From: a virus | IMG/VR virus record: IMGVR_UViG_3300032323_002843 | Location: 23,909 to 87,908 of that record | Direction: 5' to 3' (one strand) | Length of the DNA stretch: 64,000 nucleotides | In this document: positions 1-64,000 of the stretch, piece after piece | Layout of the letters: the number at the start of each line of letters is the position of its first letter | How positions within the stretch are numbered: the stretch's first letter is position 1 | Made by a program: the position numbers and the translations under genes | The notes under the pieces: model-generated | Databases searched by the model: none | What the model was told of the DNA's origin: nothing | Seen by the model: the letters and a program-made list of their open reading frames with translations, nothing else

Positions 1-1265
1 AAGAAATTAGCACCACCACGAAGAGTTAACTGATGGATAGTGTTAGATACTTTTTGTAACTTAGTTCCTAAAGTTTGGAACCAACCACCTTGTGTATTGT
101 AGAAACCTAAGTTGCTATTAGCTACACCAGAAGCGTTTACAGCTTGGTTGTTAACAGCAGACCAGTATTCAGTTGTGAAAGCGTTCTCAATTAACATATC
201 TAAGATTTCTAAATCGATTTCCATAGAGATGTATTGAGATAAGATACCAGTTAATTCAGCTTCAGCATCAATGCTATGGTAAGCATTTAAGTCTTGAGCG
301 AATTCTGGAGTCCATTGTGCTTTTAACTTACGAGTTTTAGCAACGATAGCTTCAGATTTTAACTGAACGTTGATTTCTGGGATAGCAATAGCTGAAGAGC
401 TAAGAGCGTTTGGATAACCACCATCGCCACCATTACCAGAACCACCAGAAACTGATTGATCTTCGAAATCACCACGTGCAGTAGCAACTGGAGCAACGTT
501 GAAGAACAATGTTACAGTTTGAGTAGGGCTATTAGCTACTAATGAGCCAGTAACGATAAATGAAGCTGTATTGTTAGATACAGTAGTGAAAGCTTGTAAT
601 ACATCAGTTACACCGATAGAACCAGAGCTGAATACGAAAGCACGGATACCATTCTGATCAGCAGCTGATGGAAGTGGAACTAAGATCTTCTTCCAACCAG
701 TAGCAGCAGAAGCTGAGTAGTTAGAATCCAAGTTAAAGTCAACCCAAGTTGTTGAACCAGTGATAGCAGCAACAGAAGCTGAGAATTGGTTGATAGAGTA
801 ACCGAACTTACCAGCACCATAAAGTGATTGAGAAGTGATATCAGTTACGTTAGTAGTTTGGTTAGCACCGTAAAGTGAACCACCAGTTTGGAAAGGACGA
901 ACACCTGTACCATACTTGAAATCAAGATAGAATACAAGACCTGAAGGTAAGTTCATCGGCTGTACAGAAACGAATTCTTTAGCAGCGATTTCACCGAATA
1001 CACGGCGAACTAAAGGTAAAGCTACACCGTTCCAAGCTTCTTGAGAATAAGAACCACCACCGATAGTAGCAGTACCTGTAGCAGAAGCTTCGGTTACTAA
1101 TTGTTTAGCCTGATTCTCAAGGAGAATAGACATTGTGTTTTTGTCAGTAGTAGTCTTGATACCTTCTAAAAGGCCAGATTTTTCCCACTTGCTAGACAAA
1201 CGTTTTGCATCTTCCATTACACTCTTGTATTGGTTAGATGACTCTAATAATTGTTGTACGTTCAT
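1..1265 (-). CDS. gp23: Major capsid protein, T4 gp23-like (runs off the left edge; absent from the ORF track)
   Basis: Hand translation from ATG at 1265: MNVQQLLESSNQYKS...KWEKSGLLEG...LLENQAKQLVTE...VALPLVRRVFGEIAAKEFVSVQPMNLPSGLVFYLDFKYG; later IVAKTRKLKAQWTPEFAQDLNAYHSIDAEAELTGILSQYISMEIDLEIL, typical of gp23. Confidence 0.96.
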   Translation of the reverse strand, partial: MNVQQLLESSNQYKSVMEDAKRLSSKWEKSGLLEGIKTTTDKNTMSILLENQAKQLVTEASATGTATIGGGSYSQEAWNGVALPLVRRVFGEIAAKEFVSVQPMNLPSGLVFYLDFKYGTGVRPFQTGGSLYGANQTTNVTDITSQSLYGAGKFGYSINQFSASVAAITGSTTWVDFNLDSNYSASAATGWKKILVPLPSAADQNGIRAFVFSSGSIGVTDVLQAFTTVSNNTASFIVTGSLVANSPTQTVTLFFNVAPVATARGDFEDQSVSGGSGNGGDGGYPNALSSSAIAIPEINVQLKSEAIVAKTRKLKAQWTPEFAQDLNAYHSIDAEAELTGILSQYISMEIDLEILDMLIENAFTTEYWSAVNNQAVNASGVANSNLGFYNTQGGWFQTLGTKLQKVSNTIHQLTLRGGANF

Positions 1266-1298
1266 TTTAAAATGAATTAAAAATTAAAATTAAATTGT

Positions 1299-2429
1299 TT
1301 ACTTAATACCTGCAAGCATTTGCCATCTTGATACAGTAGCATCTACCTCAACGATAGGCTTCTTAGGGGCAACACCAGCAGCTTTAGAAGCAAATCCTAA
1401 TGATTCTTTAACGATGCTCTTCTTAGATTTTTCAATAGCACTGTTCATAGATTCAAAAATTGCTTTAGCTTCTTGTGCAGTAGTTGCTTTATCAAATTGT
1501 GCAATTACTTTAAGTTTTTGTGATTCGTTCAAATTCTTAGCTTTGAAGATTTTGTTAACATAAAGTAACTTAGCGTTTAATAAGTTTACTTCGTGTAACT
1601 CGTTACGAAGAGCTTCGATAGTATCGATTGCTTCTTTCATTTCTTCTTTGTCTTCTTTTTTCTTGTCTTCTTTTTTCTTAGCTTCGTACATTTCTTCTGT
1701 ATCGTCAGCTTCGTCAATTGAATCAAGTTCAGCTAGTAATTCTTCTAAATCGATTTCGTCTAAATCTTCGTCTTCTTCAGCGATTTCTTCAGTTTCACCT
1801 TCCATTTCACCGTCGATGTTTACAGCCATTTCTTCTTCACCACCCATATCGCCCATGTCAGCGCTCATGTCACCCATTTCTGGAGCTTCGTCACCGCCAA
1901 TTTCAGCAGAGATGATGTCTTTGATAATGTCTTTTAATTCATCAACTGTTAAGTCAGTGATTTTGTCTTCGCTTTCAGATTCGTCTTCTTCAGACTCTTC
2001 TTCTTCTTCTTCTGTTTCTTCTTCTTCTTCTTCTTTAGCTTCGTCCATTTTTTCTTTATCTTCTTTCTTTGCTTCATCAAGCTCATCTTCTTTGCTTAAT
2101 TCAGCTAAAATTTCAGATAAATCGAAATCTTCTGAAAGCTCATCTTCGTCGCCTTCTTCAAGAGCGAATCCTTTAGCTCTTTCAATATCTTGAGAGATAT
2201 CATCAGTATCGGCAGAAGCGAAGGCAGATGGAAGTGATTCTTCCATTTTTTCTTCATCTTTTGCTTCATCTAAATCATCATTATCCATTTCTTGTAACTT
2301 TGCAGCTAACATGGATTGAAGTTTAGGAGCTAAGGCCTCTTCAAGGGCGGCTTTTGCGTTTGCTAACGCTGCTTCGCGAACGGCTTTAGCGTCGGCGATA
2401 GCCTCTTTGAATAAGTCTTTGTTTGACAT
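1299..2429 (-). CDS. Prohead core/scaffold protein (gp22-like)
   Basis: Very acidic coiled coil immediately upstream of the capsid gene; ELHEVNLLNAKLLYVNKIF segment; many L/I-x-E sites; ends RWQMLAGIK. Confidence 0.85.
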   Translation of the reverse strand: MSNKDLFKEAIADAKAVREAALANAKAALEEALAPKLQSMLAAKLQEMDNDDLDEAKDEEKMEESLPSAFASADTDDISQDIERAKGFALEEGDEDELSEDFDLSEILAELSKEDELDEAKKEDKEKMDEAKEEEEEETEEEEEESEEDESESEDKITDLTVDELKDIIKDIISAEIGGDEAPEMGDMSADMGDMGGEEEMAVNIDGEMEGETEEIAEEDEDLDEIDLEELLAELDSIDEADDTEEMYEAKKKEDKKKEDKEEMKEAIDTIEALRNELHEVNLLNAKLLYVNKIFKAKNLNESQKLKVIAQFDKATTAQEAKAIFESMNSAIEKSKKSIVKESLGFASKAAGVAPKKPIVEVDATVSRWQMLAGIK

Positions 2430-2566
2430 TGTCCTTAAATTTAATTACGGAAATAAGATTATTGGGAATCTTAATAGGGGTTTTTAATTATACCCAGGTT
2501 ACATAGAATTAGTAACCTATTATAGGATGATCATAAATATATGTAGATACTTAAAACCGCGAATAA

Positions 2567-3109
2567 TTAGTTGTTTCCCTTAGATTTATCGTATACCTTT
2601 TTAGCAACAACAGCTAAAATAGCACCTGCTATTGCTCCTAAAACGGTTTCTACTATATGAGATGGAGACTGTCCTAACATTATTTGAGTCTTAGTTAAAA
2701 CGTCTCCTGCACTTGCTAAATAATATGCCAAAGCACCCCCACCAACTAATCCAGTCCAAAAAGAACCACCAACATCTAACCCTTCTTCTTCATTAATTGG
2801 GTTATCTTCTGCTTTTTTAGCCATGCTTAATGCTAATTTTTGAACTATAGAAGAATCAATATTTTCAGATAATTCTGATGGATTAATTCCTGATTGGCTT
2901 AATACGGCTTGCAGTTGTTTAAGAGCTTTTGGATCTTTAGATATTTTATCAGCTATGTTATCAACAACAGGAGATTTTTCTAAGCTATTAACTACTTTTG
3001 TTACTTGAGAAGCAGCATTTTCAGGAGATACTTCTTGATTTTCTTCGGCTTCATTAATAATGCCAGCTAAGTGCTGCATTCTTTTGATTTCGTTGATTTG
3101 TTGTTTCAT
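2567..3109 (-). CDS. Probable head-internal protein with two C-terminal hydrophobic helices (start revised to MKQQINE)
   Basis: Late-promoter motif at 3114-3121 just upstream of ATG 3109; IKRMQHLAGIINE motif shared with the scaffold C-terminus. Confidence 0.65.
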   Translation of the reverse strand: MKQQINEIKRMQHLAGIINEAEENQEVSPENAASQVTKVVNSLEKSPVVDNIADKISKDPKALKQLQAVLSQSGINPSELSENIDSSIVQKLALSMAKKAEDNPINEEEGLDVGGSFWTGLVGGGALAYYLASAGDVLTKTQIMLGQSPSHIVETVLGAIAGAILAVVAKKVYDKSKGNN

Positions 3110-3120
3110 GGATATAAATA

Positions 3121-3735
3121 TTAACAAAGAGGACAAACCCCAGTTGCGTTACAAATAATCTCAGTTATTAAACCATTTACTTTACTATAATCTTTTACTG
3201 ACATATGCTTTTTAGATTCAGCTAATGTCATATATGCTTGTGGGGTTGATGGTACTGATACTAAATCCCAACACAGTAATTCAAAATCGTCTTGTACTTC
3301 AACAGTTTCACCTAATTGCTTAACTGAACCCATACCACGAGATGAGATACCAAGTGGAATACCTGATAATATAAGTGCTTTAGCAATATTACCACTTGGT
3401 GTAGGTAATAATTGTAATTTACCCATTAAATCGTTTCCTTTCCACCATACTTCAGTAATAACGTGTGATGTATTTGATAAGTTAACAACAGATGCTTCAG
3501 GGTGATCGAGTTCTCCTAAAGCAGTACGTGTTTTTACAGGACCTTCTGCATATTTTTTAACTTCTCTTTCAAGAATTTCGCGAGGATATACACGACCGTT
3601 ACCATTCTTTTGTTCTGCTTCTTGTAATTTACCAACAAGGGTAACAAGAGATTTACCTTCACCTAATTGTTTATTTTCAACAATTGTAATGTTTGCTGTT
3701 TGGAAGGGAGTATGGTCTATTAATAAAGATTTCAT
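3121..3735 (-). CDS. gp21: Prohead maturation protease (T4 gp21-like)
   Basis: KNGNGRVYP, ALGELDHP, GISSRGMGS and WDLVSVPS motifs. Confidence 0.95.
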   Translation of the reverse strand: MKSLLIDHTPFQTANITIVENKQLGEGKSLVTLVGKLQEAEQKNGNGRVYPREILEREVKKYAEGPVKTRTALGELDHPEASVVNLSNTSHVITEVWWKGNDLMGKLQLLPTPSGNIAKALILSGIPLGISSRGMGSVKQLGETVEVQDDFELLCWDLVSVPSTPQAYMTLAESKKHMSVKDYSKVNGLITEIICNATGVCPLC

Positions 3736-3739
3736 ATTA

Positions 3740-5017
3740 TTATTTTTCTAGTGCTGCTAACGGATCAATCAAATTATCACGCCCATCAAAATATTCATCC
3801 ATAGCCATTGCTATATCATCTATTTCTTGATCATCACTTTCCATTTCTGATAATACTTCACGTACAATTTCTTCAAGTTGTGATTTGAATTTTTCAAATG
3901 AAGCACCTAAATCTTTACCACCATAATTCTTACGTAATGGAGTTAAGCGATAAAATATAATATTACCAGTATCTTCATCAAAATCACTATCTGGTTGTAC
4001 ATTAAATTGTAATTTTAATTTTTCAATTGCTTCACCAGGTAAGGCATCCCAATATTGAAATCTTAAAAGAGCTTCATTTGGGTCACTAGTTTGTTGAATT
4101 TGAATATCATCAGATAAAGCTTTTAATGTAGCGTTACCATCTACAAATTGCATTACTTGTTTAGCAACCTCATTTGGTTCACCAATTACATTAAATCTAG
4201 CTTCTTTAAGCTTTTTTTTGTCTTCAGCTTTAGGCATTTTAACCTTTTGCATTTGGTTAACTAAATCAACCAATTCAGCTGTTTGTTTTTTCTTAGCTTT
4301 CTTTTCTACTGGAGCTTTTACTTTAGGAGCTGAAGGTGATTCAACACCAGCTAGCTTTAATGCTGTGTAGTAATATGGATTTTCAGCTAAATGATCTAAA
4401 GCAATTTTTTTAGCTTTATCTAAATCATCAGTATGTTCTAATTCAACCCTAATACCCATACGTAATTCTTGTGGATGGATTTGGTTTGGATTTAATTCAG
4501 CTTTAACTTCTTTTTTCTTTTTAGCTTCATTTAATTCTTCTTCCATTGGGTCAAACTGAGACATGATAGCTTCTTCACCAGCTTTTTCATCTTCCATTTT
4601 TTTAATCATTGCTTCCATTTCATCATCTTCACCTTCATTCTCATTAGTCCAATCAACATCAGAATCATCTACTGGTTCGTTATAGTTGTCAGCATATGCT
4701 TTATTACCAACTGATTCTTCTGGATATTTAGTTGCTAAATCATCTTCATTTATGTTATACTTAGCAGCTACCTTAGCAATAGCTTCAGCATATGAATTGC
4801 CATCTTCCATTTCAGATTCAAGTTCATCTAAAAGATTGTTTTCTCCTAAAGCAGCTTCAGTTAAGATAGCTTTGTTTTTAAGGATTCTAACAGCATCATT
4901 AAATGAAGTTACGTTAGTAACATATTGAGGCATAGTCATACGTAAATTTCTCATGAAATTAACTTGAGACATTCTGCCTTCTTTTAAATCGCGGTATTGG
5001 TTTTGTATACTTTTCAT
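3740..5017 (-). CDS. Acidic head-associated protein (start revised to MKSIQNQ)
   Basis: GIRVELEHTDDLDKAKKIALDHLAENPYYY module; repeated LTE/LNE/LKE/LSE sites; an upstream small ORF occupies 5022-5150. Confidence 0.65.
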   Translation of the reverse strand: MKSIQNQYRDLKEGRMSQVNFMRNLRMTMPQYVTNVTSFNDAVRILKNKAILTEAALGENNLLDELESEMEDGNSYAEAIAKVAAKYNINEDDLATKYPEESVGNKAYADNYNEPVDDSDVDWTNENEGEDDEMEAMIKKMEDEKAGEEAIMSQFDPMEEELNEAKKKKEVKAELNPNQIHPQELRMGIRVELEHTDDLDKAKKIALDHLAENPYYYTALKLAGVESPSAPKVKAPVEKKAKKKQTAELVDLVNQMQKVKMPKAEDKKKLKEARFNVIGEPNEVAKQVMQFVDGNATLKALSDDIQIQQTSDPNEALLRFQYWDALPGEAIEKLKLQFNVQPDSDFDEDTGNIIFYRLTPLRKNYGGKDLGASFEKFKSQLEEIVREVLSEMESDDQEIDDIAMAMDEYFDGRDNLIDPLAALEK

Positions 5018-5021
5018 ATTA

Positions 5022-5150
5022 TTATCTGCCTTGTCCTCTGTAAGCTTTTGGCTTTGGAGTGTGTTTATTGAATGATTTTTGAGCTGATCCGTTTTTGCGT
5101 TTGCCAAAAGAAACTTTATTAGGGTTTCCTGCTGCTTTAGCTTTTGCCAT
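5022..5150 (-). CDS. Small basic peptide, 42 aa (MAKAKAAGNPNKVSFGKRKNGSAQKSFNKHTPKPKAYRGQGR)
   Basis: Hand-translated; TAATG coupling with the upstream gene; C-terminal YRGQG motif that I recall from small peptides of T4-like phages. Confidence 0.75.
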   Translation of the reverse strand: MAKAKAAGNPNKVSFGKRKNGSAQKSFNKHTPKPKAYRGQGR

Positions 5151-5680
5151 TACTGCTGAAGGTTTTTAATTTTATTGTTAAGATGGTTTACCATTTCTGA
5201 AATAGTAGCAACATTCTTTTGGGTTGCTTTCCAGTATTTAATTCCTTCTTCTCCTTCGCTTAATTCTTGTTTCATACGAGATGTATATTCTACAATACGA
5301 TCAATTTCTTGTAATTTGCGTTTTACTTCACGAATTGCTTTGTGTAATTGTTCGTTTTTAGTACGGAATTTAACATCATTTTTGAACTTAGAATATGTTA
5401 CTTCGTTAAGTAATTCTTGTTCGATGATCTGTAATAGTGTTTCGTTCATTGAAGATTTTTTACCAGGCCATAATTCTTTATAATCAAGTACTTTGGAATT
5501 TTTAGGCATTCCTTTAGCAAGTTTCCAACCTTCTTTTTCAGCATATTTGGTAGCGGCATTTGTTTTTTGCCCTGGTTTACCAAAAGCAGCAGGGGTTAAA
5601 TAACCAGGAACACCAGCAGAAGTAGAAGTTTCTTCTAGTTCTTGGCGTACTAATTCTCTTATATATTCTTTTAAATCCAC
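5150..5680 (-). CDS. Head-module hypothetical protein
   Basis: LKEYIRELVRQELEE amphipathic N-terminus, GYLTPAAF motif, coiled-coil C-terminus. Confidence 0.7.
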   Translation of the reverse strand: MDLKEYIRELVRQELEETSTSAGVPGYLTPAAFGKPGQKTNAATKYAEKEGWKLAKGMPKNSKVLDYKELWPGKKSSMNETLLQIIEQELLNEVTYSKFKNDVKFRTKNEQLHKAIREVKRKLQEIDRIVEYTSRMKQELSEGEEGIKYWKATQKNVATISEMVNHLNNKIKNLQQ

Positions 5681-6534
5681 TACTTAACAGATTTTAATTC
5701 GTCAATTAATTGATAATACTGTAATAACGAAACTATATTTTCATCTTTTACGTTTTGAGTCTTATCTAAAGGATGTAATAAAGTAACTACCTCAGCTAAT
5801 TTAATCTGAGTAGTTTTGTCAGCTACTGTAGGAATTAATGTGTTAATTTCTTCAGTAATAACTTTAAAGTTATTGTTAACAAAATCACGTAATTTAGTTG
5901 TGTTAGTGATGTTGTTGATAAATTCTTTTAATGTTAATTTTTGGCGATCTGATAAAGTAGCATATTTGCTATTGAATTTTTCTAATAACATTCTGTATGC
6001 TAAAATACGAGATCCCTTATCCATACCAGCATATTCTTCCATTACACGATCCTTAACACCTTCTTTATTTACCTCTTTACGAGTGATGTGTTCAAGTAAT
6101 GTAATTTTATTATCGATGATTTGCTGCGGTTCAGTGAATTCCAATGAATTGTGAGCTTCAATTAAATTGAATGCAGCAGCGTATTGCTTATAATTGCTGA
6201 TTTTGGCTTTAAAGAATTCTTCTAAATCATATGATTCACGAATGTCCTTAATTAAATTATATTTTTCCTTACGTAAAGCTGTTTTGTTTAAACGCAAAGA
6301 AGCCTCTAACGTTGAATTAATGAACGTTTCGGCTTTAGCTTCAGACAATGATTTAGGCTGAATTAATGCTTGATATAATTTATATTCTTTTGCTAGTTCA
6401 GATTTGCTAAAATACTTTCTAACCAATCCGACAGCAGCAGAATCCTTATTTGATACAGTATCAGATGCGATTTGTCTTACGAGCAACTCGAATAATATTC
6501 CTGTATTCTTAAATTTGCTGTGTTTAATTTTCAT
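5680..6534 (-). CDS. Conserved hypothetical protein downstream of portal
   Basis: MKIKHSKFKNTGILFELLVRQI N-terminus; late motif at 6556-6563. Confidence 0.75.
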   Translation of the reverse strand: MKIKHSKFKNTGILFELLVRQIASDTVSNKDSAAVGLVRKYFSKSELAKEYKLYQALIQPKSLSEAKAETFINSTLEASLRLNKTALRKEKYNLIKDIRESYDLEEFFKAKISNYKQYAAAFNLIEAHNSLEFTEPQQIIDNKITLLEHITRKEVNKEGVKDRVMEEYAGMDKGSRILAYRMLLEKFNSKYATLSDRQKLTLKEFINNITNTTKLRDFVNNNFKVITEEINTLIPTVADKTTQIKLAEVVTLLHPLDKTQNVKDENIVSLLQYYQLIDELKSVK

Positions 6535-6567
6535 AATCAATAGTGTGCACTACCTATAAATATGTAT

Positions 6568-8445
6568 TTACTGTATATCCTTGATATTTTTTTCGTCTAA
6601 TAGTGATGGTTCTTGATCAGGTCCCATTACGATTTCCTTGCGCTTACCTTGTAAACCTTCAAATAATTTCTTATTTCGTTGGTATTCAAACATTGCTTTT
6701 GGAGTACCGCTACCTTCTTCAGGTTGATTTGCAGTATATAATGTACCGTTTTCAATACTACCTAATGGATCTTTACCTAATGGGTCACGTTGTGTACCTT
6801 TAATAGATGCTTTTTCTTTAGGACGACCAACAGGACGATCTTCGTCATATCCCGGAGGTACAGGACCATCAATATCCATTCCTGCTCTACCTTTACCATA
6901 TAATGAAGCTAAATCATGTGGAGTACCATATGATTTACCAGTTTTAGCTGGATCATTACCTTCATTTTCAATTTGGGCTAAGCGGAATACACGTTTTTTA
7001 TCTTCAATTACTTGATCACGATAATCATCATATTGATCTTCACTAAATTGGAATACTTGATGATAAATCCAATCTGAAGGTAATAAATTTGTATCTTGTA
7101 TTGATTTAGCTAAGTCAATTTTTTCCTTCCATAATGCTACTTTTTCTTGTTCGTAAACAACAGACGGAGTAGTTAATGATAATTCAAAATTAGTTAAGGC
7201 TTCACCATCATATCCCTGAACATATAAGTGTACTAATGCAACTTTATACAGTTCAGACAAGGCAATACGTTGAATACGTTCAACTGTGCGAGCGAAGCGA
7301 ATATCTTCAGCAGCTAATGTAGCTTTACCTTGTAAATCTTTTTCAAATCCAAAATATGCTTTAGGTACTTTAAGAGCAGCTAACATTTCATCACGTAAGA
7401 ACGCAACGTCATCAATAGCATTATATTCAAGACCCTTAATAGTATCAATCTTAGTTGCAGTATCGTTACCACGAGTTGGAAGATAAAAGTCTTCCATCAT
7501 ATTCATCATGTTGTAACGTAAGTTATACTCACCTGTTTGTTGATCCATGAATGGAGTTTTCTTCATCTTCTGCATAATCTTCTGCATGTAACCATCTACC
7601 TCATTTGGAGGAATGTTACCAACATTTACAGTGAATACGCGTTTTTCCGGGGCACGTGTAATACGATGCAACAACATTGCATCTTTCATTAGCACATACT
7701 GCTTATAAGTTTTACGAGCAGGCTCAATGTACGATCTACCATAAGGTAAATAGTTAGCGTCAGTTAATAGCCTAAAGTGAGCAATTTCGTAGTTTTCAAA
7801 TTTAATTTTACCATCTCTATCTTTCACACGTGATACAATACCACCAGCCGCGATCACCATTGGATCGATACGGAAACACACATAAGATGGGTTTTCAGGA
7901 TCTTGTCCTTCTTCACGAACCATATCATATACTGAAAGTGGGGTAATATTATATACACCAAATTTTTCAGCAATTTCCATATGTAAATACCAGTCACCGT
8001 ATTTACACATATTTCTAACCCACATCCATAAATTAAACTCAATGTTTAAAACATCGTAGAATAAATTGTATAAAATACGTTGGATATTTTCGTCAGCGCT
8101 TCTGATTTGTAATACTTCTCCTGACTCATTTTTTAGAGTAGATTCATCAGCAATAATATCTAATGCGGATGATATGATTGATTCTGTATCCATTGCTTCA
8201 TAATCAGTGTATAACTGAATACGAAGTGTTTGGTAGTTCATCGTTGGGTTATATGGCATGTTTGCACCATAACGATGAAGCTTTGTAAATCTATCTATGA
8301 GAGCGTTTGTTTTTACGTTACCATAGGCTTGCATGTGATCTACGTCTACTACCTTTAGTTGATTACCACCAACATTTCTGATGATAACATCAGTTGAAAA
8401 TAGACGTGTTAGCCTAGTAAACAAACCTGGTTTTTGATCTGCCAT
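6568..8445 (-). CDS. gp20: Portal protein (T4 gp20-like)
   Basis: ISSALDIIADE, PYGRSYIE, HRITRAPEKRVF, MEDFYLP, ALKVPK and EDIRFAR motifs. Confidence 0.96.
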   Translation of the reverse strand: MADQKPGLFTRLTRLFSTDVIIRNVGGNQLKVVDVDHMQAYGNVKTNALIDRFTKLHRYGANMPYNPTMNYQTLRIQLYTDYEAMDTESIISSALDIIADESTLKNESGEVLQIRSADENIQRILYNLFYDVLNIEFNLWMWVRNMCKYGDWYLHMEIAEKFGVYNITPLSVYDMVREEGQDPENPSYVCFRIDPMVIAAGGIVSRVKDRDGKIKFENYEIAHFRLLTDANYLPYGRSYIEPARKTYKQYVLMKDAMLLHRITRAPEKRVFTVNVGNIPPNEVDGYMQKIMQKMKKTPFMDQQTGEYNLRYNMMNMMEDFYLPTRGNDTATKIDTIKGLEYNAIDDVAFLRDEMLAALKVPKAYFGFEKDLQGKATLAAEDIRFARTVERIQRIALSELYKVALVHLYVQGYDGEALTNFELSLTTPSVVYEQEKVALWKEKIDLAKSIQDTNLLPSDWIYHQVFQFSEDQYDDYRDQVIEDKKRVFRLAQIENEGNDPAKTGKSYGTPHDLASLYGKGRAGMDIDGPVPPGYDEDRPVGRPKEKASIKGTQRDPLGKDPLGSIENGTLYTANQPEEGSGTPKAMFEYQRNKKLFEGLQGKRKEIVMGPDQEPSLLDEKNIKDIQ

Positions 8446-8477
8446 TATTTTATTTTAATTATACCAATAAATATTTA

Positions 8478-10061
8478 TTACCCTAATATCCATGACATAT
8501 CTTCGAATTGACCACGTCCGTTATTTACCATATACGGGTTTTGTTGGCCGCTAGGTAACATAGGAACTGATGTGTCAAATCCTGTTCTAGATATGCTTGA
8601 TATCATTGCTCTGTTTAAATCCATTCCTTGTTCATAAAAACGCATCGCTGTATCTCTAGTGAACAATCCAATACCTAATGACATTACTAGGTCATCATTG
8701 TACCCGTTTTGTGCTTGTGCTTTACCATTTTGCCAGATAAACACACGTAATTCTTCTAATAAACGCTTAGAATGGAATATAAAAGCCTTTTCTCGAATAT
8801 ACGACTCCATTTTTGAGATAACAAGTGGTCTTGTCTTTGCTGATGTAGTAAATCCAGGAACTGTTTGTTCAGATTCCATTTTACTTAACCATTTATCTAT
8901 TTGCATTTCACCATAAGCACGAGGTGAATAATACATTTTAGGATACCCTTTATCTATGATGGTATTAACGACATCCCAACCGACATTAGCATTTTCAACC
9001 ACAAGTAAAGCATTATTATACTCAGTAGCAACAGAAACAAGCATATTACCATAAGTACGAGTGTCAACTTGGGATTTATATTCTGCCACTTGTTCACACG
9101 TTGTAGCATCGATGACATGAAACGCTGAGTAGTCCGAACCATCTCCGCGAGCAACGTCAGCACAAACCAAATACTGCTTAGTATAATCAGGATACTGCCA
9201 AACCCAAAAATCGCCACCCATAAAGCGGCGTTCAACAGGCTCTTGTATATAAGTTTCTTCATAAAAAGATAATAAATCAGGTTCAACTACTGAATTACCA
9301 GAACCTAAGAAGTCACAGTCATATTCTTGAGCAAATTCACGTGGTGACATGTTTGCACGCTCTGTAGCTTCCCACTTTTCATCTCTATCAGGATGTAAAT
9401 CCCATCTTAATTTAATCGCTTTAAATTCATTCTTCCCTATTTCAGCCTCACTATACATTTTATGAAACCAGTTACCAACACCGTTTGGAGATGATAATGC
9501 TATAATTCCTCCACCTGTTGCGATGGTTGGTTTAATACTTGTATAAATTCTATCAATTCCTTCAATGAAGGCAGCCTCATCCACAATCAATAATGAAACA
9601 GCATAAGATCTACCTGCATCTGATGCAGCTGATGTAGCAACAATTTGAGAGTTATTGGCTAGTTTTAGTGATAGTTTATTATCTGATATTGGTTTTTGAT
9701 TGCCTCTTAACCAAGAAGGTAATGAATTGTACATAAACTGTACTTTCTCTACCATCCCTTTAGCTGTTTCTTGCTTTGTCGCAATACACAACACGGTTTT
9801 ATCCTTATTAAATAGCATTGTCCATAAAGCAAATCCAGCTGATAGTGTTGAGATACCTAACTGTCTTGATTTATTAATAATACTAAATCTATTAGCTCTA
9901 AGATCATTTAATACATCCTCTTGGAATGGATACAAATGAAACAAAACTCTACCTTTAATTGGGTGAGTAATATAACAATATTTTCTAAAGAAGTGTACAG
10001 GGTCTGTGGCACATTTGATGTATTCAGCCTTGATTATTTCTTTAATATTCGCTTGACTCAT
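8478..10061 (-). CDS. gp17: Terminase large subunit (T4 gp17-like)
   Basis: LYPFQ, KSRQLGIST Walker A, LIVDEAAF Walker B, SSPNG, QEYDCDF, ADVARG.G.DYS and DDLVMSL motifs. Confidence 0.97.
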   Translation of the reverse strand: MSQANIKEIIKAEYIKCATDPVHFFRKYCYITHPIKGRVLFHLYPFQEDVLNDLRANRFSIINKSRQLGISTLSAGFALWTMLFNKDKTVLCIATKQETAKGMVEKVQFMYNSLPSWLRGNQKPISDNKLSLKLANNSQIVATSAASDAGRSYAVSLLIVDEAAFIEGIDRIYTSIKPTIATGGGIIALSSPNGVGNWFHKMYSEAEIGKNEFKAIKLRWDLHPDRDEKWEATERANMSPREFAQEYDCDFLGSGNSVVEPDLLSFYEETYIQEPVERRFMGGDFWVWQYPDYTKQYLVCADVARGDGSDYSAFHVIDATTCEQVAEYKSQVDTRTYGNMLVSVATEYNNALLVVENANVGWDVVNTIIDKGYPKMYYSPRAYGEMQIDKWLSKMESEQTVPGFTTSAKTRPLVISKMESYIREKAFIFHSKRLLEELRVFIWQNGKAQAQNGYNDDLVMSLGIGLFTRDTAMRFYEQGMDLNRAMISSISRTGFDTSVPMLPSGQQNPYMVNNGRGQFEDMSWILG

Positions 10062-10074
10062 GTATATAAATATA

Positions 10075-10104
10075 TAAAAAAGGCCCGCCCTTGCGGACAG
10101 GCCT
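10075..10104 (-). terminator. Intrinsic terminator after the 10127-10810 gene
   Basis: aggcc-cgccc-ttgcggac-aggcct imperfect stem, followed on the minus strand by a U-run. Confidence 0.55.
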
Positions 10105-10126
10105 AGTTATGTGGGGGCGTGGGGTA

Positions 10127-10810
10127 TTATTTTACTAACATCAAGTAAGCCAATCCACCAATCACTACATAGCTTCCTATGCGTTGGAATTTAGATTTTA
10201 CTTTTAACTTGTTGTATTGTAATTCTAATTTTTGATATTGTCCTTCCCATCCTGTAATTTCTTTATCTTTATTAAGGATGATGTTTTTGTAGTTAAGTTC
10301 TTTATTAGCATATTTTCCAATAATACTATCTTTAACAGTTACTTTACTTTCTAATGTAGTGATAGAACTATCTTTTAATACAATAATTTGTTTAGCACCA
10401 TCTAATTCTACTAAATCCTTAGCAACACTTACTAATACTGGTTGTGCTACTGGTAATGGGTTAGTTACTGTATCTTTAGGGTAACGTCTGTTAAGTGAAC
10501 TGATTAATTCTTGTTCTGAATAAGAATCAACATTATTTTTCTCAATTTCAATTGTTTCAACAATCTTAATCACTTTTACTTTTTGATGTGCTAATTTATC
10601 TTCTAAAACATCACTAACTTGATTTAATGAATCAATTGCAGCATCTTCTTTAGCGATTTGATCATATAATGAATCGTTTACTTTATGTAAGCTATCCATT
10701 TGAGATAAAAATGCTTTATGCTCAACATTGTTGTTACATTTTTCAAATAATACACTACCGATTAATATTGCTATTACAGCAAATAAAACAATTGGTAAAA
10801 CTTTTTTCAT
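10127..10810 (-). CDS. Membrane-anchored coiled-coil protein (possible spanin-like lysis protein)
   Basis: N-terminal hydrophobic helix, long coiled coil, C-terminal hydrophobic tail. Confidence 0.55.
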   Translation of the reverse strand: MKKVLPIVLFAVIAILIGSVLFEKCNNNVEHKAFLSQMDSLHKVNDSLYDQIAKEDAAIDSLNQVSDVLEDKLAHQKVKVIKIVETIEIEKNNVDSYSEQELISSLNRRYPKDTVTNPLPVAQPVLVSVAKDLVELDGAKQIIVLKDSSITTLESKVTVKDSIIGKYANKELNYKNIILNKDKEITGWEGQYQKLELQYNKLKVKSKFQRIGSYVVIGGLAYLMLVK

Positions 10811-10815
10811 ATATT

Positions 10816-11763
10816 TTATTTTTTTATACCTGCGTAATATTGCATTCTACCTTTTACCCATTCATCTAATGGTTCTTCTGTTTCTACATCTTCGATATCA
10901 ATAGGCTCATATTTTTTACCTGTAGCCTTTTCTTGACGTTGTTGTAAGTATTTAGAAGAAGCAACTGCGTCAGCGATACGTTTTTCTAATGATGCTTTTA
11001 AATCACGTAAACGTTGTAATTCGTCTGATGGTCTATCACCAATATCACCAGCAACACCTTTTGATTTCTTTAATTTTAAGATGTTAGATTTAGTAGCAGC
11101 TAAACGATTTTCTAAATCAGAAACTTTCATAAATGCTTCATAATCAGCATCTGACATTTTAGCAGCAGATACATCTGCTTTTTCAATATCACCAATTTCT
11201 GGTTCTTCATCTCCAGCAGCCATTGCTTTAGCAAAAGTAGCATCAACTTCTTCATCGCTCATATCACCTTGAATAAAACCAAATTCATCATCGGTGGTTG
11301 CTTCAGCACCAGCATCAGCAGCAGGGCGACTTAAACGTGGAGCGCTTTGTGTACCTGATGGTACAATTGTACCATTAGCAACAAGAGCCATAAAATCAGC
11401 ATTAATTGGATTTTGCTTATCATATCCTAAAGCACCAGCTACATCAATTTTTGACATTGGTTCTTCTGTAGACTGCATTGCAGTGATAATTCTAGCTTTT
11501 TTACCAGTAAAATCAGCAGCAGCTGCATCAGGAGCTAATTCATATCGTACTGCAACGTTTGCCATTTCGTCAATTTCTTCTTCAGTAATATCTTCTCTAC
11601 CTGAAGATAAGTCAGATTTTTGTGCCTGCAAAGCTTTAATTTTAGCATCAATAGCTTTCATTTCAGCGTCTTTAGCCGTTTTTTCAGCAGGAGATATGTC
11701 CGCTTCGTTTACTGCCTCAGCAATAGCGGTGCGAATCATTTCTTTTAGTTCAGATCTTTTCAT
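10816..11763 (-). CDS. Probable head-internal protein (start revised to MKRSELKE)
   Basis: ELKEMIRTAIAEAVNE tag; C-terminal GRMQYYAGIKK; late motif at 11785-11792. Confidence 0.65.
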   Translation of the reverse strand: MKRSELKEMIRTAIAEAVNEADISPAEKTAKDAEMKAIDAKIKALQAQKSDLSSGREDITEEEIDEMANVAVRYELAPDAAAADFTGKKARIITAMQSTEEPMSKIDVAGALGYDKQNPINADFMALVANGTIVPSGTQSAPRLSRPAADAGAEATTDDEFGFIQGDMSDEEVDATFAKAMAAGDEEPEIGDIEKADVSAAKMSDADYEAFMKVSDLENRLAATKSNILKLKKSKGVAGDIGDRPSDELQRLRDLKASLEKRIADAVASSKYLQQRQEKATGKKYEPIDIEDVETEEPLDEWVKGRMQYYAGIKK

Positions 11764-11791
11764 TTTATCGTTAATGTTATGCATATAAATA

Positions 11792-12310
11792 TTAAATGTT
11801 TTGTAAAATTGTAGCGATACGTTCCTCAGTTGTACCCTCTATTGTAATTAGTCGTTGTGGTGGATATTCAGCTAAAGACATTTTAATAACCTCATCAATT
11901 TTACGTCTATAATGTAAATCAGTTTCACGAACACCATTATCTTCCATAATAACACCACGAGGATCAACATAAATAACTAAATCATATTGATTACGAAGCA
12001 TCATAGCTGCTTCAACAAATGTACGTTTATCAAAATCACTAATTGATTTAGCTCCTAATGTAAATGCACATACATCCCATATTGTTCTGTCTGTAATGAT
12101 ATTTGGTTGTAGTAATTCACTAGCACGTTCAGCTAAAAATACAAACTGACCTGGTAATGTAGAATCAGTATTCAATGGAATACCTAAATCACGTAAGTAT
12201 TTACTACGCTCAGTATGTACACTATGATCTTTAAATTGATCTAATTCACCTAATGCTCTAGCTAATGTAGTTTTACCTACACTCATTGTACCTGCTAATC
12301 CTATTCTCAT
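11792..12310 (-). CDS. P-loop nucleotide-kinase-like protein (NadR/Ttd14 AAA_28-like)
   Basis: GTMSVGKTT Walker A, ITDRT, EDNGVRE. Confidence 0.8.
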   Translation of the reverse strand: MRIGLAGTMSVGKTTLARALGELDQFKDHSVHTERSKYLRDLGIPLNTDSTLPGQFVFLAERASELLQPNIITDRTIWDVCAFTLGAKSISDFDKRTFVEAAMMLRNQYDLVIYVDPRGVIMEDNGVRETDLHYRRKIDEVIKMSLAEYPPQRLITIEGTTEERIATILQNI

Positions 12311-12552
12311 TTATTTCTATTATTTATTTTTTTCATTTGACGTGCTGTCTTCTTTTCCTGCTTAGCTTGCTTTATTTGTTGCTTAATAGCCTTTTCAGCA
12401 CCCGCCTTATACTTAATATCAACGTTAATAGGACCATGAAATTTATTTAAATCGTATGTCCATGTTTCAATAGTATATTCATCTTCATAAACACGAGTGA
12501 ATTTACGTGGTGCTACTGCTGGTTCTATTACTGCTGGTCTTCCTCTACTCAT
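12307..12552 (-). CDS. Small basic hypothetical protein
   Basis: Intact ORF in the operon with an N-terminal RGRP. Confidence 0.55.
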   Translation of the reverse strand: MSRGRPAVIEPAVAPRKFTRVYEDEYTIETWTYDLNKFHGPINVDIKYKAGAEKAIKQQIKQAKQEKKTARQMKKINNRNK

Positions 12553-12579
12553 ATAATAAAGATATAATCTTTACTCTGC

Positions 12580-12810
12580 TTAAACTCTAGCGCCTGCTGC
12601 TTTACCAACTGCGGTTTTGTAAAACGGAACACCATTAGCATCTTTTTTAGCTGCTTCCCATTGAAATTTAGAGTATTTGATTCCAAATAAATAATATTCA
12701 GCAGCACGCTTATTACCTTGTGGAATGTAAGCGGGGCCATCAAAATTATGCATTTTACCATCTAAGTAGTGTACAATACTACCATCTGTTGTTTTAATTT
12801 TTTTAGTCAT
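12580..12810 (-). CDS. Small protein with an HxxDGPA repeat unit
   Basis: GKMHNFDGPAY...EYYLFG motif. Confidence 0.7.
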   Translation of the reverse strand: MTKKIKTTDGSIVHYLDGKMHNFDGPAYIPQGNKRAAEYYLFGIKYSKFQWEAAKKDANGVPFYKTAVGKAAGARV

Positions 12811-12815
12811 TGTTT

Positions 12816-14117
12816 TTATTTTATTAAATTTTCTGCAATATAAATCCCATGTGCACCTGATACTGTAATACCTCTAGCTGATAGGGCATCACCAGCAAAG
12901 TGTACATTTGGATATTCTGTTAATGATAAGTTATCATAGTTTACTAATGGTTCAGGTGATAAGTACTTTACTTCAGGCATATACATACCCCAATCATCAC
13001 CAAATTCAAATACTTTATCCATTGATAGTATAAAATCATGAATGTAGGTAGCATATTCTCCTAATACTTCATAAAACCTAACTAAAGTATCAACTGGATA
13101 AGCAGCCACAGTTGTTCCTTCGGATGTTAATCCTGGGGTGCGAGTACGGTTGGGAGAATAATATAATCCTTTTCCATTAACTTGTAGTTTTGATACTACA
13201 TCTCTACTCCACTTAAATGGATCTTCAATACCCTTAATTTCCATTAATATACCAAAGTTAGTCATATCATTTCTAAATTCTTCACCTTTCTTAGCGTGAC
13301 CATTGTAGCTAACATCACCATATGTTTCTTCTACAGCAACATAAGCTGCATTGTTATTAGTACAGAACGATCTTAAAGATACATTATCAAATTTTTGATA
13401 TAACTTAAAGTCATAAGATACATCAATTAATTTCTGGAAGTATTTTTGTGGTGCTTCAAATCGAACACCAATTTGTACTGATTTAGGTTCATTAGGTAGT
13501 TTATAATCATCAGCTAATTTTTGAGCAAAATCAATACCTGATTTACCTACTGCAAATATTAATTCATCATAATTAGTAAAGGCTCCTAATTCTTCTTTAC
13601 TATTAGTAGCTGTTATATAATTTTCCTTAAAATTAATACTAGTAACCTCAAAGTTCCAAGCAAATGTAACACCTTTATCTAACAAATATTGATACCATGT
13701 TTTAGCAATTTCATGTAAGAAATTAGATCCAATGTGCCATACAGGGAACATTCTCAAACCAAAATATGGTTTAATAAATTCAGGTTCTTCCTGAGGATCA
13801 GACATGAATATTTCTTCTGGTTTAGGGTGGAAGCGAGTAAAGTTATCTACTACTTGTTTCATTAATTCCATTGCTTTTTCTTCACCACAGTATTTTGATA
13901 GTTGACCACCAATTGAGGTGTGGTATGTTAATTTACCATCACTCCATCCACCAGCACCAAGCATACCAGTCATTACCTCTTCAGGTAAGCGGTTAATTGG
14001 GTCATTACCCTTATCTATAATTGTGATTAGGCTACCATCATAGCCATTATCTACTAATTTAGTAGCGGCATTAATACCTGCTACTCCTGCTCCAATGATT
14101 ACTATTTTCTTATTCAT
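12816..14117 (-). CDS. FAD-dependent oxidoreductase/dehydrogenase
   Basis: IVIIGAGVAG Rossmann motif, GAGGWSDGKL, IGVRFE, RSFC and HFAGD motifs. Confidence 0.88.
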   Translation of the reverse strand: MNKKIVIIGAGVAGINAATKLVDNGYDGSLITIIDKGNDPINRLPEEVMTGMLGAGGWSDGKLTYHTSIGGQLSKYCGEEKAMELMKQVVDNFTRFHPKPEEIFMSDPQEEPEFIKPYFGLRMFPVWHIGSNFLHEIAKTWYQYLLDKGVTFAWNFEVTSINFKENYITATNSKEELGAFTNYDELIFAVGKSGIDFAQKLADDYKLPNEPKSVQIGVRFEAPQKYFQKLIDVSYDFKLYQKFDNVSLRSFCTNNNAAYVAVEETYGDVSYNGHAKKGEEFRNDMTNFGILMEIKGIEDPFKWSRDVVSKLQVNGKGLYYSPNRTRTPGLTSEGTTVAAYPVDTLVRFYEVLGEYATYIHDFILSMDKVFEFGDDWGMYMPEVKYLSPEPLVNYDNLSLTEYPNVHFAGDALSARGITVSGAHGIYIAENLIK

Positions 14118-14170
14118 AAATTAAATTAAACATGTAAATATAATAAAAAATTTTGCCTTTTCAAAATAGA

Positions 14171-14199
14171 AGGTGGCCCACCTTTTGGGGTGGGCCACT
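14171..14199 (-). terminator. GC-rich hairpin (probable terminator)
   Basis: gtggcccacc-ttttgg-ggtgggccac perfect 10-bp stem. Confidence 0.7.
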
Positions 14200-14251
14200 A
14201 CTCCAATATGATTATCTCTTACGAGCGAACGGGCAATGAATCCGTTCTGTC

Positions 14252-15112
14252 TTATTCTTCTTCGTCTAGTCCTTCTTTTTTAGGTTTACTTTTACCATAA
14301 GTTGGTTCAAAGTAAATCACAAATCTTACTTTTAATTTATTTCCTATTTTAAAGCTAGTTTCTCTATCAGTTGGACCTTGTATTAATGATGTTTTAATCA
14401 TACTAGCAAAGTCTAATTTTTCTAATCCTGTTTTGATTTGTTTTTCTAAAACATCACCCATTTCATCTACGTTAGTTCTAGAAGCAACATCTTGTCCAAA
14501 TGATAATTCTCTTAATAATTTACCATATACTACTCTTACTTGTATATCTTTACTAGATGTATTAGTTACAAAAGCGTAGAATTTATCTGCTGAGTAGTAT
14601 GTTGTTTGTAGTTGGGTATTAATTTTATTATCTTTGCTGGATTTAATCTCAACTATTTTACCACCTATAATAGCGTCTTGTCCTCTACCTTTATTAGCAA
14701 CATCGCTAGCTTCAACATTTTTTACTTTATTAGAGTAATTAATAATACATGTTTCTACTTCTTTACCAATATTACTTTCACGCTCAGGCACTAATTCTTC
14801 TCGTCTCCAATCAGCAATAGTATTAACTACTTCAGGAAATACAGTTCTTAATTCGCCCATTTCTGAGGAATAATGTTGTAAAGTGTAAGATGCTAGTTTA
14901 TCAAATACTTCTAGTTTAGTAAGAACACTTTCATCACCAATATATGAAAATATATTAGTTAATTGATCGTCTTGATCTTCATTTAAAAGATCAATATTAA
15001 ATTCTTTTAATATTTCGTCTAATATAGCTTTCTTTTTTGGATTGTTTATATCAACAATCCCATCATGGCATCTAAATGACCATTCACGTAATATTTTATC
15101 TATAACTGTCAT
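14252..15112 (-). CDS. Head-tagged protein with a putative PD-(D/E)XK nuclease fold
   Basis: IDKILREWSFR...LLNE leader, then GQDAIIGGKIVEIKSS (D...ExK). Confidence 0.55.
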   Translation of the reverse strand: MTVIDKILREWSFRCHDGIVDINNPKKKAILDEILKEFNIDLLNEDQDDQLTNIFSYIGDESVLTKLEVFDKLASYTLQHYSSEMGELRTVFPEVVNTIADWRREELVPERESNIGKEVETCIINYSNKVKNVEASDVANKGRGQDAIIGGKIVEIKSSKDNKINTQLQTTYYSADKFYAFVTNTSSKDIQVRVVYGKLLRELSFGQDVASRTNVDEMGDVLEKQIKTGLEKLDFASMIKTSLIQGPTDRETSFKIGNKLKVRFVIYFEPTYGKSKPKKEGLDEEE

Positions 15113-15636
15113 TATGCTGCTGGGGTTTCTTCAGGAGTTTCTTCTTCTGCTGGAGGTGTTTCTGATGGTATTTCAGCAGCAGGTGCACTTGTAGCTGCGC
15201 TAAATGCTTCAGCACCAGCATCAGGTTTTTTCATTTCACCTGCACCACCATCTTTTTCATCAACAGCATAATCTAATTCTAAAACATTAGCTATGGCTTG
15301 TTGAGCTCTTTCTAATTCACCTAAATTTTGTGTATTATATTTTCTACCAGCTACTTTAACTGTATAATTTTTTCTTCCATCATATCTAATATTAAAATCT
15401 TCTCCATTGATCATTTCAACCATAAAAGTTGTTGGTTTAGGAGCAATAATAGATACATTAGTAACAAAACGAGCAAAAGCAGGAGACATTAATCTTTCCA
15501 TTAGGTCTTTTAAACCAGGAAAGCGATATACTAGATACATTGCTCTTGTAGCTTTCTTTTGGCGTTGCTCTTCTTCTTGAAGTGCTTTACGAACAGCTAC
15601 TTTAATGTATTTTTCTAATATTAATTTTTTATTCAT
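15112..15636 (-). CDS. Hypothetical protein, probable head protein
   Basis: ILEKYIKVAVRKALQE leader; APKPTTF; acidic Pro/Ala tail. Confidence 0.65.
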   Translation of the reverse strand: MNKKLILEKYIKVAVRKALQEEEQRQKKATRAMYLVYRFPGLKDLMERLMSPAFARFVTNVSIIAPKPTTFMVEMINGEDFNIRYDGRKNYTVKVAGRKYNTQNLGELERAQQAIANVLELDYAVDEKDGGAGEMKKPDAGAEAFSAATSAPAAEIPSETPPAEEETPEETPAA

Positions 15637-16093
15637 TATCTTTTAGTTCGTGAAAACCTTGAGCTGCTTGCTCAATATAGTTTTCTGCTTTAGCGATATG
15701 GTCTTGAATCCATCCTGGGATATTACGTTCAGTATTGCCAAGTTTTTGTCTTAATTCGATAATTGCTTCTGCAATTGCTTCTAGGCTAGACACAGCCATA
15801 GATACTTCGTGGTCATCACCTTCTTTAATATTAGCAGCTATTGCTTTACGACGATTAGCTAAGTACTTATCTGTTTTATCTACTTTACCATCGTTATTAA
15901 TATCGTCATCTTCTTTACCTACAGCATCTAATTTTTCATCCATAGCACGTTTTGTAGCAGTAGCATACATTACTGCTTCAGCATCTTTGCCATAGCGTTT
16001 TTTAAAGTCGCCTTTTGCTTTTTTCATGCCCTTAACAAGGGTTTCCTTCTCCTTCTTTTCAGAAGAAGTCATCTTTTTTTCTAGTAAATCAAT
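15629..16093 (-). CDS. MIKL-tagged modular protein with an EF-hand-like loop
   Basis: MIKLIDLLE; VMYATATK; DDDINNDGKVDKTD; DHEVSMA...PGWIQDHI. The listed ORF starts at 16105 (GTG) and reads VIKLIDLLE, so the exact start is uncertain. Confidence 0.6.
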   Translation of the reverse strand: MDLLEKKMTSSEKKEKETLVKGMKKAKGDFKKRYGKDAEAVMYATATKRAMDEKLDAVGKEDDDINNDGKVDKTDKYLANRRKAIAANIKEGDDHEVSMAVSSLEAIAEAIIELRQKLGNTERNIPGWIQDHIAKAENYIEQAAQGFHELKDNE

Positions 16094-16475
16094 TAGCTTT
16101 ATCACTTAAAAAACGTAATTTATAAAGTAAAGAATATATTAATGCAACAAGTTCATCTACTTGGTTTTGAATGTATGAATCTTGAGCGATCATACCTCTA
16201 CTTTTTTCAATGAACATTACTAATGTAATAAAGTAAGCTATAATAGCATCACAGCTTTGATATTCTTGCAAAGATACATTACTATATCCTTCAATAATAC
16301 CGTACTTACCTTGATAAGATTCAACTAAACCATCAATAGCATCCACAATCTCTTCGTAAAATTTCTTTAATGCTTTGTGAGCAGCAAATGATGGAGTTTG
16401 CAAATGAAAGATGTGTGCCTGAGTACGGGCAGACATCAATGTTGATATGAATTGTCCTATTATAGCGTTTTCCAT
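16089..16475 (-). CDS. Ferritin/Dps-like four-helix protein (DUF5856-like)
   Basis: QAHIFHLQT.SFAAHKAL..FYE.I....DGLVESYQG...YKLRFL. Confidence 0.78.
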   Translation of the reverse strand: MENAIIGQFISTLMSARTQAHIFHLQTPSFAAHKALKKFYEEIVDAIDGLVESYQGKYGIIEGYSNVSLQEYQSCDAIIAYFITLVMFIEKSRGMIAQDSYIQNQVDELVALIYSLLYKLRFLSDKAN

Positions 16476-16942
16476 TATTTCTTAGCTAATGGTTTTTTCT
16501 TTTCTTCTTTCTTTTCGTCAGCTTTAGGCTCTTCTTTCTTATCGTCTTTTTTATCAGCCTTCTTATCAGCTTTTTTTACAGCTGGTTTTTTAGCTTTTTC
16601 GATAAGACCCATCATTTCTTTAACTTTTTCAGTTTCAGAAGATACTTTACCTTCAACATCAGAAATTTGACTATCAAGCATTTCAGCTAATTTAGCATGA
16701 GCAGCTTTGATTTTTTCTAATTCGTTTACAAATTTTTGCATATGAGCGTATTCAGCTACGAATCCAGATGTTTCACCACCTTCAGCAATTTGGTATTGAC
16801 CCAATGCTTCTCTCATACTTTTAAGGCTTTGTAATTCTTTTTTAAGGTGTACTAATTTTCCACCGCTTTTTGGTAAGCCGCCTTTCTCCATTGCTTCTGC
16901 AATAGCTAATTTAATGACGTTACGTACTTCTGTAATATTCAT
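16475..16942 (-). CDS. Coiled-coil protein with Lys-rich tail, probable head protein
   Basis: ITEVRNVIKLAIAEAME leader; late motif at 16961-16968. Confidence 0.65.
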   Translation of the reverse strand: MNITEVRNVIKLAIAEAMEKGGLPKSGGKLVHLKKELQSLKSMREALGQYQIAEGGETSGFVAEYAHMQKFVNELEKIKAAHAKLAEMLDSQISDVEGKVSSETEKVKEMMGLIEKAKKPAVKKADKKADKKDDKKEEPKADEKKEEKKKPLAKK

Positions 16943-16973
16943 GTTTTGTATTTTATATGTATAAATATGTTAA

Positions 16974-17996
16974 TTAGTCCAAATCCTCGAGACCTGTGTC
17001 GTCTTTAGTTAAATCACGAGCTATGTCGCGCATTTCACCACTAGCCCAATTCTTTTGAGCTGGTGTTAATTCGTCGTTAATTGAATTTTCAATAAATGGG
17101 AAAAAATCGCTATCTGGTAGTTTGTATAATGATGCAAAAAACAATTCACGTACACGTGGATCATCTATTTGGCTTTGGTTATATATAGCAGATATAGCAT
17201 CATAAATAAATTTACCATACTGTAAATCACGAGGTTCATTTGATAATTTGTCCACAGCTCCGACAATCGCTTGGTTTTTTTCTTTATCGGCACCAAAGCC
17301 TTCAGTTCCAACAATTTCATATAATCCTTTTACAATTTCGTGAACGAGCATTGGATAACAAATAGCACGAGCTTTAATTACAAATTGCTCATTTTCTTCA
17401 TCATATTCCATCTCGCTCTCGCCACCTGGTGTATTTTGTTGTTGTGCAATCATAGCTAGCAACATAGCGATTGCATTTTCATCATCATATATACCAAATG
17501 ATAATTTTAATATTTCATTATATTTTTCTACTAATTCTGGGTTGATAGCATCTAGATATTCTTTAAATAGCATAAACCCAAATGCACCACGAATAGACGC
17601 ACCTTGTGTAATACCATTGATGATACGACGTTTAGCTTTCATCTTTTCAGGATCATCTTCACCAAAATCTGGTAATGATGGGTCTTGTTCTTCGTCTGGT
17701 TCAGGTAATTTAATATCTTCCATATCAACTATCTTAGCATCAATTTTGATGTTTGCGTAGTCAATAATTGGATAGGCATCAGTTACCATTTGAGCAGCTA
17801 CCATATCTAATTCATCTCGATACCCATCTTCAGCTTGTACTATCTCAGGTACTAAAGTAGCAGAACGCATAACGGCTTGTCTCAAATCCTTGTTGCCAAG
17901 CATTTGACGTAAAGAAGCCCCCGATTTGCCTTTTAATGTAGCAATCGTTTTAGGTGAAAATATCTTTTCGTATTCTACTTCTGTTAATTTAGCCAT
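16974..17996 (-). CDS. Conserved phage protein with a zincin-like HE motif
   Basis: KRRIINGITQGA and ARAICYPMLVHEIVKGLYE. Confidence 0.65.
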   Translation of the reverse strand: MAKLTEVEYEKIFSPKTIATLKGKSGASLRQMLGNKDLRQAVMRSATLVPEIVQAEDGYRDELDMVAAQMVTDAYPIIDYANIKIDAKIVDMEDIKLPEPDEEQDPSLPDFGEDDPEKMKAKRRIINGITQGASIRGAFGFMLFKEYLDAINPELVEKYNEILKLSFGIYDDENAIAMLLAMIAQQQNTPGGESEMEYDEENEQFVIKARAICYPMLVHEIVKGLYEIVGTEGFGADKEKNQAIVGAVDKLSNEPRDLQYGKFIYDAISAIYNQSQIDDPRVRELFFASLYKLPDSDFFPFIENSINDELTPAQKNWASGEMRDIARDLTKDDTGLEDLD

Positions 17997-18244
17997 TATT
18001 TTTTAGACTTAAAACGTTTAACAATTTTAGCTAACATCTCATCTTCGTTCATTGAAGCCTTTGGTTTTGGCTTAACATCCGGATTTCCTAGTGGACGACG
18101 AGGCTTTGGTTTTTCACCTGGTTTACCTGGTGCTACTGCTGGGTCTGGAGATGTTGATGGTTTGCTAGGTGCTGTTGCAGGTCCTTCAGAAAGTACCTTT
18201 GCAATCACTTCACGAATTACTTCTTTTAATTTATTTTTGTTCAT
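17996..18244 (-). CDS. Small Pro-rich tagged protein
   Basis: KLKEVIREVIAKVLSE leader, Pro/Lys core. Confidence 0.65.
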   Translation of the reverse strand: MNKNKLKEVIREVIAKVLSEGPATAPSKPSTSPDPAVAPGKPGEKPKPRRPLGNPDVKPKPKASMNEDEMLAKIVKRFKSKK

Positions 18245-20891
18245 TTTTTTCGTTTATATGTTTACGAAGTAGTTGTTTAAATTCTGTTATATGTGTGGGA
18301 TTAGCACCTAAATATTCATTTACAAGATAATTATGAACTTCTGCTAAACCACGTTGTTGTAATACGTTTAATAAATCTGATGGGGAATTTAATGATAATG
18401 CATTATTACCACTAGCGTTACCGGTTAATACGTAATTACTATTACCTGGTTGGACATTAATAGATGCTATAATTTGTTGGTTAGCCAATCTAATAATATA
18501 AATCTTACTACCACTAGGAAGAGACATAACTCTACCTACACGACCTGCTGTTCCTAATAAATTATTACGACGAGCTGCTCCTCTATCACCATTTGGATCA
18601 ACACGAGAGGCATTAGTAACATTTAATCTTCTCATAATTGCTCTTGGTAAGCGTAAGAATGCTACATCTAATCCAGTTTCATCCATTACTTCACGAACGT
18701 TAATATCACCTGCTGCTGCTGGAGCTGCTGCAGGACGAGGAGCATTTGGTTGACCTGCTGGTCTTCCTCTTCTACCAGTTGTAGGAGCAGCTGTAGCAGC
18801 AACTTGACCACCTAATAATTGTCTTGCTAATGCAGTTGGTACATTTGCTTTAACTAATTTACCAGATTGATCAGATATTTTAAAGCTTTCTCTTGGATTT
18901 GCTGTATTAATAAGTAAAGCTGTATCACCATTCATAGCTGGTTTTAATTGACTATCTGCTGTTACTGGTGGGTTATTAGCTATAAAAGCTTTTTTAGAAG
19001 TTGCCATCATTGAATAGCCTTGACTACTTAATAGTGTTTTTAAACCATTAGAATCAAATGCTTGGTTTGTATTTCTTAAATAATCAAAATACGATGCCCA
19101 TTGACTAGCATCTAAGTTATTACTAGTATCTCTACCTCTCCAATCACCTCCTCTTCCACCATAACCATAATCAACAAGTGTTCTTTGTTGACGAGGATCA
19201 ATTGTAGAAGGCATTAAAAAGAATTCTGATCTTGATGTTCCTCCATCTGAAGTTAATACTACTGCTGAGGTTTCCCCTATTTGTACTATTCTTTGATTAT
19301 AAGGAATAGCATTAACAACAGACGTTAGTGCTTCTTTATCTATAGTTACAGGAATATTTTCTTTTGTTTTAAATACATTTAATGCATTTTGTTGGAATGA
19401 TTCATTATCTTTAGAATCAACAAATACTTGTTGTACCTCTTCATTATCAAATGGAACCGATGTTATTTTACCATTTTTATCTATTTTATATGAAGAGAAT
19501 GAATTTGAGTCTAATATAATTTCTCCATCTTCTATTGGTTTAACTATTAGTGCAGAATTAGGATCATTTTTAGCATTATCTAATACTCTTGTAATTAAAT
19601 CTTTATCAATTACTTCGTCTTGAGATAATTTAAGTAAATTCTTTAACGGAATTTTGTCTAGTTCTGGAAAGTCTAGTAAATATTTTGATGTGCGCTTATT
19701 TAATTTAATATCAGGGAAGTCATCTTCTGCTTGATATAATCCTACTTTTATATCATCACCTAATTTTAGTTTTACAATAGTAGAACCATCTTTAGTAACA
19801 TATAGTCGTTCTGCTGATGGGACATCCCATTTATTAGATTTAACTAAGAATTTTTTAACTTCAAAAGGAATTATATCTGTAAGTAGATATTTTAGTTCAA
19901 TTTTGTCTCTCATATTTGCTATGATTGACTTAACATCTTGATTTGAAAATTTCTCTAAGTTTTTAACTAATATTAAACTACTTACAATACCAGCATTAGT
20001 AGCAATAAAATTAGCAATCTGAGGGTATTTGGGTAGATATTTTTCTACAAACTCATCATTTTCTATATCTTTAAATAAATCCCCTCTATCTTTTCTAACA
20101 ACTAAATATTGTTTTTTAGTTTCAAACGGAAATTTAGTCCACTCTCTAATAGTAACAGCTTCGCGTTTATATTGTTGGTTGACTTTCTCTTTTGTAGATA
20201 AAGGAATATATTTAAATATGTTTTGTAAACCTCTAACTGATGGGAAATTTTGTTCAATAAAACTCCATGGTTCCCATCTACTCCACTCTGTAGCTCTACC
20301 ACCAACATCGTTATTTGATCTGTCTGATGCTTTGTAAGTATTATCACTACCAACAACAACAACAAAGAAACTTTTACGATCACTATCAGGTAAATTTGTA
20401 TCTCTTACGAGATAAAATGTTGGATTTTTTCTATCAGAATCATAACGATAATTACCAAATGAGGTTTTAGTAATACACCAAGATTCTCCCCTACCAAAAT
20501 TTAAACAGTTTTCCTCTTTAGAACCATTATATATAATTAAACCATTTTCATTGTAAACAACGTCTGGTGTAATATCATATTCTTCTACAGGTTCTTCAAC
20601 ACCTTTAGCTGATGTAACTATTTTAATTAGTTGAGATAAAGGAACTATAACTTCATATTTACCACCAACTTGTTTTACTAAATCTGTTCCTCCTTTAGAA
20701 ATAATACCTGGTTTGATTTTGTCAAAACGATCAACATATGCTTTTAACTGGCTATCAGTAATGTTAATATTCAAATCATCAGCTTCTTGTTTATAGTGCT
20801 GGATGATTTGGTCTAATAATGCTTGTTTATATTCATTCAAAGGAAATGAACTATGAACTACATGTAATATAAATTTATCTATTGGTCTCAT
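18231..20891 (-). CDS. Large hypothetical protein, probable ejected head protein (WCIT motif, AT-hook)
   Basis: 886 aa; PLNE site near the N-terminus; GRGESWCIT; GRRGRP. Confidence 0.7.
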   Translation of the reverse strand: MRPIDKFILHVVHSSFPLNEYKQALLDQIIQHYKQEADDLNINITDSQLKAYVDRFDKIKPGIISKGGTDLVKQVGGKYEVIVPLSQLIKIVTSAKGVEEPVEEYDITPDVVYNENGLIIYNGSKEENCLNFGRGESWCITKTSFGNYRYDSDRKNPTFYLVRDTNLPDSDRKSFFVVVVGSDNTYKASDRSNNDVGGRATEWSRWEPWSFIEQNFPSVRGLQNIFKYIPLSTKEKVNQQYKREAVTIREWTKFPFETKKQYLVVRKDRGDLFKDIENDEFVEKYLPKYPQIANFIATNAGIVSSLILVKNLEKFSNQDVKSIIANMRDKIELKYLLTDIIPFEVKKFLVKSNKWDVPSAERLYVTKDGSTIVKLKLGDDIKVGLYQAEDDFPDIKLNKRTSKYLLDFPELDKIPLKNLLKLSQDEVIDKDLITRVLDNAKNDPNSALIVKPIEDGEIILDSNSFSSYKIDKNGKITSVPFDNEEVQQVFVDSKDNESFQQNALNVFKTKENIPVTIDKEALTSVVNAIPYNQRIVQIGETSAVVLTSDGGTSRSEFFLMPSTIDPRQQRTLVDYGYGGRGGDWRGRDTSNNLDASQWASYFDYLRNTNQAFDSNGLKTLLSSQGYSMMATSKKAFIANNPPVTADSQLKPAMNGDTALLINTANPRESFKISDQSGKLVKANVPTALARQLLGGQVAATAAPTTGRRGRPAGQPNAPRPAAAPAAAGDINVREVMDETGLDVAFLRLPRAIMRRLNVTNASRVDPNGDRGAARRNNLLGTAGRVGRVMSLPSGSKIYIIRLANQQIIASINVQPGNSNYVLTGNASGNNALSLNSPSDLLNVLQQRGLAEVHNYLVNEYLGANPTHITEFKQLLRKHINEKNEQK

Positions 20892-21394
20892 TACTTATTC
20901 AACTTTACTTTTGCTTTCTTAGTATTAGGCACAAATTGTTTGTTTGATGCTGCTTTTTTCTTTGAGGTAGCAGCGCGCTCAGCTTTAGTTAAACTATTTG
21001 CTTTAGCACGAGGTAAACAACGAGTTGTTTTATTACCTTTTTTCATTGTACCACAAGGTCCAGTTATGTTGCCTGCTGTATCAATACGAACCCAATCTTC
21101 TTTTTTAAACCAATCACGAAGTGATTCATTTAAACTATTATCGTGTCCACATTTATGACAAAGATATGGATCATCACCACCCTTCTCTAAATCCCACTCC
21201 CAACCACAATTTTCACATTTAACTTCGTCTTCATCACCTTCCATTAATCCTTTACACACTTTAACAGCACGACCAGAAAGGTAAGCTGATGGTTTTTCAC
21301 CAGCAGCTCTACGACGATTGTAATAAGCTTTGCCTTTAGGACATAACTTTTTTTCAGCTATTATGTCTTGTAATATTTCGGTCAGTTTAATCAT
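20891..21394 (-). CDS. MIKL-tagged basic modular protein with a zinc ribbon
   Basis: MIKLTEILQDIIAE; CENC...CHKC; LNESLRDWFKKEDW...RCLP. Confidence 0.7.
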   Translation of the reverse strand: MIKLTEILQDIIAEKKLCPKGKAYYNRRRAAGEKPSAYLSGRAVKVCKGLMEGDEDEVKCENCGWEWDLEKGGDDPYLCHKCGHDNSLNESLRDWFKKEDWVRIDTAGNITGPCGTMKKGNKTTRCLPRAKANSLTKAERAATSKKKAASNKQFVPNTKKAKVKLNK

Positions 21395-21399
21395 GTCTT

Positions 21400-22053
21400 T
21401 TATTTATTATAATCCCAATTAGTATCAGATGGACGCCATTTACTAAAATCTTCTGATTTCCAAATTTTAGTAGAATATTTAAAATATGGTTTTTCAGTTA
21501 TATCATTAGTTCTACTTGGTTGATACCATTTAGTTCTATTGTTTGGCTGAGCACATATTTGTCCATTATCTAATTTTGATACATTATAACACTTATGTTC
21601 ATTTGGTGTTTCACTCCAACCACAATCTATTTCATTTGGGTCAGAATGTGCTGTATCAATTGTAAATAAATATTCACCTTCCATAACGGATTGGTCTTTC
21701 ATCGTAGTATACGTTTTAACACCTCTTAACACTCTCTTTTCAATTACTGATATATTGTACGATAAACAATCCCAAAGCTGTAGGAAATCTAATGGAAACA
21801 CTTTATCTGTTGATTTTAGTGGTCTCCAACGAAACGCATGAATTGGTAATTTATCATATACAGCACCAAAGGTATCAATATATGTTTCAAATAACAATGC
21901 ACGGTTGGGGATAGATTTTACACTAACCCAATGTCCTTTTTCCCACTCACCATCTCCTAATAATTTACCTTTTTCGTCTTTTTGAAAATCATATAAAAAA
22001 CGTTTATCAATATAAACCTCGATTGGTGGTATATTTGCTACTAAATAAGCCAT
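21400..22053 (-). CDS. Conserved phage hypothetical protein
   Basis: MAYLVANIPP...GAVYDKLPIHAF...LQLWDCLS...AQPNNR. Confidence 0.75.
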   Translation of the reverse strand: MAYLVANIPPIEVYIDKRFLYDFQKDEKGKLLGDGEWEKGHWVSVKSIPNRALLFETYIDTFGAVYDKLPIHAFRWRPLKSTDKVFPLDFLQLWDCLSYNISVIEKRVLRGVKTYTTMKDQSVMEGEYLFTIDTAHSDPNEIDCGWSETPNEHKCYNVSKLDNGQICAQPNNRTKWYQPSRTNDITEKPYFKYSTKIWKSEDFSKWRPSDTNWDYNK

Positions 22054-22370
22054 TACTTATTTCTTATTAATAATTCACCTAATACCTCTAAACGACCAAC
22101 TTCACGTTGAAATTCGGTTTGAGTCATGTTTAATGATATCTTTTTATATGTTTGTTCAAATTCTTTTTTAGCCGCTTCTTTATCGAATTTACCTTCAGCT
22201 GCTTTTTTATAGTACGGAGCCTTAACTTTAAAATGATGCCATGTTAATAGAGATAATCCGCCTTTTTCTTCAGCGGTAGCAGCAATTTTAGCAGCACCTT
22301 TACCACGAACAGTAGCAAAATTTTCAAATGTTTCTTTTACTTCTTTTAATATATCTGATAGTTTAATCAT
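22053..22370 (-). CDS. MIKL-tagged hypothetical protein (start revised)
   Basis: ATG at 22370 gives MIKLSDILKEVKE. Confidence 0.7.
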   Translation of the reverse strand: MIKLSDILKEVKETFENFATVRGKGAAKIAATAEEKGGLSLLTWHHFKVKAPYYKKAAEGKFDKEAAKKEFEQTYKKISLNMTQTEFQREVGRLEVLGELLIRNK

Positions 22371-22371
22371 A

Positions 22372-22752
22372 TTACCATTTTCTACAAGACCAGTATCTAG
22401 CTTTAGTACGTGGTCCTGGGTTAGCACAATTATGTCTTGCTCTGAAGGCAGCGCGGCGTTTAGGGTTATTTTTCTTAATATTCATTCCCTTAGCACCAAA
22501 GTTAACTTTTACAACTTTACCAGTTTTAGGGTTTTTAACATACACCTTAAATTTCTTACTGTCACCGCGCATTGGCTTACCTAATGGTACAGTGCGACCT
22601 TGATACTTAGCTTCAAGTAAACAGTCACAATCAGCTTCGTTAAGTTCTTGTTGATACGACTCCATGAACTCAACAAATTCTTTTATGTCTTGTTCATTCT
22701 CAACGTCGTATTCTAATATTTCTTCTTCTAGAAGTTCTAATAATTTAATCAT
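22372..22752 (-). CDS. MIKL-tagged basic protein
   Basis: Acidic leader to LLE, then KKFKVYVK...KVNFG...FRARHNC...ARYWSCRKW. Confidence 0.75.
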   Translation of the reverse strand: MIKLLELLEEEILEYDVENEQDIKEFVEFMESYQQELNEADCDCLLEAKYQGRTVPLGKPMRGDSKKFKVYVKNPKTGKVVKVNFGAKGMNIKKNNPKRRAAFRARHNCANPGPRTKARYWSCRKW

Positions 22753-23033
22753 ATACTTCCTGTACGTTTATCTGTTAGGTATTTAATTTCGGTACGTAAT
22801 GCTGCCACTTCAGCTACTAATTCTAATATCTGTGCACGCATTTCATCTTTTTCTTTTGATGATTCAGCAAGTAATGCTTCTAATTTAGATATACGATCTT
22901 TGCAATCATGACGAATAAAATCTTCGTCACGTTCTTTGCGCATTGATTTTTTTTCATAGAATCGGAAAGCAGCGGCACTACCAAGAACGGTAATGGCTGT
23001 CATTAGAACTGTGTATATATTATCGGCATTCAT
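22749..23033 (-). CDS. Holin-like single-TM coiled-coil protein
   Basis: N-terminal TM then coiled coil; late motif at 23056-23063. Confidence 0.5.
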   Translation of the reverse strand: MNADNIYTVLMTAITVLGSAAAFRFYEKKSMRKERDEDFIRHDCKDRISKLEALLAESSKEKDEMRAQILELVAEVAALRTEIKYLTDKRTGSI

Positions 23034-23062
23034 TTGCTGTACAAGATGATTACCAATAAATA

Positions 23063-23644
23063 TTAAGAAGCAATAGTGTCCTTTAATTCTTGAATGTGAT
23101 CCTGTACCTCTTTGGTGAATTTCTCTTTATCAACACCTTTACCTTTCCATGTTTCTATATCACCCTGTTCAGTTACGAATTGATCATCAACTTCACTATT
23201 AAAGTCAATTAAAGCATCTTCAAGATCTTTAATATATTGCTTAACACCACCACCAATAAGGTTTTTAGCGTATTCTTCAAATCTGCCCTGGCGTTTTAAT
23301 TCAGTCTCATAAGCAATAACACAATCAAAACATTTACTATGGATGGGCCACATTTTTTTATTTAATGTGTTATTTTTCATTGCTTTACCACAACTAGGAC
23401 ATGCAATGGGTAAATTTATAACTTTTTTTAATTCATCAAAACGTGTTACTGTTTGTTTAATACCGTTTTTGATAGTCCATTTCTTACCATTCTCTTCCCA
23501 TACATCACCTTCATTATGTTCTATTTGTGCTTTAGTATAACCTACCTGAGTAACGGTTTTAGCAGTATAATCTTTTTGAATAATATTACGCATTCGCTGA
23601 ACATCACGTTCGCGAAATTCGCGTTTTAGCATATTGTCGCTCAT
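23063..23644 (-). CDS. Conserved hypothetical protein with a zinc finger
   Basis: GDVWEENGKKWTIKNGIKQ; CPSC...HSKCFDC. Confidence 0.7.
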   Translation of the reverse strand: MSDNMLKREFRERDVQRMRNIIQKDYTAKTVTQVGYTKAQIEHNEGDVWEENGKKWTIKNGIKQTVTRFDELKKVINLPIACPSCGKAMKNNTLNKKMWPIHSKCFDCVIAYETELKRQGRFEEYAKNLIGGGVKQYIKDLEDALIDFNSEVDDQFVTEQGDIETWKGKGVDKEKFTKEVQDHIQELKDTIAS

Positions 23645-24111
23645 TATAAACCTAATTCTTTAAGTTGCTTAATTGTATTAGCTGCTGATGTGTGTAATAT
23701 TCCTATACCACCCTTATCATTCCATTCTTGGATAGTATTAGGTAAATCATCAATTAGAATTCTATTTTCACCTGAGAATAATTGCTTTTGTGCTCTCGGA
23801 TAGAAATAGGCGTTTTTATAGCTATTTTGTAGGTGCATTTTTAACCAAGCATCTTTACCAACACGAGATGTTTGGCTGCGAGATGGTGATGATAAAATAT
23901 ATGGTTTATACTTTTTAATATAACGCCATAATTCTTGTCCATCAGGCATCCAGGGCAAATTAGCCCAAAATGATGGACCTTCAGCATCTATAGGTTCCCA
24001 AAAAGCATTATCGCCTTTAGCAAATTGTTTTGTATGAACGCCTGTTGCGTCATAATAACCTTTTTCAAAATCGACAAGGACACCGTCCATGTCACAAAAA
24101 ATTTTATACAT
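23644..24111 (-). CDS. HAD-family 5'(3')-deoxyribonucleotidase (NT5C-like)
   Basis: FCDMDGVLVDF, LPWMPDG, ILIDD, W...GGIGILH. Confidence 0.88.
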   Translation of the reverse strand: MYKIFCDMDGVLVDFEKGYYDATGVHTKQFAKGDNAFWEPIDAEGPSFWANLPWMPDGQELWRYIKKYKPYILSSPSRSQTSRVGKDAWLKMHLQNSYKNAYFYPRAQKQLFSGENRILIDDLPNTIQEWNDKGGIGILHTSAANTIKQLKELGL

Positions 24112-24113
24112 AA

Positions 24114-25379
24114 CTATTGATATATTTCTTCGTGTTGTTTACCAAAATCTCTTAATAATACTCCTGCTTTAGCGTTTGCTTCATTTTCAATGTCACTTCC
24201 GGTTTTACCACTTTCGTAGCTAATACGGCCATCTTCGTCTTGTTTACGGTGTACTAATTCATGTGCTAATGTTCTTAATATATCACCCATGTTTCTGTTT
24301 CCGCAATACACCCATATTTTATTGCTATTCGGATCAAAATATCCAAAACTCCTCATTTCCTTCGCTTTAGCAGTATCATATGATAGAGCTAAGTTACGGG
24401 GAGGATTTTGAATTTCCAAGTTTTTAATAGCATACTTTATAAATTCACCAATGGTTGCAGTTTCGCTTTCGTTTAACTTACCTTCCATTAATTTGGTTTG
24501 TTTAGGTTGACCTAAATTTAATGTTGCCATTAGTACTTTAGCTATTTTACCTGCTTTACGTAAAGTCTGGCCACCTTTAACTAAATGGTATTTGTCTTTA
24601 TCGTAATTTAATATTAATGGTATTTCGCCATCACTATTTTCTTCTTTATTTTCTAGTTTATCTAAAATATCCTTAGATAATACAATCATATTTCCAGCAA
24701 CAAAGGCATATAATACATCAGGAATAGGTACATTAAATTTATCTGCTGCTATTTCTATTTCGTGTCTTGCTTTATCAACGATAGCTTGATAAGCATCATC
24801 TACATTTTGATATTTTCTTTCTTCTAATGAAATTTCTTCACCTTTATCTTCTGCAGGTGGTAATTTTTTACCAATTGTATTTGCAAAATCAGTTAAATTA
24901 ATTCCATCAGGTATAAATTGAGCAATAGCATCTGCATTATTTGATTGAATAGCATTTCTTAATCCTGTAGCATTTACAGCATCAACAGTACCTGCATCAA
25001 ATACTTTTGCATTTGGATAATCCATACGTTTAAAACGGCTAGCATCATCTTTACCAAATGCAACTATAAAATTAGTATCAGGATTTTCTTTAACTAAATT
25101 ATAAGTTTCTCTAACAGGATTTTCTAAAGCAACTCTTATTTCAACATTGTTATCTAAAAGTGTTTTATATAATTCCCATACAGCAACACTTTCATCTGCA
25201 GTTACACCTTCACGAGTTTTAGGTGATACTAACACAACTACCTGATCAGCATTTTGTAATAGTTTTTTAACTACTTCAAAGTGACCCCTGTGTGGTGGTT
25301 TAAAAGCACCTGGGAAGACAGCTATTGTTTGCTTGTCTTGTTCAAGTAATGTGTTTGCTATGTATTGTCCTAAATTCAT
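24114..25379 (-). CDS. HxGH nucleotidyltransferase (cytidyltransferase-like) fused to a C-terminal zincin-like domain
   Basis: FPGAFKPPHRGH, NATGLR; C-terminal RTLAHELVH...ENEANA. Confidence 0.8.
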   Translation of the reverse strand: MNLGQYIANTLLEQDKQTIAVFPGAFKPPHRGHFEVVKKLLQNADQVVVLVSPKTREGVTADESVAVWELYKTLLDNNVEIRVALENPVRETYNLVKENPDTNFIVAFGKDDASRFKRMDYPNAKVFDAGTVDAVNATGLRNAIQSNNADAIAQFIPDGINLTDFANTIGKKLPPAEDKGEEISLEERKYQNVDDAYQAIVDKARHEIEIAADKFNVPIPDVLYAFVAGNMIVLSKDILDKLENKEENSDGEIPLILNYDKDKYHLVKGGQTLRKAGKIAKVLMATLNLGQPKQTKLMEGKLNESETATIGEFIKYAIKNLEIQNPPRNLALSYDTAKAKEMRSFGYFDPNSNKIWVYCGNRNMGDILRTLAHELVHRKQDEDGRISYESGKTGSDIENEANAKAGVLLRDFGKQHEEIYQ

Positions 25380-26143
25380 TTTAAAAAGCTATTTACTTTA
25401 TTTTTAGCATCATCTGTAGATGAAAACTCTGGAGTAGATTGGATTAATTGCTGAATACTGCTATTTAGAGCTTCAATTTCAGCTTTCTTTTTAGCTAATT
25501 CATCTGGTGTGTATTCTTTACCACTACCTTTAACTGTTTTAAAGAATCTTTCTTTTGCAATAGCAGGATCATATTCTAATTTACCTTTAGGATCATTATT
25601 AATTAATACGAATTTATTACCAAACGCTTGTTCGTATGTACCAATATTACTATTTACACCAGCCCATGTTTTTAAAACAATAGATGGTGGTAATGAACGA
25701 CCTCCAGCTTTATCACGATCAGCATTACGTTGTAATGATGTGTAAGGTGAAACCCAAATCATGACCATCATTGTATCGTAGCCTAATTTTTCTAATTCGT
25801 CTTTTTTCTTTAATAAAGGTTTACTAGCAGCACCAGTACCATCAATAACAATGTTTTGTTTAGCAGCGGATAACTGTGCATATTTTTCTTTAGTAGCTTT
25901 TTGAGCTTGACCCATTAATTTGCCTGCTTGCGATAATTGATCCTGATCGAAATCTGCGACTTTTAAACCTAAACCTGCTGCTTTAAGTAATTCTTCATAG
26001 GTGTCATCGACATTAATTACAGTCAAATTTTTCGGTATTAATTGAGCAGAAGTGAATGTCTTACCAGATCCAGCAGGACCAGCCAGGAATATAGCTTTTG
26101 GTTTGGATTGTATTTCTTTTAATAAATCTAGTAACTTGATCAT
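25376..26143 (-). CDS. MIKL-tagged P-loop kinase (zeta-toxin/AAA_33-like; start revised)
   Basis: MIKLLDLLKE; AGPAGSGKT; NVDD; VIDGTG; RNADR. Confidence 0.8.
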   Translation of the reverse strand: MIKLLDLLKEIQSKPKAIFLAGPAGSGKTFTSAQLIPKNLTVINVDDTYEELLKAAGLGLKVADFDQDQLSQAGKLMGQAQKATKEKYAQLSAAKQNIVIDGTGAASKPLLKKKDELEKLGYDTMMVMIWVSPYTSLQRNADRDKAGGRSLPPSIVLKTWAGVNSNIGTYEQAFGNKFVLINNDPKGKLEYDPAIAKERFFKTVKGSGKEYTPDELAKKKAEIEALNSSIQQLIQSTPEFSSTDDAKNKVNSFLK

Positions 26144-26205
26144 ATGTGAATATAAATAGGTGACCTGGACGAGCCAAGCCACCTATAAATATTTGTAGTT
26201 TTTAA

Positions 26206-27408
26206 TTATTGTCCCTTAACTGGGAAACGTGTCCATCCATTTATCCATGTTGGTTTAGATATAGTTTCCATTTCAGCTTTAGTATAGCTTACTTCTTTGT
26301 TACCTTGTGATAATGCTTTTATTTTTATATCAGCAGCGGTAAACACTGTAGATGTAGATCTAAAGTTTAATAATGGGTCGAATGACTGTACTTCATTATT
26401 TTCAAACTTACTAATACCATCTTTATAAGCTTGTGCTGTTTCATTTGATTCAATACTAAATCCACCTTTTTGATATCCTAATATTTTAGAATTAGTCATT
26501 GTAAACTGTGTTGCACGTCTCCATCTTAAACCTAGATTGTGGTTTGCTAATGAAGCAGCATCAAATGGTCCAATCAGTACCATACTATTTAATTTAGGAT
26601 GTGTAAATGGTTGAGCGGTTGAGCCTGTACCATCATTATCACATTCTATACCATTTCCAGCATCACCATTATCTACAAATTGTGGATCACGTTTTGAGAT
26701 ACTGTTTGTTATAGTTCCAGTATAACCAAAATCAAAATCATAATCATCATCTGCAGTAGCAAAAGCATATAAATTTTTAGCATTTACAGTACCACCAAAA
26801 AATTCAAACGCATCATCGTTAGCATAAATAGTTTGAACATTCTCAATAATTGTTCCACTACCAACACCACCTAATGTTAATGCATTGATTTCGGAGTTTG
26901 GCATTGCTGCAATTCCAGCATATTCAATACGAATAAATTTTAAAACACCACTATTATCTAAATCATTAGTACCACCATAAGGACGACCAATACCACCTTC
27001 GATAGTTGGTTCTGATGATCTGTTGGTTTTAGCACGGCCTAAAATTACAATACCACCCCAATCGCCAGGAGACCTCTCGCCGACGTTTTTGCCTGAGGTG
27101 AATATAATTGGTTTTGTAGCTGTACCTTCAGCTATAATTTGAGCCCCTCTTTCAATACACAGGGCACCTTTTTCAGCAATATCACTTATAATAGTGGTAC
27201 CTGGTTGGATGATAAGTTTAGCACCATCAGTTATGTAAACATATCCTTTTAAAGTCCATGTTTTGTCTGATGTTAATGTAATTGTTGTGTTAATGTTACC
27301 GCTTAATGTTGTTGATGTAGGGACATTAATTGGTCCTTCACCTCCACCTAATTCTTTTTTGCAGGAAAATAGTCCAATGATAGCTAATAGTGTTAATAGC
27401 TTTTTCAT
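26206..27408 (-). CDS. Bacteroidota-type surface lipoprotein, beta-helix-like
   Basis: Lipobox LFSC followed by KKE; GDWGGIVILG, IRIEYAG, DDAFEFFGGTVN and NGIECDN motifs. Confidence 0.85.
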   Translation of the reverse strand: MKKLLTLLAIIGLFSCKKELGGGEGPINVPTSTTLSGNINTTITLTSDKTWTLKGYVYITDGAKLIIQPGTTIISDIAEKGALCIERGAQIIAEGTATKPIIFTSGKNVGERSPGDWGGIVILGRAKTNRSSEPTIEGGIGRPYGGTNDLDNSGVLKFIRIEYAGIAAMPNSEINALTLGGVGSGTIIENVQTIYANDDAFEFFGGTVNAKNLYAFATADDDYDFDFGYTGTITNSISKRDPQFVDNGDAGNGIECDNDGTGSTAQPFTHPKLNSMVLIGPFDAASLANHNLGLRWRRATQFTMTNSKILGYQKGGFSIESNETAQAYKDGISKFENNEVQSFDPLLNFRSTSTVFTAADIKIKALSQGNKEVSYTKAEMETISKPTWINGWTRFPVKGQ

Positions 27409-29648
27409 AAGTTTAAGTTTAATGTTAATGAAATTATTTGTTCGTTGTTTGTTTTAATTAAATCACCTTTTGTTTTTTGGTAATAAATGGATGGCTGCGC
27501 AAACACATCACTTATTGCCAGTTTAAGTTCACCTTTATTTATTTTATGTAAGTATACTACATCTAAAACGTTTCTAGAATTTTCAAATATATCAGCATAT
27601 CCTTGGAAACCAACTGCTGATATTCTATCTCCTACTCTATTATAAGTAATGTTTAATGTTTCTTTTTTCTTGTGTAAATTAATACCACCATTAATAACGT
27701 AATTAGATTGACCTTGCATTTGTCTATTTAATCCTTTTACATTTGAATTCATTAAGGATGTATTAGTATAAAAATCAAACCATCCATTTATTTTCTTACG
27801 AATTTCTATTTCAACACCATATAACACAGCAGATTCTGGGTTAGTGTAGGTTAGTAGTAAATTAGATGGTACTGATCCGTCTGCTACTATTTGTTCAATT
27901 GGTTTGATAAAATTTTTACCAAATAAACTTACAGATATATTTTCACCTGCTTTTGGATATAATTCCCATTTTAAATCTAAATTATATATGTCAGATTTTT
28001 CTAGATTAGGATTACCTAACAATTGTGCATTACGTACAAAATCATAATAAGCAAAATTAGCTACTTCTCTAAATTCAGGACGTGCTAATGTTTTACTTAA
28101 TGAAAATCTATACTTTGTTTTTTCTAAATTGTAAGAAAGATTTAATGATGGAAGTGGATCTAAATACTTTCTATTTACATTTACTCTAGTACCACTAAAG
28201 TCAGCTGTTTGTACATTAAATAAATTGTATTCTGTTCTTAATCCAGTATTTAATTTCCATTTACCAAAATCTTTATCATACATTACAAACCCATTAGCTA
28301 AATCAAAATCAGCTGTGTATCTATCTGTATTATTAGTAATTTCATTTAACATATCAACAGCATCGTATCTGAATATTCTTGCTTGAAAGTTTCTTAAGCG
28401 TTTAACGTATCCACTTCCAACTTTAATATCACCAAAATCTTTACTAATGCTTCCATTAAAACTATTTTCATCCATTACACTCCAAAAACGATATGTATCT
28501 CTCCAAGCAACAGCATAAGGTTCATTTATACCTAATGATTTAGTGATTGGATTAACTCTATAGTCAGGTTGATCACGTAACATTAAATTATGTCCTAAAT
28601 TAATATCCCATGTTTTAATTTTAGCATCAAACTGAGTGTTAATAGATGTTTTAATGATATTGTTTGAAGAATTACTTCTAACATTTTGTACATTATCAAA
28701 ATTATCACCATTACGAGTTAAATAAGATTCTTCAACTTGGTTATTAAATAATGTTTTTAAGCTATAACGATTAACTCCTAAATAAGTTATGTTTAATAAT
28801 CCATTTAATGATTTTACATTAGTAAATGATGTGTCCTTATATTTGTAAGCTAATTCAGTTGATGATTGATAATCTTGTCTATCAATATAGTTTAATGAAT
28901 ATGAATTACGAGCTACAGAACTAAATAATACGTTCCAATTATTTTTCTTAACACCAAATGATAAAGCACCATTAGCATTAGGAATAGATATAAATTCTTT
29001 AGCTAATGGAGATGAAATTAACTTAGTATATGCTCTTTTATCTCCGTTTCCACTAATACGAAATTTGTATGTAGAAGGAAAATTAGATGGAAAATCAACA
29101 CGTTTAACCAATTTAAAGTTTTGATTTGTAGATATTAATCCATATCCACTACCTAAACTTAAATTAAGAAATTTACTAGATACTTCTTTAGTTGATACTT
29201 GAATTAACCCACCAGCAAAATCACCTGGTAGATTAGCTGTAGATGATTTATTTACAACTATATTATCTATTAAACTAGAAGGTATAATGTCAAATGAAAA
29301 TGCTCTACGGTCAGGTTCAGTAGAAGGAAGCAATGTTTTGTTTAACATTGCTAAATTGTAGCGATCAGCTAACCCTCTAACTAATACAAATTTATCGTTT
29401 TGTACCGTGACACCACTTACACGCTTTAAAGCATCACTAGCAGTTCTATCAGGTGTTTTTTTAATAAAATCAATTGATACACCGTCAGATACAGCTAGAT
29501 TATTACGAACAATGTTTATAACAGCAGCTTCAGTGGATTTTTTGCCTGTAGAACGAATTGTTACTTCAGACATTGTTTTATTAAATAAAGTATCTTGGGT
29601 AAAACCAAAACCAGGACACAATAGTAATAGGACTAATATGTATTTCAT
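27405..29648 (-). CDS. TonB-dependent outer-membrane receptor
   Basis: Signal peptide; plug motif ALKRVSGVT...VRGLADRYN...LPSTEPDRRAFSFDIIP...PGDFAGG; barrel motifs ARPEFRE, GNPNL, PIEQ, MQGQS. Confidence 0.92.
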   Translation of the reverse strand: MKYILVLLLLCPGFGFTQDTLFNKTMSEVTIRSTGKKSTEAAVINIVRNNLAVSDGVSIDFIKKTPDRTASDALKRVSGVTVQNDKFVLVRGLADRYNLAMLNKTLLPSTEPDRRAFSFDIIPSSLIDNIVVNKSSTANLPGDFAGGLIQVSTKEVSSKFLNLSLGSGYGLISTNQNFKLVKRVDFPSNFPSTYKFRISGNGDKRAYTKLISSPLAKEFISIPNANGALSFGVKKNNWNVLFSSVARNSYSLNYIDRQDYQSSTELAYKYKDTSFTNVKSLNGLLNITYLGVNRYSLKTLFNNQVEESYLTRNGDNFDNVQNVRSNSSNNIIKTSINTQFDAKIKTWDINLGHNLMLRDQPDYRVNPITKSLGINEPYAVAWRDTYRFWSVMDENSFNGSISKDFGDIKVGSGYVKRLRNFQARIFRYDAVDMLNEITNNTDRYTADFDLANGFVMYDKDFGKWKLNTGLRTEYNLFNVQTADFSGTRVNVNRKYLDPLPSLNLSYNLEKTKYRFSLSKTLARPEFREVANFAYYDFVRNAQLLGNPNLEKSDIYNLDLKWELYPKAGENISVSLFGKNFIKPIEQIVADGSVPSNLLLTYTNPESAVLYGVEIEIRKKINGWFDFYTNTSLMNSNVKGLNRQMQGQSNYVINGGINLHKKKETLNITYNRVGDRISAVGFQGYADIFENSRNVLDVVYLHKINKGELKLAISDVFAQPSIYYQKTKGDLIKTNNEQIISLTLNLNL

Positions 29649-29675
29649 TAAATGAATTTAATTCACTTATACGTA

Positions 29676-30461
29676 TTATTCTTTTATTTTAACACTTGTT
29701 GGTAATAATTCCGTCATAGGTTTAAAATCTGGGTTTTCTAGTTTATATATTTCGTATATATTTTTAAACATTTTAAAATTAGTTTCAATTTCATTTACGA
29801 ACTTTAATTCCCATCCTTTACCTTGTATCTTTCCGTTCTTTCCTTCACCACGAGTATTTGCTTTAACCCATAAGATACCTGTGTGAGTTACTTTCTCATC
29901 GTGTGTTTCATTCCATGCTTGAGCATAAGCAGCTAATTGTAAATCATAAGACGTATGTAAACTGTTCGATGTCTTAAGATCTAGTAACCATATGTTATCA
30001 AACATTCTAACAACTAAATCCGCTGTACCAGCATATTTGTGTTCGTCTGAGAATAAATGATATTCTGTTGCAATTAATTCTGGTTTATGTGTGTTCCAAA
30101 AATCAGCAAAACGTAAAATCATTTTCCAAACCTCAAGAGAGTACTTAGCACTCCCATCAGGATAAATCCAATTTATTTCTTCTCCATTTAAAAACGCATC
30201 TACAGCTGTGTGTACTTGAGTACCTTCACCTGCTGCTTTAGATGCAATAATATCACTATTATGTCCTACATCTTTCAACCAAGAATGGAAAAATTGATTT
30301 TTAGGGAAATAATTTAAAACAGATGTTACGGATGGATAATATTCACCATTACGTCTGTAGAATCTACTGTCTAAAACATTAACTTGTTTATCCCCTTCAG
30401 CGTATTCAACAATACGTTTGATTTTAGGATCTTTGATAATGTTTACATTTCTTTCGATCAT
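29676..30461 (-). CDS. PD-(D/E)XK exonuclease (Cas4/RecB-like)
   Basis: YPSVTSVL, GTQVH, YAGTADL, DLKTS and QLAAY motifs. Confidence 0.88.
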   Translation of the reverse strand: MIERNVNIIKDPKIKRIVEYAEGDKQVNVLDSRFYRRNGEYYPSVTSVLNYFPKNQFFHSWLKDVGHNSDIIASKAAGEGTQVHTAVDAFLNGEEINWIYPDGSAKYSLEVWKMILRFADFWNTHKPELIATEYHLFSDEHKYAGTADLVVRMFDNIWLLDLKTSNSLHTSYDLQLAAYAQAWNETHDEKVTHTGILWVKANTRGEGKNGKIQGKGWELKFVNEIETNFKMFKNIYEIYKLENPDFKPMTELLPTSVKIKE

Positions 30462-31399
30462 ATTAATTGTAATTTTTTCTCAAGCAAACTCTGTAAATTC
30501 AGAGGTTTTGTTTGCTCAATTGTGTTAAGAAATTGTTCAAAACCAATTTCATTAGCGTCTTTACCTTCCATTTCTACTAAATACACTTCTTTACCATACG
30601 ACATTAACTGTTCAGCTTGTTTTAAAGCATCTTTTCTAGCATCAGCATCTAAAGCAATATAAATACGATTAACAGAAGATTCGACTAATTTTTTCATTAG
30701 TTTATCATGTAATACTTTACCAAACAAAGGTATAACATTACGTTTGATAGTAAGTGCATCAAATATACCTTCAACAAGTATAATTGGTGCATCCCAGTTT
30801 ATATATAACTCCCATCCAATAACGTCTTTAGCGGATGTAGGAGGATTTTTATATTTTCTTAATGATGGTTCTTTGTAATCACGAGCAATAAAATAATTTA
30901 GTTTACCTAAACTATCATAAGATGGAATAACAACACGGTATTCATATTTTCCTTCTTTACAAAAACCAATATTATATTTTATAACGTCGTTTTGTGTAAT
31001 ACCACGTTTTTTTAAAAATTTTAAAGCGTGTTTGGCTTCAATTTGAGCAATTTTATTTTCAACTTCGTCTGATAGTGAAATAAATTCTTTAGGTAATTCA
31101 AGAGCGCCTTGTGCAACGTGTTCTTCTTTTTTAGAAGGAACAATTAAAATATTTAATTCAGCTATTTTATTTTGTGGTGCTTTAATTTTCTTAAATAATG
31201 TAAGCAATGTTTTACCCTTAGCACCACATACCCAACAATGCCAGAAATTTTCACGTTTTGATGTTGTACGTAAACTAATTTCCATCTTATTTTTGTGATG
31301 AGTACAGAATGGACATTTAAAAGCATAATTGCCTTTACTAGTTGATTGTCCTTTACCTAGCACTGATTCGACTAGGAATAATAGAGCTGTATTATCCAT
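30458..31399 (-). CDS. DNA primase (zinc finger plus TOPRIM)
   Basis: CPFC...WHCWVC; RVVIP; VEGIFDA; ALDADA; KDANE. Confidence 0.9.
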   Translation of the reverse strand: MDNTALLFLVESVLGKGQSTSKGNYAFKCPFCTHHKNKMEISLRTTSKRENFWHCWVCGAKGKTLLTLFKKIKAPQNKIAELNILIVPSKKEEHVAQGALELPKEFISLSDEVENKIAQIEAKHALKFLKKRGITQNDVIKYNIGFCKEGKYEYRVVIPSYDSLGKLNYFIARDYKEPSLRKYKNPPTSAKDVIGWELYINWDAPIILVEGIFDALTIKRNVIPLFGKVLHDKLMKKLVESSVNRIYIALDADARKDALKQAEQLMSYGKEVYLVEMEGKDANEIGFEQFLNTIEQTKPLNLQSLLEKKLQLI

Positions 31400-31426
31400 A
31401 ACCTGTAATATACGAAATAATTTTGC

Positions 31427-31849
31427 CTATAACAAGTCTTTGGTAAAAAATTTACCTAATATATTATCGTTATAGGATCTATGACTACCAATTAGAACTT
31501 CTTCTTTACACTGGTAGTGCATTTCGTAGTATGTTAGTTGTTTTTTAGTTGCGCACTGCTTATATATCCAACATTGGAAATTTTTTTCACCATGTTCTTT
31601 AATATCAGCGAGTAATTGCTTATTAGAACCCCAATATGTTTTCCAATCGCTTTCAACACGAATAATTTCGTGAGTTGGTTTGCGACCTGGTCCTGTTTGT
31701 TCTGCTAGTTGTTTTTTGGTAAGCTTATACTTTTTATTATTCCAAAACACTTTTTTACCAATATAAAACCTTCCAGTTTTAATATTAGTAATTTTATAAA
31801 CAAAACCATAATATTTTTCGGGATTTATTACATCCCAACTTTTCCATTT
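31427..31849 (-). CDS. GIY-YIG-like protein
   Basis: YGFVYKITN..TGRFYIGKK, ESDWKTYWGS, YNDNILG; start uncertain. Confidence 0.7.
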   Translation of the reverse strand, partial: KWKSWDVINPEKYYGFVYKITNIKTGRFYIGKKVFWNNKKYKLTKKQLAEQTGPGRKPTHEIIRVESDWKTYWGSNKQLLADIKEHGEKNFQCWIYKQCATKKQLTYYEMHYQCKEEVLIGSHRSYNDNILGKFFTKDLL

Positions 31850-32207
31850 AGATGTCATATTTTACAACAAATGTCATGTCCGTATCAGGGGATACCATAA
31901 TTGGTTTACCAAACTTAGCCACAGCTAATAGATTATCATTATCATCGTATAATCCGATTTGAGTAGCATATGTGTAGAAATCTGAGCCTGTAGCAAAATC
32001 TCTTACAGTACTATCGATTGATCCTGTTAAAGTATAACCGCCATTTCCATTAGATACTATATATTGGCTGCCTGATATACGCAGTGTTGAATTATAAGAT
32101 AAATTATAATCACTGTCTTTTACTAAACAACGCACCTCATTTTCATAAACGGTATGTTCGTTTTTGAATGATACTGTAAAAGAACCTGTATGTACTACTG
32201 CTGGCAT
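31848..32207 (-). CDS. Tail/baseplate structural module (tail-collar-like C-terminal domain)
   Basis: YATQIGLYDDNDNLLAVAK.GKPI, paralogous to the C-terminus of 35934-36947; own late motif at 32212-32219. Confidence 0.7.
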   Translation of the reverse strand: MPAVVHTGSFTVSFKNEHTVYENEVRCLVKDSDYNLSYNSTLRISGSQYIVSNGNGGYTLTGSIDSTVRDFATGSDFYTYATQIGLYDDNDNLLAVAKFGKPIMVSPDTDMTFVVKYDI

Positions 32208-32827
32208 GGATATAAATATTTATCTAGATTATCTTTCCAAAGAAATTTAGTTACATGTTCATTGTAGTTAGGTTGGTAAAAATATGGACTATCTTTAGGA
32301 GTTAAAATAACATGATTATTGGATTCCATAGCTAAAAAAAGATCTGTAAATTCCCCTTTTTCTAAAGCCATAGTAGATATGTCCGCTAGTGTTTGAGCAG
32401 ACTCAGCATTTGGAACAATGATAACCCCTGGTGCTAATACGTTATATGCTCTATAGTAAAAATCATCATATTCTTCTAATCGAATAGGAGCTTTCATTCC
32501 TCCGCATTCATATGTACTACCAGACCATATTATAGCCAATATATTGTCAGGAATATAGAATTCTTCAGGAGGATTAACAAATACGGCTGAATCATCTTCC
32601 ATATAAATAAAAGGGAATATGTTTATCTTTATTGATTCCTTCATTAGGTTAATAAAATCAATGCTCATTCCGTTTTGTCTAGGATGAGTTTTTGTATTAT
32701 AAGGGACTCTATTATATTTTAATCCTAATTCTTTACATTGGTTTTCAATAAATTCTTTTTCTCTAGTATAAAATTCATTATTAGGATAATAACCATGAAT
32801 ATCTTTAAATTTTATTATTGTAGACAT
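32195..32827 (-). CDS. Putative glycosyltransferase (GT25-like)
   Basis: FIYMEDDS motif and cluster position; weak similarity only. Confidence 0.5.
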   Translation of the reverse strand: MSTIIKFKDIHGYYPNNEFYTREKEFIENQCKELGLKYNRVPYNTKTHPRQNGMSIDFINLMKESIKINIFPFIYMEDDSAVFVNPPEEFYIPDNILAIIWSGSTYECGGMKAPIRLEEYDDFYYRAYNVLAPGVIIVPNAESAQTLADISTMALEKGEFTDLFLAMESNNHVILTPKDSPYFYQPNYNEHVTKFLWKDNLDKYLYPCQQ

Positions 32828-33570
32828 ATTTCGTTATTTTGTATATTAATTAATCTATTTTTATTTTCTAATAAAATCTTTTTATGGTTATCTACATCTA
32901 AACCAGGATAACGAGTTTCTCCAATCCCACCTTTATCACTTACTCCAAACATAAATTTTTCACAAGGAACTGTATATGGAGGATTAAAATGGAAATAAGT
33001 ATTTATATAACTTTCATCATTTACTCCAGGTTCGTAAGGAATTTTTTTATCTTCTAATTGCCATTCTCTAAGAGTAGTACAAAAATCAATCACACGATCT
33101 TTTTTACCACCAAAAAATGCACCGTAGTGGTAAGTGTAAGGTAAAGGACTATCTTCAGGAACATATGCTTTTGATTGAGGATTTCTATCAAAACCAGCTC
33201 CGTTTTTTAGCCAATCTCTATTACCATAATGTTCACCACCTACTAAGTCTCCAAGAAACCATTCGTCGGTAAAACCTGCATTTATATTAGTATCAGCATC
33301 AAAATAATATAAATAATCACTTTTACAATTAGATAAATTAATTATATTTTTGAATTTTGAATTAGTACCATCTACCCAACTAGTATGTTGTTCATGATGG
33401 TATTCTACATCAATATTATCTGGTAGATATGGTTTAGGATCTGTATCTGAGAAGAAATAAAATGTAATTTGCTTATCACCTTTATAGTAATGTGCAAATC
33501 TTTTTACAAATCTAATTCCTAAAACAAAATATGCATTTGTAGCTAGTATAACGATTCCTATATTAGACAT
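32815..33570 (-). CDS. Glycosyltransferase family 6 (ABO/alpha-1,3-Gal(NAc)-transferase-like)
   Basis: IGIVILATNAY, YYFDADT (DxD), YHYGAFFGG, NDESYINTYF (compare WHDESHLNKYF). Confidence 0.85.
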   Translation of the reverse strand: MSNIGIVILATNAYFVLGIRFVKRFAHYYKGDKQITFYFFSDTDPKPYLPDNIDVEYHHEQHTSWVDGTNSKFKNIINLSNCKSDYLYYFDADTNINAGFTDEWFLGDLVGGEHYGNRDWLKNGAGFDRNPQSKAYVPEDSPLPYTYHYGAFFGGKKDRVIDFCTTLREWQLEDKKIPYEPGVNDESYINTYFHFNPPYTVPCEKFMFGVSDKGGIGETRYPGLDVDNHKKILLENKNRLINIQNNEICLQ

Positions 33571-34514
33571 GATTTCTGGGCTGTTTCTTTAATTTCATTA
33601 AAATATAATTTAGAACAAAATTGTTCATCAAATGTGTCTTCAATATTGTATGGTAGTTGTTGTTGGTATATTCCTTTGTAAAAATGTTTTCCTGTTCCTG
33701 TCACACCAGCATTGTGAAATATAGTTGTTTCTTCCCATCTGTGTTTTGGGTCAGTAGCCCAACTAAAATCCATTTCAGGTACTACTTTAGTTTCGTTTCC
33801 TAACATCCATCCATTCCAAAGAACAGCCCACATATCAGCACACCATATTTGAAGTTCATGGTATGTTGGGTTTGCTGCTTTTTTAATATTATTTAATTCA
33901 GTTATTTCTTTAAATAGTTTTTCACTATCGCGTTCAACAAATTCCCAGAATGCCCAATCAACATTTTTCATTAGATATTGAGCACCCCCTGAATTTGAAT
34001 TCATTAAGCGTGGAATTAATGGGTTCATTTTAGTAATTTCACACATTTTATCATATACATCTAATCCTTTAGATATGATATAATCATAATTAATGTATGA
34101 ATTTGTATTGCTTAAATACCAAATTTTATCGCTTAAAAACGCATTAAAATCAGGCTTACGAGTAAATACAATATCACAATCATGATAGAAGATCGCCTCA
34201 GATTCCAATTGAGGATGCGCTTTAAAGTGCTGTTTTAATATATTAGGGCGTACAGACGAAATATAGTATATAGGTTGTTCTCTAGTATCTTGATAAAAGA
34301 AGAAACGAACCTGATTGTAATGTGCTGCTAGTTTATCCCAAGCATCAACATTAGCTTGAACTGATGTAGTTAAGTCGTTTGGATTCCAAGCAACAAGAAT
34401 ATCAATGTTGTTTGGGTTAATTCCATGTTTAATAAAATTATTAATCATTACTTCAACCTGCCAGGCATAATAAAGTAGCCTTGGTTGTACACAAATGTAG
34501 CGTAGATTTTTCAT
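33558..34514 (-). CDS. Putative peptidyl O-glycosyltransferase (GT95/GT96 HPAT/SERGT-like)
   Basis: Motif order YYAWQVEVMINNF, SVRPNIL, YHDCDIVF, GGAQYLM, WCADMWA, IFH parallels YFDWQ / NKP / DAD / GG / WISEMY of SERGT1 and HPAT. Confidence 0.65.
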   Translation of the reverse strand: MKNLRYICVQPRLLYYAWQVEVMINNFIKHGINPNNIDILVAWNPNDLTTSVQANVDAWDKLAAHYNQVRFFFYQDTREQPIYYISSVRPNILKQHFKAHPQLESEAIFYHDCDIVFTRKPDFNAFLSDKIWYLSNTNSYINYDYIISKGLDVYDKMCEITKMNPLIPRLMNSNSGGAQYLMKNVDWAFWEFVERDSEKLFKEITELNNIKKAANPTYHELQIWCADMWAVLWNGWMLGNETKVVPEMDFSWATDPKHRWEETTIFHNAGVTGTGKHFYKGIYQQQLPYNIEDTFDEQFCSKLYFNEIKETAQKSCLI

Positions 34515-34556
34515 AACCTAATATAAGTAATTTAATTTATAATTCCAAATTGTTTA

Positions 34557-35930
34557 TTACGGACACAGTGTTGTAGCAACAATGAATCCACCATTATCTA
34601 CTTGGTAGCTGTTTGCACCAGTTCCTTGAGAGTACCATTGGTTACCTCCTATTATAGGAGTCACTCCACACTCACCATTTACATATAATCTTGTAGGAGT
34701 TAAAGCATTGTCAGTATCAAATAATGTTAAACTTCCTAAATGAGCACATGCAGTGGCATTAGAAGGGTATAAATATATTTGTTGACAAGCAGCTGTTGTG
34801 GTAGTTGTTGTTGTACTAGTAGTAGTTGTTGTAGTAGTAGTTGTTGTTGTAGTCGTAGTTGGTGGTGGTGTTGTAGTTGTTGTTGTTGTACTAGTTGTTG
34901 TTGTTGTTGTAGGTGGTGGTGTTGTAGTTGTTGTTGTTGTACTAGTTGTTGTTGTTGTAGTCGTAGAAGGTGCAGTTGTAGTAGTAGTTGTCGTACTAGT
35001 TGTTGGTGTTAATGTTGTTGTGGTTGTTGTTGTAGAAGTTGTTGTAGGGGCTGTTACAATAGCAGTAACTTTAGCCTTATTACTTCTTAAAGTAATAGGA
35101 CAAGAACTAGCAACTTCAGCACTTATAGTATAGTAAATAGTATAAGTACCAACCATAGTAGTAGTTAACAAAACAGTACCGTTACTTCCTGTTGACCAAT
35201 AAGCTAAATCAGAAGCACTACCTGATAGTAATATTGAACCTGTATTTAAGGTTCCACTTCTTCCATCATCATTAAGCGATGCTGAAATTGTTTTTGGAGA
35301 GTCTGTAGTTAAAAAACTTCCACTATCATTTTTAGCTAGTGGAGGTAGAGGAAACATTAATTGATAATCTTGATTAGTTATAATAGCTAATCCTTGAGCA
35401 TAAAATATATTCCCAACATGAGTTTTACTTCCAGAGTAATCAAATAAATTTCCATAAGCATCATCTGTAATATTATATGCTGATGATGATAATTGAAAAT
35501 TGCCAGGAAGTACTTTATTACCAAAAACGCTTTGATTAATTGCTATTACACGAATCCCGTCCATTGCTCCTGTAGGGAAATTAACAATTAAATTATCGTT
35601 ATCATTGTAAATAAAATAAGAAGAAGTAGGACGTTGTTGAGAAGCAGACTGATAATTGTTTAGGGTAAACATTAACGAGCTTGTGTTTAACGAAGCTGTA
35701 TATGTTTGATAAAACATTTGGTTAACTTGAGCGTAAACTAAACGCTCATATTCACCTTCAGTAACAGGATCATTATCGGCAGAAAAAGCTCCTGTAACGT
35801 TTGTGCCTTTATAAATAGTTAAATAGCCAGATGAAGTAGGGTATGGACAATAAGGTAAAGTCCATTGTTTATTAGCTTGGTTTGCTACAACTGTAACGTC
35901 TGATCTGCTTAACTGTTTGAATGAAGACAT
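34557..35930 (-). CDS. Virion structural protein with an Ig-like domain, mucin-like Thr stalk and Cys-containing tip
   Basis: ITDDAYGNL...VGNIFYAQGLAIIT tail motif; PPLAKNDS...LNDD cadherin/Ig-like segment; 84-aa Thr tract. Confidence 0.8.
   Translation of the reverse strand: MSSFKQLSRSDVTVVANQANKQWTLPYCPYPTSSGYLTIYKGTNVTGAFSADNDPVTEGEYERLVYAQVNQMFYQTYTASLNTSSLMFTLNNYQSASQQRPTSSYFIYNDNDNLIVNFPTGAMDGIRVIAINQSVFGNKVLPGNFQLSSSAYNITDDAYGNLFDYSGSKTHVGNIFYAQGLAIITNQDYQLMFPLPPLAKNDSGSFLTTDSPKTISASLNDDGRSGTLNTGSILLSGSASDLAYWSTGSNGTVLLTTTMVGTYTIYYTISAEVASSCPITLRSNKAKVTAIVTAPTTTSTTTTTTTLTPTTSTTTTTTTAPSTTTTTTTSTTTTTTTPPPTTTTTTSTTTTTTTPPPTTTTTTTTTTTTTTSTTTTTTTAACQQIYLYPSNATACAHLGSLTLFDTDNALTPTRLYVNGECGVTPIIGGNQWYSQGTGANSYQVDNGGFIVATTLCP
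34794..35045 (-). repeat. In-frame Thr-rich low-complexity repeat (S-T7 and PPP units)
   Basis: 84 codons, about 68 Thr, mixed ACA/ACT/ACG/ACC codons. Confidence 0.95.
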
Positions 35931-35933
35931 GCA

Positions 35934-36947
35934 TTAATAGTCTAGTTTGATTCTAATTAGAGCTTCTTTAGTAAAGTCTTTTGTCAATGGTTGACTTAAT
36001 TTAGCTATAGCTAACAACTCATTATTATCATTATACATACCTACAGCAGTAGGGAATGTTTGAGGATTATCAATTAATGTAGTATATAATAAGTTACCAT
36101 TAGCATCTATAATAGATGGATTTGTTGTATAGTTAAATTCACTATTTTTTACTCTTGTGAAGAAATATCTTGAAGATACTGTTTCAGATGATTGTAAAGT
36201 AAAGCTACTTGTTGAAGATCCACTTACAATTGAATTATATAATCCTAAAGTATTATAACTTGCTGAAGAAGTACGCTGGTTCATGTTTGCAGAGCCAGTA
36301 ATATAAGGTAATAATGATGTTGATGATTGTGAAGTTGCGTTTAATACAATAACATTAAGATCAGGGAACATCATTCCATAATAAGAAGCAGAAGCAGCAG
36401 CTGTGTAACCAGTACCATTACTACCACTAATTATATAATATACTTCATTTTCACCAATAAAGCGAGTTAAATTTGTAGTACCGCTATCATCTGTTAAATA
36501 AATAATACTGCTACCACTCTTTAAAGCTAGGTTAAAAGAACCTGGTTGTAATGATTCTTTGTAGCGGTTACGAGCAAAGTTTAAAACAAATATTTGACTT
36601 GCTGTAGTAGCGCTGTTATCAAAGCTAAAATTTACTGTTTCAGTTCCGTAAACTAAGTTTCTATATTCTCCATATACAACACGAGAAGGAGTATATCCAC
36701 CTGTAGGAACATTATTATTAATTAGAGCAGAGCCGGATCCAAATAGGTTACCATATTGAATACTAAATTGTACAGCTGAGCTTGATAAAGATGGAATACC
36801 ATTATATACATCTAAATAATATTCAGATGTTGTGCTTTGGCTAACAAAATTACTTGAATTTGCATTTACATCTCCACTCCAAAAACCACGTATTACGGTT
36901 TCTGAGCTAATTACTGAATCTTCTGGGGTGTATCTTACGAATGACAT
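35934..36947 (-). CDS. Tail/baseplate structural protein
   Basis: RYKESLQPG, FFTRVKNSEFNYTTNPS, TAVGMYNDNNELLAIAKLSQPL. Confidence 0.75.
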   Translation of the reverse strand: MSFVRYTPEDSVISSETVIRGFWSGDVNANSSNFVSQSTTSEYYLDVYNGIPSLSSSAVQFSIQYGNLFGSGSALINNNVPTGGYTPSRVVYGEYRNLVYGTETVNFSFDNSATTASQIFVLNFARNRYKESLQPGSFNLALKSGSSIIYLTDDSGTTNLTRFIGENEVYYIISGSNGTGYTAAASASYYGMMFPDLNVIVLNATSQSSTSLLPYITGSANMNQRTSSASYNTLGLYNSIVSGSSTSSFTLQSSETVSSRYFFTRVKNSEFNYTTNPSIIDANGNLLYTTLIDNPQTFPTAVGMYNDNNELLAIAKLSQPLTKDFTKEALIRIKLDY

Positions 36948-36955
36948 AGTTTATA

Positions 36956-37618
36956 TTATATTGTTGATACTTTTTGAATATTAAGAGGAATTGTAATTCT
37001 AGCTCCACTATCTCTACCAATTACAGTAAAGGTTGTAGTTAATTGAGTTAAATTAGAACCAAATAATGTATTAATTGTAGTACCTGTTAATGTGAATGAA
37101 GTACCAACTTGAGTTACTGATAATACAGTTCCTGTAGTTGTGTTTAAATTTCCTGTAGGTTCAGTTGTAGTAATACCTGTACCTGTAAATGTAGATACTA
37201 AACGAGAATCAGCAATTGTTGCAGTGTATCCATTAGCTTCAAATGTACTTGTAGCACCTAAATAGTTAAGTGTTTGTGGAGTAATTGTTAATGAAGCACC
37301 TTGGCGTAAAGTGATACTGTTATAACCTAAGTTAATAACTGGTAGTTTAGATGTGCCACGAGGTAATGTTACTAATTTGTAACGCATTACTTGTGATTCG
37401 TTTGGAATAGCTTCTAATACTGGTGTATTTTCAATTGCTTCTCCATAATATGCAGAGCCTGATGGGTGGGTTGGATTATATAGAGTATAATCAATTTCAT
37501 CATCTGCTAATGCAAATTGTGTGATTTGAAATGAACCATCATTACGAGCCAATAATTCGCGGCCCTTCGTGGTTAATATTGCATCTACTGTAATTACTGT
37601 AGGATTTAAAATTGCCAT
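36956..37618 (-). CDS. Tail/baseplate structural protein
   Basis: VDAILTTKGRELLA...ITQFALADDEIDY; late motif at 37641-37648. Confidence 0.75.
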   Translation of the reverse strand: MAILNPTVITVDAILTTKGRELLARNDGSFQITQFALADDEIDYTLYNPTHPSGSAYYGEAIENTPVLEAIPNESQVMRYKLVTLPRGTSKLPVINLGYNSITLRQGASLTITPQTLNYLGATSTFEANGYTATIADSRLVSTFTGTGITTTEPTGNLNTTTGTVLSVTQVGTSFTLTGTTINTLFGSNLTQLTTTFTVIGRDSGARITIPLNIQKVSTI

Positions 37619-37655
37619 AGTTTCTTATTGTGTATATACTATAAATATGTTAAAT

Positions 37656-38390
37656 TTAGAAGCCTCCGCCGTTAATATTATCTATGGCTGGCTGGTCGTT
37701 AAGTAGTTTTTGTTTAACTTCTTTAGTAATGGTATCGATATTAGCTAATACTGTAGGAGAAATATTTTCAGGAATTAAAAATCCGTATGATGTTTTTCCA
37801 CTTCTTTTTGTAAAAGATAATATTACGTTAGTTTCATCTTGTCTTCGAGATAATACTAGAAAACGAGTATATGTTTGATTTGCAATTTCGGATTTTAATG
37901 TAGCCGATAATTCAATATCTAACCCAGCATGTAATAAACCTGCTTGACTATACACATTTAATACTCTTGCTTCTACAAATGTATTATCTGAAAGATATAT
38001 TAATATAATATCAAAAGGGTTAATAACAAAATTATAGTCAACATCTCCATAATCATCATATAAACTACTACTTACAGAGCCAGATAATGGGTTTGGTACA
38101 AATAAATAATTACCTCCATGAAAACCACTTACACCAGGTGAAAATATAATTTCATTTGAATTAGAACCGGTTGCTATAGAGGCACTGCTGAAATAAGGAT
38201 ATGGTGTTGAGGCATAACCTAAAGAAGCAGCTAGTGAAGATACTTTTAAAGCACCAGTCCCTAAAGAAGCAGTAAAGCTTCCAGTAGAATTACCTTCCAT
38301 TTGAAATTTAAATATTAATTTTTCTCCTACATTTAATGGTGTAGAAGGAATATTAATATTAAACGTTGTATTTATTGTTTTTTGTGCCAT
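37656..38390 (-). CDS. Structural protein (possible C-terminal half of a split baseplate gene)
   Basis: SGS-rich beta composition; directly follows 38400-42158. Confidence 0.65.
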   Translation of the reverse strand: MAQKTINTTFNINIPSTPLNVGEKLIFKFQMEGNSTGSFTASLGTGALKVSSLAASLGYASTPYPYFSSASIATGSNSNEIIFSPGVSGFHGGNYLFVPNPLSGSVSSSLYDDYGDVDYNFVINPFDIILIYLSDNTFVEARVLNVYSQAGLLHAGLDIELSATLKSEIANQTYTRFLVLSRRQDETNVILSFTKRSGKTSYGFLIPENISPTVLANIDTITKEVKQKLLNDQPAIDNINGGGF

Positions 38391-38399
38391 TTATTATGT

Positions 38400-41300
38400 T
38401 TAATTAGCATAGTAGTCACAGTTATTATCTACAACTACTGTTAATTGTGTTCCTCCGATAGTTAATACACTACCATTAGTAGCATATTGACCGTTTATTA
38501 CTAAATATGATCCTTTAGTATAGTTAGTAGTACTAGATCCCATTGGAGTATTACCAGTTACATTTCCACTAGTTGTACCAGCAGTAATAGTTAAACTATT
38601 TCCAGTATTTATATTATCATCTTCACTAATTACATTACAAGCATTACCAGAATATCCTGTAACAAAGGCCGAACTAATAACAATATTAGTTGATGGAATT
38701 GCTTCAGATAATGTAAAGTAAAAATCTCCACTAGTATAATAAGTAAAATATAATGTTGATGATATTGGATCACCTGCTACAAAATATTGAACATCTTTTT
38801 GTAGTAATGTTTCTCCACTAGAACCACTTTTCCATACTTGTAAAGACCAAGTAGCATTGTTTATAGGACTTGTACCTACTGTATAATCAAAAGGTAAACT
38901 TATCTGAACTAAATGATCACCAGTTTCTTGGACTGAATATGTTGGGAATTGGGTTACAGATCCTGATCTAAAGTATTGTGATCCTTCAATGGTTCTATCA
39001 AAGATGTTGTAAACATAGCTTCCACTTAAAGGATAAGTATTACTACCTCCACTTCCGCTAATATAAGAGTTTGGATTTAGTGTGTTTTGAGCTGTAGCTA
39101 AATATGCATTTAAATCTACTGTGTTTAAAAATGCTAAAATATTATCTGATCCTGTAGGGCCAAAATATAAGATAGGTTCATAAGTATAACCACTATCAAA
39201 TATTGATTTTTCACCATCAGTAATTTTTTGATTACTATATAGTTGATTATTAAATTGAGATATACTTCCTGTATCATTTTGGATAAAGGTATTTTGTACT
39301 TCTACCCAATGTTTATTACGAAGGTTTAATTCAGTTAAATTACCTTCAATATCAACTAAATATTTTAAAGCAACATTATTGCGTTTAGGTAAAAACCTAC
39401 TATTTACTACTTCTGAAAATAAACCTAGTTTAAGTACATTTTTATCTATAACTGCTGTTTTACCATACGAAGTATCTCCATCAGTATATGTGTTATATTT
39501 TGCACTGCTTAATTTAACACCATCATATCTTGATAATTGATGTGTTTTTAAAGTTTCATATGAATCCTGTAATTGAACAGGAGTTAAAATAAAATTTTGA
39601 GTACCAAAGATAGGTTCTGCTAATTGTCTATTTCTAGAAATTAAACTACTAGAAACATTATTTAACATTACGTTATAATCAGTATGATTAAAAACGTAAA
39701 TTTGTCCTGGTGTTAATGTACTTGATGTTGGGAGCAAATAGGGATTGAAAGTTCCACTTTCAAAATATTTGTAAGTATTTATATAACTTCCGGTAAATAC
39801 ACCATTATAATAAGCTGCTTTACTACCAGTTAATCCATAATAAATGTCTGTATATTCAGTTCCGATAGTTGGTCCTGCTATACTGCCTGTCTGTACTTCA
39901 ATTTCTGATGTAGCTGAAGGATTAGCATAAGACCATTTATTTCTTTCAAGTATAGGTGAACTAATAGTTACACCAGTTGATAAACTTGTTCTTGCAGGAA
40001 TAAAATCCTGTAGCATTTTGAACAATGAATTATCAAAAAATTGTATTAAACGAATAAAGCTATTATAATCAGTTGCAGCAATTGAACCACTTGATACTGA
40101 AGATGTATATGGAAGTTGAGATGCAGATAGTGGAGATAAGTAAGTTATTCTAGCTGTCTCTAAGGCGCTATAAGAACTACTATACTGATAACCAGGATCA
40201 CCAATAATGTCATCTATTGTCCAAGATGAACTTACAGCAACTATTGAAGCTGATGTGTATATATCAATTTTGTCTTGTGGAGAAAATGATATATCAACAT
40301 AATTTAGATCGTTTGTTCTAAATTGAGATGATGCTGTTGGATATTGAACTACACTAATATAAGGTGATAAAACACTTCCTGTTACTATGCTACCAGATAC
40401 AACTCTAACTTTATCATTATTAAATTCATCTAATGTGTTTGACTTTAAGTCACCACCATATTCTTTAATAGGTAATGTACTTCCAGTAACACCAAAAACA
40501 GATACTAATGTTTGTAAACCATAAGCTGTACCTTTTGTTTTTAATAATAAAGGTAAATTATGATAAATACGTTTATATGATTCAGCAAGTAAATCTTTAC
40601 GAGGAATAGTGTTTAAATAAGATCCAGTAGAGGTAAATGCCTGAGTATCGTTTCCTGTATAGTAAGCACTACCACTATTTCCTATTAGATAATCTACATT
40701 ATCAACATCTCCATATTGGTTATATAATTTAGTACCTAATGATTCAAGCACATGGTATACTAAGTCTTTAGATATACCTTTTTCTAGGTTATTATTTGCT
40801 AAATTAATATCTGTAATAGCACTTAGGTAAATCCAAATATTATCAAAATAATGACCAACCATATTTAAAAAAGTCAAATAAGGAGTATTATTAGGATCAT
40901 CCTTAATAAAGGAAGGTATTGTATAAACTAAATTATTTTGATTTTCATTATCATAGGTATCAGCACTTGATGTAGCAGCATTATACCAGTTAGTAGCAGA
41001 TGCTGTAGTTGCATTTATGTAGGGTAAGCTATTATTTGTTTTAGGCCAAGAAGTTGAACCAGATTCAAAATATAAATAATATTCATATCCATCAAATCCC
41101 GCTATAATAATATCTATGCTTGATGTTGCATTATTAATAAAGCTTGAGGATAAACTAGAGGAAAAAGCATTTGAAGAATAATAAGTAATATCATTATTGT
41201 AATCTTCAATATCTTTTATTTTAGAATAAAAGTTTTTTAAACGTTGTTCAGCTGAGCTAAAAAATATAAAATTATTAAGATCAGAATAGTCTACATTTAT

Positions 41301-42158
41301 ATCTATGCTTTGTGAAACCATTATGCTTAAAAGCTGTTGGTAAGACGCTGTGGATATATTTTGTACACTGTTTATTAAACTGCTATATGTTTGATAAGAT
41401 GTAGCTACATTATTCTGATTGGGAATATCAATAGCAAAATTAGGACCTTTAAGTTGAGGGCCAGGAGCAGAAATAATTAACTTATCTAAATTAATATCAA
41501 AAATATATGGATTTACTTTTTCTTGTACAATCCATAATGTATTTTTTTCTTGTATATTAACTGAAAGAGGTTGATACAATTTTAGTAGTATCTCGTATCC
41601 TGATTCAATCTTATTTAGGGCAACGTTTACAACAGTTGCTTGAATATTATTACCAAAATCAGCTATATAATCAATAAAATAAGCTGAGCTAGAATATTCA
41701 TTTATAAGAGATAATGAACCACTTTCAATTTGTTCATTTGTTAATACTGTAGATCCTACTCTTAATTCTGTTCTATCAGCGGATATTTCCTTTATAAATA
41801 ATCCTGATTGTTGAGGATTAGATACTCTATTATTAAAGAAATTATATTGTACTTTAAATTCACCAGATGAATAACCTAAATTTTGAAGATCTTTTATTGG
41901 ATCAATTTCAATTATAGGTAAAGATCCACTTGATGGATCTACATATGAAGTATTAGGTAGTTTAAAATCTCTATAATTATAATTTATATTTAAAAGATTA
42001 CCACCAGCATCATATGTAAAATACTCAATATAGTCATTTTGTTGACCAAAATCTTCTTTAATCAATAAAGGGGATAGAAGATTAAGATCATCAGCATCGT
42101 AACGAGTTACAAGCTGTGTATCTAATATATTACCTACTATTTTAATATTATCTGCCAT
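38400..42158 (-). CDS. Large baseplate/tail structural protein
   Basis: 1252 aa; IKEISADRTELR, FSSAEQRLKNF, MVGHYFDNIW, HNLPLLLKTKGT, IKEYGG, FIPART...ILERNK. Confidence 0.8.
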   Translation of the reverse strand: MADNIKIVGNILDTQLVTRYDADDLNLLSPLLIKEDFGQQNDYIEYFTYDAGGNLLNINYNYRDFKLPNTSYVDPSSGSLPIIEIDPIKDLQNLGYSSGEFKVQYNFFNNRVSNPQQSGLFIKEISADRTELRVGSTVLTNEQIESGSLSLINEYSSSAYFIDYIADFGNNIQATVVNVALNKIESGYEILLKLYQPLSVNIQEKNTLWIVQEKVNPYIFDINLDKLIISAPGPQLKGPNFAIDIPNQNNVATSYQTYSSLINSVQNISTASYQQLLSIMVSQSIDINVDYSDLNNFIFFSSAEQRLKNFYSKIKDIEDYNNDITYYSSNAFSSSLSSSFINNATSSIDIIIAGFDGYEYYLYFESGSTSWPKTNNSLPYINATTASATNWYNAATSSADTYDNENQNNLVYTIPSFIKDDPNNTPYLTFLNMVGHYFDNIWIYLSAITDINLANNNLEKGISKDLVYHVLESLGTKLYNQYGDVDNVDYLIGNSGSAYYTGNDTQAFTSTGSYLNTIPRKDLLAESYKRIYHNLPLLLKTKGTAYGLQTLVSVFGVTGSTLPIKEYGGDLKSNTLDEFNNDKVRVVSGSIVTGSVLSPYISVVQYPTASSQFRTNDLNYVDISFSPQDKIDIYTSASIVAVSSSWTIDDIIGDPGYQYSSSYSALETARITYLSPLSASQLPYTSSVSSGSIAATDYNSFIRLIQFFDNSLFKMLQDFIPARTSLSTGVTISSPILERNKWSYANPSATSEIEVQTGSIAGPTIGTEYTDIYYGLTGSKAAYYNGVFTGSYINTYKYFESGTFNPYLLPTSSTLTPGQIYVFNHTDYNVMLNNVSSSLISRNRQLAEPIFGTQNFILTPVQLQDSYETLKTHQLSRYDGVKLSSAKYNTYTDGDTSYGKTAVIDKNVLKLGLFSEVVNSRFLPKRNNVALKYLVDIEGNLTELNLRNKHWVEVQNTFIQNDTGSISQFNNQLYSNQKITDGEKSIFDSGYTYEPILYFGPTGSDNILAFLNTVDLNAYLATAQNTLNPNSYISGSGGSNTYPLSGSYVYNIFDRTIEGSQYFRSGSVTQFPTYSVQETGDHLVQISLPFDYTVGTSPINNATWSLQVWKSGSSGETLLQKDVQYFVAGDPISSTLYFTYYTSGDFYFTLSEAIPSTNIVISSAFVTGYSGNACNVISEDDNINTGNSLTITAGTTSGNVTGNTPMGSSTTNYTKGSYLVINGQYATNGSVLTIGGTQLTVVVDNNCDYYAN

Positions 42159-42502
42159 TATGCATTAGTTGTTCCTGTCAATTCGTTTATTGTTGTTTGG
42201 GAATCAAGCAATTGTTGTCTTAAAGATGTAATTTCATCTAATAAAGCTTGAACATCATCTTGACTAATACTTACCCCTAAATAATCAGCTTCACGTTGTA
42301 AAATATACTGATGTGAATTTGATTCTCCTTCTGTAGGAATTTGAAAAAATACTTGATCATATATTTCAAAAAAATCATCAACTGAAAAGGAAAGTTGTTC
42401 CTCTCCAGCAGTTGAATCTACCAATTGATTAAATTGAGTATTAACAACCTTACTAAAAGCATCTTTATCAAATACTACTTTTTGTACAGGGATTTGAGAC
42501 AT
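42158..42502 (-). CDS. Small structural-module protein
   Basis: Coupled ORF; IP.EGE.NSH motif and C-terminal coiled coil. Confidence 0.7.
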   Translation of the reverse strand: MSQIPVQKVVFDKDAFSKVVNTQFNQLVDSTAGEEQLSFSVDDFFEIYDQVFFQIPTEGESNSHQYILQREADYLGVSISQDDVQALLDEITSLRQQLLDSQTTINELTGTTNA

Positions 42503-43596
42503 TATCTTATAACTTTAAAAATATAATTATTATCAAATACTACTACTTCACCATTAGCCATTACTGATTTTAAAAGTATTTTATAATATCTTTCTGGTTC
42601 TAGTCCATTCATATATACATTGAAATAATTACTATTTGAATCACAACTAATTTTAGTATATGATGTATCGTAATCTACGACAATTTCTTCAGTATCCAAA
42701 TCTACTATTGACCAGTATGAAGAAGAAGGTAATGCTTTTTGATTAGCAAAACTTAACGTAGTTCTGAATGTTACAGGAGGATAAATATCTCTTACAGCAA
42801 CTCTAAAACGTTGAACTGAGTCTTGTTGGTATTCACCCTTATTGTTGTTTAATGTAGGTACACAATAGCTAGAAGTAACTACTGTTAAAGATCCAGTAGT
42901 ATAGGATGAATCGTTCCATCTAATTTCTAATGATGGAGGATAAATAGTATGTGTAGTATCTGAAAAATATTTTGTTTCAAATTTAGAAGCTGTTGTGAAT
43001 TCTAAAGATGAGGAGTGTTTTAATATAAACCCATAATTAGGAATAGAACCACTATACCATGCTTTTACGGTATTTGATACTTTCATTTCTATATCTTTAT
43101 CAGATATAAAATTAAATGATTGTGTAGCTTGGTAAGCAGAAGCAGTGTACCATGTACCTCCTCCTATATTAGTACTGTATGAACCAGTAATACCAGATGC
43201 GAATGTTCCGTTTGTCCATACCCCACTTCCTGATTGTTGTGTATATTTCCAGCTTACTCCATCTGTTGTTTGTGGTAAATTTCCTAAACGTCCTGTACCT
43301 TGATTCCAATCAGCCGCTAGTGGATGGCAAAATACAGTATAATCTAAAGGAAGAGCAGAAGCATTTGCTAAAAATATTTTTAAATAAACATCAAAAGTAC
43401 TTCCTGATACTTTATTAGTAATAATATCGGTTATTTGATCTGATGGGAATTTTATAATTGGGCGAGATACCTCATCAGTACTTTCTATAGAGTCAAAAGT
43501 ACTTAATTCTAATATTTCGTCAATTCCTGTATTTAAAGCAGGATAAAATGAATAAAGAGTTGCACTCTTTTCTGGGAATATTTTGTAAATAGCCAT
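42502..43596 (-). CDS. Baseplate-associated structural protein
   Basis: NTGIDEILEL, NYGFILK, HTIYPPSLEIRW, GLEPERYY; late motif at 43615-43622. Confidence 0.75.
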   Translation of the reverse strand: MAIYKIFPEKSATLYSFYPALNTGIDEILELSTFDSIESTDEVSRPIIKFPSDQITDIITNKVSGSTFDVYLKIFLANASALPLDYTVFCHPLAADWNQGTGRLGNLPQTTDGVSWKYTQQSGSGVWTNGTFASGITGSYSTNIGGGTWYTASAYQATQSFNFISDKDIEMKVSNTVKAWYSGSIPNYGFILKHSSSLEFTTASKFETKYFSDTTHTIYPPSLEIRWNDSSYTTGSLTVVTSSYCVPTLNNNKGEYQQDSVQRFRVAVRDIYPPVTFRTTLSFANQKALPSSSYWSIVDLDTEEIVVDYDTSYTKISCDSNSNYFNVYMNGLEPERYYKILLKSVMANGEVVVFDNNYIFKVIR

Positions 43597-43640
43597 AATT
43601 AGTAATTACTACGTATAAATATAGTAACTACTAAATTGTT

Positions 43641-44240
43641 TTACGCCAATAAATGGTAATACTCTTTAAAGTGCTTAATACGATCAGCTAAACCAATAGT
43701 ACCACCGTTAACACGCTTAGTGATTTGTGTAACAACTGCGTCAGTTGCACCACCATCAGCTAATTTATGTAAACCATTTTTATGGAAGAACCATGCTGCT
43801 GATAATAGAGCATATTTACCTGCCACAACTGTTGGGTCTACTGTTAAATCTTCGTTGATTGATTTACCAAACGCAGTGTAGTTATCTTTACCAGTTAATT
43901 GGATATAACCACGACCACAATACTTAGCACCATCACCAGACGCTTCAGGACCGTTACCCATTCTATTACCATAAACTTTGTTAGCAATTTTTTCTGGTTT
44001 ACGTTCGTATTGTTTAGCTAATGTTTCAGTTGGGAAATACTTTTTAAATATACTCATTAAACCTTTAGCACTATAATTTAAATTTTCTTTTGTTAAACGG
44101 AACCCACCAGATTCGTGACCGCATTGAGCTAAGAAATGAGCTAAACGTAATGGAGTATTGATTTGGAATTTTTCCATTACAGCTGGGATTTGAGATATTA
44201 CAGCTTCAGGAATATGTCCTTTTAATTTTTCTAAATTCAT
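43641..44240 (-). CDS. Glycoside hydrolase family 19 endolysin
   Basis: LAHFLAQCGHESGGF, ENLNYS, GRGYIQLTGKDNY, ITKRVNGG. Confidence 0.93.
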   Translation of the reverse strand: MNLEKLKGHIPEAVISQIPAVMEKFQINTPLRLAHFLAQCGHESGGFRLTKENLNYSAKGLMSIFKKYFPTETLAKQYERKPEKIANKVYGNRMGNGPEASGDGAKYCGRGYIQLTGKDNYTAFGKSINEDLTVDPTVVAGKYALLSAAWFFHKNGLHKLADGGATDAVVTQITKRVNGGTIGLADRIKHFKEYYHLLA

Positions 44241-44262
44241 ACTTTATGGTTTATTATAAATA

Positions 44263-46098
44263 TTATTGAACAACTACTCTACCTTGTATATCTGTGTTAG
44301 GATATCTAACTTCAAACACTGCTGGGTCCATTGATGGGTATACATTGCCATTTCTAGTAGCTCCTGCTATATCATACCCATATTGTGAATATGTTGTTCC
44401 TGTAGAGTCTTGCTTATTTACTATTTCAAGTTTAACTACAGATTGTACTCCTCTTATTTGTAATAATTTAGAAACTATATCTGATAAGATAATTGGTTGA
44501 TTGATTTGCCAGTTGTCTATATTGAAATGATCTTTTACTACGTTTATACAATTTGTTAAAACGTCTTTATTACTATATCCACTTAATACAATAATATCAA
44601 AATTAACACCAATGTTAATATAATAAGCATCTTTAATATTAATAGCATCTGTAACCATTCTATACTGATTTATATAGGTTACTAAATTGTTTTTTAGAGT
44701 AGCAGATGCTTGTGTTAATTGTTTACTACTATTATACGATAAAATATATAAATCTAAAGCTAAAGGATTATTTTGAGGAATTACCGCTACTGTTTGAGAT
44801 GGGTTTTTATATAAATCTTGTGATATATATGCTTTAGCTATAGTACCATAGTCAGAAGGCATTGACATTGCTCTTACAATATAATCTTCTTTAGTTACAG
44901 CTCTTAATTGAGTTGAATAAGCATATAATGCATTTTGACGAATTTCTTCTGTTGTATCTCCATTTCTACCACCAGATGATGGAATTGGATTAGACGAAGC
45001 AACACTAGCTAATACTGAACTAGATAGAGGTCCAGTAGCGTTTTTAAAATAAGCAGTTGAACTGTCTATAACTGTTAAATCATTAGCAGGTACATTTGAT
45101 GTAATACCACCACCAACTAAATATTTTACTGTCAGTGATCCTGAAGGAACTAATCCATATTCTTGGGTAAAGAATATAGAAGCTTCATTGTAATTGCTTG
45201 TTAAATCTGAAATACCAGGTACAGCTCCTGCTTGTATATTTGATGGAGTTGGGATAATTTGGCTATCTGTTTTATCTATTGGTCTTACACCAGCACCAAA
45301 TTCTAATTGTAGTGTATTATCAGATAAGATTCTAGAAACATAACGTCTAGGAACCCTTTGAAGTTGTAATAAATAAGGCACACCATCACTTCCTGATGTA
45401 GAATTATTTCCTTTTTGGAAGATAGATGATTGAGCTAAATAAGGTACTTCATACCAAAAATTACCATCACTAGAAGTAACATTCAATACTTGTAAAATAT
45501 TAGTATCTATAATATTAGAAGTAGCAAACTTTTGATTAGCACCTACATTAATTGTAGTTTCTTTTATTTCTGCTGATATAGCAGGTACTGATTTTTTAAA
45601 TAAATAGTTATTAGAATCTACAAAAGTAATTTCAGTACTACCAGTATCCGTAAAATCTATCTGTTGTGTTGTTAAAAATTTAGTACCTGTTGAAATTGAT
45701 GTAAGAGTTGTATTAGAAGGAATAATTAAGCCATATTTTTGATAATCAGGATATGTTATACTACCACTAATAACAGAAGGAACTAATTGAAATATATCAA
45801 CTATAGTGTTTGATGCATAAGATGCTTTAGGACGATAACCCATTACATATGCTTGAGCATATAAATTTTCTTTTTCCTTAGCGTATAATAAGAAATTTTC
45901 TTGTACTTGAGTATCTAAATAAAATGACGTAACGTCACCTACATAAGAAGCCATTTCGATAAATAAATTACCTGGTGTTGCTTCTGAAAAATCATTGTAT
46001 GTAGATGGAAAGTATGTTTTGGCATACTGTTGAAGGGATGATTTAAAATCACCAAAGGTTTTATTTAAATACGATATATTTTTATCCTCGTTAGCCAT
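44263..46098 (-). CDS. gp6: Baseplate wedge protein (T4 gp6-like)
   Basis: YFP.TYNDFSE..PG..FIEMASYVGD, LEFGAG, Q.RAVTKEDY. Confidence 0.88.
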   Translation of the reverse strand: MANEDKNISYLNKTFGDFKSSLQQYAKTYFPSTYNDFSEATPGNLFIEMASYVGDVTSFYLDTQVQENFLLYAKEKENLYAQAYVMGYRPKASYASNTIVDIFQLVPSVISGSITYPDYQKYGLIIPSNTTLTSISTGTKFLTTQQIDFTDTGSTEITFVDSNNYLFKKSVPAISAEIKETTINVGANQKFATSNIIDTNILQVLNVTSSDGNFWYEVPYLAQSSIFQKGNNSTSGSDGVPYLLQLQRVPRRYVSRILSDNTLQLEFGAGVRPIDKTDSQIIPTPSNIQAGAVPGISDLTSNYNEASIFFTQEYGLVPSGSLTVKYLVGGGITSNVPANDLTVIDSSTAYFKNATGPLSSSVLASVASSNPIPSSGGRNGDTTEEIRQNALYAYSTQLRAVTKEDYIVRAMSMPSDYGTIAKAYISQDLYKNPSQTVAVIPQNNPLALDLYILSYNSSKQLTQASATLKNNLVTYINQYRMVTDAINIKDAYYINIGVNFDIIVLSGYSNKDVLTNCINVVKDHFNIDNWQINQPIILSDIVSKLLQIRGVQSVVKLEIVNKQDSTGTTYSQYGYDIAGATRNGNVYPSMDPAVFEVRYPNTDIQGRVVVQ

Positions 46099-46100
46099 TA

Positions 46101-46511
46101 TTAATTAAATTGTACTGTTACTTGATCGGGTGTTTGTGATATATTCATTATATAATCAACAGATAAATCTATTAAATTATAATCAGGATTAGGAGTAACA
46201 GTAATATTAGTTACTGTTATTTCAGGTATAAAGATAGCAATACTATTAGCTAAATTACTAGCTAATAATTCTGAATTTGATTCTGTAATTCCTTCAAATA
46301 GAAATTTTTTCAGATTACATCCAAATTCAGGATTCATTACTCTTTCACCTATATCAGTTAATAATAAATTAACTAAATTTGACTTAGTTTGATCTTTAGT
46401 AGTGAAAGTACTATTAAATACACCAGGACCATTAAAAGGTAGCGATACCCCAATAGCAATATTCTTCTGTAAATCTAACGGATTTACACGTATCGTTTGA
46501 GGTATTGGCAT
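46101..46511 (-). CDS. gp25: Baseplate wedge subunit (gp25/GPW-like)
   Basis: NLVNLLLT..GERVMNPEFGCNL. Confidence 0.88.
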   Translation of the reverse strand: MPIPQTIRVNPLDLQKNIAIGVSLPFNGPGVFNSTFTTKDQTKSNLVNLLLTDIGERVMNPEFGCNLKKFLFEGITESNSELLASNLANSIAIFIPEITVTNITVTPNPDYNLIDLSVDYIMNISQTPDQVTVQFN

Positions 46512-46512
46512 G

Positions 46513-46836
46513 TTATCCTAAGTTTCTTAATCCTGATAAGTCCTGAGCAGTCATGTTAGCGCCTGCATCAGCAATAAAGGAAGCAAATGGGTTATCAGAA
46601 ACAGTATCAACTTTTAGGTTTTGTTGTGGTGTTTCATATCCAAACATGGATCCCATTTTACTACGCAAAGCCGTTTTAGCATCTGCACCTACTGGTATAT
46701 CACTACTAGTAAAACTAACTGTTTTGCTTTCAGTTAATTCTTGTTTCTTTTGTTCTAATAATAAAACACCGATTTCTTCACGAACTGCTTCGCGAACCGC
46801 TTCTTTAATTAAATTTTTAAATAATTTTGCGTTCAT
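46513..46836 (-). CDS. Hypothetical virion protein (start revised to MNAKLF)
   Basis: LIKEAVREAVREE leader; late motif at 46841-46848. Confidence 0.65.
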   Translation of the reverse strand: MNAKLFKNLIKEAVREAVREEIGVLLLEQKKQELTESKTVSFTSSDIPVGADAKTALRSKMGSMFGYETPQQNLKVDTVSDNPFASFIADAGANMTAQDLSGLRNLG

Positions 46837-46849
46837 AATTATAAATATT

Positions 46850-48115
46850 TTATCCTTGTAAGTTTCGTTGATCAATAACTAGTTTTAATTGCTCTACTAA
46901 GTCATTGGGATCTTGTGTAAATGAATAATCACTTTTAATTTGTTCAACGCCGTCACGATTAATAGCTACGGCATAGCGGCGTTTATTTCCTTTAACTTCA
47001 AATGATTTATTTTCTTCTACTTTGATTTTAAATTTAAATCCTTTATATGGAGGGAAATCATTAATACCAGCAGGTGTAAAGAAATCTGTTAACTCTGCAA
47101 ATTGCTTATCATCTAAATTATTTAATGTTTTTCCGTCTAATTTTAAACTAATTTCTTGTAATCTATCTTTTAATTCAATTAGTTTTGTTATTTCATTACC
47201 TAATAAATTAGAAGCAATAACCAATACAGCACTTAAAGCCGCTATTAATGTTATAGCAGATTGTAATTTTGGTTGAAGATTAATTTTAATTGGAATTAAA
47301 AATGGAAAAGGTAAAAGAAGTATCTTTTGAATTAATAAAATGATAGCAGTTATTGTAGCTATATTTTTAACTATTTGTTCAACACTCTTTTTTAAAGCTT
47401 CTAATTTTTTAGTATTATTATCAATTAATCTAACAGCGTTATTTCTTAGATTAGTAGCTATAACAACAGTCTGTTGGTCTTTAACTTGTGTATCTATATA
47501 ACTATTTACTTGATCTACTAAATCTTCTAACTTTTTTCTTTGAGTAATAATCTTAAAAAGTTGATTAGTAAGCTGAAGTGCAATAACAGGGGCTAATGTT
47601 TTAGCTGTGTTTAAAGCTATTTGTTTAGCTAAATCTCTACTAGATTTAGTTTCTTCGTTTTGAGTTTTTTTCTTTAGGTTTTTAAGACTAAGTTTAAATC
47701 CTTTTTGTCTTTGTTTTATTATGTTATAAGGATTATTTTCAATAAGAGTTTTATCTAATCCTAATTTTGCTCTTTTTAAATTAATAGATGCAATTTCTTT
47801 TTCATAAGCAATTTGAGATATTTTTTGGATATCTTTATATTCCTTTTGAGTTATTTGGTTTGTATTATAATCCTTTTGAGCTTTTTCAATTGTAGCTTTT
47901 TGAGTTTCACCTGCTTTTTGTTCTTGTAAATCTAAAGCTTGTAACTCATTATTTATTTGATTGGTTTTGGTTTGGTTTCCTACAACTAAAGTTTCTTTAT
48001 TTTTGTTAACTAGTTGAGCACCAAAAGTTTTAATGGCAGTAGCAGCTGATATTGTTTTTAATATATCAGGGGATATAACAGGAGCTACATTTAATTTATT
48101 TTTATCGTTTGCCAT
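46850..48115 (-). CDS. Coiled-coil protein with a hydrophobic hairpin
   Basis: 421-aa ORF coupled to the baseplate genes. Confidence 0.65.
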   Translation of the reverse strand: MANDKNKLNVAPVISPDILKTISAATAIKTFGAQLVNKNKETLVVGNQTKTNQINNELQALDLQEQKAGETQKATIEKAQKDYNTNQITQKEYKDIQKISQIAYEKEIASINLKRAKLGLDKTLIENNPYNIIKQRQKGFKLSLKNLKKKTQNEETKSSRDLAKQIALNTAKTLAPVIALQLTNQLFKIITQRKKLEDLVDQVNSYIDTQVKDQQTVVIATNLRNNAVRLIDNNTKKLEALKKSVEQIVKNIATITAIILLIQKILLLPFPFLIPIKINLQPKLQSAITLIAALSAVLVIASNLLGNEITKLIELKDRLQEISLKLDGKTLNNLDDKQFAELTDFFTPAGINDFPPYKGFKFKIKVEENKSFEVKGNKRRYAVAINRDGVEQIKSDYSFTQDPNDLVEQLKLVIDQRNLQG

Positions 48116-49290
48116 TATACTGTAAATACTTTTTGGGATGGTACTTTATCTATTAAATCAATCATTTTTTTCATATCATTAACTAAATCTTTACCAGCAG
48201 TATTTAATCCTACAATAGGAGCACCAACAGGTGCACTTACAGCGCTTGTTAAATAACCTGATAATCTAGTTAATGTTTGTTGAAGATGAATTAATAGGTT
48301 TATGGTTTCGTTTCCTAATAATACTGGTTGAGGAATATTATTATTATTGTAAGGTCCTAAAAATACTGAATTTGAATTTAGATGTACTCTAGTATCAGCA
48401 TTTAAATTAATAACATTTTTAGTATTAATTTCAACATTAGTAGTAGCAAATATCATTACTTCATCTTTTTTAGAATTTATAGTAACTCTATCTGAATTTA
48501 ATATTACTTGAGAATTAAAATAGTCAGGTACATTTAATGGATTAGTTAAATTATTTAATATACCTGTTTTATCTGTTTGTAAAGGAATTTTTTGAGTAGA
48601 AGTTAAATAAATAGAAGATGAATCTGCGTTTATTTGTTCTACATAATATTTTTGATTAGGGTTATATGCTAATCCATTTGTTAATATAGCTATAGAATCT
48701 ACTTCATTTCCAATTTGACTCCATTCATTTTGAGGATTTATCCTTGTTGTTGTACTAAATCTTAAAGCACTTCCTTGTCTTCCTTCTATGATATAATCTC
48801 CTTGATAAGGAACTAAAGGTCTAATATTAGGATTAACATAAAAAGTAGATCCAGGAGAATCTTTATCTGAACTGGGCTGGGTATTTAGTTGAGGGTTATT
48901 CCATAGGTTTAAAACTGTATAGTATTTTTGATCAGAAGATGGAGAAACTTGAGAAAAAGGAGATGGGAGTTTATCTTCTACTACTATTAATTCTCCTATT
49001 AGAGGATAGTATTTAATAGAAGGATAAAGAGGTTTAGCTATAATACAATTATCTAAAAAATTATCATCAATACTTCCTGTTACATTTTTTGATTGGTCAT
49101 AGTCAAGATAAAAAACAGATCCCATACCATCATACCCACCAGCTTTTTTGAACATAGTAGGGGTTGGTGTATCTTCTGTAGTAACAATACCATATACTTT
49201 TCCTACTTGTTTAGATTTAGGAGAACTATAGTTATTTTTCCCAATTGAAGATACTACTAATGATAAGTTATCTTTTGATTTAAATCCCAT
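48115..49290 (-). CDS. Baseplate hub/central spike protein (gp5-like, no lysozyme domain)
   Basis: YPLIGE OB-fold-like segment, GDYIIEGRQG, QVILNSDRVTINSK beta repeats, PVLLG. Confidence 0.65.
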   Translation of the reverse strand: MGFKSKDNLSLVVSSIGKNNYSSPKSKQVGKVYGIVTTEDTPTPTMFKKAGGYDGMGSVFYLDYDQSKNVTGSIDDNFLDNCIIAKPLYPSIKYYPLIGELIVVEDKLPSPFSQVSPSSDQKYYTVLNLWNNPQLNTQPSSDKDSPGSTFYVNPNIRPLVPYQGDYIIEGRQGSALRFSTTTRINPQNEWSQIGNEVDSIAILTNGLAYNPNQKYYVEQINADSSSIYLTSTQKIPLQTDKTGILNNLTNPLNVPDYFNSQVILNSDRVTINSKKDEVMIFATTNVEINTKNVINLNADTRVHLNSNSVFLGPYNNNNIPQPVLLGNETINLLIHLQQTLTRLSGYLTSAVSAPVGAPIVGLNTAGKDLVNDMKKMIDLIDKVPSQKVFTV

Positions 49291-49676
49291 TATTTTTGCT
49301 CTAAATGCACTATGGGTGCTTGATTAAGTAATTTTTGACCTTGTTCTTGTACTGCTTTTTGTTCTTCTAATAAAGCATTGATTTCATCCATGTTAATTAA
49401 ATCAGTACCACTATTTGCATTAACAGTTGCTGCACGCTGCGCGATAGCTGCTATTTTAATTAATTGTTCGTTATTTTTTACGTTAACATCAATTAAATCT
49501 TTAACAGTAGGCATCAACATTGTTGCAGAACCCGCGTTAGCTGTCGCCATTGGTTTCATAGTATCTATGAATTCTCCAATTTGCTTATCAATATCTTTAT
49601 TATTTTTATGTATTTTTTTAAACAAGTCTGATAAAGACATGCCATCAAATACTTGTACATCGTCAAAATTAGCCAT
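49290..49676 (-). CDS. Conserved helical hypothetical protein (start revised to MANFDD)
   Basis: Late motif at 49691-49698; VKNNEQLIKIAAI. Confidence 0.65.
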   Translation of the reverse strand: MANFDDVQVFDGMSLSDLFKKIHKNNKDIDKQIGEFIDTMKPMATANAGSATMLMPTVKDLIDVNVKNNEQLIKIAAIAQRAATVNANSGTDLINMDEINALLEEQKAVQEQGQKLLNQAPIVHLEQK

Positions 49677-49704
49677 AAATGCGTTTACCAATAAATATGA
49701 ATAA

Positions 49705-50478
49705 TTAAATCTTTATATGTCCGTGATTGTAGTATTCATTATACAGCTGAACGTATATTAGTTTGAGCTTTTTAATTATTTTAGTGATCTGAGGTGTTGA
49801 CACATCAGTTATTTCACGAATATAAATGTATAATGCTTTTTTATTAAATATTTCTAATGTTTCACGTTTACGAAATAATTCAACAATAGCATCTGCTGTT
49901 TGAGCATCTTGCTTTTTAGGAAATAATCTGAATATATGGGTATCTATATATTTGATATATTGATCAATAAAACTCATTTCATCAAATGCTTGTTCTATGT
50001 TTTTATCATTTTCATAGAGCATCATCTGTTCATCATCAGACTCATCAACATCAGCTTTTTCCTGGAGTTTCTTATAGTTGTTTTCGTTATAAACGATTAG
50101 ATAACGTTTGGCAATAGTACCAAAATAAGAGAATGCTTTACCCTTCTCAGGCTTATATAAGTGGAGTTTTTCGAGTAGGAATGTAATTACCTCGTGTTTT
50201 AATTCCTCAATAGTATCAGTATCAGTATAGTAAAACTTAAATGTATGAATAATGTTTTCGGATAACTTATAAAAACCATATTCAATACGGTCGTTATAAA
50301 TACGATTACGTTCAGCTTGATCAGTACAAGCCAAATATTCTACAATTGCATCTTCAGTATCCTGAGTGAAGTAAATACGAGGTTCTTTTGGTTTGCGTTT
50401 ACGCGGTTTACCTCGTTTAGTTAGTGCTAGTGTGTCTTCAGCAAATATATCAGCACCATAATTATCAAAATATGACAT
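49705..50478 (-). CDS. Sigma-factor-like late transcription protein (T4 gp55-like)
   Basis: YFTQDTEDAIVEY...KLSENII...EKGKAFSYFGTIAKRYL (compare gp55 NPFAYFTQI). Confidence 0.7.
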   Translation of the reverse strand: MSYFDNYGADIFAEDTLALTKRGKPRKRKPKEPRIYFTQDTEDAIVEYLACTDQAERNRIYNDRIEYGFYKLSENIIHTFKFYYTDTDTIEELKHEVITFLLEKLHLYKPEKGKAFSYFGTIAKRYLIVYNENNYKKLQEKADVDESDDEQMMLYENDKNIEQAFDEMSFIDQYIKYIDTHIFRLFPKKQDAQTADAIVELFRKRETLEIFNKKALYIYIREITDVSTPQITKIIKKLKLIYVQLYNEYYNHGHIKI

Positions 50479-50532
50479 AGTGATTTCCTAATTTTTAATC
50501 CCAATATAAGGAAGAAAAATCACATAACCAAA

Positions 50533-50808
50533 CTAGCCTTTGAAATTATTAAAGTCGTTAATGAGTGTTTGTATTTCCCTTAAATTCTTAAAAAAAGTAC
50601 CAACTTCATCATCGGCTTCAAATGCACCTAAAGTATCTAATTCTTTAAGTTTTTCATTAGAGTTATTAACAATAATACTTATAGCATCAATATATTCACG
50701 TTGTTGAGTAACAGCTTCTTCTAATGCCCTATTACGTCTAATAAGTAAAAAAGCGCCAATGGTAGCTATCTCAACTAAATGAATTATTATTAACCAAATC
50801 CACATCAT
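50533..50808 (-). CDS. Single-TM protein
   Basis: N-terminal TM; FEADDEVGTFF. Confidence 0.7.
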   Translation of the reverse strand: MMWIWLIIIHLVEIATIGAFLLIRRNRALEEAVTQQREYIDAISIIVNNSNEKLKELDTLGAFEADDEVGTFFKNLREIQTLINDFNNFKG

Positions 50809-51005
50809 ATACCAGCGAATTGTTGTGCAAAATCATCTTGTTCAAGAGAAATAATCTCACGAACTTTTTCAATTTGTTCTTTCAATTGTTCTAAAGATTC
50901 AAGAATTTGATCTTGATCTAAACCTCTGTTTACTTGAAATTGAATACGATTAGAAACAGCTTCTACTTGATTCAATTTATCTAGTACGTTATTTTTGTAT
51001 TTCAT
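50805..51005 (-). CDS. Small coiled-coil protein
   Basis: Late motif at 51021-51028. Confidence 0.65.
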   Translation of the reverse strand: MKYKNNVLDKLNQVEAVSNRIQFQVNRGLDQDQILESLEQLKEQIEKVREIISLEQDDFAQQFAGI

Positions 51006-51208
51006 AATATATGTTTATATATAAATATATGTGTTTTCCCGTTCCCCAACCCCTCGGCGTTCTTATCATTCTCCCTGTTCCCTTTTTCTCAACCCGCGTA
51101 GGTGGAAGTTACGAAGGAGATTTTATACTTCCAAAGAAGAAGGGCATCTTTTTCAAGACGCCCAAATTTCTTTATTTTTAATTTACAAATTACAAACTCT
51201 TAGATCTA

Positions 51209-51715
51209 CTAATTTTCAATACCTTTAGATCTATTGATTTGACCTGATATACTTTGTAAGATTTTTTCTTTTTCTTCTTTAGATTTACCTTTTAAGTCTC
51301 TATATAAAGAAGCAGCAAACGTACCACCAACACCTAAAATAGTAGCAAGGATAGGGATAAGTTCATTTACCATATCTTCGTTTAGATCTGATTCATCTAA
51401 TTTGTCTTTCTTGTCTTCGTCTTTAACTTTCTTTTTTTCAGCTAATACAGCTTGTAATTCTTGGCGAACCATTTCTTTTAATTCGCTTTTAGTTAATTTC
51501 TTTTTGTTTTCCATTTCTTGTATGGTGTTAATTTTTGGAGATTGTTTTAAAATTGTTTGTACAGCTTCTAACTGTCTTGGTTCGTCAACGATTACTTCAA
51601 AATATCCCTCTAATTTATTATCTACAGCTTGATCTGTATCTAAAGCAACACCTGCTTTTTCCATACGATTCAAAAATGCAGCTTTATCTTCAAGTTTTAT
51701 TTTAAATGTAGCCAT
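51209..51715 (-). CDS. Late protein with an internal head-tag helix and C-terminal hydrophobic segment
   Basis: LTKSELKEMVRQELQAVLAE, LNE; late motif at 51726-51733. Confidence 0.65.
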   Translation of the reverse strand: MATFKIKLEDKAAFLNRMEKAGVALDTDQAVDNKLEGYFEVIVDEPRQLEAVQTILKQSPKINTIQEMENKKKLTKSELKEMVRQELQAVLAEKKKVKDEDKKDKLDESDLNEDMVNELIPILATILGVGGTFAASLYRDLKGKSKEEKEKILQSISGQINRSKGIEN

Positions 51716-51792
51716 CTTGTTTACAATAAATATATGCAGGTATAACAGAACGTATCTCCCTTATGTAGTCTTGTGGCTACCAACACCAATCT

Positions 51793-51963
51793 CTAGATAC
51801 GTATATACAATTTCCTTAGCATTAAAGCATGCCATATCGCATGTAACGACATAAAACCCACAAATTGTAATATATTAAATCCAATGATATTAATATGATA
51901 GTGGTGAAAACAAATTAGGATTATATGACCTAATAAAGTTAATAAGATATTAGTTAATTTCAT
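51793..51963 (-). CDS. His-rich hydrophobic peptide, 56 aa (not in the ORF track)
   Basis: Hand translation: MKLTNILLTLLGHIILICFHHYHINIIGFNILQFVGFMSLHAIWHALMLRKLYIRI. Confidence 0.4.
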   Translation of the reverse strand: MKLTNILLTLLGHIILICFHHYHINIIGFNILQFVGFMSLHAIWHALMLRKLYIRI

Positions 51964-52438
51964 TTGATTTGTATTTTTTACCTATATTTTCAATAATAAT
52001 GCGCGCATCATCAGATGATATTTGAAACCCCTCGCGTTTTGGATTAACACGTACGCCAATGTCTTCAAGATGTGTGTGTATATCATGCTCAAGTGAACGA
52101 CCATCTGGACACTTATATGAGAATACCGCGTACCAAGGCGTAATAACACCCGTAGCTGAGTTGATCTGTTTAACTCTATCGTATACTGTCGTGGTAGTAA
52201 AGCCAATTTTACATATACCTGGAATAGATGGGTTAACAAGAATGTAAATATAATGGGGGTGTTGTGGGGTATTTGTTGGATCTAACCAGGCTGCACCGTA
52301 GTATGTGATTTCTTCCCAACCTGGGTCATTAGGGATGGGGGTAAGGGTGTAAGCAATAGCACGGTGCATATTATAACGCATATCACTGCTGCTTAATGGG
52401 CGATACTGCTTAGCCTCATCGTGTGTTAAACGTTTCAT
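51950..52438 (-). CDS. T5orf172/GIY-YIG domain protein
   Basis: YIYILVNPSIPGICKIGFTT...RVKQINSATGV..P...LE..IH...REGF. Confidence 0.85.
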   Translation of the reverse strand: MKRLTHDEAKQYRPLSSSDMRYNMHRAIAYTLTPIPNDPGWEEITYYGAAWLDPTNTPQHPHYIYILVNPSIPGICKIGFTTTTVYDRVKQINSATGVITPWYAVFSYKCPDGRSLEHDIHTHLEDIGVRVNPKREGFQISSDDARIIIENIGKKYKSNEIN

Positions 52439-52635
52439 TATTTACGAAGTTTAATTTGTCCTAAATAAATTATTACAACTATTGGGAACATTAACCAACC
52501 TATTATCAACCCACCAACTAAGTTAATTGATAAATCAAGTAGTGTGTGACGATGATTATTTTCGTGTTCGCGTATACTGACAAACCCAGCGATGAATAAT
52601 CCGCTGAATAACACGTATGAGAGAAATATTGACAT
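52438..52635 (-). CDS. Small two-TM protein
   Basis: Two hydrophobic helices; AAAGGTTATG leader. Confidence 0.6.
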   Translation of the reverse strand: MSIFLSYVLFSGLFIAGFVSIREHENNHRHTLLDLSINLVGGLIIGWLMFPIVVIIYLGQIKLRK

Positions 52636-52653
52636 AACCTTTTATTTGTTTAC

Positions 52654-52827
52654 TTAAATATCCGATTGGGACTTTGCCTGTACAACGCTTCCACTTAAAA
52701 TAGCTTGGTTGTATTCTTCAAGCGTTAGTCCGTATTGTGCTGCTTGCGCTTCGCGTTGTTGTTGAATGTATTGTTCAAATGCTTCTTTAGTGAGCATCAT
52801 ACTGTCTTGTATATACTTTGTCGACAT
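52654..52827 (-). CDS. Small hypothetical protein (start revised to MSTKY)
   Basis: AAQYGLTLEEY motif. Confidence 0.5.
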   Translation of the reverse strand: MSTKYIQDSMMLTKEAFEQYIQQQREAQAAQYGLTLEEYNQAILSGSVVQAKSQSDI

Positions 52828-53117
52828 AAAAAGTTTTGTTAAGAGGTAGTTTTGTGGTTTTATAAAGTGGTTCCAAAAGGGGTTAAATGGAAATTCGCGA
52901 ATAAATATGGGGTATATGCGTATATATGTTCGATGGGTAAAGATTGTGTTTCTGTTGAACATACCCATCTTTTTTTTACATTAACCACGCCCCGTCGATG
53001 GACCGCAATTAGCATGGGAGCACTCCGCCGTCGAAACGCTATCGGATCGCTATCAACCGCGGGCGTCCCGCTATCCCTAAATTTTTTTAGAGATGCGGGC
53101 ATCGGGCATCATGCCCA

Positions 53118-53324
53118 TTAAATTTTAATCCCCACGGTAGCCATCATGCGTTTGTACTCGTCTGGTGATTCGTCGCCGTATCCACCTGAATTATTATCAT
53201 CATCCATTACTTCATCTAGTATCATCTGCGCTTCAGCTTTAGTTACCCAACCATTGCCGTCTACATCAACTATGTTTCCTACATAGTACATGTCATTCAT
53301 GTTCATTAATTCGTTTACATTCAT
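53118..53324 (-). CDS. Small acidic early protein
   Basis: Intact ORF with an A-rich leader. Confidence 0.55.
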   Translation of the reverse strand: MNVNELMNMNDMYYVGNIVDVDGNGWVTKAEAQMILDEVMDDDNNSGGYGDESPDEYKRMMATVGIKI

Positions 53325-53325
53325 A

Positions 53326-53538
53326 CTATTTAATTTTAATAAAGTTATAATTATCTGATTGTCTCATAAGTCTGAGTTGGTAATTAGTGTGTTCAATGTA
53401 TTTATTACCTTCGTTTACATCGTTCACAGCCATCATTCTGTTTTCCCCTAACACATACCATCCATCAGCTCGTTCTTCTAAACGTAATGGACCACTTAAA
53501 TCGAATGTTTCACCGTCTGTAAATGTTAATTTGCTCAT
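53326..53538 (-). CDS. Small early protein
   Basis: Early promoter motif at 53556-53568. Confidence 0.6.
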   Translation of the reverse strand: MSKLTFTDGETFDLSGPLRLEERADGWYVLGENRMMAVNDVNEGNKYIEHTNYQLRLMRQSDNYNFIKIK

Positions 53539-53572
53539 GTTTTATTATTTGTGTACCGTGAAGATATGATTA

Positions 53573-53803
53573 TTATTCAGCCCAACCACTAAATGGATCA
53601 ACATATTGCTTTAGCTCATCAATGTTCATTTTCCATGCTGCGGTTTGTGTTTTCACTATCGCTGTTACCTTATTCATTTTAGTTATGATACCGTATTCAG
53701 TGTTTAGGTACGTGCTCATACCTCGCTCGTTAATTGATCTGTTGAATTGAACGCGATCGCCTACTTGAAATGTTACTACTGGTTGTGTTGTTATTTGTTT
53801 CAT
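53573..53803 (-). CDS. Small SH3/KOW-like early protein (start revised to MKQIT)
   Basis: FQVGDRVQF...GIITKMNKVTAIV; promoter motif at 53816. Confidence 0.6.
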   Translation of the reverse strand: MKQITTQPVVTFQVGDRVQFNRSINERGMSTYLNTEYGIITKMNKVTAIVKTQTAAWKMNIDELKQYVDPFSGWAE

Positions 53804-53835
53804 ATCATTATTATGACGTGAATATATAATCATGG

Positions 53836-54060
53836 CTATGCCATGACACATTTATCTGCTTCTAACTGTTGATACTTAGCTACACATTTAGGACATCCAA
53901 TGTGTTCCATACCTTCTATAGCTACCCAGTTGCTAGATAACATCGGACGTCCACACATTGTTACTGGTTCACCTGATTTAGCGATGTGAGCTGTATTGCT
54001 CCATACATCACCTTTACCTCCAAACATGTAATGTTCATTGTCTAATTGATACTTTTCCAT
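53836..54060 (-). CDS. Small zinc-binding early protein
   Basis: H...CG...CPKC. Confidence 0.6.
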   Translation of the reverse strand: MEKYQLDNEHYMFGGKGDVWSNTAHIAKSGEPVTMCGRPMLSSNWVAIEGMEHIGCPKCVAKYQQLEADKCVMA

Positions 54061-54081
54061 ACGTTTAATTTTTAATTTTTA

Positions 54082-54396
54082 TTATACCGTGAATATACGT
54101 GATTGGCTCTGCCTATACTGTGGTTCAGTGTATAGATCATTGTAGAACTCAATTACCGTTTTCATGTGTGTATCGATGTGTGCAGCGTCTAGCTTGATCT
54201 TATCACTGGACCAGTTCAGTACACACGTATCATGATGGCTGCGGTGCCAAGTGATCGTATCGTCTATACTGGTGTAGTCGACTGGAACGAATAATACGGT
54301 ACCATCACCCTCATTATCGTGTACTTCATATCCCATTGACTCAGCTAGCTCATATGCTGCTTTATTGATCGCGTTTTTAATTTCTTTCTTGTTCAT
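54082..54396 (-). CDS. Early hypothetical protein
   Basis: A-rich leader AAAATTAATAAGTATG. Confidence 0.6.
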   Translation of the reverse strand: MNKKEIKNAINKAAYELAESMGYEVHDNEGDGTVLFVPVDYTSIDDTITWHRSHHDTCVLNWSSDKIKLDAAHIDTHMKTVIEFYNDLYTEPQYRQSQSRIFTV

Positions 54397-54507
54397 ACTT
54401 ATTAATTTTATAGCATTAAGGTAGGTAGCCAGTTCTGACCACCCACATCTATTTAATTTAATATATTAATATTTTCAAACTATTTCATTATAATATATTA
54501 TTTTAAT

Positions 54508-54879
54508 TTAACTATATTTTTCTACTATTTTATTAATTAATTCATCTACATTTATTTCTTTACCTATACTATATAATACTAAATCATTATACACATTTAA
54601 ATTATTATTAAACATTACTTTAATTTCATCATTATAATCTCTATAAACACTATTAATATTATATTTACTTCTAACTTTATTAACTATTTCATTATATATT
54701 TTACTTTTTTCATCTTTCTTTTTATTTAATTCAATTATTTCTTTATTTAATTTTTCTAACTTTTTATAATCCACATCTTTTTCTAATTTACCTTTAATTT
54801 TTTCATACTTAATTTCATTAACTCTTTTACCAATTTCAATACTTAAAACACTCATTTCACTACTACTTAACTTTTTCAT
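54508..54879 (-). CDS. Cytosine-free gene encoding a 123-aa Lys/Glu/Asn-rich helical protein
   Basis: No G on the + strand over 54438-54925; protein lacks Ala, Pro, Thr, His and Gln; canonical leader and promoter. Confidence 0.8.
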   Translation of the reverse strand: MKKLSSSEMSVLSIEIGKRVNEIKYEKIKGKLEKDVDYKKLEKLNKEIIELNKKKDEKSKIYNEIVNKVRSKYNINSVYRDYNDEIKVMFNNNLNVYNDLVLYSIGKEINVDELINKIVEKYS

Positions 54880-55107
54880 ACTTTTTTAATTTTAATTTTT
54901 AATAATTTAATATAATTAAATATAAGTAATTAATTTTGACCTTTAAAATATTTATGTATATTTTTGAATAGTTTTTTTTTAGTGGTAGGGGGGAAGGATG
55001 TGAGCTGGAGGAAGTACATCCCAGAAACGCTAGTAGCTGGACAGCGAGGGAGCCGGGTGAACACCCAGCTCCGTCTAACCATTAAAAATTAAAAGTATGA
55101 ACCGTCT

Positions 55108-55497
55108 TTAAGCCACGGCGGCTAATATTTCTGTCGGCACTAGCACTCCAGTGTAATCCAATCTGGAGCAATCCCACTCGTGCTCGTTGTTATAAACGTA
55201 TATATAATCCACCCCGTAATTCATTCCCACTGCAGCTAGCTCACTGGTGTTTACATCTCTGGGCTCCACCATTCCCCACGGTTCGTTTCTGTCGCGGTGA
55301 TAAGCAGTACAACTGTCTGGTGTTGCGTCCAGTGAACTCAAATCCCCTAGCTCCATCAGTGCAGTTATTAACGCGGGTGTGTTGTAGTCGTGTACTAGTA
55401 ACTCCCCAACGTGTGCTGGATATCCATCCCAGTGGCAATAAATAATCTTAGTGATCCCATTATCCAAATTCATCCCAATCAATGATCTTGTAGCCAT
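55108..55497 (-). CDS. Conserved phage protein (YCHWDGYP motif; start revised to MATRS)
   Basis: TRSLIG...IYCHWDGYP..VG..L...GDLSSL...AYHRDR. Confidence 0.75.
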   Translation of the reverse strand: MATRSLIGMNLDNGITKIIYCHWDGYPAHVGELLVHDYNTPALITALMELGDLSSLDATPDSCTAYHRDRNEPWGMVEPRDVNTSELAAVGMNYGVDYIYVYNNEHEWDCSRLDYTGVLVPTEILAAVA

Positions 55498-55558
55498 AAC
55501 TTTAATTTTAATTTTATAACGTAAATGTATGTACAAAAAATCTGCCCACCAAATTCGT

Positions 55559-55765
55559 CTATAAAAAAACATGTTGGTTGACCCCGTGAAGTGAACTCAC
55601 TCGGTGCTCCCTCATCCAGCTGAACTGGTCTGGTTGAGCGTCTGGAGTGCAGGTGGAGCAAGGGACCTGAACACCGTACTCTAGATTGATTGGTTCCCCA
55701 CTGATGCGTACACCAAAAAAGAACGTTAATAAAAAATTGATAATAATGTCTATATATTGCTTCAT
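55559..55765 (-). CDS. Small membrane-anchored protein (start revised to MKQYI)
   Basis: Hydrophobic N-terminus and CxxC. Confidence 0.45.
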   Translation of the reverse strand: MKQYIDIIINFLLTFFFGVRISGEPINLEYGVQVPCSTCTPDAQPDQFSWMREHRVSSLHGVNQHVFL

Positions 55766-55786
55766 ATTAATTATAATAATGGTGAT

Positions 55787-55834
55787 AAAAAAAATGAACA
55801 GACGGGATCTACTACGGACCCCGTCGTTCAAAAA
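55787..55834. terminator. Hairpin flanked by A-runs (terminator for the minus-strand AT-hook gene)
   Basis: gaac-a-gacggg...cccgtc-gttc stem. Confidence 0.65.
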
Positions 55835-56074
55835 TTATGCGGCAACCGCCTCAGCCTTAGCTGGTCTACCACGCTTGATCGTTTCACCAGCTGCGATCTT
55901 AGCTGCCTTAATGGCTAACTTAGCTTGACGCGCTGATCCCTCACTAGCTGGTCTACCACGCTTCACCTCACCACCAGCTGCAACGCGTGCTGCTCTGGCT
56001 TCTAGACGTGCTTGACGTGCTGATGTACTTACTGTTGGACGACCTCTCTTTGTTGATTTGTTTTCGTTTGACAT
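55835..56074 (-). CDS. AT-hook repeat protein (3 x KRGRP), HMGA-like
   Basis: Three KRGRP motifs with Ala/Arg/Lys spacers; duplicated SARQA unit. Confidence 0.8.
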   Translation of the reverse strand: MSNENKSTKRGRPTVSTSARQARLEARAARVAAGGEVKRGRPASEGSARQAKLAIKAAKIAAGETIKRGRPAKAEAVAA

Positions 56075-56143
56075 AACCTTTTGTTTTATTGTTTTTTAAT
56101 TATTATATTATAAATGTCTGGACAAAACATTGCCCAAAAAAAA

Positions 56144-56350
56144 TTACCTGATTAACGTTTTAGCCATATACTCTCCCCCACATCTTATTCCAGCATGAAA
56201 CATGTGTAATAGATCTATTGTACTATTCATTTCAAATTTGATAAGGTCTTGATTACCATCATCAAGCTTATCAACAACAACTCTATCTGCACCTAATGCT
56301 TCAACGATATAAGGAACTCTATCCTTACTAATAAACAATTCTACATTCAT
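56144..56350 (-). CDS. Small early protein (start revised to MNVEL)
   Basis: TAAAGTTATG leader; promoter motif near 56369. Confidence 0.6.
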   Translation of the reverse strand: MNVELFISKDRVPYIVEALGADRVVVDKLDDGNQDLIKFEMNSTIDLLHMFHAGIRCGGEYMAKTLIR

Positions 56351-56405
56351 AACTTTAATTTTTATTATACATAAATCTACACACAAAACCTCGACCGAAC
56401 AAAAC

Positions 56406-57065
56406 CTATCGACGAGCGCTTTTAGGGCGCCCGCGCTTCCCTCCAGTGCGTACTCTAGTGGCCGCCTTCTGGCTGACCCTCTGGGCGATCACCTCACTAG
56501 TGAGTGACGGACGTCCCCTCTTACCTGCGGGTTTGGGACCCACACTGGACAAAACCTTAGGGGTGGTTGACGCTGGACGTCCACGCTTACCTCCACTGCG
56601 CGTTGAGCGCTCAATTTTAGCTGCGTCTCTGGCTGCCTTAACTGCTGGATCCAGAGCTGGACGTCCCCTGCGGCCACCCTCTACTTTCACCTTCGGTGGC
56701 TTGCTCCCACGCTTCGCAGCACGTTCACGTGCCGCCTGAGCCTTCTCAGCTCGACGCAACATTTTATCCAATGTTTTCTTATGTTTAATAATCGCTGGGT
56801 GTAAACAAACCTGATCCATATCGTAGTTACGTACACCACCTCCCCCGTCACGTACCTCAAAACCACCGTTGGGAAAAAGCTTATGTTCACCTGGCGCCCA
56901 TTGGCGTATCAGATGGAACCATAAATTCTTCTCGTAAAAAAACGGTGCGGGTAAAACCCTATCGCCTGGCTTCATTACCATTAGCTCTGGCTCGATGTCG
57001 GTGTAGCTTAGGTATGTACCTAGTTTCGCACCACCCACTATAAAATCATTTTCTTTAACTTTCAT
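56406..57065 (-). CDS. Protein with four C-terminal AT-hooks
   Basis: RRGRP plus three KRGRP motifs. Confidence 0.75.
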   Translation of the reverse strand: MKVKENDFIVGGAKLGTYLSYTDIEPELMVMKPGDRVLPAPFFYEKNLWFHLIRQWAPGEHKLFPNGGFEVRDGGGGVRNYDMDQVCLHPAIIKHKKTLDKMLRRAEKAQAARERAAKRGSKPPKVKVEGGRRGRPALDPAVKAARDAAKIERSTRSGGKRGRPASTTPKVLSSVGPKPAGKRGRPSLTSEVIAQRVSQKAATRVRTGGKRGRPKSARR

Positions 57066-57076
57066 ATTTCTAATTG

Positions 57077-57325
57077 TATGACGTAAATCTAAGAAAAAAA
57101 CCTGGACAAAACAAAACTTACTTCAAAAAATTTTTAAATTTATCTTTAATATTATTAAAAAACAATATACCAAAAAAAATTACTAAAAACAATGAAAAAT
57201 ACCTCCAGATGATATTAAATGGGAAAATATCCTTAAACATAACGGTACAAAACCCTACTAAGAAAAAAACAATTTCAATAAATAAATTATAATCTGTCAT
57301 ATGACGTAAATCTAAGAAAAAAACC
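57077..57325 (-). repeat. 26-bp direct repeat (57077-57102 and 57300-57325) corresponding to tandem early promoters
   Basis: tatgacgtaaatctaagaaaaaaacc occurs twice; minus strand reads TTTG..n..TAGATTTACGT. Confidence 0.8.
57118..57300 (-). CDS. Small two-TM Phe/Ile-rich protein (start MTDYN)
   Basis: Lies between the two promoter repeats. Confidence 0.4.
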   Translation of the reverse strand: MTDYNLFIEIVFFLVGFCTVMFKDIFPFNIIWRYFSLFLVIFFGILFFNNIKDKFKNFLK

Positions 57326-57725
57326 CCGCCACGGCAAAAAAAAAACAAAAAAACAAAAAAAATTGGTTGAAAGTTACGAAAAAATTTTGACTAAGCCAAA
57401 AAAAATTTTACTACAAAAATTAGTACTACAAAATGTAGTTAATACTAAAAAAAGTAGTTTATTGGTAATCAATAAATAGTTGGTGTTTGTCGATAAAAAA
57501 GATGTGTTTGAGCAGAAAAAAAGTGGAATGGGTCGCATCACCACTCTACCCCCACTCAACCATCGTTCCACATACTATATAACTAAAGACAGTAGTTAGT
57601 AAAAAACTACCGTGTGTAGTTATCCTACGTTATGTAGTTTTCCACCCATTGTAATAAAAAACCTACGTTTGTTAGTACAAAAAAGGCGCATTATCTAGCG
57701 CAAAAATGCGCTAAAAAGCGCACGT

Positions 57726-57962
57726 TTACTTGATAATTTGTTCATATGTTCTCCAAATAACAGTACCATAAGGCGCATTATCCACAGGCATTGCCAACAT
57801 ACAATTACCATCCATGTTACCTACAGCCGCGAAGCCATATCCCTCACATATCCAGTTCTCATACGTACCGTCTTTTAATTTACCAAACACCTCCAATATA
57901 TCGAAATCACTCGGCATATCAGGGTCGTTTGCGTCGCACCATTGTTTACTAAAGTCTGCCAC
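57726..57962 (-). CDS. Small conserved protein (MADFSKQ...ICEG.G)
   Basis: Intact ORF. Confidence 0.65.
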   Translation of the reverse strand: MADFSKQWCDANDPDMPSDFDILEVFGKLKDGTYENWICEGYGFAAVGNMDGNCMLAMPVDNAPYGTVIWRTYEQIIK

Positions 57963-57965
57963 TGT

Positions 57966-58268
57966 CTATCGTTTTTTATTATTATAATATTTTTCGTATA
58001 ATTCTTCTTCCTTTTTAGCACAATCATTACATTGAACTCCTCTACCTATTGTGTTTAATAATTGCTCGTATGTAGTTAAACCATCTAATTCCTTCATTTC
58101 ATCATCTGTTAGATCGGTTCGCTCTAAATTCACCCACCAATTGGCTCTACCCCATTTATCAATTAATGCTTCGGCTTCGGGAATTGGGATTGTCATTGAG
58201 ATAAATCCATAATAACAATCCGCTTTATCCTCACCGCAATGGTGACATCTATCTATTTTACTTTCCAT
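57966..58268 (-). CDS. Zinc-finger protein
   Basis: CHHC...CNDC. Confidence 0.6.
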   Translation of the reverse strand: MESKIDRCHHCGEDKADCYYGFISMTIPIPEAEALIDKWGRANWWVNLERTDLTDDEMKELDGLTTYEQLLNTIGRGVQCNDCAKKEEELYEKYYNNKKR

Positions 58269-58286
58269 ATACTAAGATATAATATG

Positions 58287-58715
58287 TTATTTGTTTTTTG
58301 GTTTGTAGTACTTACGTTTATTACGTTTCTTTTCTCCCACACGTTCGTTACCCTGGATATTATTATAATAATCTTCCTTTCCACGTTCTTCTTCCCATTG
58401 CCTTAATTGTTCTGCTTGTAATATTTCCAATGGTACTTGTTCACTATCATCAATCGGTTGAGCATCATTATAGTGCAATCCCTCATTTCCGTTCTGTCCT
58501 ATAATGTCCATCCTACGTTCTGCTTCTTCGGCGTCCCAACTTGCTGCATCGTGTCCTCGGCAAGGCGCTACTAATTTATTGTATTGCGCTGCTGCTTCCT
58601 TTAGCGCATCGTTTGGTTCCGGCCATTCATCTCCGTCGTATGCGTGTAACGCTGCTATTACTTCGTCTAACTTCGTTTCGATGCGTGTTAGTGTTTCTAT
58701 TATTCTATCCTTCAT
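58287..58715 (-). CDS. Hypothetical protein
   Basis: RRMDIIGQNGNEGLHY module; basic tail. Confidence 0.6.
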   Translation of the reverse strand: MKDRIIETLTRIETKLDEVIAALHAYDGDEWPEPNDALKEAAAQYNKLVAPCRGHDAASWDAEEAERRMDIIGQNGNEGLHYNDAQPIDDSEQVPLEILQAEQLRQWEEERGKEDYYNNIQGNERVGEKKRNKRKYYKPKNK

Positions 58716-58719
58716 TTAT

Positions 58720-58965
58720 TTATAGTTTTAAATACCATTTACTAATCATGTATAGTCCCTTAAATAATCCAACTGCGATTAATACTGGTACTATCATGAA
58801 CCACATTGTTGCGAATCCGAAATATGCCTCTTCATTACTCTCCCAATCGCCATAGTTGGCATATGTTTTTTCATTATCATAATCGAATCCGATTCGTTTT
58901 CCAAAGTATTTGAAGAACGTTAACGTTATTAAGAATCCAAGTGGGTATATTAGCATTAGTATCAT
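58720..58965 (-). CDS. Small two-TM protein
   Basis: Two hydrophobic helices. Confidence 0.6.
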   Translation of the reverse strand: MILMLIYPLGFLITLTFFKYFGKRIGFDYDNEKTYANYGDWESNEEAYFGFATMWFMIVPVLIAVGLFKGLYMISKWYLKL

Positions 58966-58976
58966 CTATCCTTAAT

Positions 58977-59225
58977 TTATGCTGAGTGTATTATTGTTTT
59001 AACGGGTATGTTTTCTGCCTTTTGTTCATCTATGAACTTTATTGCTGCATCTTTACTCTGAAACCAAACGTTTTCGTCTTTATATTTAGAATCATTATAG
59101 AACGTCCACGGATCTATACTTTGATTTAAAGTATGAGGGTCTATTACTTGTGGGTACCATCTTCTCGTTTCGTATTTCGTACCTTCTCTATATATTTTCT
59201 CTAATATTCTATATTGCTTACTCAT
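58977..59225 (-). CDS. Small hypothetical protein
   Basis: YRI...YPQV...AIKFI. Confidence 0.6.
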   Translation of the reverse strand: MSKQYRILEKIYREGTKYETRRWYPQVIDPHTLNQSIDPWTFYNDSKYKDENVWFQSKDAAIKFIDEQKAENIPVKTIIHSA

Positions 59226-59382
59226 CTATCTACATTTTAATCGTTTAACTACATTCATCGCCTTAACGCTAATGTTTAAGCGTTGCCATCCCAATCTTGA
59301 TACTGTAACGTATGTTTTCATATTGAATCGTATATACGGATATTTGGATGTGGTGTGTGATCCATAAAGCTTAAGCTGAATT

Positions 59383-59511
59383 TTATGGTACTATTTTATG
59401 TTTCTTGAGTATTTTCATTATCATATTCTTAGTCTCAATTGCGCCTACTAGTCTACCTAATAGGAATGCTGTTATGTAACTACTTATAATGAATATTGTA
59501 TAGTTGCTCAT
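59383..59511 (-). CDS. Small TM peptide, 42 aa (not in the ORF track)
   Basis: MSNYTIFIISSYITAFLLGRLVGAIETKNMIMKILKKHKIVP. Confidence 0.45.
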   Translation of the reverse strand: MSNYTIFIISSYITAFLLGRLVGAIETKNMIMKILKKHKIVP

Positions 59512-59512
59512 A

Positions 59513-59773
59513 TTAGTCTACTTTGATTATTGCTTGGTTAACTGTTGCTTTACCTTGTTTTGTTTGATAGTTGAGTATAGTAGGCATTGCGTCGCTACTG
59601 TCTTTAGGGTACATTATCCAAATAGGATATGCACCATCCGATGGAACTACTCGCATTAATTTATAGATTTTACCATGTATGACTATAAAGTCAGCTGGTT
59701 GTTCACGTACTTCACCTCGTTCACTACATGATGTTAATGTTAATACTGCTAATACTGTTAATATTCGTTTCAT
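59513..59773 (-). CDS. Small lipoprotein
   Basis: Lipobox LTSC. Confidence 0.65.
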   Translation of the reverse strand: MKRILTVLAVLTLTSCSERGEVREQPADFIVIHGKIYKLMRVVPSDGAYPIWIMYPKDSSDAMPTILNYQTKQGKATVNQAIIKVD

Positions 59774-59774
59774 A

Positions 59775-60035
59775 TTATAATTTTTGTATTTGTTCCATTA
59801 ATTTAGTTACTTCATTTTCGCTTAAGTATCCTTCAACATCGTCCGTTACAGGCGTATCATAGCATAATTTACCGTCTTTATCTAATACTGCTAATTCATA
59901 TAATCCATCTTTACCACCATATGTGTATTCGCCTTTAACTACGCTTGCTCCGTATCCATTTTCAAACATGATACGGCTCATAACGCCATTCATGGTGATG
60001 TGTGGTTTGAATTCTAGATCGTTAAATGTTTTCAT
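59775..60035 (-). CDS. Conserved small phage protein
   Basis: FENGYGASVV...SYGG-like TYGG..GLYELAVL...DVEGYL. Confidence 0.7.
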   Translation of the reverse strand: MKTFNDLEFKPHITMNGVMSRIMFENGYGASVVKGEYTYGGKDGLYELAVLDKDGKLCYDTPVTDDVEGYLSENEVTKLMEQIQKL

Positions 60036-60175
60036 GTTAATTTATTTAATATTTCTTCATGTATTTTACTCATTAACTTATCGATCGTTTCATTTTCGAT
60101 CATTTTGGGTTCCACTGCACGTACCTTATTTAGGCAGTAATACAGGTCATTTAATTCGGCTAATGTAAATTCCAT
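60032..60175 (-). CDS. Small protein, 47 aa (not in the ORF track)
   Basis: MEFTLAELNDLYYCLNK...; promoter motif at 60192-60204; ATGA overlap with the next gene. Confidence 0.55.
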   Translation of the reverse strand: MEFTLAELNDLYYCLNKVRAVEPKMIENETIDKLMSKIHEEILNKLT

Positions 60176-60199
60176 ATGTTTTAATTTTATAACGTGAAT

Positions 60200-61078
60200 C
60201 TACGCTGTTTGCTCTGCCTCACTAACGTATCTATTATAACGAGCCGTTTCATCAGCGTCTCGTCTCGCTTTATTGGTTGTTTCCCAGGCATATACGCTTT
60301 CAATGAATGAGTCGAAGTAGTCATGTTTAACATCAATGTCACTCCATCTTTCATCGCCTACTCGTTTAACTCGTAATGCTATTTTATTATATTTGGCAGG
60401 TCCAACTACTCTGTAGGCGTTTACATTTGTGTAATCCCATTTACCACGTCCTGTGTCTAATACGAATGAATTTGGCATTTCTGTTAATTCATATTGATTA
60501 GTTTCGTAGTTCATCTTACAATGTAGGTAAGGTGATATGGTATGTTCGAATCCTGCTGCTTTATAAGTTTCACGTTTAGATACATGGATATCTCGTTTAA
60601 CTGCGTTTATTTCATGTTCTAATGTGCGTAGTTCGCTAATTAGTTCATAGTGTGGTTTGTAAATCGCTTTATATGCTGGTTTCCACTCTTCTCTTATGTT
60701 TGAAGTGATTAGATTAATATGTTGTGCTATTTTACCTAGTGTAGTTAAATAATATATGTTATTCTTATCTATTTTACTATGACTACTTCTATAATCAATT
60801 TCATAGTAATTATTTTCATCATCTCTATAGGTGTAATGTTTTCTAATGTTGATTGTACTAGGCCAGTTACCATCGTTTGTTGGAACGATTTCTAATGTAT
60901 CGTCTTTAAGTTTGATACTATACGGACTCATATTTAGAACGCTACTGAACCAATCGCTGATAGTTTTGTTTAGTCCCTCTAATGCGGGTTCATATACTGT
61001 TGATTCGTACTGTATTAACTCGTTTTGCTTAACTGCAAATTGTGATGCAAGAGCATCTAAGATGATTTGTTTACTCAT
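60200..61078 (-). CDS. Early hypothetical protein
   Basis: 292 aa; promoter motif at 61099-61111. Confidence 0.7.
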   Translation of the reverse strand: MSKQIILDALASQFAVKQNELIQYESTVYEPALEGLNKTISDWFSSVLNMSPYSIKLKDDTLEIVPTNDGNWPSTINIRKHYTYRDDENNYYEIDYRSSHSKIDKNNIYYLTTLGKIAQHINLITSNIREEWKPAYKAIYKPHYELISELRTLEHEINAVKRDIHVSKRETYKAAGFEHTISPYLHCKMNYETNQYELTEMPNSFVLDTGRGKWDYTNVNAYRVVGPAKYNKIALRVKRVGDERWSDIDVKHDYFDSFIESVYAWETTNKARRDADETARYNRYVSEAEQTA

Positions 61079-61115
61079 AACCTTTAATTATTTGTGTAAC
61101 GTGAATATACGATCA

Positions 61116-61361
61116 TTATTCTGCCTGACCCACTCTAAACTCAATTTGGTCATCGTCTGCATCAACGACTTGCATCGTCATGTTAGCGTTTTCCATTAGT
61201 AGTGTTAGGTAGTTCAATGCTTCGTCTTCGTTTTCGAAATGTGCTCCATTTGGATCTAATATCTCAACTTCGTCTCCATCGAATACGAACTCGCATTTCT
61301 TAACTCCATCAAACGACATTGTTAACGTTTGATACGCTGTATTATTTATTGTTACTTTCAT
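61116..61361 (-). CDS. Small acidic protein
   Basis: Intact ORF. Confidence 0.55.
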   Translation of the reverse strand: MKVTINNTAYQTLTMSFDGVKKCEFVFDGDEVEILDPNGAHFENEDEALNYLTLLMENANMTMQVVDADDDQIEFRVGQAE

Positions 61362-61379
61362 AACATTAAGGTATAACCA

Positions 61380-61925
61380 TTACTCTGCCAAGTACAATCG
61401 ATTGTGATTGTATAGTGCAACGGGATTATCTTCGGTTAGTAATCCATAATTTTCCTTAACATGCTCATATATAGCGCTTAATGGCTCATTAATTACTTCA
61501 CCTAATAACTGAGCGAAGTAGTTGTTTGATGTTGTTACTGTTTCTTGTGGTGTACCTGGTAATCCACAGTAATGTGCTTCGCCTACTTCACTAATGAACA
61601 TACCACTATAGAAACCATATAGTTCATGTCTATTCATGAATTGATCTGCATTACACCATATTGAGATACATTCAACGTTCTTTAATACGTCTACCATTGT
61701 TGAATCAATTATGTAACCATTATTGCCTATGAATTGACCTACACTGAATAGACCAAATGGTGAACCATGACCTAACATTATGATTCGGTCGTGTTGAACC
61801 ATTAGTTCTTTAACTTGATCCTTAGTTGCTCCACCATTTAAAATGATAGCATCGCTTATATTCTCGTATATCGGTTTTAGGAAATCCGTACTACGATCAG
61901 CAGGGTGTATAATTAAATTTTTCAT
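61380..61925 (-). CDS. Hypothetical protein with caspase/CHAT-like GHG and Cys motifs (start MKNLII)
   Basis: IMLGHGSP...ISIWCNA. Confidence 0.55.
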   Translation of the reverse strand: MKNLIIHPADRSTDFLKPIYENISDAIILNGGATKDQVKELMVQHDRIIMLGHGSPFGLFSVGQFIGNNGYIIDSTMVDVLKNVECISIWCNADQFMNRHELYGFYSGMFISEVGEAHYCGLPGTPQETVTTSNNYFAQLLGEVINEPLSAIYEHVKENYGLLTEDNPVALYNHNRLYLAE

Positions 61926-61979
61926 AACATAAAGATAGGGCACTTATTGTGCCCTACCTAATTTACTTAACTTTAAATA

Positions 61980-62252
61980 CTAATTTTCGTCTAAATCTTC
62001 AAAACTTGACATTACTTCGTCTTGTTTCTCACTAATAATACCACCTAAATTATTAAATGCATTAACGACATCGCTACAAGCGTCTCCTACTGCTTTACCA
62101 ATTTCAAATAAATTATCATCACCATCAATGTCATTTAATGTGTCTGAAGCATTATCTAACATGCTGTGGATGTTGATTAACTTTATGAACTGTTCTTTAG
62201 TTAATGTGATTAATTTTTCTTCTTGTGCTGTTGTTGTTTTTGCTTTACTCAT
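61980..62252 (-). CDS. Small acidic helical protein
   Basis: Intact ORF. Confidence 0.55.
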   Translation of the reverse strand: MSKAKTTTAQEEKLITLTKEQFIKLINIHSMLDNASDTLNDIDGDDNLFEIGKAVGDACSDVVNAFNNLGGIISEKQDEVMSSFEDLDEN

Positions 62253-62275
62253 AACTTATATTTTATTATTTGATT

Positions 62276-62515
62276 TTAATTACAATCTTCGTTTAACATT
62301 GAGTTAACCTGATCTATTGTTAGTAATTCACCTTTCTCAGCTTGTTCAATTAACTCAACCATATTAGCCCACAACATATTCTTGTCTTCGGCTAAGTAGT
62401 TATTTAGTATCATTTCAACTAGTGTCTCAGTATCATCTCTAAATAATACTACTAATTGTTCATGAATACCTTTAATTTGTTCATCTGTTAAGACGCGTTC
62501 CTTATTTCTTGACAT
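62276..62515 (-). CDS. Small protein (start MSRNK)
   Basis: Promoter motif at 62532-62544. Confidence 0.55.
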   Translation of the reverse strand: MSRNKERVLTDEQIKGIHEQLVVLFRDDTETLVEMILNNYLAEDKNMLWANMVELIEQAEKGELLTIDQVNSMLNEDCN

Positions 62516-62560
62516 AACTTTTATTTTTATAACGTGAATATATGAACCTAACTCTGACAA

Positions 62561-62773
62561 TTAGTAGTCGTCTTCATTATCCCAATTACTACCAAATCCA
62601 TCTTTATCTTCATCATCATAGTACATAAACTCATCAATTTCATCTAATTCCTCATAGTAGCTTTCTAATGTGTCAATGAAATCTTCCAAATCGAAGTTTT
62701 CAGGTGCACCACGTTCATTAAGTGTGTTAATTGATACTGTAATTAATTCACTGAGAATGTCTTTAATTTCCAT
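62561..62773 (-). CDS. Highly acidic small protein (start MEIKD)
   Basis: D/E-rich with aromatic residues. Confidence 0.55.
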   Translation of the reverse strand: MEIKDILSELITVSINTLNERGAPENFDLEDFIDTLESYYEELDEIDEFMYYDDEDKDGFGSNWDNEDDY

Positions 62774-63200
62774 TTTGTTTCTTTTTACTATAAATATAAT
62801 GATAGAATTCAAGCAACGTACCATCGAAATTGAACATTTCGTCCTCAACTTCGTCTTGCTTCATTCTAAATGCTAGCCAGAAGTCTTTATACATTGCCTC
62901 TAGTATTTTGGCTTCGTCTTTTTCAAAGTCATTCATTAATCTACGTCTACGCTCTCCAAATAAACATCTTGCTTCGTGTTGTTTACCTACATCAGTTATT
63001 TTAGATAATGATTCCTGTTCTAATTCATTCTCCCATAACATCCACCAATGGTAATCACTTGGTTCGTAATCACCATTTACTATTTTATCTTTAAGTGGCT
63101 GATACTTATGAAGTGTTTCTCTACCTTTGAAACGCCTCCACCAATAATACGGATTGTATTTTGTTGGGGTGTATGTTTCAATTTTATCTTTTAGTTCCAT
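62763..63200 (-). CDS. Conserved hypothetical protein
   Basis: YNPYYWWRRF...KIVNGDY. Confidence 0.65.
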   Translation of the reverse strand: MELKDKIETYTPTKYNPYYWWRRFKGRETLHKYQPLKDKIVNGDYEPSDYHWWMLWENELEQESLSKITDVGKQHEARCLFGERRRRLMNDFEKDEAKILEAMYKDFWLAFRMKQDEVEDEMFNFDGTLLEFYHYIYSKKKQNGN

Positions 63201-63547
63201 CCGTTATCAGCTTTTACTTGTTTAATGTGTTTACATCCACTATTACCTGACCAGCCAAATGCAGGGCAAGTACAGCTCCATCTATCATCTTCATTTTTAA
63301 CTGTGTACTTCTTACCTTTACTACCATCAACTTCCTGTTCAAATGTGTTTTTGAACGCTTCGTTTTTAGAGTTTTTATACTCTTTCTTGAAATGTATGAT
63401 GTGTTTTTGGCCTAAATGGAATGGTATTTCAGTCCACTTACCGTCTGCAATAACATAACGCTTATCTGGTTCTTGTATTGAGTTAAATACAATTGGTGGA
63501 ATGTAACTATGGACAATTATCTTGTCGCCTCCTACTATTACTGACAT
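63191..63547 (-). CDS. SWIM zinc-finger protein
   Basis: GSKGKKYTV...WSCTCPAF...CKHI. Confidence 0.8.
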   Translation of the reverse strand: MSVIVGGDKIIVHSYIPPIVFNSIQEPDKRYVIADGKWTEIPFHLGQKHIIHFKKEYKNSKNEAFKNTFEQEVDGSKGKKYTVKNEDDRWSCTCPAFGWSGNSGCKHIKQVKADNGWN

Positions 63548-63577
63548 AACCTTTAATTTTATAACGTCAATGTACGC

Positions 63578-63877
63578 TTAGTACTTTGCCTTCCAAAGCT
63601 GGTACCATTTGCGTTTTGGTCTCGGTTTGCATACTGAGAATGGGTTATCACCAAATGATGCTTTGTTACTATATTTAGACGTTAACATGTTTAAGAATAC
63701 TTCATGGTATTCTGGAGGTATAGTGTTAAAGTCTGCTTCGATTTTAACGTTTAGTTCAAGTGGGTCTTTGGCTCCATTAATTAATACTAGTGTTTCGTTA
63801 ATTGATACTAGTTGTGACGTTTGAACGCTTAGATGTGAGCCGAATCCTAAATGTATTTCGCTTTTATTTTCGTTCAT
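63578..63877 (-). CDS. Hypothetical protein
   Basis: Ends KRKWYQLWK. Confidence 0.6.
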   Translation of the reverse strand: MNENKSEIHLGFGSHLSVQTSQLVSINETLVLINGAKDPLELNVKIEADFNTIPPEYHEVFLNMLTSKYSNKASFGDNPFSVCKPRPKRKWYQLWKAKY

Positions 63878-64000
63878 TTTTAACTATTTCAATTAATTTT
63901 TTAAGACAAGCAAGTTCTGCTTCTTCGTAGGTATCAAATCTTCTTAAATCATTTATAGAATAACCATTTTCATAATGCATTATGCTTATAAATAAATCAT
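63864..64000 (-). CDS. Partial CDS (3' end)
   Basis: ...FDTYEEAELACLKKLIEIVKNERK stop. Confidence 0.55.
   Translation of the reverse strand, partial: DLFISIMHYENGYSINDLRRFDTYEEAELACLKKLIEIVKNERK

Follow-up and report, generated by a model that had tools for sequence, protein, structure and literature searches.

Messages that lack the word ACA survive MazF, and naked RNA rich in C and poor in G is the loading site of Rho. Synthetic cassettes devoid of C or of G are reported as a means of stalling RNA polymerase in vitro (e.g. PMC9303389). According to a recent account, Rho termination is promoted where the sense strand has more C than G, a condition avoided by purine-rich coding strands, phages being named in this connection (Dierksheide et al. 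2026, PMC13323073), and the phages immuto, phiST and CP220 are described as fully modified by DpdA3 (Cui et al. 2023, PMC10516641). As to gene organisation, the closest described systems are the promoter-early stem-loop (PeSL) cassettes found in the hyperplastic regions of the T4-type phages RB49 and phi1 (Arbiol et al. 2010, PMC2839356).

The cassette that we describe here is, like the PeSLs, a small, apparently non-essential gene preceded by a strong-looking promoter of its own, with a predicted stem-loop at its end, and it likewise lies amid small early genes, with varying neighbours and with flanking motifs that could mediate shuffling; it can also be likened to morons in general. Its promoter is, however, of another type, and whereas no compositional rule is described for the PeSLs in the available text, here one base is missing from the transcribed unit as a whole. 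The resemblance to the ACA-less messages would be that dropping a base or a word from a transcript gives immunity to an agent that needs it, but the MazF and synthetic cases are engineered or concern a three-letter word, whereas this gene is natural and forgoes one whole base. The bias attributed to Rho is also a sense-strand constraint against C relative to G, exerted via the nascent RNA, but as described it is graded (about 54% purine) and disfavours T as well, whereas the C-free gene has zero C, leaves T untouched and sacrifices amino acids. Replacement by DpdA3 is a genome-wide modification of DNA, whereas the C-free rule applies at the level of the gene.

A gene cassette without cytosine

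The window, that is the whole stretch of DNA analysed (64,000 nt), covers positions 23,909 to 87,908 of the virus record IMGVR_UViG_3300032323_002843. A sequence-only reading had claimed that its + strand is free of G from 54438 to 54925, and the base count confirms it: the 488 nt between the bounding G residues at 54437 and 54926 hold T 252, A 165, C 71 and G 0. The sense (minus) strand of the tract is thus A 252, T 165, G 71 and C 0; the message is free of C, and hence the copied (template) strand is free of G. The second-longest G-free run is 88 nt, in the 64-kb window as in the whole 87,908-bp record, and runs without A, C or T never exceed 66 nt. The same reading had held that this is not simple AT-richness, and the sense-strand G, at about 14.5%, is indeed near its normal level. 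When the record was scanned for long base-free reading frames, the 123-codon ORF was the only one at 0% C; for comparison, minus-strand ORFs of 100 aa or more (n = 77) have a mean of 14.9% C (sd 3.0%). For this protein sequence, with codons used as in the long genes of the genome, the log10 probability of meeting no C is -13.5, and that of meeting no Ala, Pro, Thr, His or Gln in 122 residues, against 23.8% such residues in 23,319 reference codons, is -14.4. Chance is thus excluded. The parts of the cassette are as follows.

54438-54925, minus strand: C-free sense-strand tract of 488 nt, from base runs in the window and the record
54917-54947, minus strand: promoter-like region, from a consensus scan only (9 of 12 matches)
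54947-54942 and 54924-54919, minus strand: TTTAAA and TATATT, separated by a 17-nt spacer, within the promoter-like region
54935-54917, minus strand: box AATTAATTACTTATATTTA, which encloses TATATT and has one exact match in the 64 kb
54926, minus strand: last sense-strand C before the tract, in the promoter spacer, 1 base upstream of TTATATTTAA
54880-54918, minus strand: leader of A and T only (one G), reaching the start codon
54508-54879, minus strand: gene of a 123-aa protein, from the codon table, a family search and a predicted model
54453-54506, minus strand: 3' hairpin of A-U pairs only with a 22-nt invariant loop, a conserved element
54421-54446, minus strand: closing hairpin of 11 bp, G-C and G-U, a predicted fold

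The promoter-like sequence, a consensus match at 54947-54919, lies directly upstream of the small ORF. The last C is just upstream of the promoter box, as the sequence-only reading had it, and its suggestion that the C-free tract is tied to the transcript agrees with the predicted elements, since C is tolerated just before the box and comes back only in the terminator-type hairpin. The box also precedes the gene in related loci, and in L004, L008, L009 and L015 it is repeated ahead of every C-free gene. With up to three mismatches the extended box is no commoner than in shuffled sequences, and the exact form occurs only at the cassette.

The 108-nt trailer has a predicted fold with z = -3.18, and its A-U hairpin corresponds to inverted repeat I8. 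Across nine loci, 9 of the 11 pairs are kept in all and the loop is invariant, one pair is altered on both sides in 4 of the 9, and the loop word is found exactly in 10 IMG/VR contigs. The closing hairpin (54421-54446) has a G-rich 5' arm and carries Cs in its 3' arm, the first sense-strand C after the tract (54437) being the tenth base of the 5' arm; no T-run follows it, and the terminator scan called no canonical terminator. By eye, similar hairpins with a G arm and a C arm can be read at the tract ends of L002 and L007.

Conservation of the rule among relatives

C-free tracts of 303-833 nt, the shortest being cut by contig ends, lie over the gene in 8 of 8 related loci from other samples, and G makes up 11-15% of these tracts. 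In an alignment of eight genes (seven distinct), 115 of the 369 coding columns are variable, and they vary among A, G and T only; the NNY codons count T 348 and C 0, and the third bases of Val and Gly codons T 67, A 49, G 5 and C 0. As the T share at these Val and Gly positions is unchanged (55% in the cassette genes, 54% in reference genes) and there is no long run without another base, the avoidance is specific for C and spares U. Outside the coding sequence the tracts comprise 1,598 nt, with G 89 and C 3, counts that are not independent, since the loci share conserved elements. A 1.57-kb array of four genes in L015 contains just three Cs, one in each of three repeated promoter motifs and 54-58 nt ahead of a start codon, a place equivalent to 54926 and, by its sequence, in an untranscribed spacer; in L003 the last C stands one base before the box, as in the window.

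The five amino acids that require C are absent from 119 of the 120 closest homologues, hundreds of diverged relatives hold to the C-free rule, and G-encoded residues are abundant in two distant relatives that are also C-free (P0144, P0151). Homologues with ordinary C content, which the sequence-only reading had named as evidence against its proposal, are therefore not a feature of the close family (119/120 proteins, 8/8 loci), but they do exist further away: the tree was built from 43 full-length members, of which 12 have more than 12 Ala, Pro, Thr, His or Gln residues, and distant members have up to 26. As members of normal composition exist, the rule is specific to lineages and is not a property of the protein. 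On the family tree, the C-free state needs nine changes, at least four of which are forced by well-supported branches, and by this reconstruction it arose or was lost at least four times. An assembly or sequencing artefact, also listed beforehand as a possible objection, is excluded by independent contigs and runs; the cassette is present in DNA sequenced independently from lake water, and DNA run X2 covers 54521-54871. Judged from these alignments, selection targets the nucleotide sequence of the putative transcribed unit and not the protein.

The encoded protein

The product of 54508-54879 (minus strand) has 123 aa of 13 kinds. The codons confirm what had first been noticed, namely that Ala, Pro, Thr, His and Gln are absent and that all 10 Ser are encoded by AGT. 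AlphaFold2 predicts a long helix (residues 6-73, with a kink at 35) and a small strand/helix C-terminal domain (pLDDT 94.6, pTM 0.63). Pfam returned no family for this protein and PHROGs a single weak match to a function-unknown family (E 0.0084); with the model as query, VIA-align found generic coiled coils alone (Z <= 5.0), and Foldseek gave no match at E <= 0.001 in PDB or BFVD. Ten distant family members had weak matches only in the family databases, P0155 gave no usable match in the protein atlas, and three other C-free proteins together with immuto gene 128 produced one weak DUF match only in Pfam and PHROGs. The 'phages' collection had no match to the DNA of window positions 53000-57000, to two distant homologues of normal composition or to the 123-aa protein, for which the low-complexity filter may hide one, and no IMG/VR loci were found for the normal-composition homologues P0155 and P0163. 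The protein is without known fold or family among the databases searched, and a counter-defence role is thus a guess.

Mobility of the cassette, phage and host

The phage is an uncultured T4-portal-type phage of freshwater Bacteroidota, with Aquirufa as its probable host. Both the upstream and the downstream neighbour genes differ among the window and L002-L009, and other, unrelated C-free genes bear the same promoter box and 3' element; by these comparisons the cassette is accessory and mobile, swapped among related phages. A single DNA contig lacks 54398-55075, a weak observation with just 22 nt on one side. In contigs of three metatranscriptome runs (X15, X16, X18) the flanking genes are covered and depth is zero at 54521-54871, a result that indicates neither silence nor expression, these being contigs of differing strains and the cassette a swappable one of very low complexity. 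The genes of Aquirufa (20.8% C, 52.5% purine) are not C-poor. Three other Bacteroidota phages have no C-free gene of this kind, so that a factor general to the hosts would not suffice as an explanation.

What could make cytosine costly

Since hundreds of diverged relatives keep the rule, something in the infected cell probably makes each C costly. From the sequence one cannot tell whether the cost lies with C in the RNA, with template G or with C of the non-template strand. The reading that we favour, tentatively and with a probability of about 0.35, is that an accessory early message is proofed against an agent acting on C in RNA. The cassette would be a self-contained, swappable unit, presumably expressed early, with its own promoter, the 123-codon gene, the A-U hairpin and the closing G-C hairpin. 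Every C in the message may bear a separate cost, purifying selection on the transcribed unit would strip every sense-strand cytosine, and the protein, which may serve host take-over or counter-defence, could still be made when a C-reading step is blocked or attacked early in infection. Such an agent would most likely act on C in single-stranded RNA, candidates being a host abortive-infection or CRISPR-type endoribonuclease and a shut-off RNase of the phage itself. Against this reading, the loop of the 3'-end hairpin contains a C, and an A-rich message would be easy prey for A- or U-specific RNases. A non-specific nuclease (PF01223) was considered as a shared cause and dropped; it is present in G005 and immuto and absent from G001 and G000.

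The sequence-only reading had proposed escape from C-specific RNases or, alternatively, from G-specific modification of the template, and both are viable, the latter weakened by control phages. If all G in the DNA were replaced by a 7-deazaguanine derivative, a G-free template alone would be unmodified and so readable, the modified bases slowing the host polymerase or being attacked, e.g. excised, by the host. This would account for the strand asymmetry and for a cost at each site, and both complete or nearly complete uncultured genomes with a family member possess QueC and a homologue of the immuto DpdA3 (33% identical in G001, which is 99% complete and additionally has FolE and QueD; 37% identical in G005, which is 100% complete). 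Cultured immuto, the nearest cultured relative, has the whole pathway, and one of its early genes is almost devoid of C (5 C in 357 nt; NNY codons T 56, C 0 versus 29% expected). We nevertheless consider this explanation unlikely. The association is one of three related phages, in which every other gene, even an early neighbour, has a template with G; in CP220 and phiST no gene is free or almost free of C (their lowest genes are at 6.4% and 7.7% C, respectively) and no base-free run is above 111 nt, so that complete 7-deazaguanine replacement is insufficient; and 7-deazaguanines retain the Watson-Crick face, no report of an RNA polymerase block by them having been found in a literature search that included the available text of Hutinet et al. 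(2019, PMC6884629). DpdA and QueC were not found in the present record (G000), which is 52% complete. As PF01702 misses the annotated DpdA of immuto, the immuto protein was used as query instead; it missed the DpdA3 of phiST, and its non-matches in phi14:2 and phi38:1 are thus uninformative on DpdA. In G005 the neighbours of the family member are C-poor overall but near normal at synonymous sites; a smooth C gradient over them was discarded, synonymous sites being purged only in the family member (T 59, C 1). Causes acting on the DNA itself are hardly credible, artefact having been dealt with above. Transcription-linked deamination of non-template-strand C exists, but A rather than T is the main substitute for the lost C, the borders are sharp, the neighbour genes are normal, and a mutation bias would, by our rough estimate, need a more than thousand-fold strength. 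A C-less strand cannot contain a palindromic site bearing G or C, and avoidance of such sites had been put forward for that reason; it needs no strand asymmetry, however, and leaves this asymmetry, the C kept in the promoter spacer and the extent of about 0.5 kb unexplained, with the rest of the genome unprotected.

Three further explanations concern the synthesis or use of the message. A C-free immediate-early RNA would be invisible to Rho and could escape it before the phage controls the host, and the tract is purine-rich (66%), with C below G throughout and C 0 against G 71 over 488 nt, well beyond a 150-nt stretch. This is distinctly unlikely: in the available account (PMC13323073) the pressure is graded and concerns stretches of more than 150 nt with C excess, which gives no reason to purge the last Cs and five amino acids, and thymine richness, the second Rho feature named there, is not avoided (55% vs 54%, as above). 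Genes of Aquirufa, with their 20.8% C, reach only 52.5% purine, and where G005 has C-poor genes, these show only a weak depletion of C following a pyrimidine (ratio 0.80 vs 0.95 in normal genes). That the message has to be open for translation is very unlikely to be the cause, even though initiation in Bacteroidota dispenses with a Shine-Dalgarno sequence and requires the mRNA to be open, and even though without C there are no G-C pairs, the lone hairpin of the C-free part consisting of A-U pairs and the leader of A and T. An unstructured mRNA is a true consequence of the rule, as had been supposed, but the last few Cs and the five amino acids are left unexplained by it: the start region is already without G or C, so that distant Cs cannot pair there, the effect of each C on structure would be small and graded, and removal of G would be equally useful, yet G is kept at 11-15%. 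Completion of the message under CTP depletion or in the presence of a chain terminator, such as the ddhCTP of viperins, would account for a rule without exceptions and for the indifference to U, since one C would stall or end the chain, and Cs are found only past the reading frame, in the last hairpin. This proposal of the sequence-only reading, very unlikely indeed in our estimate, is weakened by the rarity of viperins: in all 5 Aquirufa genomes searched, the matches to the model TIGR04278 are weak and no better than radical-SAM level (26-30 bits), and at E <= 1e-20 the model matches none of 151 host-family genomes and 1 of 401 genomes of the phylum (172.7 bits), that lone match being the sole sensitivity check, with 14 control genomes free of viperin. 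Prokaryotic viperins act on phage-encoded polymerases, and 50 kb of immuto annotation list no RNA polymerase except a small 'RNA polymerase subunit N'; we know of no CTP-depleting defence.

Implications

Natural genes that forgo one base and five amino acids are undescribed in searchable papers; our literature search, with subscription journals outside its coverage, turned up no account of phage genes that are naturally free of C. As the rule is kept in hundreds of relatives and was gained or lost several times, a strong base-specific pressure in infected Bacteroidota cells is indicated. It could come from a nuclease, act at termination or during elongation, or lie in an attack on modified DNA. 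We give an even chance to the broader proposition that a lineage of Bacteroidota phages keeps swappable three-letter (A/G/U) early genes as a form of immunity by base exclusion, in which the unit would be rid of the base that an agent of host or phage acts on, whether C in the RNA or a fully modified G in the template. Flavobacterium phage immuto, with its gene 128, offers a cultured system for direct tests, and three-letter genes are also relevant to synthetic biology and to ideas on reduced alphabets. C-free genes may mark small proteins, without a recognised fold, that the phage has to make under all circumstances, which would make them good candidates for functions in take-over or counter-defence. 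If the base-exclusion reading is true, these genes would be expressible while all other messages are stopped, and both the agent and the proteins protected from it would be new players in the conflict between phage and host.

A cytosine-free gene and its flanks

Between the Gs at 54437 and 54926 the plus strand contains no G at all, as the sequence-only reading had claimed and the base counts confirm (54438-54925, 488 nt; T 252, A 165, C 71), so that the sense strand has 14.5% G and no C. The second-longest G-free run measures 88 nt, both in the window and in the entire 87,908-bp record, and runs without any other base reach at most 66 nt. The tract spans a minus-strand ORF together with 46 nt before and 70 nt after it. 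Codon reading also upheld the claims made for the 123-aa product, which is devoid of Ala, Pro, Thr, His and Gln and encodes Ser by AGT in 10 of 10 cases. With the amino-acid sequence fixed and codons drawn as in this genome's long genes, a complete lack of C is very improbable (log10 P = -13.5), and the probability that 122 residues lack these five amino acids, which account for 23.8% of reference codons, is 10^-14.4. No other ORF in the record is entirely without C, and minus-strand ORFs of 100 aa or more (n = 77) average 14.9% C (sd 3.0%). Two small neighbouring ORFs, 57118-57348 and 56144-56386 (both minus strand), are C-poor (6.9% and 7.8%) and contain the plus-strand G-free runs ranked second and third (88 and 78 nt); C is nevertheless retained at 7 of 45 and 4 of 34 of their synonymous sites. 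The unit comprises, in sense order:

A/T-only region upstream of the gene: one or more copies of a promoter-like box (AATTAATT..TTATATTTAA)
54508-54879, minus strand: C-free gene of 123 codons
After the stop codon: A-U-only hairpin with a 22-nt loop, invariant in 9 loci
End of the unit: closing 11-bp hairpin, 5' arm G-rich, Cs in the 3' arm

We take the box to resemble the Bacteroidota -7 element TAnnTTTG, with A replacing the last G. The last C, previously placed just upstream of a promoter box, indeed stands one base before TTATATTTAA, in the window as in the related locus L003, and in the closing hairpin the first C (54437) occupies position 10 of the 5' arm. Of the 11 pairs of the A-U hairpin, nine are preserved throughout the 9 loci and another is altered on both sides in 4 of them; the loop word, which 10 IMG/VR contigs carry without mismatch, is more strongly conserved than the protein. 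Directly after the stop of the upstream gene, 55081-55102 is complementary to two leader-and-start regions, that of the C-free gene (54887-54903; 17 nt, 94%) and that of the next gene (54391-54410; 20 nt, 85%), and in read-through RNA it could mask both, comparable masking being part of early/late control in T4.

No Pfam family was found for the protein, and its PHROG matches are weak, to families of unknown function. The AlphaFold2 model, built from 42 sequences, is confident (pLDDT 94.6, pTM 0.63) and combines one long helix (residues 6-73, kinked at 35) with a small two-strand, two-helix domain. Foldseek returned no match to it in the PDB or BFVD at E <= 0.001, and VIA-align generic coiled coils only (Z <= 5.0).

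Source genome and probable host

The record is a linear IMG/VR virus contig, 52% complete according to CheckV, with all its long genes on the minus strand. It encodes a T4-type portal and terminase, and by its portal the closest cultured relative is Flavobacterium phage immuto (59% identity). A TonB-dependent receptor (Plug and beta-barrel; window 27405-29648, minus strand) shares 69% identity over residues 23-747 with its counterpart in several Aquirufa species and MAGs. The gene appears to have been acquired from a host in recent times and offers a clue to that host; because of this similarity, the freshwater Bacteroidota genus Aquirufa is the probable host genus. Parts of the stretch are present in 20 public runs from 15 studies, mostly of lake water.

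Conservation of the C-free state

A search of 5.8 billion proteins identified 360 relatives at E <= 0.1. Among the best 120 of these (72-100% identity), 119 lack all five amino acids and the remaining one has a single Gln. In 8 of 8 loci drawn from IMG/VR and from JGI metagenomes, with 69-89% identity at the protein level, a C-free tract of 303 to 833 nt covers the gene, the shorter tracts being cut by contig ends. Close homologues do, then, stay C-free despite divergence. The coding sequences of 8 genes, 7 of them distinct, are 82-93% identical at the nucleotide level and vary at 115 of 369 aligned columns, with A, G and T as the only variants: NNY codons end 348 times in T and never in C, Ile is ATT 40 times, ATA 38 and ATC 0, and the third bases of Val and Gly are T 67, A 49, G 5 and C 0. 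The cassette is also covered by a lake-water DNA run of another study, which, with the tracts of the 8 other loci, led us to reject an artefact. Mutation bias was likewise rejected, as A makes up most of the missing C, the tract has sharp borders and its neighbours are normal. In one contig of a lake-water DNA run, 54397 is directly followed by 55076 and the cassette is entirely missing, a weak observation with only 22 nt on the shorter side of the joint. RNA contigs of three runs span the flanks and not the cassette, which permits no inference on expression either way.

When 1.84 billion representatives were searched with a profile, 45 relatives emerged: 16 with none of the five amino acids, others with up to 26 such residues and one apparent fusion with 42. 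In a phylogeny of 43 full-length sequences, with 8 fragments or fusions excluded, the C-free state requires 9 changes, at least 4 of these being forced by well-supported branches; this scatter is conservative, since shared composition would tend to wrongly cluster C-free members. Two distant C-free members (P0144 and P0151) contain many Trp, Gly, Arg, Met and Val residues and have much G yet no C, which rules out AT-richness, as first judged from the sequence. The C-free rule is a property of the unit and not of the protein. In the complete genome of an uncultured relative, G005, the family member has about 10 Cs, nearly all in Thr, Gln, His and Ala codons, and purged synonymous sites (T 59, C 1 versus 12.7% expected), with neighbours near normal. 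Gene 128 of immuto, from a different family, has 5 Cs in 357 nt and synonymous NNY sites with T 56 and C 0 (29% expected).

In the related locus L015 (reverse complement, 531-2104), four C-free genes follow one another within 1,574 nt, every one with a separate promoter motif; three are from families unrelated to that of the window's gene, and no Pfam or PHROG match was found for their proteins. The only three Cs of the array each lie in the repeated motif ATAATT-C-TTTATTATATTTAA, 54-58 nt before the start codon; C is therefore tolerated, even conserved, in the promoter spacer and absent downstream. Judging from these sequences, the constraint appears to follow the transcript, C being permitted in the putatively untranscribed spacer and missing from everything after it, which bears out the proposal that the tract starts with the transcript. 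In the non-coding tract parts of 7 loci (1,598 nt) G occurs 89 times and C 3 times, compared with 15.2% G and 15.4% C in the intergenic DNA of this genome; conserved elements are common to the loci, and the sites are therefore not independent. A gene of a second C-free family (55 aa, acidic), with the same box, comes after the first in L004 (4466-4633), L008 and L009; in L017 and L021 it comes after the 3' element, the upstream stretch being cut by the locus end. The neighbours of the cassette differ between phages.

Possible causes

A purpose in transcription without usable CTP, as under viperin-made ddhCTP, was weakened: a viperin model gave nothing better than radical-SAM-level matches in 5 Aquirufa genomes, no match among 151 genomes from the family of the host and a single one (172.7 bits) among 401 of the phylum. 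This frequency is too low to account for a trait found so widely, unless CTP stress also has other sources. We regard CTP-independent synthesis as very improbable. Selection for an open, structure-free message is scarcely more probable. Evasion of Rho is doubtful: the published avoidance bias is described as graded and as disfavouring T too (Dierksheide et al. 2026, PMC13323073), but T is not avoided here at Val and Gly third positions (55% versus 54% in reference genes), C amounts to 20.8% in genes of the probable host, and pyrimidine-C dinucleotides show no marked depletion in the C-poor genes of G005.

Somewhat less unlikely is reading of a template free of modified G. Immuto encodes FolE, QueD, QueE, QueC, QueF and DpdA, and all its G is described as replaced by fdPreQ1, via DpdA3, after replication (Cui et al. 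2023, PMC10516641). Two uncultured relatives, G001 (99% complete) and G005 (100% complete), have a family member, QueC and a DpdA3 homologue; the latter two were not seen in our record, itself half a genome. The association is based on three related phages. CP220, whose DpdA3 homologue is 44% identical to that of immuto, and phiST, with a Bacteroidota host, are reported as completely modified (Cui et al. 2023, PMC10516641), but the most C-poor genes in them still have 6.4% and 7.7% C, respectively, so that none is C-free or nearly so; complete G replacement is therefore not sufficient. No such gene was found in any of the Cellulophaga phages phiST, phi14:2 and phi38:1, so a Bacteroidota host is not sufficient either. 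Pfam PF01702 (TGT) misses the annotated DpdA3 of immuto, and the immuto query misses that of phiST; calls of DpdA3 absence need a dedicated profile. In G001, genes for a GIY-YIG/NUMOD endonuclease and a dCTP-deaminase-like protein lie among the FolE, QueC, DpdA-like and QueD genes (60001-80000), and the C-free cassette (167001-167479) is cut by the very end of the contig; the assembly may have broken here, in a variable region of low complexity, or a genome end may be near.

We found no paper describing natural cytosine-free genes in the open-access article texts searched. Sequence alone cannot separate C in the RNA from G in the template, and explanations not yet thought of keep an appreciable share of the probability. 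The facts call for a cost borne by each single C of the transcribed unit, C-specific and strong enough to override amino-acid choice, found in some phage lineages and absent from others. We therefore adopt as our reading that an accessory, presumably early, message is kept free of C as a form of C-proofing. An agent acting on C in single-stranded RNA, which would make each C costly, is the most likely cause, at a probability of about one in three.
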